A DNA stretch of 64,000 bases, from NCBI GenBank assembly GCA_964188305.1, contig OZ076885.1. The stretch is one strand, 5' to 3'. This document shows, in pieces, positions 1-64,000 of the stretch. The notes below the pieces were generated by a model. That model was not told the origin of the DNA, did not search any database, and saw only the letters and a program-made list of their open reading frames with translations. This DNA is from Podarcis bocagei (taxonomy: Eukaryota). A program made the translations under genes and the position numbers. Within the stretch, counting starts at the first letter, position 1. The number at the start of each line of letters is the position of its first letter.

Positions 1-94
1 GAACAATAAAATGTAAAAAAGATTTAAACCTTTGAAAATGTAATATGGAAATACGTTACCCAAATTTAGATGCGAGTTGTGTGAGGAGTTTGCA

Positions 95-97
<3 letters not shown>

Positions 98-137
<40 letters not shown>
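98..137. repeat. (AAT)n microsatellite
   Basis: direct reading. Confidence 0.95.
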
Positions 138-138
<1 letters not shown>

Positions 139-224
139 CCCTCATACTGACTTACCTTATAGAGATATAAGGATCAATGAAAGTATATGTAACAGTTTGA
201 ACACTTGAAAGTGCAACATAATAA

Positions 225-35355
<35,131 letters not shown>

Positions 35356-35837
35356 GAGACATGGAGACCTTCCAAAGAGGACACTACTGAAGAGGCATCA
35401 GTGCCCCACAATTGCAAAGAGACATTCTCCAGTGTCCAGCATGCTTCGAGAAATGGTGCTGATAAAAACAGACAACAATCCACCTGACTGACTAGAGTCT
35501 ATCAGAAGGATGGAGCACTGCAAATGTATTGAGTCTAGTCACATTACTGCAGTATCAGATATCCTACATCTGTTTCCCACTCACTGCCAGATGCTGAAAC
35601 ACATGGAAAGGAAGAAGTGAGTTTTGGCTCAGTGTACAGTTTCCCAATAAGATCCTGAATTTGTAATCAAGAGATGTTATTTCTGACCTAGTGCTGTACA
35701 TTGCTGTGTTTACTTTCAGCATGAATGTTTAAGTACTGGGGATTGACTCTCACTCAAATAGAAGACTCCTTATTTTATTACTGAAATGAAAGCCACCTTG
35801 CAGCTCTTAAACTATAATATTTTTTTAAATGGGTGAA

Positions 35838-36134
35838 AATAAAATAGAAAATAAAAGGGATAAACCAGCAAAAGGTTTATCTAGTTCACAAAAAAGTCCC
35901 AAGAATTAAGTTTGTTCCTAGGACCTGCAGAATTCTATTGGTTTTAAGGCTTGGGTTGTAATCATGTCTGGTGAATGCTAGTAGACATGCGTGAGCCCAT
36001 TCTTCAAGGCTGATTTAGTGTTTTTGTATCACAAGCATTAAATTAGTTCTGTGAGCAGAATAACATTTGCTCACATTGTGAGTGCCTTGCCCACAACCTA
36101 AAAGTCTAACTCTGGTTTTTGCCTTGTGAATAAA
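35838..36134 (+). terminator. Candidate proximal EML5 polyadenylation signals
   Basis: AATAAA at 35838, 35850 and 36129, 0.5-0.8 kb after the stop. Confidence 0.4.
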
Positions 36135-38314
36135 AGTGTTCTCAATGAAAGATAAATCGCTGTGTTTGCTTGCAGAGCTGTGCTGGAAATGAGGACCAGG
36201 CTACTCATGTTAATGTTTATACATTTATGAATCTGTGGGGTGCCATTAGATGCAATAGGATTTATTAATTGCATTTTCACAGCATTGCTTAGAGAATTCA
36301 AAGTGAATAGATAATTCAGATATATTTTACCAATTATTATTATTTTGCACAGAGTAAGACTCGTTGAATCTCTTGCTCTCCAGCTAATAATCTTACAGGT
36401 AGTCCATTCATTCATGCATACAGGCACCCACAGATTCCACCTCAGAAGGCACATGAGGGATCATTTTTTCTCAAAGCAACCCCGTGTCAAAATCGTATCT
36501 ACACAGGGAAAAATTACACGCAAGTTGGCAAGTTAGATTTTTGAAATGCAAGTGCCTGTATGTTTGAAATGGTTCTAACAACCAAATGTAAGCATCAAAA
36601 TAAGCATACATTCTGAATACACTGGTTTGTGCTTCTTAGTACAGGTATATACATGAGAATTGCAGGTGACAAATGAATCACTTCTGTGACATTTGTGTCC
36701 CTGGCACATTCCACTGCATGCAGAGTCTTGGCACCCCTCTTTTACTTCCCTCAGTGATTAGTACTGAGAAGCATCCTGACTCCTGTGTGAAACATTTTAG
36801 ATCTAATTTGAGGCCAGGCACGCCCATTCCCTGTTTCTCTGAACAATGAGAATTCCGCATCCCAGCAATCATGCAGCCTTCTGCTGGGTTCAGGTTATCT
36901 AAATCAGGGCAATGTGTATATCCTGTGCATTGTGGGACATCAATATAATGAGTTGCAAAAATAGAATTAACTCTGCCCAATGCAACATTCACAAAATTAT
37001 GTTCTAGTTTTCCGCGAACCAAAATGTGAACATCAGATTTACCCCAAAGCATGCTTGAAAGTGGATGGGGAGGGGGAAATCCATCTTTTGACATAACTAT
37101 GCTGATTTACCATTCAGCAGAGTGTTTAACTTATTTGGGGGTAACTAAACAACATAAAATTGTCTTGAGTATTGTCTAGAATTATTTTTCCATGTACAGT
37201 AATTATACACGGCAATCCAGGAAATGTAACATCTTTTTTTAAAGCCAGTTTGATTACATATCATGTCAGAACTCTCTTCTCATAACCAAATACATGATAA
37301 CACCCATAACCCATGTTTTGAAGTTGGCTTATTTAAACCATGTTTTGGGGGGGTTGGACAAAATGATGAGCTGCAGTTAATTTAAAAAAAAACAACAAAG
37401 AGAAGTGAAAGCTTTCAAATTCCACCTCCCAGCTATGAAGGAAGAGGAAGAAGGAGGGGGAAGTGCGCAAGCCAGAGGCTCACTGCAGCATTGTGAAAAA
37501 CCTCTGGCTTTTTGCTTCCCAGCATCCACATTCATACAATGTGGATAAACATGTGAGCATGCTAAACCTACTATGCACTCACCAATCACTGTGATACAAG
37601 CAAACCAAATTCTTCTCCTGGTTATGTTACTTTAGACCTTATAGAACAAGCCCCCAAATTCCATTATCATTCGCCATATTGGCTGGGGTTGATGGAGTTG
37701 GAGTCTAACAACCTCTGGAGGCCTCCAGGTCTACCAGCCACCCTCTACCAGATGCCTTGGCTTTGCACTTTTAACACCTCATAAATTAGAAGGGATTTAA
37801 CGAGAGACCATATTTGGATGGACTAATTAGGGTTTATCTGCATGCTTACCCAGCCAATGTTATTTTCCATGGTGGAGGGAAGAGCACGTGTCATATTTCC
37901 ACTATTTGCATACAATGTTGTAACACAGGTGCTTAAACAAGTGTTTATTTCTTCTCCATCAAGAGAAGATCATATGAGTTGGGCCTGCACTACATTTTGT
38001 TTCATGAGCATGGTGGAGGGATATGTAAATAACTGTTGTATCAAAGGCGTTCAGCAAGCTGAAAGCTCAGATAGAAATAATCGCAAATGTGTCAGTTTAT
38101 TTTGAAAACATGAACTGTTGATACCACTCTCCATGTATAAGCATTTGCATAATATAGAGACTATGGTGAAATGTTCTGGAAGCCAAGCTAATTGAACAGT
38201 TACAAAAATGAGTCCCCTTTTCCAAGCAGGCATTTCAAAAACCACAAAATACGGAATATGTGTGAATGATGGTTCTATATTATGTAAGAACAAATATTAG
38301 GCACCCAAGCAACA

Positions 38315-39690
38315 ACTTGTTATTAAAATTTCTATCCCACACTTCCTCAATAAGGAGCCCAGGGCAGCAAACTTAATACATCTTAATACTATGAAAAAGC
38401 AAATTCAAACATATTCAAACATTAAAAACAATAACAAGATCCAACAACATTTTGAAACGTCTAAAAGCATTTTAAAACAATCACATGCACAGCTTGTAGT
38501 TATAAGGCTGTCCGGAACAGTACCTTTCAGCTGTCAAATGCCTGGGTGAACAGGAATGTATTTAGGTTCCTCCTGAACGTTAATAATGAGAGAGACAGAT
38601 GCATCTCACGGGGGGGGGGGGGCATTCCACAAACAAGAAACCACCAAAGTTACTTCATAGGTTAAGGCTAACTGGGCAGCAGCTCGCAGCAGCAGCAGTA
38701 CCAACAGTACCCCTCCTGCTGATCATAGGGCCTGTGGGAATGGAGTCAGAGAGTCAGATGGCTGCCTCCCCTGTGCTATTTTGTTACCTGCACAGGTGAG
38801 GTCACGTCCACCTCTGGTCACATGTAGAGGAAGCCCAGGAGGAAACAGGAAGTTCCAACTGGCTGGTCCAGACATCCCCTTTTTATGTCCACTCTAGGAA
38901 TGTTGTATTTGATTGCTCTGTATTTCACACCCCACAGGGTCCTGTGTGGTTGTTACTTGAGGAGGTGTTCTTTTGGGTACTGTTCAGAGTTTTGTGCTAG
39001 CACTAGCACCTTGCATTGAGCCTAGTAGCTCTGACAGCCTGAGCACTGCTTTCAGGACCGGTGACACATGGTCCCATCCAACCTAGCAGCCATTCTGCAC
39101 TAGCTGCAGCCTCAGATGATCTTCAAGGGCAGCCCCATGTATAGTGCATTACTGTAGTTCAGGCAGGAGGTCACCAGAGCATGGTCAACTGAGGTCAGGC
39201 TATGCAGTGCTGGAACAGCTAAGCAGAGCATAAGCACTCATAGCCATGGAAAACTCTTGAGAGGTTAGCAATGGCAGACTAGGGAAACCATGCTCCAGAT
39301 TCATGGATGACAGCTCCAAACCATGTCATAAAGATGTTAAATAGTGCAGGAGACAGCATAGCCCCTTTCAGCACCCCACAGAACAAAAGCCGTGAGGTTG
39401 AGCAATAGTCTCTGCCAATAGGGGTGAAACCACCATAATATGGTGCCTCCAACTCATGCTTCTGAGGCATTCCAGAAGGACACCATGGTCAATGGTGTCA
39501 AAAGCCATTGAGAGATCAAGCAAAATGAATAGGGGCACAGTCCCTATAGGACAATCAAGACTGTTTCAGTGCAAAAACAGGGCCTGAAACAAGACTGAAA
39601 TGGGCATATATAACCTGCTTCCTCCAGGCATATCTGCAGCCAGTCAACTACTAACCTCCTGATCACCTTGCCCAGAAAGGAAATGGCTCC
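38315..39690 (-). mobile_element. Decayed L2/CR1-clade LINE fragment; boundaries approximate
   Basis: RT-like remnants (GAMLSPALFNIFM; an LLDLSMAFDTIDH-like stretch near 39490-39520); many stops. Confidence 0.65.
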
Positions 39691-39859
39691 ATCTTTATTA
39701 CAGCAGTAAATAGTAATGTATAAATTGCATACTCTGTGAATACATCCATTTCAGTGGGTCTTCTGGTAAGGGGCACATGGCACAGGCAGTTAGTGACTGT
39801 GCCATGTGCCAGCCCTCCTTCAAGCCTGGGAAATTGTGGTTGTCCTATCAGCAGACTTT

Positions 39860-41335
39860 GGGTCTGCAGCTGCTATTGTTGAATGCCAAGCCAGCTTTGA
39901 ATAACACCTCTCTCAACCATGATTTGATTGTGGATGAGGAGGCTGATCTGGTCTGTTACAGATCAGGATGGGTAAGCAGGATGGGGTTGGTCTGTACCAG
40001 ATCCAGGAGCTCTTGGAGGAAACTGATTTTCTAGATCTATTTCAATCAGTGTTTAGGCCTGGTTTTCGCACAGAAACTGCTTTGGCCACGTTGTATGATG
40101 GAAGCGAGGAATCACTGTTGGAAAAGAGACAGGGGAAATGTGTCCTTGTCAATTCTCAACCTCTCAGAGGCTTTTGATACCATTGGACATGATATCCTTC
40201 TGGAGCAACTGTCCAAGCTAGGAGTGGGTGGCGCCGCTTTGTGGTGGTTCTGGTCTTACTTGGATGGACTTTTCCACCGGGTGATGCTTGGGGACTGCTC
40301 ATTTGCCCTGTGGCGCCTCAGGGTACAATTTTATCTCCAATGCTGTTTAACATCTACACAAAACCTCTGAGTGGGGTTATCCAGCCTTTTGCAGTGCATT
40401 ATCAGCAATATGCTGATGACACATAGCTCTACCTCTCCTTTATGGTGTGACAGATTGGACCATTGTTTTATCTCAGTAATGGACTGGATGAGAACCAATA
40501 AACTGAAGCTCAATCCAGACAAGACTGAAACACTCTTAGTGGGCGGTTTGCTAAACCAGATGGCTGTGAGGTTGCTTGCTCTTCATGGGGTTACACACTC
40601 TCTGAAGGAGCGGGTATGTAGCTTGGGGATACTTCTAGATCTTTTGCTGTCACTTGAGGCTAAGGTGGCTTAGCCTTTGGCTGGGGGCCTAGCTGCACTC
40701 CTGGACAGTGATGGCCTAACCTATGTCATCTATGCTGTGGTAACCTCTAGGTTAGATTACTGCAATGTGTTATGGGGCTGCCTCTGAAGGCAGTTCAGAA
40801 ACTTCAGCTGGTACAGAATTCAAGGCCAGGTTGCTCATCAGCGAAAGGTGGTTTGAGCTTATTACACTGTTCCTGGCCCAACTGCACTAGCTGCCAATTA
40901 GCTTTTGGGCCCAATTCAAAGTGCTGGTTATAGCTCAGGACCGCTATAGCTCAAGGACCATCTCTGTCCATATGAACCTACCGAGATCCTCATCTGATAC
41001 GCTTCGTCGTGTGCCTCCTCCTCGAGAGGTCCAGAGGTTGGCAATACAAGAACAGGCCTTTTCTGCAGTGGCTCCCCATTTGTGGAATGCCCTCCCCAGG
41101 AAGGCTCACCCAGCCCCTGCATTACATTATCTTTAGGCGCCAAGTGAAAATGTTTCTCTATAACCAGGCCTTGGGCTGATTAACATTCTATGGACTTTTA
41201 AAGGTCTTTGTGGGTGGGTGGGGGTTTATTGGTTTGTTTTTATTATGCATTTTGTGTTCTCATTTTGTATTTTTATGTTGTGAACCATCCTGCGATCGCT
41301 GGGAAAAGGGTGGTATGCAAATTTAATAAATAAAT
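39860..41335 (+). mobile_element. Decayed L2-clade LINE (ORF2 remnants and 3' tail); boundaries approximate
   Basis: Frameshifted RT motifs: FRPGFRTETAL, LNLSEAFDTIGHDILL, PQGTILSPMLFNIY...QQYADDT, WMRTNKLKLNPDKTE; (TAAA)n tail near 41325. Confidence 0.85.
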
Positions 41336-44300
41336 AACAATGAAAAATATTGAGTTTAACTAATTTTGAATACCACCCAAATGCATTTTACAGCACGGCA
41401 ACCTTTGCACATAGTGAAATCTCTGGGCCTCTGGGAAGGAGGGCCCTAATGCCAAGTGCAGTCCACAGACAACACACTTAAAGAGCTCCAAGAATCCAGT
41501 CTGTGGAGTGTAGAGGGTCTGTAACTGGCTGCTGCTCCTTTATACAAAATAGGCAGCTGTCCCTGGACTGGTATCCCCCCTACCCACAAGCAATTTCTAT
41601 CTATTATGGTTGCAAAATGAGAGACAAATTCTAGCATAGTACCAAACCCAGAAGTCCATACAGACTTGTTCTTGCGTAGGTATGCAACTCGGCAGTAGAA
41701 AAACCACATAGGAATGGGAGTGTGTAGGGAGCTGCCGCACAACTTAAGGAGCTCCAGGAGTGAAACAAAAACTTATGAGAAAGACATATCCAGCCAGAGG
41801 CGGACTTTGGTAATCTTTTGTAATATGGCAAGGCCTGTGCGGGGCCAAAATTTAGTGCCTCCAGATGGATCTTCTTAGATTTGTGCCCTCTTGGCTTGGC
41901 GCTCTGTGCGGGGGAACCATCCGCACTGCCTTAAAGCTGGCGCAGCTCTAGCACTGCAAAGTCTACAGGCTGTGGCACACAGCAGCTTTCTGTATTGCAG
42001 ATTCCTAGCCTGTTCCTTCTCAGGTTCCTCCTATCCAGCTCTTTGAAACTCTCTGGCAAATGTTTGTGCCCCCTAGAGACACAAGCCTCACACTTCGAAG
42101 AACCATGAGATTTGGATAACCATTTAGTCTGAGGGGACATTGATTTCATTCATTTGCAAGATATGGGCCCCTAACTAAGACTGTATTTTGCTTTGCATCT
42201 AGTGAAAAGTAGCCATTTTAGAAATTCAATTTTCATGGATTCTCCTAAATCGGAATTACCACAGACCATCCTTTAATAACTCCCTGCCCCCTGAAGAAAA
42301 TATAATTTAGAATAAAAAACACAATTCCATAATTAAGATTTCTCGAGAGTCTGATGTAGAACACTATTTTTTTAAGCAAAATGTGTTGAGTGTAGAATTC
42401 CTATTTCAGGTGCATGAATGTTAGTTTCTAAACTCCAGACTGTATCCTGCTATGGCCATGAAGGCTGGTGAATATTTTGAGAATTCTGTATATTATTATT
42501 TCAACCCCAAACCTAAATGCATGAAATCTTGCACAAACTACATGACTTTGTGGTTCACTTTTTTGAAAAAATCTTGGTGCTTTCAACGCTTTTCCATAAT
42601 GATAAAGCCTGGTTTGTTTTTGTTTTTCATTTTATTGCAAATATTTCATTATGATTGTGCTTTGGAGCCTTGGGGCATCTAAAGTAATTTAAAAGAACAA
42701 TTGTGTGGCTAAATGTAAAGCTTCACCTTGCTGCAGTGTTCTTGAATACAGAACCTTGGCTTAGAAAACATTGATTTATTTGCACACAATATAACATTTT
42801 AGTTGCTTTTTCTTGTAAGTGTGACTCAAGATAATAAGGGCAAAACTATAGACTAGATGATGCTTACTGAAAATTTATAATTGTAGGACTGAACAGACAT
42901 CCTTTTGAACTCATCCAGTGTCTGTCTGTCTCTCTCCCTCTGTGTGTGTGTGTGTGTTTGAAATTAATAGGGAATACAGTTTTAACAGCTGTCACCTGGT
43001 AAAGTGACCTGTGGTCCTAAACCATTTGATAACATTCAATAAATTGGTCCCAAATCATAGGATGTACAAAGGAAGGCAAATTATGTATTTAAATGGACCT
43101 ATACAGTACTCTGTATTTAGAGATCAGCTCTGTGCCACATCTGACCCCCAACAAATCCAGTCCCAACAGCTATGTTTGGCGACCCACAACAGATTTGATA
43201 TACCAAATTTTCTGCTTGCACAGAAAGGCAAAGAACCACGCAAAGTAGAGGAAAGCTGTCAAGCACCTAGCACGTGGGTGGTGCTGGGCTGGATTTGACC
43301 ATCTGTACAGGACTGATACAAAACATGCAAAGTTTGGAAAACTTTGGCATTACAACAAACAAAACATCTGCAGGGTGCATTGCAAGTGGTAACAGAGGAT
43401 GCATTATCCGACCCACTAGGCTGGTGAAACCTAAACTTACCCACTTACTTGACGTCCCTTGTACTACTTATTTTGAAGCAAGCTGCCCTGAAATCAACAG
43501 GACTTGCTTCCAAATAAATGTTTTGGATCTCAGGCTGAGAGGCACCGGAAAGTGTGTTTAGAGGGATTTATTGATGCTTGGTTTGTCTGAAGCCAGATTG
43601 GAGATGTGGGTGGGAATTGGGTCAACAGAACCTTGTTTTCGATTTTGCCAGTGAGCGCTGGCAACTGCAGGTTAAGCTGCACAGTATTAAAGGTCAGCTT
43701 CTGCCACAAAGGGCTTAATATCGCCAGGCTGCTTCCAGCCGTTTTAGGCCACAGCCAAACAGGGCTGGCCCAAGACGTTCTGGCACCTGAGGCGGACCAC
43801 AAAATGGCAGCTCCTTCCCTACCAAGGAAGAAGGGGTGAGAGGAGATCTCTATCGGAAACAAGGGGGAAATAAACATATAAAATGGGATGTGCTGCCTCT
43901 GTGTTTCTGCTGCTTGAAGCAGTCGTCTCTCCTTTTCTCATGTGAGGGCAGCTCCTGGCTAGTTTTGTCCTCAGTGAAACAGGAATAGCTTCCTGCAAAT
44001 TGAAAGTATTTCCAGAAACTAGGTTACAAATAAGTATTTGAATATGTGATTTCCAAAAGCCCTGAAGTATTCATCATTATGAATTGAAAGCAGCTTTTAT
44101 TAACTAGAAATGCCATGCTTTGTCACTGTTCCTATTTTTTTTTAACACAACACACTTTTATGCCCTTCACTGTCTGTTTTACCACATTTCACTGAAATTC
44201 CTGGAACGATTTATTTTCTAGGTCTCCAATATCTCACTCTAACGTGTTTGTCAGATGATCCATTTTGCTTTAACAGCAGCAACAAAATGTTACGTCCAAC

Positions 44301-44597
44301 TATAACCCAAAGGTGTATGTTAACTGTGACCTTTATTACAGTAGCAAATTGTGTTCTCTTTTGGGTTTTCATCATAAAGAGCTAATCCCTGTGATCAAAT
44401 AATCTTAGAATTTGTTATTTAAAAAGTGTATCAGTTAAGCCTCTTTATTTTTGCATAAATCAAGTTTTTTATTTAAAAAAATCTGAAAACAGAGATTTCG
44501 AAATAATTTCCTCGGTTGTTAAATTTCAGAATTCAAGAATATATTGGTCAAACTTGAGTTTAAAATGTGGAGTTAACTTTTGTTTTCCGATATCTAA

Positions 44598-44679
44598 TGT
44601 AAATATTTGTACAGAATATTATCTTTTGTATATTTTTGTGAAAATGTAGTTCCCCAAAAGATACAAAAGATTTAATAAA
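44598..44679 (+). terminator. Candidate distal + strand 3' end (TGTA cluster plus AATAAA)
   Basis: TGTAAATA (44598), TGTACA, TGTATA and TGTAGT, followed by AATAAA at 44674, in AU-rich unique sequence. Confidence 0.45.
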
Positions 44680-44882
44680 AAATACATTTATGTTACTGCT
44701 TAATCTTTTATATTATACCCTAAGGAGCCCAGAAGAACACCCATTTCTGCCATTTAGATTCCAGGATATACCTATGTATAATTATAGTAAAGTACTGTTT
44801 CAAGGAAAACCAGTACTTCAATACACAGACTTATTAGCAGGCCTGCCCATTCTCCTTCGCTCCTGAGACTAGCAATCTAGAC

Positions 44883-45613
44883 CAGTGTTTCCCAACCTTT
44901 TTTGGGCAAAGGCACACTTGTTTGAGGAAAAAAATCTCGCGGCACACCATTACAGCCCCGTGACGTCAGCGCGCAGCATCACGCCGGGACGCACGAAAGT
45001 GAAAGTTTTCAATTTTTTTCCCTCCCCCTTGCCGGGGAACCTCCAAGCTTTGGGGGTGGGGGGGGAGGAGGCAGCAAAGCGAGGGACTGAGGGACGGCGG
45101 CAGCTGAGGCGGCGGCGGCTGTTGTGGTGGTGGCGGCGATAGCGGGCGGAGGAGGGGCAGCGGCGGGGCCGAGGTGGCCGGCGGCGGCGGGGGAGGCGGC
45201 GGCGGGTGGAGCAGGAGGGCGGCCGAGGCCGGTGAGGGAGTAGGGTTGCCCGGGGCTTGAGGAGCCGTCGCCGGGAGTTGCTGCTGCTGTTGTTGCTGCT
45301 GCTGCCTGGACATGCCGGCCTCCTCCTCGTCCGCTGTCTCGCGCTCCTCCCTTTTGCACGCGCTGCCCCGCCGCCGCCCCATTGGCTGGGTCCTGTCAGC
45401 TGATCCTGTGTTATTTCCTGTGTGTGTGTGTGTGTGAGGGGAGAATGGAGAGAGAAACCTCGGCACCACCACCGCGGAGCCGCCCCCGGCTCGACGCGGA
45501 TCCTCGCCGCCGCCGCCTCTCACCGCCCGACTCGCCCGCCTCCCTCCCACGGCACACCAGCCAACTTCTCACGGCACACTAGTGTGCCACGGAACACCGG
45601 TTGGGAAACACTG
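44883..45613 (-). mobile_element. Non-autonomous hAT element with GC-rich gene-like cargo, copy 2 (longer, inverted)
   Basis: 15-bp TIR CAGTGTTTCCCAACC; perfect 8-bp TSD ATCTAGAC (44875-44882 and 45614-45621); interior collinear with 3032-3527. Confidence 0.92.
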
Positions 45614-46348
45614 ATCTAGACTAACAGCAATGAAGGCAACAGATACAATTTAGGCCTTTCCTTAAACAGCATTTAGAAGACAGAATGCTCTTTCCCCCAT
45701 ACAAACTACCTTCCAGGAGTGAATTCTAAAGCAAAGCTGAAGGATTCATCAACAACTTAACAGCTAGCCAGACTGTACCTTAACCAGGTTTACAGTCAAA
45801 CTTTAAAATCTGGTTTCAAATGCTAGCTGTAGCAAGCTTTGACACTAATTTGAATAAACTGGGAGAGGGAAATTCAGTCTGTTGGGATGGGGTGCTGACA
45901 GCTGACCTGCAGTTATATCTCTCCACCAGCCTGATTTCCATTCAAAAGAGTTCTATTTAATTTATTCCATTTATATCTTGCCTTTCTTCCCAGCTGGTCT
46001 CTCATTCAGGCATTGACCAGACCCAGACCTATCATAATCCACATACTTTAGATGTCATTAAATTGGTAACATTTCCCTACTTTTAAGAGCTTGCTTACTA
46101 TTTTCTAGAAAAGAAATTTAAATGGCAAAAAAGGTGAGGTAATCTATACTGAAGATGATGGTTTCTTTAAAGCACATATGAGTTATATTACTTTAACAAC
46201 GATTTCCCAAAACAAACAGTTTCTTTGTAATGCAGTAATTTTCCCCAGTCTTGGAATGGATGCTCCAAAGGAGATTTGTAAAATTGTGCGCAAAAAGGAG
46301 AAACTTACTGGCCCAACGTAAGTAGGACAATAACCGTGCCTTGACATT

Positions 46349-46354
46349 TTTATT
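46349..46354 (-). terminator. Candidate ZC3H14 polyadenylation signal
   Basis: AATAAA on the - strand about 230 nt after the stop, preceded by AU-rich UTR; another at 45961-45966. Confidence 0.45.
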
Positions 46355-46586
46355 AGTGTTAAAGCAAAATCCTCTTCCCTACTGACATTTTTACAGTAAA
46401 AATATGTAAAACCAGTTATTAAATATACAAGTTTTGAAAATTTCACATTTCAAGTAGGCAATCGACTTCATTTTATGAAACAATATAGATTCAAGGCCTG
46501 GCATATACAATAGCTTTTACAGCATCTTGTTCCATCAGTGAGTATCCGCCCATCATTGTACAATGGTGAATTATGGGTTGTGCAAA

Positions 46587-46593
46587 TTATTCA
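46587..46593 (-). CDS. ZC3H14: ZC3H14 last coding segment (S-E-stop)
   Basis: tttttcag|T GAA TAA; gives the recalled ...QTSE* terminus. Confidence 0.85.
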
Positions 46594-48934
46594 CTGAAAA
46601 AAAATAAATACAGAAAATTAGAAAATGTGTCATGATAATTATCGTTCTGCCCTAAAAATCACCAATCTCCATATATTTCAAAATTAGGGAGGGCAAAACT
46701 CTGAAAAATGAGTTTTCAACATATAATGAAGAACTGCTCTTACTCAAGTTTCTTACAGTTTTTGCCTAACAGCTTGTTAAGCAAAATGATCGTGCATTTT
46801 CATGTTTGATTAGCATGTGCAATTTAACAGAGTAAGAGAAATACATTACCTAGTTTGAGTTCGGGTCCATTTTAAGGCATGACGTGGTGGTACAGAAACA
46901 GAAGGATGGTAAAACGTACAGTCGACTCTGGTACACTGAGTGTTAAACCTGCAATGCTAAGTAAATAACAGGATTGAGAAAAGGCAATGGCAAGGGAGTT
47001 CAGTTTTGCCTGTTTAGTCGAATCCATAGAGTGTACACTACTTGCATATTTCTATTTGAAGTATGACATACCTTTAATACAAGCTTTCAAATATACGACT
47101 TGGGTTATCTTAACATAGGGTGGAAGATTTCTACGGTCGATTGACTACTACAAATCCTAGGACCAGTTCAATAAAATTCACTTGATGAATAGCACCTGAT
47201 GAACATGTGAACTGAGTCAATGTAAAAACATTGTATTTATAAGGTGATATGAAATTCCCATCTGGATTGTTATAGACGGTTCATTCACAGGTGCATATCA
47301 CCACTTGATGCTGCATACATCAAGGAATGAATATGCATACGGCAACCAAATCCTACAATGGAAGGGGAAGTCCATTTTCACTTATTTCCCCCTTTCCTCT
47401 GGTGTCCCCGACCGCTGTCCCTCAAATCTGCTCCAGAGGGTTGGGGGATCCTTTGGACAGCAAGGGACGAAGGGTGGAACAGGAGAAGGGGGACACAATT
47501 GGATTTGACAATAGTTAAAATCTAAAATAAGGTGCGTATAAATTGCAAACTAGGACTACTTCTTGAGTATAACAAGACCTGTGCTTAGCCTTCCTTCCTG
47601 GTTGATGTATATAATGCATGTGTGCATGTATGCACACAGATGTTGTCAAGCGCAGCGTAAGGTACTCTTGAAGGCTGGAAATATTAATAGTGATTATTTA
47701 ACGAGGCTGGGCTAATATTTCATATTCCCTGGGCGCAGAATGAGTTCCACTTAAAGCTTCAGCCCAACTTTTTGAAACTCCCCTGCAGAGGAAATGAAAA
47801 CATGGTACTTACTTTGGGATGGTAGAAAGGGCATTCCATTTTCTTACAAGCAGGGAAGAATCGACATAGTTGGCTGTTAGAAGATGTTGGCGGTGCTGGA
47901 GGTGGAGCTGCAAAACCCATTAATGGAGGAGGGAAGTGACTGATACCAGACACAACAGCGAATGGTTTCACGTGTACTGACAACATTAAAAAAAGACTGC
48001 AATTTCAATTCCTAAAGTTCAACAGCAGGAAATTGTTCCTGGAGGCAAGTGAGACAACCACCTTGCTGCACTAAGATGGTCTGGATCTGGTCAGTGTCTG
48101 GATGGGATCCATTTGCTGCAAATCCCATAAGATTATGACAGACCAGATATAAATATAACGGATAAATAAGCAGTTAAAAACCAAAATTCAGATTGCTTCA
48201 GAAAGACGCAACATTGACAAAAACACATAACCATTTTTCCATCTGTGTTCAAAACACAGCTTTCTGCAAAATTTCATGGTCTGTGAAAGGGGAAAACACA
48301 GCTCAAATCATGTTGTGCCACAAAGTTGTTTCCAAGCTGAAAAGCAGGGGGAGGGGGGAGGAGAAACAGAGATACTGGGAGTCTTGGGTCCTCCAAGGAG
48401 GACAAGGAAGTGGCTAGCCATAACATTTGCTGGAAGCGGCAGCAATGAGCTAGGCAAAGAAGGGGAGCACCTTCCCATCACCCCACAAGCTGCTGTCGGT
48501 CCTTGTGGGACAGGGCTGAGTTCAGACACCTTGGCCTGCCTCCTCTTACATTAAAAAGACAACTTTGTGATGTCTTTTAAATTATCATTCAGCAGCCTGC
48601 GCTGCTGCAACCAAATATTATGAAACATGCATACTGCGGACTGCAATGGTCACAACTACCAACGGTTGCAAGATGATTCTATCTTATACATTCGCCACTG
48701 TTTGCAACGCACTGGTTGGCGGAGCTGTTGGCCTGGCATATTTTGTTTTATGCTTTTTTTGGCGGTGGTGGTAGGGGGAAGGCAGAGCTGTCGAAGAGCA
48801 CTGCAAACTTTTTACGCTGTGGTTTGGCACAGCGGATTTGCTGCTGGACTTTTCTTTTGTCGTTAGCAAATGGCAAGTTTGGTGTGCCGCTGTGCTGCTT
48901 TGTTGCATTTTCAACAATTGTTTCAGCCATCCGG

Positions 48935-48976
<42 letters not shown>

Positions 48977-51900
48977 AGGTCAGAATCAACAACTGACCCA
49001 ATTGATAGCAGAGGCAGGAGGAACCTAAGAAGAGCCCTGCTCCACCAATCAAAGGTCCATCTAGTTCAGTATCTTGTTTCCCAACTTGGCCAATTGGATG
49101 TCTCTGGGAAACCCACAAGCAACCTGCCTTTGGTTTCGCTAGATCAGATTCTGCTGTCACCAGCACATTCTTCCCAGCAAGCCCACATCAAAACCTGGAA
49201 TAGCAATAAATCTTTACCTGGTTTAGGAGGTGGCAGTGGGGTCCGACGACTGGCATGAGTGTAGGGGCAATCTGGCTTGGTGCACTTGGCATCGTATTTA
49301 CAATTTGGATGGATGAACAAGCATTTGTCCGCAAATTTGCAGTTGGGAAAGACTCTGGAATGTGAAAGGGAAAGCTGCTGGGTAAACTTGTTAGAATGCA
49401 TTCACTTTCAAAATAATGTCTATGTTTACACCTCAGTCCTCACCCCTGGCATCAAATACAGTTTTACTTAAATCAAGACACTGGTGCTCTTGGGCTAGAA
49501 TTCTAAAGGAAAACCTCAATTCCGATTTTTCGAAAAACCCTCTGGCTTCAAGTGCTTTCCATGCTCAAATAATAAACGGGCAGAAATCTGGAAGTCAATT
49601 CTAGAGAGTTCAAAGCAACCAAAAAAGTTACATGTGTGCCAAAATCAAGGTCTGCCAAGTTGGTAAGGTCTGGGTTTTTCCAATGAAATCCCCAAACTCT
49701 AAAATGGGCATAAAAAGAGCCAAAATGGATCCCAATGATGTCAGTGGACATACTCAATACTGAACTGAAGGGGGGGGGGGAGGTTAGTTGTCAGACCTCT
49801 AGAGAACTGATCTGATGTTTGTGGATTAAGAACTGGACTGGTGGGGAAAGGGGAATCTCGTCACTGCCACATCATCCTGAGCACTCAGCCCTCTGCAGTG
49901 ACCCCATTTCATTCTATGTTTTGTGGATTTTTTAGATCACAGATGAATTAAATGCTCTGAGAAAGGTCTAAAGAGCTGAATAGTGCTGACATAAATCTGC
50001 TCGAGGGAGCTGCAGAACAATATATGAAGTAGCAATGCATTCTGAAACACTTAAAACAGCTTTTCAGCTCTTCCCCCAAACCTCGCTGTACTATATATAC
50101 CTCACAATATTAATTGTATTCCCTCTTTTCATAAGGATTTGCCTCTATCACAATTCAATATATACTTCTATAGTGTATATTTCTCACAGCTATTTTCTGG
50201 ATGTTGTTAGCCTGCATCCCTCTGGATGTTGTTAGCCAGCATCTCCCATCACCCCTGGCCATGCTGCTTTGAGCTGTAGGGTCCTTCAACTTTAGCCTCG
50301 GTTGGGTACACGAAACCCTGACTACGCTACCCGTTTGGCTACACCTGTTCTACTGTGGTGATGCAAGAAGCCAACCAAATCCACAGCTGTCAGGAAGCAG
50401 AGCTGGAGACCCAAGAGCAGACCCACCTCCCTTCTCTCCCAGAAGCTTTTGTGCAGTGGCCTGCTCAATCAGACCCCATCTAGCCGAGCATCCTGTTTAC
50501 TGCTGTAGTCAGCCAATGGCTTTTGCGAAGCACACAAGCCTGGCAGAAAGGCAATTGCCCTTCCAATATAATCCCTCTACCTAGTCTTCAGAAATGAACC
50601 GACCTGACCCTGGAACTTTGATTAGGCGTTATGACAAATAACCAACGGCAGACCTCTCCTCCTCTTTGCCTCTGTCCAATCCCCTTTTGCCCTTTAAGCT
50701 AGTGGCCATTGCCATAACCCGTGGCACGGAAATTTCATTCCAGTGCAGTGGAGGCTTTTGCTCAGGACTAATACAGAGGAGAAGACAGGGGGAGAAGCTA
50801 ATTTTTGTGAACGCTGTGCCTGAAGACCAGGAGGGCCAACTGCATCAAGAAGCATTTGTACCACTAACTTGCACGGCAATGTGGGGTGATGGAAGGCACA
50901 TTCGTCTCCATTTTTGCAGGCGGGCCAATACTTGCAGCGCTCGGGTACTTTTTCCGCTTTGTGCAGGGCACCAACATCCTCCATCTCCACTGCAGAGAGA
51001 AAGCAAAGAGGCTCCAGTTGATCTCAAGTGGTTTGGCTGTTCAAATTTAAGACCGGTTCCATCACAGGGATTATTTACCCACATCAAAACCATGCAAATT
51101 TGAGACTCTCAAGTGTCAAAATGTGATGGGGCGTGCTATTTATTTAAAATATTCCTGCCCCACCTAGGCCTCCAAGTCAAGAGAAGAAAAATAAACAGAA
51201 TATTTGTTTAAAATAAAAAAACAATAATTATAAGGCACCAGCGATTGAAAAATACAATACACAACCAGCTGCTGTTACACATGTGACATGGGGAAATCGC
51301 TCCTGGCTCATGATTTCATCTCTGGGACAGAAGCATTTCTGTCCTAGGCAACTGTATAGCCTGAGGCTCCTGGCCCAAACAGTAGAGATGATCATAACTG
51401 GCTACCCCCCCAGGATTTAGGAGCCTACTGTTTGCTGCCTCAATCCCAGATGAGCTTTCATTGAGTCAGGAACGCAGGGTTGGCAAAAGTGGTATCCCTT
51501 CAGGTGTTGTTGTGCTCCAACTGTCCTAAGCCTCATCAGGTGCATGGCCAATGGCCAGGGATGATGGCAATATCTGCAGGACCGCAACTCCCCAACCACT
51601 GCCTTAAATGTGGTGCATCCAACCAGGGCCTGTGCTGTTTGCTAATTATGCTTAGACAACGTTGAGGGTGGGGATCAGAGCTGTGTTCTTCCCATTGTGA
51701 GAGGTCTATTAGAAAAGAACCTGCCATGGGAACTTAGCCTGCAGTTCAGTCACTGCATTCCTTCCTGCCTTGTGCTCAGCTCGAGTTGCCCAAAGAAAGC
51801 AATGCAAATAAAGAAGCTTTGCAACGAAGCTAACAAAAGATGCTTATCCACTGGGGATGGACTGTTACCATCGGTGCTCTCCAGCTGTCTGGATATAACG

Positions 51901-53534
51901 TGCATCTGTTGCGCACGAAGGCTTCTTAATCCCTTGTTGGCTGTTGCTTTGGGGGCAACTGGCCTTACTCCTTCCATGAGACTCATTTCCTCCTCCTCTT
52001 GATCAGACAAGTATCCTGGCGGGCTGGGGACTCCGTCCAAGGTGACTATGAACTTGGGACTAGCAGGCTTCTCTGGCTGCACAAGCTGCTCCCTGGGATG
52101 AGAGAGGGGAACCCAGAAGGAACGTCAAAGCTACTGAAACAGAGAGCAGACTAAATGTGTGACAATACAACACCCAATTCATGACAATTTGTGAAAGTTT
52201 TCTGTTGACAAAAGACCAAACTTTGTTGTTGTTTTTAAGGTACATTCTTATCTCTAAACCACTTTCCTTAAACTTCTGATAACTGAGATATGCATTTTTT
52301 CTAAGCTAAAATAGAAAAGATGCTCCCCTCTCAGTTTGTGTAAGGAGAGAACGTAAGATTCCTGATGGATCAGACTAGAGGCCTCTCTAACTGAGCATCA
52401 TCTTTCTCAGTGGCCATCCAGATGCCTCTGGGAGGTCTCCAAGCAGGATATGAGACCCGAAGGATTTCCTGTCCCCAGAGGCAACTGATTGGCTGAGTCT
52501 GTATGAGTCATTGCTCTTCCAATCAGAAGGCCCATCCAGAATTGTGACTCATGCAGGGTCACAGTAAGTAGGCTTCTTGCTACCACAAGGCAGGGTGATG
52601 GTCACCCGTTTAAGATGGTTTTAAGAAGGAATTAGACAAGTTTGTGAAAAATTAAGATTGTCAGTGGCTACTGGTCACAATAGCTGTATTTATGATCAGA
52701 GGCAGCATGCCTCTGGACACCAGTTTCTGAGGAACAAGCAAGAAAGGGCTATTTTCCTACTATCTGATTGCAGCCAATAAGGACATGGCCTGCCCTCAGC
52801 TGCTTTTGTAGGTGGATCCTTTGGGCTCATTCAATCAACTGATTTATTGCAATGTGCTAGCAGTTTGTGAATTATTGGACTAAAGTAGCCCTGTCATTTA
52901 ATGAGCCATTTGAAGGCAGGTAAAAAAAGCCAGGAAGAGGAACTAGGGCAATTCACCATGGCTCTCTTTTTTAGAAAAGGAGTAAACACATCTTCAAAGC
53001 TAAGAGACCTAATTCACACAACCCCTTTGACATTTCCCTATGTATGATGCGACTGAGCACCAAAACACACCACTCATGTAATCAGGTATGCCAGTTGCTG
53101 CAACTAGGTAACTAAGCTTGAGTTTCTTAAGCCTTTTACTGAATTTTTAAGGAACAACTTTTTACCTTGCCTGTATGAGCCGTCCTGAAAGTGCCTGTAA
53201 GGCCTCCGAGGCCCTCTTACCCACTTCCAGATTCTGGGGCACCATTATCTCCTCGGACAGCTTGGGCTTCTTCAAGATAAATGATCTGGTGTCTGTGTGG
53301 ACCATCGATTCCAAGTCATAGTAATCTAAGCCAGAGAAAATGGTAGAAGTGTTCAAATCAGGCTGTCGTAACCCAAGCACGGGGACAAGTGTGAAGCTCT
53401 TTAATGAGGATAAGCAAAGTCACGCAGACTGCCCAGTTGAGCATTAAACTAGCATATTTTCCACTGCAGCAGGAACAGAACTGTACAGGTATCCCCTCAC
53501 TTGCGTGCGACCACATATACACGCGGCACCAGGA

Positions 53535-53569
<35 letters not shown>

Positions 53570-56500
53570 TCTAACCTGAAATGGTGGGAGATCTGGAAAG
53601 TCCTTGTGGCTGGTGAGGAGACCCTCCAAGAGCCCAAATAGGATGCTAGTGAGCCAAAAGTCTAGAAGAAAAGACTCCAAGGGCCCCAAATGGCACACAG
53701 GAGCTCTCACTGCTGCCACACTACCCTGCTCAAGCGCTGTTAGATGGGAAGCTGCACTTACTGCAGTGGGCTCCCCACTAACGCACATTTCACTTATGTG
53801 TGCGAGAGTTTAGAATGTAACCTCAGAGTAAGTGGGGAGTTGCCTGTGCAAGCAGCCACTGAAGTCAAGATGGCACTGCACTAGATAGGCTGCTAATTCA
53901 GTTCATATGCTGTCGTCACTCCTGGCCCAGCGGTCCTTTAATGGATACAAGAGTGGCCGCAAGAAACCACGCTTGCAACCGCTGCAGAACAGAGTGTTAA
54001 ACGTGGCACAGTGCTATGCACATGCATAGTCCTATCCCTGCTGCTAGCTCTGCACCAGGAGAAGCAACTAGTATTGGATGTTAATTGAGCAAGAGTGGCA
54101 TTGGTGGGGAAAGAGAAAAGCAAAAGAGGGAAGCACAGGGTGGATGGCCAACCCGTGCAGGCCATTGCATGACTGCATTAAAAGCATCTCTTAAGTACAT
54201 GGGATGTTGTGTAGAAAGCTATCTAAGATTCATTGCTTGAACAAAGGTGGCTATTATAGTGCAGTCAGAATGAATGCCTTTGACATGACCCATCAGGAAT
54301 TTCCCCCTGTGCAAGTCTCCCTGAAATAAATGGTGCCAGCCCAATAATCCACCTGCTTGATTCCATTTATTTAAACAGGACTTTCCTCAGAGAATCTCCC
54401 AAGAGGGCTTTCAAGGCAAACAGAATGAACGGATGTGTGCTTCGGAACACTCAGTCAAATGAAGGCCTTCAAAAGTACTCCACAGTTTGCTACAATCTGA
54501 AATAAAAGCAATTTAAGCTTCCTCCAACACAAAATTAATGCATCAACGTCGGACATAGTAACACAAAGTCCACTCGGGATTGGCTTTAAAAGCAGGTGAC
54601 AAAATAAGTACCTTCCCATTAGCAAAACACTGAAGGGACTTAAGTTTTTTCAAATAAGATTTGGACTTTAACCTAATAAAAGTTAAATGGCACCGTTTTT
54701 GGCTGTTAGTGGATTTGGGAAGCCTGCTTTCTTTTTCATTAAATAACTACAGCTAACCTTGTGCCTTTTGTAATGCTTCTCCAATGGCGGGTTCAATCTG
54801 GAGACGGGAAAAGAGCTGCCTTTGCTGGGTTCCTAAAATAAATGTGGAATGAAAAAGTATTTTACTGCCTGTGCAACTCAAATTCTTAACAAGTGCTCTC
54901 CCACCCTCCGCAAGGCACAGGATTCTCTTACAATCAGCTTCCACTTATTCCTAGTCATCTGCACAATTGCTAAGAGATTTCTGCCTCCTCTATGGACCTA
55001 TTTGAGCAATACTTTACTCTTGGATTCTACCTAGAGAGACTGGAAGTGGACTTTGGGCTTCCGCACTGCCTCCCTGCTCTGTAGCTGGTTTTATCTCAGA
55101 GTCAACATTACCTTGGATGCCTTTAAAAGGGGATTAAGGCAAATTTAAGATGGATAGATAGGTCCACCCTTGGTTAATTGGATGGCTACCCCATAATGGC
55201 TAATTGGAACATCTCCGTTTAGAGGCAATGAATGCCACTGAATTCCAGTTGCCAGATTGGTAGGAAAAGAGACTTTATGCCCTGCTGGTGGGCTTCACAG
55301 AAGCAGTCCAGTAACAGAAGATGTGGCCCCCCCCCTCATTATAGTGAGGAAATGAAAGAGGAACACACAAGAATCTGAGGCTTATTGGGTTGAGCTTCCT
55401 GTTCAACAGAATTATATGTGCCTGCAGCATAACGCACGTTTTTGGGCTGGAGAACAGAATTAATCTCTCCTTGAGAACAGAGCACTTTCTTCAGTATCAC
55501 CTGGAAGTCTCCCTAATGCTTGCTCCTTTGGCTCCTCTTCCTGTATCTGGGAGTTCCCTCTGGACGGCCGGCTCTGGCCATGTATCACTTCCAGAAAGGT
55601 TTCCTCTTGAGATGTCCGGGTTCTGGGAGCCACAGGAACTGTCTGCTTTGCTGGCACTTTCCACAAAGAAAAAAGAAAAAGCCATCAAAGGCCGATATGC
55701 AAAGAAGAAGTGATTCATCATCACAAAAGTTAATTGCATTCTCTAAAAATCCAGACAAATAGGCCCCAAAAAGCAGCAATTTCTAACCTCATAAAAGTTT
55801 GGCTTTCAGACGGATTTCTGGCACGAAATTAACTCAAGACATTAATTAATAAGCTACCCCTTTATCGCTCCACGAACCTTCTGCTTTTGTCTTTTATACC
55901 AGCTATACTTCTGCTTTCACTTGAATGTGTTGGTTTGGAGAACATTTGTCTCAGTCAAATGTTAGCTGACACACTGGCTAGACAGCCAGCAGAGAAATGA
56001 TAAGCTGTCCGGTTGCACTGATGCTTCCATCTGGCTGCTAATACAGTATCATCATCTAGGGGGCAAGAACATTTGCCAGCACTTCTCACAGTCCTTTCTT
56101 ACTTGAGGGGGAGCCACTGAAGGCCCTTCCTGCCAATGCCAGAAGATTACAGTGGGCTTTAGATTCTCAGCAAGGCTACAATGCTAGAACATTAATGTGT
56201 GGTTTCAGTGCTCCATTTCACGGGTTGTTTTTACTATTGCAATGTAGATTGCTGCAAGCAATCTTGAAAACCTTCTGCTAGGAGAGCTGGAATGTAAATC
56301 CCATCAGCGAAATATAGAAATATTTCAAAGACTTAAGGACCGATCTGCACGTTGAGCTTAAAGTAAGATTTATACCCACTTAACCATCATGGTTTCCCCC
56401 AAAGAATCCTGCTAATTGTACTGAAAATTCTGTGTTGGGTACTTCTAGTTCCCTCACAGCACTACGGATCCCAGTTTTAGCCTGCAATCTGCACTTCCCT

Positions 56501-58713
56501 GGGAATAAGCTTCAATAAACGTGCAAATAGACATGTCTGGGATGGCATTGTTAGTCCAGGGCATAGATAAGGCATAAGGGAGACTGTGGGAGCTTTTCCG
56601 TAACAAGTGGGGCTTCTGTTCACTTGCAACACCATTTGGTGCCAGCTATGCAGCAAACAGCTCACTTGTGAGATGTTCACTTGCAATGAAAACTGACCTG
56701 TGGGGCTGGTGTCTGTAGCGTCAAACCAAAAACCATTTCCAGAGGGGCAGCCATGTTAAGTCTACTGCAGTTAAAACAACAAACAGTGGCACCTTAACAT
56801 GGATGATGGCAGGATTTTTCAGGGACTAAAGTCCACCTCATCAGATGCTCGGTGCATTGCCTGATGTTAAAACTTAAACATATGCAAAATATGCACGGTT
56901 AGCATTCACAACAGATCTTAAGTTCAATCCTTTGTGTCTCGCGCCACTGGAGTCGCTGCCAATCAGGTTTGACAATACAATGGACGAATAGCCTGACACG
57001 ATAGAAGGGAGCGTCCTATGACCCTAACAGCAATAATCGAAGATAAAACAAACATCCTAACTTAGAACACCTGCAGTTATAGTAAGATAGAAAACCATTG
57101 TGACTCATGCCACAGGTGGTGGCAGTGATCTTTTGGATATGTTGCTGTTTAGGTTTATCTTCCTGTGCCTCGATTCACTCGGGCTTACTAAACTGGGCTT
57201 GGAGCTCACGCATCCCTATCAAACTACAGTCACTTACCTGCAGCATAATTTGTTGTCTTTGTAACAGATTCCTGGGCTTCAGAGATAGCCTTCAATATTA
57301 AATTCTTATTGGCCTGTTTGTTAGGCGGCAGCGAAGGCCTGGAGGGATTGAACAAAAAAAGATACAAGGAAATTAATTTGTCATTGTAGAAGAGTGAAGT
57401 ATTGCTAAGCTGTGTTTTCAAAAGCTTGGCTGAAATCCTCATGAGGTGCACAGATGAGAATTTTTGGAGTTATTTGATCATCCGCCACCTTCTGTTGCAT
57501 CCGCCACCTTCTGTGCTACTCTGTGAGCCATGCATCCTATTACTGAAATAGGACTGATTTCTCTTCTCCTGGCATTCATCTCCACACAGAGGGCACCCTT
57601 CAATATTCTGCAATCCCCTACCATACATCCAGTGACTGTAGAAGTCACGCTTCTGCTGTGGCGGCCGCAGAGGCCAATATGGATGCGCTCCTGATCTTCT
57701 GTAGTCCTCTCTGACCTCATTCCCTTTTCTGCAAACATAATGAAATAACTGTTGGATACAACTTTCGGATCCACAGCAAAATACACCTTGAGATCAGCAC
57801 TGGCCTGCAAGGTACTGCCGGGAAAACACTGCAGGGGAGCTAAAGTGGAAGGGAAGTCCCACCTTGGTTGTTGGCCTCGGAGGCAGAGGACACTCTAGTC
57901 AGGACTTTTGAACATGTAGGTCACATGACCTCCTGACACCAGCAGTGTGCCGAGTCAGCAACTGTGGGTTCACACGACCGAGGCATCTCCTACCCATCAG
58001 TTTCTGGTTCAGTTAGCAATTCCTCTCCCCACTTGATCACCCTGCAGCAATGGCAGCAGTTCCCACTAGCGTCATGCTTCCAGGGCTTGCATTTGTTTTC
58101 TCCTCCGTAAGCAATCATTTACTGTAAAAGCCAGGCCTTAATTACAGTGGTACCTCGGGTTAAGAACTTAATTCATTCCGGAGGTCCATTCTTAACCTGA
58201 AACTGTTCTTAACCTGAAGCACCGCTTTAGCTAATGGGGCCTCCTCCTGCTGCCCTGCCGCCAGAGCACGATTTGTGTTCTCATCCTGAAGCAAAGTTCT
58301 TAATCCGAGGCACTATTTCTGGGTTAGCGGAGTCTGTAACCTGAAGCATCTGCAACCCAAGGTACCACTGTAATCAAGCAATACGATGGCAACAAAATTA
58401 CTTCTAATGTATTTTCCTGGGCATATGGCATCATTTGATCTTGCCATGTGGCCCAACACCCAGAAACAACTTAGGCACATCAGGAACTCAGGACAATCTA
58501 TTTTGATGCTTACTTTCTTTGGCCTAATTCAAACCCCACAATTCTTAGGTACCTTCTCTCAGGTTTTGCAGGCACAGAGACGCTGCTGGAGATGCCTCCC
58601 AGACGGAGTCCACAGTCTTCCTCTTCCTCCTCCTCCTCTCCATCGTTGCTGAACCGTTTCACTCGGACTACAGAGCTTACAACTGGGAGTTTTCTCTTCC
58701 TCAAGTTTTCTTC
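46587..58713 (-). CDS. ZC3H14: ZC3H14 (Nab2-like polyadenosine RNA-binding CCCH zinc-finger protein), 3' portion, 11 coding exons
   Basis: Spliced frame: EENLRKRKLPVVSSVV...NKNLILKAISEAQES...PASPKFIVTLDGVPSPPGY...ERCKYWPACKNGDECAFHHP...CKFADKCLFIHPNCKYDAKCTKPDCPYTH...LCRFFPACKKMECPFYHPKHCRFNTQCTRVDCTFYHP...HALKWTRTQTSE*. Five CCCH fingers; phases consistent. Confidence 0.96.
46850..46956 (-). CDS. ZC3H14: ZC3H14 exon (HCRFNTQCTRVDCTFYHP...KWTRTQT)
   Basis: acttag|...TAG|gtaatg; 107 nt. Confidence 0.92.
47813..47907 (-). CDS. ZC3H14: ZC3H14 exon (APPPAPPTSSNSQLCRFFPACKKMECPFYHPK)
   Basis: ttgcag|...AAA|gtaagt; 95 nt. Confidence 0.92.
48938..48975. repeat. (TG)n microsatellite
   Basis: direct reading. 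Confidence 0.95.
49218..49354 (-). CDS. ZC3H14: ZC3H14 exon, CCCH fingers (VFPNCKFADKC...PPPKP)
   Basis: ttccag|...CAG|gtaaag; 137 nt. Confidence 0.93.
50869..50989 (-). CDS. ZC3H14: ZC3H14 exon, first CCCH finger (VEMED...ERCKYWPACKNGDECAFHHPTLPCK)
   Basis: ctgcag|...CAA|gttagt; 121 nt. Confidence 0.92.
51869..52092 (-). CDS. ZC3H14: ZC3H14 exon (EQLVQPEKPASPKFIVTLDG...RQLESTD)
   Basis: tcccag|...GATG|gtaaca; 224 nt. Confidence 0.87.
53166..53325 (-). CDS. ZC3H14: ZC3H14 exon (DYYDLESMVHTDTRSFILKKPKL...IQAR)
   Basis: gcttag|...AAG|gtaaaa; 160 nt. Confidence 0.91.
53535..53569. repeat. (AATC)n microsatellite
   Basis: direct reading. Confidence 0.95.
54758..54832 (-). CDS. ZC3H14: ZC3H14 exon (GTQQRQLFSRLQIEP...KAQ)
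   Basis: ttttag|...AAG|gttagc; 75 nt. Confidence 0.9.
55501..55656 (-). CDS. ZC3H14: ZC3H14 exon (VPAKQTVPVAPRTRTSQEE...GRLP)
   Basis: ggaaag|...CAG|gtgata; 156 nt. Confidence 0.88.
57238..57338 (-). CDS. ZC3H14: ZC3H14 exon (RPSLPPNKQANKNLILKAISEAQES...YAA)
   Basis: ctccag|...CAG|gtaagt; 101 nt. Confidence 0.92.
58145..58370 (-). mobile_element. Tigger/pogo-like MITE family A (inverted)
   Basis: Same TIRs and TA TSD; near-identical to 32497-32722. Confidence 0.9.
58553..58713 (-). CDS. ZC3H14: ZC3H14 exon (EENLRKRKLP...PAKPER)
   Basis: ttgcag|...AAG|gtacct; 161 nt. Confidence 0.9.
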
Positions 58714-59163
58714 CTGCAAGCGATACAATAATTTATTTGATACGTTTTTGTTTGAGAAATTTGTAGCATCCCCTTTAAGGCAGGCATTTCCAGGACAACG
58801 TAACTATCATTGATTTTGCTTTGGAAAAGAAAAAGTGGCTGGTTTTCCCAATGTCCATGCCCAATGTGTTTTCCATGCCTGATGGTGAGTGAAGCCTGTT
58901 AACAGGCAAAAAAAAAAAAAAACCCACACCATGTAACTGAAGTAATCACAATTATACCCCTGCTTGCTCCTTACTCCCTCGGGATTTTTGCTGTGTTGAA
59001 TTTCCTAAACATCATGTACATTTGTTGGTGAATATATAGAGAAAGGTATGGTTATGTGTGTGTAAAACTTTAAACACACACACACACACACATTGGGACA
59101 ACTGGATGGATCAAAAGCATGTACTTAATCTTTGAAGAAACATGATGTTTTCTAAAGTGCAAC

Positions 59164-59164
<1 letters not shown>

Positions 59165-59212
<48 letters not shown>
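59165..59212. repeat. (TAA)n microsatellite
   Basis: direct reading. Confidence 0.95.
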
Positions 59213-59214
<2 letters not shown>

Positions 59215-60163
59215 GTACTTAACAAGCTGTTAAAATTCCAGAAACAAGACTCAGATTCACAGGTACTATGCAGTGTTCAGGCCTTAGTTCCCTTCACCCC
59301 AAGAGTGATTCAGATGATCATATTTGCCCTTGCTGTACCACTCAAAGCCAAAATCTACCACAGCAAGTCCTCGCTTCTTTCTCATCCACCTGCCCCCTCC
59401 AATTTTGCTTCGGAAGGTTGTTTTGGAATCAGAGAGGTGGATGGTTCCCAGTGGATCAATTAGTCGAACTCCCCACGCTATATTTAAAAGCAATGGCAGG
59501 TGTTCAGTTGACTTTTTCTTGGGGAGCTGAGCTCATTTTGTTTTGTTTTGTTCCTCTTCCCGTTACCCCAACCTGTCCCATTTTCAGGATAACCTCAGGA
59601 TCCCACCGCAATAAGAGGTTCTTAGCACAAAGGGGGGGGGTCAGGTTGGGTTTTCAACCTTTATTTATCACATTCACATCCTGCTTTCCCCTCAAGGAGC
59701 TCACAAGAGCAGGTGGGTGGTTTCTCCCATTTTATCCTCACAACAGCTCTGTGAAGGAGGGAAAGCAGAGTGTCAGTCACTACGGTTGCCCAATGAGCTT
59801 CGTAGAATTTCAATCTGAGTCCCCTTTGTTCAAATCCATGACACTTTCATCAGCAACTCATGAAAGGAAGAGCTGGAGGGAAAGAATGCATGCAGGATAC
59901 AGCTTTAAAAGCAAAACACACAAGAACAAAAAAGGGCAATCACCTTCATCAAGGCAGATTGCATTTTAAAAAGAATCCAAATTCTAAAATTATTCACCAA
60001 GAATTATGGATGCTAGGGCAAAATTTGTGCAGATTTATTGGCTGACTTACTGCGAAAGTCAGAGGCAGCGAGGTGGGAAGAGGATAATACAGAGAGGAAG
60101 AGCAGTGAGAGACAGAATGAGTGTTTGTGATTAAGCATGAAGGGGAGACTGGTCAAACACTAG

Positions 60164-60467
60164 AGGCTCATCCACACTAACCTTTTGCCCCACACTTCCT
60201 AGGCACAGATCCAATCTCTAAAGTGCTGTGTCCGAGTGTGTTTTTTTATGTCCTGGCCCTTTTCAGTGAAAACCTGCTTTTTAATGCAGGATCAGAAGAA
60301 ACAGCAATTAGGGCTTTCTGCAGATTACTCTGGTTCAGGGGTAAATAGCTGGTTTGGGCAGGGAAAGTGCCAGGGCAAAAAAAAGAAAAAAAAGGACTTG
60401 GACACAGCACTTTAAAACACAGATGTGTGCCTAGAAACACAGCACAAAAGGATGTCTGGATGAGCCC
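60164..60467. mobile_element. Palindromic MITE, PIF/Harbinger-like
   Basis: GGCTCATCCACAC...GTCTGGATGAGCC termini, long internal inverted arms (CTAGGCACA/TGTGCCTAG; AAAGTGCTGTGTCC/GGACACAGCACTTT), flanked by TAG and TAA. Confidence 0.65.
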
Positions 60468-61199
60468 TAAGATGGAAAGGCAGAAACTCATGTATCATAA
60501 AAGTTATTTGGCAAGTCCTTCTTGCATTCTCTCTCTCCCCACCCCCACAAATCAATGTTCACTCACAACCAAGGAAGTTAGAAATTTGCCTTCTAAAGAA
60601 AACAAATTTATATTTACACTCCCAGCCACTTACTCATCCATACCTAAGAATGTAATGCTTGATAGTATCCTGCCCCCTTGACACAAAGGGTGAGTGCAGA
60701 AGACACTAACACATAGCAAAAAAGGACAGGAGAGTCACATCCATCATGGAGGAAAGGAACCAGTAGCTAATATCAAGACAGCCCAAAATATGGTGAGATT
60801 AGCTAGATGTGACAGAGAAGAGCCGGTCCAGAGTGAGATTCTCAATTTTGTATGATCAACTGTTAAGAGTGGGGGATTTGTTGAGAAGGGCACCTACAAC
60901 ATGTGTGACTTATTTTAATACTTTGCAATAAGCTAGTGCTGGTCCCTCCAAAATAGTCCACTGATGTGTTTATTTTTAAAATAACACACTACTCAAGTTA
61001 TAAAATGGATTGAAACTGTAACCTGAGGAAGAACTCAGAAGCCTCCCACTTCCCACTAGTGGTTCTGCTTAGCGCCATCAATGTATGCACTGATATATAG
61101 AGTGACGTCTCGGGGTGTTTTAATGTCCCAAAGGCTTTACAAATTTTTGACAGAGGAGGAGACAATGGGAAAAGGAGAGGCAGACATGACAAGGGGCGG

Positions 61200-61900
61200 A
61201 ATTTTATTATTTATTCATTTAAATATTTATATCCCGCCGTTCCATGCCTTTCAAAGATACAACACCAACACAATGTAAAATACAGTCTTAGAAACGACAA
61301 CAACAACATTGATAAAACACACCAGCAGACATTATCTGAAGGCACTTGACTAAAAATGGTCAGCTGGCCTAAAACAGTTTGATGTGCATGCTCATTAAGG
61401 GGGTTGTTCCAGAGTACTGGTGCCACTACACCAACTGCAGCTCCGTTGATGGGAGGACAGTGAAAGTGGCCTTAAAAACTGAGCCAAGATCTCATGCAGG
61501 TTCAGAGGAGATGATGATCCACAAGGTACATTGGTTTGGTCCCACGTCAGTTTTGAAGGTCAAGGCCAGCGCTTGGAATTGAGCTTGAAAGCAAATTTGT
61601 AGCAATGAAGCTTGTACAAAACAAGTGCAAAATGGTAGACCCTACGGGCCCCAGCATTCTGAATCGCTTGACATTCCTGGATTGCAGCTCCACATAAGGC
61701 ACATTAGAGTAATCCAACCTGGAAATAACCGTGCTAGATTTGATTTCTCCTGGAAAGAGCACAGCTGGCAAATCAGATGGAGTTGGTCAAAGGCAATCCA
61801 GGGCACTGTTGTCACTTCCACATGAAAGAGCACAGACAGATCTAGCAGCACACCCAAGCTGTGAACCTGCTGCTTCTGGGGAGGGTAACCCTATCCAAAC
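61200..61900 (-). mobile_element. Decayed L2-type LINE fragment; boundaries approximate
   Basis: TVISRLDYSN and FDQLHLICQL remnants; TTTATT-rich tail at about 61201. Confidence 0.6.
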
Positions 61901-64000
61901 AAGTTGATCTCCTCACCCAGGATCATCAGCACCACCTGTCCAAACCCTGAGGTCATCTACAGAGGCCCTTCTCAGTGTGCCTTCTCCATTGGAAGTGCCT
62001 CCATCTTGAAGGATGTGCTGTCTCTAAGGAAGCTTTCTTTGTCATCCTTTTGCCACCAGGCTAAGACTTTTTTTTATTCTCCTAGGCCTTTTTAAAGATT
62101 TCATTAGTTTAGTCCCTGTGCTACAGTTGATAGTGCTAACTGCAGTATTTGCTCACTGTTTTCAGCTCATGTGGTCTGTATTTTCTTTTATTGGATTGGC
62201 CTTTCAGTATTTCTGTTTCTTGCCGGGTTAGTTTTTTTAAGATTCACTGAATTATTATTTTTTACTGAATCATTCTTATATTTTTAACTGACTGTATACA
62301 ATGCCTAGAGAACTTGTTTTATGAAGGGGGTCTAACAAATATGATTAACAATGAATACATACAGACATATACATATGCCTGTCTTGTCTGGAGTTTCAGT
62401 TTGTTCACCCTCATCGACTTCAAGACTCCCAGACACAGAGTATGTATGCAAAAATTCTTTCTCCTTTGGGGCTATTGGCTACGACAACTTATGTCAGCGG
62501 ACCACATTGCTGTCTAGGTTATCTTCCAGTGGTCCCATGCCAGAAGTGGGTGAGGGCAAAGGAAAAAGCTGACAAAGCAAAATATGAAACTATTACCTTT
62601 GTACAGTAGGCTGGTTTCTTCATGCAGCCCTCTCTATCCAAGCAAGCACCCACTGCAGGAGGGTGCATAGAAGGGTTGATGAAGCAATTGATCTCAGAAG
62701 GGTGTGTGGCCTGGGGAGAATCTCAGGGCCAGAGGCAGAGGCCTGGAGGGACCCAAATGGCCCCTGGGCCTGAAGTTCCCCACCCTTGACCTGAACCAAA
62801 GGCTTCCGACATGAGGATCCCAAACTGAAACCTATTATTTAAAATGAACAATGATACTTATATGCCCTTCTAAAAGATCTGGGGTGGAGGAAGCAGCCGC
62901 CGGGTGCGTAGAACAAGTGGTCACAAGGATATTGTCCAATTAGAATATGGGGCAAATAGGTACTGAAAGTCACATATCCATTCATCCCATTTCCTTTCTT
63001 ACAGTGTGTTTTGCTCTACAAAAGACCAGAGAGCTAATGCTGGGATTGACCACAGGCTGATTCAGTGACAAACTCTAGAACATGCAGGGATCTGAAAACC
63101 AAAAGTCACACAACCTGAACAGGCAAGGTTCTAAGAACAGCATCTAGATAAACAAGATAGTTGGTTTTACCCTCAAGTTCAGCTTAGTTTGATGATTTTC
63201 AAACTTCATTCCAAGGAACTCTCATTTTTCCTCGCAAATGTTCAGGGTTGCTCAGTGACAAGGTCAGCAAAGGCAGTCAAGCTTCTCTGAATGACAGCTG
63301 GCCCATCAAGAGTGCTGGGTGTGAACTCAGGCACACTCTTAGCTCATACAGTGCTGCAATCTGTGCCTATCTATTTATTACCCCTCTCTCTTTTCAAGGC
63401 ACTTAGGTGCCATACAATGTTCCTTCTGGTTTATCTTCACCACAACCCTGTGAGGTAGGGTTAGGCTTAGATATGGAGACTAGGCCATGCTCATGGATGA
63501 GTGGGAATTTGAACCTAGGTCTTGGCGTTCTAATCACTATACTACACTGACTCTCTTGGTAAGTGAAGACCTTAGGCCATTGGTCTTCAACTGGAGGGTT
63601 GGGAATAACCATCAGGTTGTGGCCTGATCTAAGGTGGGTCTCAACAGCACCATACAAATATTGAGTAAAAATTAAGAAATGGGTCTGCAAATGCATTCCA
63701 TTGGGTTAAAGGTGAGTCCTGGGTCTGGAAGCATTGAAGACTATTGCCCAGGAGCATTCTCCAGAATATTCTACAACACGAAGGAGTTCCAGTCAGACAC
63801 ATTAGTGCGACAAGAGATCCCCAACAACAGGAAACTTGAAATCCTCTTATTTAGTATTAGCCAATGAACAAACCTAAGAAAAATGGACCCATAACACTCA
63901 TGCAAGGCCCAGCTATGCCCAGGTGAGGGCTACAACTGCTACTCACCCTATTTAAGGCTAACACCATACACACACACACATTTTTCACCCCCTAGTCACT

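Follow-up and report, generated by a model that had tools for sequence, protein, structure and literature searches.

A candidate Pack-hAT family in a lizard genome, with an interior resembling the 5' end of a host gene

Does the GC-rich element near the end of this stretch of Podarcis bocagei DNA (contig OZ076885.1 of assembly GCA_964188305.1; all 64,000 nucleotides are referred to here as the window) carry a piece of a host gene that has been multiplied with it, and, if so, which gene was the donor? An earlier note on this DNA proposed a non-autonomous hAT transposon that had captured and amplified the first exon of RANBP9. The explanation that we find best overall, and regard as reasonably probable, is an amplified non-autonomous hAT family that carries the 5' end of a host gene, most likely RANBP9.

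Two insertions of one non-autonomous hAT element

The first copy (copy 1) occupies 731 bp, from 44883 to 45613. The proposal that it is bounded by terminal inverted repeats (TIRs) and a target-site duplication (TSD) held up on inspection, with an exact TIR pair and perfect 8-bp repeats at its two ends. Its features, in window coordinates, are as follows.

44875..44882, no strand: left TSD of copy 1, ATCTAGAC; the identical 8-mer lies at 45614-45621
44883..44897, + strand: TIR (3' end in cargo orientation), CAGTGTTTCCCAACC, 0 mismatches, one half of the inverted-repeat pair
44898..44960, - strand: subterminal region; its GGCACAC motifs at 44911-44917 and 44941-44947 are presumed to bind the transposase
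44961..44968, no strand: putative CRE-like palindrome TGACGTCA holding the stop codon of the open reading frame (ORF), kept in copy 2 (3433-3440)
45030..45153, - strand: module B, low-complexity DNA with high GC content, in both copies and absent from the Logan contig described below
45154..45328, - strand: module A, a 15-nt leader, ATG (45313) and about 53 codons reading MSRQ-Q9-LPATAPQAPGNPTPSPASAALLLH-P9-ATSAPP; RANBP9-like
45329..45374, - strand: GC-rich leader or proximal-promoter-like DNA, common to copy 2 by the alignment of the copies
45375..45459, - strand: 85-bp segment missing from copy 2, with a CCAAT box and a (GT)n run
45460..45544, - strand: GC-rich segment common to copy 2, which lacks 12 bp of it
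45545..45598, - strand: subterminal region with three GGCACAC motifs, including a 16-bp palindrome GGCACACTAGTGTGCC (45573-45588)
45599..45613, - strand: TIR (5' end in cargo orientation), exact reverse complement of CAGTGTTTCCCAACC, 0 mismatches
45614..45621, no strand: right TSD of copy 1, ATCTAGAC, read from the sequence

A second, 496-bp copy (copy 2) had been reported at 3032-3527 with a perfect TSD of its own, and it is found there, flanked on both sides by CTCTAATC as against ATCTAGAC for copy 1.

3024..3535, + strand: copy 2 with its TSDs (element 3032-3527; TSD CTCTAATC at 3024-3031 and 3528-3535)
3032-3046 and 3513-3527: TIRs of copy 2, matching the copy 1 TIR at 15/15 and 14/15 positions, respectively

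The two copies lie in opposite orientations and can be aligned end to end; they differ at 7.2% of 483 aligned positions (K2P 0.076). Relative to copy 1, copy 2 is missing six internal blocks (12+85+107+12+24+8 bp), which show 0-4 nt of terminal microhomology, and contains three small insertions of 4, 8 and 1 bp. The arrangement of the 45545-45598 subterminal region recurs in copy 2 at 3057-3094. Since the copies have every internal junction in common, their interior was acquired once, before the two lineages split, and the different TSDs indicate that the copies inserted independently. The same filler thus occupies two sites with different TSDs and common internal junctions, as in a multicopy element, and the different TSDs, the shared interior junctions and the 7% divergence together sustain the view that the cargo has moved with the element at least twice.

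The assignment to the non-autonomous hAT elements, also made in the earlier note, is well founded in the CAGTG-start TIRs, the 8-bp TSDs and the lack of a transposase. The 15-bp TIRs fit the YARNG consensus of hAT ends, both TSDs are perfect and have the length expected of hAT insertions, and in both copies transposon sequence with TIRs flanks the filler and is bordered by TSDs, which is the Pack-TIR arrangement. Across both strands of the 64 kb there are four TIR matches with at most one mismatch, where about 0.005 would be expected by chance, and the four form two correctly oriented pairs. Subterminal repeats such as GGCACAC are the usual binding sites of hAT transposases; each copy contains five GGCACAC motifs, all some 70 bp or less from an end, and 10 of the 24 sites in the window fall inside the two elements (1.2 kb), with 7.2 expected for the whole window. 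No transposase is present in the 731-bp or the 496-bp element, and a Pfam search with the longest ORF found no domain. An Rfam scan of the whole window returned no match, and derivation of the element from an RNA gene was rejected on that basis. Viral contigs scanned for the TIR together with the subterminal motif gave no match and so no lead to a viral vector.

Judged by TIR and TSD, the closest documented relatives appear to be hAT-HT3_AC of Anolis carolinensis, its non-autonomous derivatives (hAT-HT3N1-3_AC) and hAT-N3_AC. The TIRs of hAT-HT3_AC, an autonomous element of 2754 bp, and of hAT-N3_AC are CAGTGRTTCCCAAA and CAGTGGTTCCCAACCT, respectively (Novick et al. 2011, PMC3014272, Table 1), near-identical to CAGTGTTTCCCAACC here. 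The target consensus of the Anolis hAT-HT and hAT-N families is NTCTAGAN (PMC3014272); over the two sites available here, the copy 1 TSD fits it fully and that of copy 2 at 4 of 6 specified positions. The Anolis hAT-HT3N and hAT-N3 families are also alike in having non-autonomous members of 326-833 bp, which in their case reach hundreds of copies with a few per cent divergence. Unlike the element described here, the hAT-HT3 and hAT-N3 families, which were compared by TIR and TSD only, have no reported gene-derived cargo.

Exon-like ORFs at 249-623 and 34556-34915 (+) match the second beta-propeller of EML proteins (Pfam PF23414; E 1e-12 and 7e-10, both under the curated whole-protein cut-off of the family). 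These ORFs on the + strand place the window in a gene of the EML (echinoderm microtubule-associated protein-like) family and copy 2 in one of its introns, with the cargo in sense orientation; copy 1 lies antisense, 10 kb downstream of the last recognised EML-like exon. A donor-like sequence, CCG/GTAAGC, occurs in copy 2 at 3485-3493, sense to the EML-like gene and past the ATG and stop codon, and is absent from copy 1; as read from the sequence, chimeric transcripts could arise from it.

Several other features of the window were noted. A 210-aa ORF at 9279-9911 (-) looks like the C-terminal tail of a retrotransposon-type ORF and has no Pfam match, and an exon-like 110-aa ORF at 51750-52082 (-), beginning MQPEKPASPKFIVTLDGVPSPPGYLSDQEEEE, lies on the strand opposite the EML-like gene, also with no Pfam match. 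A 16-bp unit, GGTTACATACGCTTCA, is present as 2.4 copies at each of 14100-14138 and 31446-31484; the two sites are identical and are probably two copies of another interspersed repeat. Tandem repeats at 31852-32133 and 5587-5888 comprise one array with a 44-bp unit (5.8 copies, with AGCCGCTAA-type 18-mers) and a 149-bp tandem duplication (2 copies, 92% identical).

A CpG-island-like interior

The description of the interior as CpG-island-like was confirmed by its composition. GC content and the CpG observed/expected ratio are 0.67 and 0.84 over the 731 bp of copy 1 and 0.69 and 0.99 over the 496 bp of copy 2, compared with 0.41 and 0.28 for the whole window, and both copies qualify as CpG islands by the definition of Gardiner-Garden and Frommer (>200 bp, GC >50%, CpG observed/expected >0.6). 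Read in cargo orientation, the order is GC-rich DNA, a (CA)n/CCAAT piece, GC boxes with a short leader, the ATG, polyQ, LPATAPQAPGNPTPSPASAALLLH, polyP and CCG-type low-complexity DNA. The (CA)n tract is the (GT)n run at 45420-45436, and the CCAAT box lies at 45385-45381, 72 nt upstream of the ATG in copy 1; it is absent from copy 2. An IRF/ISRE-like motif, GAAAGTGAAAGT, can be read downstream of the CCG-type low-complexity DNA in copy 1 only. The CCAAT, GC-box, IRF/ISRE-like and CRE-like motifs are candidate sites read from the sequence, and the division between transposon backbone and cargo is tentative.

Both start codons reported earlier are present. From ATG 45313 on the - strand, copy 1 is open for 115 codons to a stop at 44968-44966, through the MSRQ-Q9-LPATAPQAPGNPTPSPASAALLLH-P9-ATSAPP stretch, in which CAG and CAA codons are mixed across the polyQ tract. 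From ATG 3235 on the + strand, copy 2 encodes MSGQ, Q9 and LPATAP and is open for 66 codons to a stop at 3433-3435. The length of these ORFs carries no evidential weight, because at the base composition of the interior a stretch of 95-115 codons stays open with a probability of about 0.08-0.25, and because three or four frames of this DNA contain ORFs of more than 110 aa; ORF length was therefore rejected as evidence of coding. The 107-bp deletion puts copy 2 into another frame across module B. Since the deletions shift the frame, and since the ORF leaves the gene-like part and stops in element DNA, the cargo is not being maintained as protein.

CpG positions differ between the copies at 13.6%, compared with 5.0% elsewhere (Fisher P = 0.004). 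The two copies retain 44 of the 61 aligned CpGs in common; of the 17 that differ, 10 are TpG or CpA. The pattern is compatible with young, normally decaying copies. Germline hypomethylation was considered as a reading of the CpG retention and dropped, since with two young copies age explains it equally well.

Origin of the cargo

The interior is likely the captured 5' end of a host gene. Human RANBP9, which we take to start MSGQ-P6-Q8-L and to contain AAALLLH-P7-ATAAPP, would match the start of the cargo in both order and content, and, provided that it reads so, the match is far beyond chance. Searched as a degenerate DNA pattern, the AA[L/F]3-H-P5 motif is rare, with 13 matches in 241 million metagenome records, none of them gene-related; a true RANBP9 match would accordingly not be a chance one. 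The published description of RanBPM/RANBP9 gives it a proline- and glutamine-rich disordered N-terminus (PMC5493780). On the strength of this resemblance, we are fairly inclined to accept RANBP9 as the parent. The term first exon was an overstatement in the earlier note: the gene-like part shared with an outside contig (45328-45154) consists of a 15-nt leader and about 50 codons, and no exon-1 splice donor was identified in it.

Searches of protein collections returned no RANBP9 sequence and gave little that bears on this parentage. RANBP9 was not among the phmmer matches to the 115-aa ORF in 1.84 billion representative proteins, a result that is uninformative because the query is of low complexity and the vertebrate orthologues fall into one 50% cluster. 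The only match in that search was P0001, a 162-aa ORF on a 1751-bp Logan contig (L001; run ERR14042001). A word-index search with residues 1-55 of P0001 returned only P0001 itself, within an 89-283 aa window that excludes full-length RANBP9. PDB searches with the ORF, a 39-aa core and a 3-row profile did not find RANBP9, and the only weak match was to an alanine-rich run in a trypanosomal DnaJ-like protein; a full-text literature search for the peptide strings found nothing. Given the low complexity, the length windows and the 50% clustering, these blank searches are weak evidence against RANBP9. Two further sets of matches were discarded: ESM Atlas look-alikes, whose scores of at most 0.63 were meaningless, and those found when the peptides were aligned with an unrelated 746-aa filler ORF, for which 5/5 matches were relatives of the antisense ORF of the filler (246-394 aa).

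The Logan contig is the only occurrence of cargo sequence that the searches found outside the window. Its nt 1-163 align with window positions 45328-45154 in 175 columns with 91% identity; a 12-nt indel in the polyP tract is the chief difference from copy 1, and LPATAPQAPGNPTPSPASAALLLH is identical in copy 1 and P0001 (18 residues by BLASTP, the whole stretch by alignment). Past nt 163 the contig continues into unrelated GC-rich DNA of CpG-island-like character and then into AT-rich DNA; its frame, counted from the shared ATG, stays open for 136 codons, as far as a consensus GTGAGT donor (nt 423-428). Neither a TIR nor a GGCACAC motif is present within 1.6 kb downstream, so no hAT end was found there, and no forward frame beyond nt 163 appears to continue in a RANBP9-like manner. 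The point of divergence (after 45154) and the 3' edge of the 107-bp deletion in copy 2 (45156) are no more than 3 nt apart, which suggests that two modules of a mosaic cargo meet here; a fragile (CCG)n site would be another explanation. An exact 21-nt match, CTGCCCCGCCGCCGCCCCATT, between window positions 45363-45383 (+) and nt 146-166 of the contig (E 2e-4) ties the reverse complement of the CCAAT-box region to the point at which the contig exits the cargo; it may be a chance match in CCG-rich DNA or the trace of a template switch.

The contig may represent the parental locus, a rearranged copy, or a mosaic element whose downstream cargo differs; because it begins only 15 nt upstream of the ATG, these three readings stay side by side. 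If it is the parental locus, the parent may not be RANBP9, which none of the forward frames past the shared part resembles. A Pack-hAT whose module A came from another host locus, either that represented by the contig or some other polyQ/polyP gene, would account for a segment that is carried without a hAT end within 1.6 kb downstream and that departs from the element just where module A ends, and none of the searches linked the cargo to RANBP9. We nevertheless consider such a donor unlikely: the order of MSGQ, polyQ-L and AALLLH-polyP-AT-APP is specific, the AALLLH-polyP motif is rare, and a contig starting 15 nt upstream of the ATG is equally well read as a truncated or mosaic copy of the element.

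Less probable again is the reading in which nothing was captured, the GC-rich low complexity being intrinsic to the hAT lineage or produced by slippage or recombination between elements, and the protein start being a chance reading. Much of the interior is indeed CCG/CGG-type low-complexity DNA in which direct and inverted repeats abound, DNA of such composition is expected to contain long ORFs in several frames, and the protein-database searches were blank except for one Logan ORF. Against this, LPATAPQAPGNPTPSPASAALLLH is not of low complexity, is identical in copy 1 and P0001, and occurs in the Logan contig outside any recognisable element, and the promoter-like layout of CCAAT box, GC boxes, a leader of about 70 nt and an ATG is coherent. 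The reverse direction, in which a host first exon was born from the transposon by exaptation, is highly improbable: vertebrates have many first exons and promoters of TE origin, a general point that gives it no direct support, and, should the gene be RANBP9, the P/Q-rich N-terminus described for mammals long predates a family with 7% divergence.

The favoured explanation, an amplified hAT family with a captured gene 5' end, would work as follows. The full form of the family would be about 730 bp long and lack a transposase of its own; a hAT transposase supplied in trans would presumably recognise the 15-bp TIRs and the subterminal GGCACAC motifs, and cut-and-paste insertion into NTCTAGAN-like targets would generate the 8-bp TSDs. 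The interior would be foreign CpG-island-like DNA of at least two modules, of which module A, in this scheme reaching from 45154 to about 45459 on the - strand, would have contributed a core promoter (CCAAT, GC boxes), a short leader, the start codon and the first 50 or so codons. Its donor would most likely be the RANBP9 gene of the lizard. The family would then have amplified after the capture, and its copies would decay as short internal stretches are lost, in some cases at 0-4 nt of terminal microhomology, as in copy 2. As the cargo is not maintained as protein, the host would be affected, if at all, at the level of regulation, by dispersed CpG-rich fragments that resemble promoters, and not through coding.

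Known gene-capturing elements and what this family may add

Pack-hATs are already known as a kind in animals, and multicopy examples are rare. A survey of 100 animal genomes found 370 Pack-TIRs, of which 208 were hATs and only four were multicopy, three from frogs and one from an alligator (Tan et al. 2021, PMC8277862). With none of those four in a lizard, the earlier remark that gene capture followed by amplification is much less documented in vertebrates is a fair one. For anoCar2 the survey lists 0 Pack-TIRs from 77 scanned TEs, 0 of them hATs (PMC8277862), so that squamates are effectively unsurveyed; we found no paper in the literature that describes a squamate Pack-hAT. Multicopy animal Pack-TIRs favour GC-rich cargo (PMC8277862), a trend that the present cargo fits. 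The Pack-TIR definition of Tan et al. calls for a matching parental locus in the same genome, and the element described here is a candidate Pack-hAT by its ends and its copies.

A close parallel is hAT-N8_XT of Xenopus tropicalis, present in three copies that carry 291 bp from the 5' UTR of CAPSL (PMC8277862). Both are non-autonomous hATs with intact ends that bear a short GC-rich piece, in the lizard probably and in the frog certainly from the 5' side of a gene, at several sites with distinct 8-bp TSDs, and in neither is a coding function retained. The frog element differs in its three copies, as compared with two copies in 64 kb of a squamate host here, and the present cargo seems to be a mosaic that takes in promoter, leader and start codon. 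Rice Pack-MULEs and other plant Pack-TYPE elements are likewise TIR elements that capture GC-rich gene fragments and then amplify, with captures that are often 5' ends and often mosaics of several loci (PMC8903248; PMC8277862). They are unlike the present case in belonging to the Mutator superfamily, with a 9-bp TSD and long TIRs, and in numbering thousands of captures in plants, whereas one cargo was examined here. In the fungus Pseudocercospora fijiensis, a hAT captured the host histone H3 gene, and amplification gave hundreds of copies, none of them functional (Dhillon et al. 2019, PMC6710886); there, unlike here, a complete coding sequence sits in a full-length hAT and was inactivated by RIP.

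A broader reading is possible though doubtful: that a lizard hAT lineage repeatedly captures CpG-island promoters and the starts of first exons, in many cases as mosaics, and then multiplies them into tens or hundreds of copies, with the RANBP9-like family as one member and the junction at ~45155 as a module boundary. If so, the lineage would be a vertebrate counterpart of the rice Pack-MULEs, and promoter-competent CpG islands would be scattered through introns, as in the sense-oriented copy in the EML-like gene. If the cargo has no parental gene, the family would be simply another lizard hAT MITE.

Capture of gene fragments by DNA transposons followed by real amplification is routine in plants and barely seen in vertebrates. 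A well-documented, abundant squamate case would lengthen the short list of four, and would be especially useful if the cargo is a promoter with its start codon and if related elements carry the 5' ends of other genes. It would provide a tractable system for the mechanism of capture, through its junctions, microhomology and module boundaries, and for asking whether GC-rich cargo aids the spread of an element and whether new promoters or chimeric transcripts arise from dispersed CpG-island fragments.
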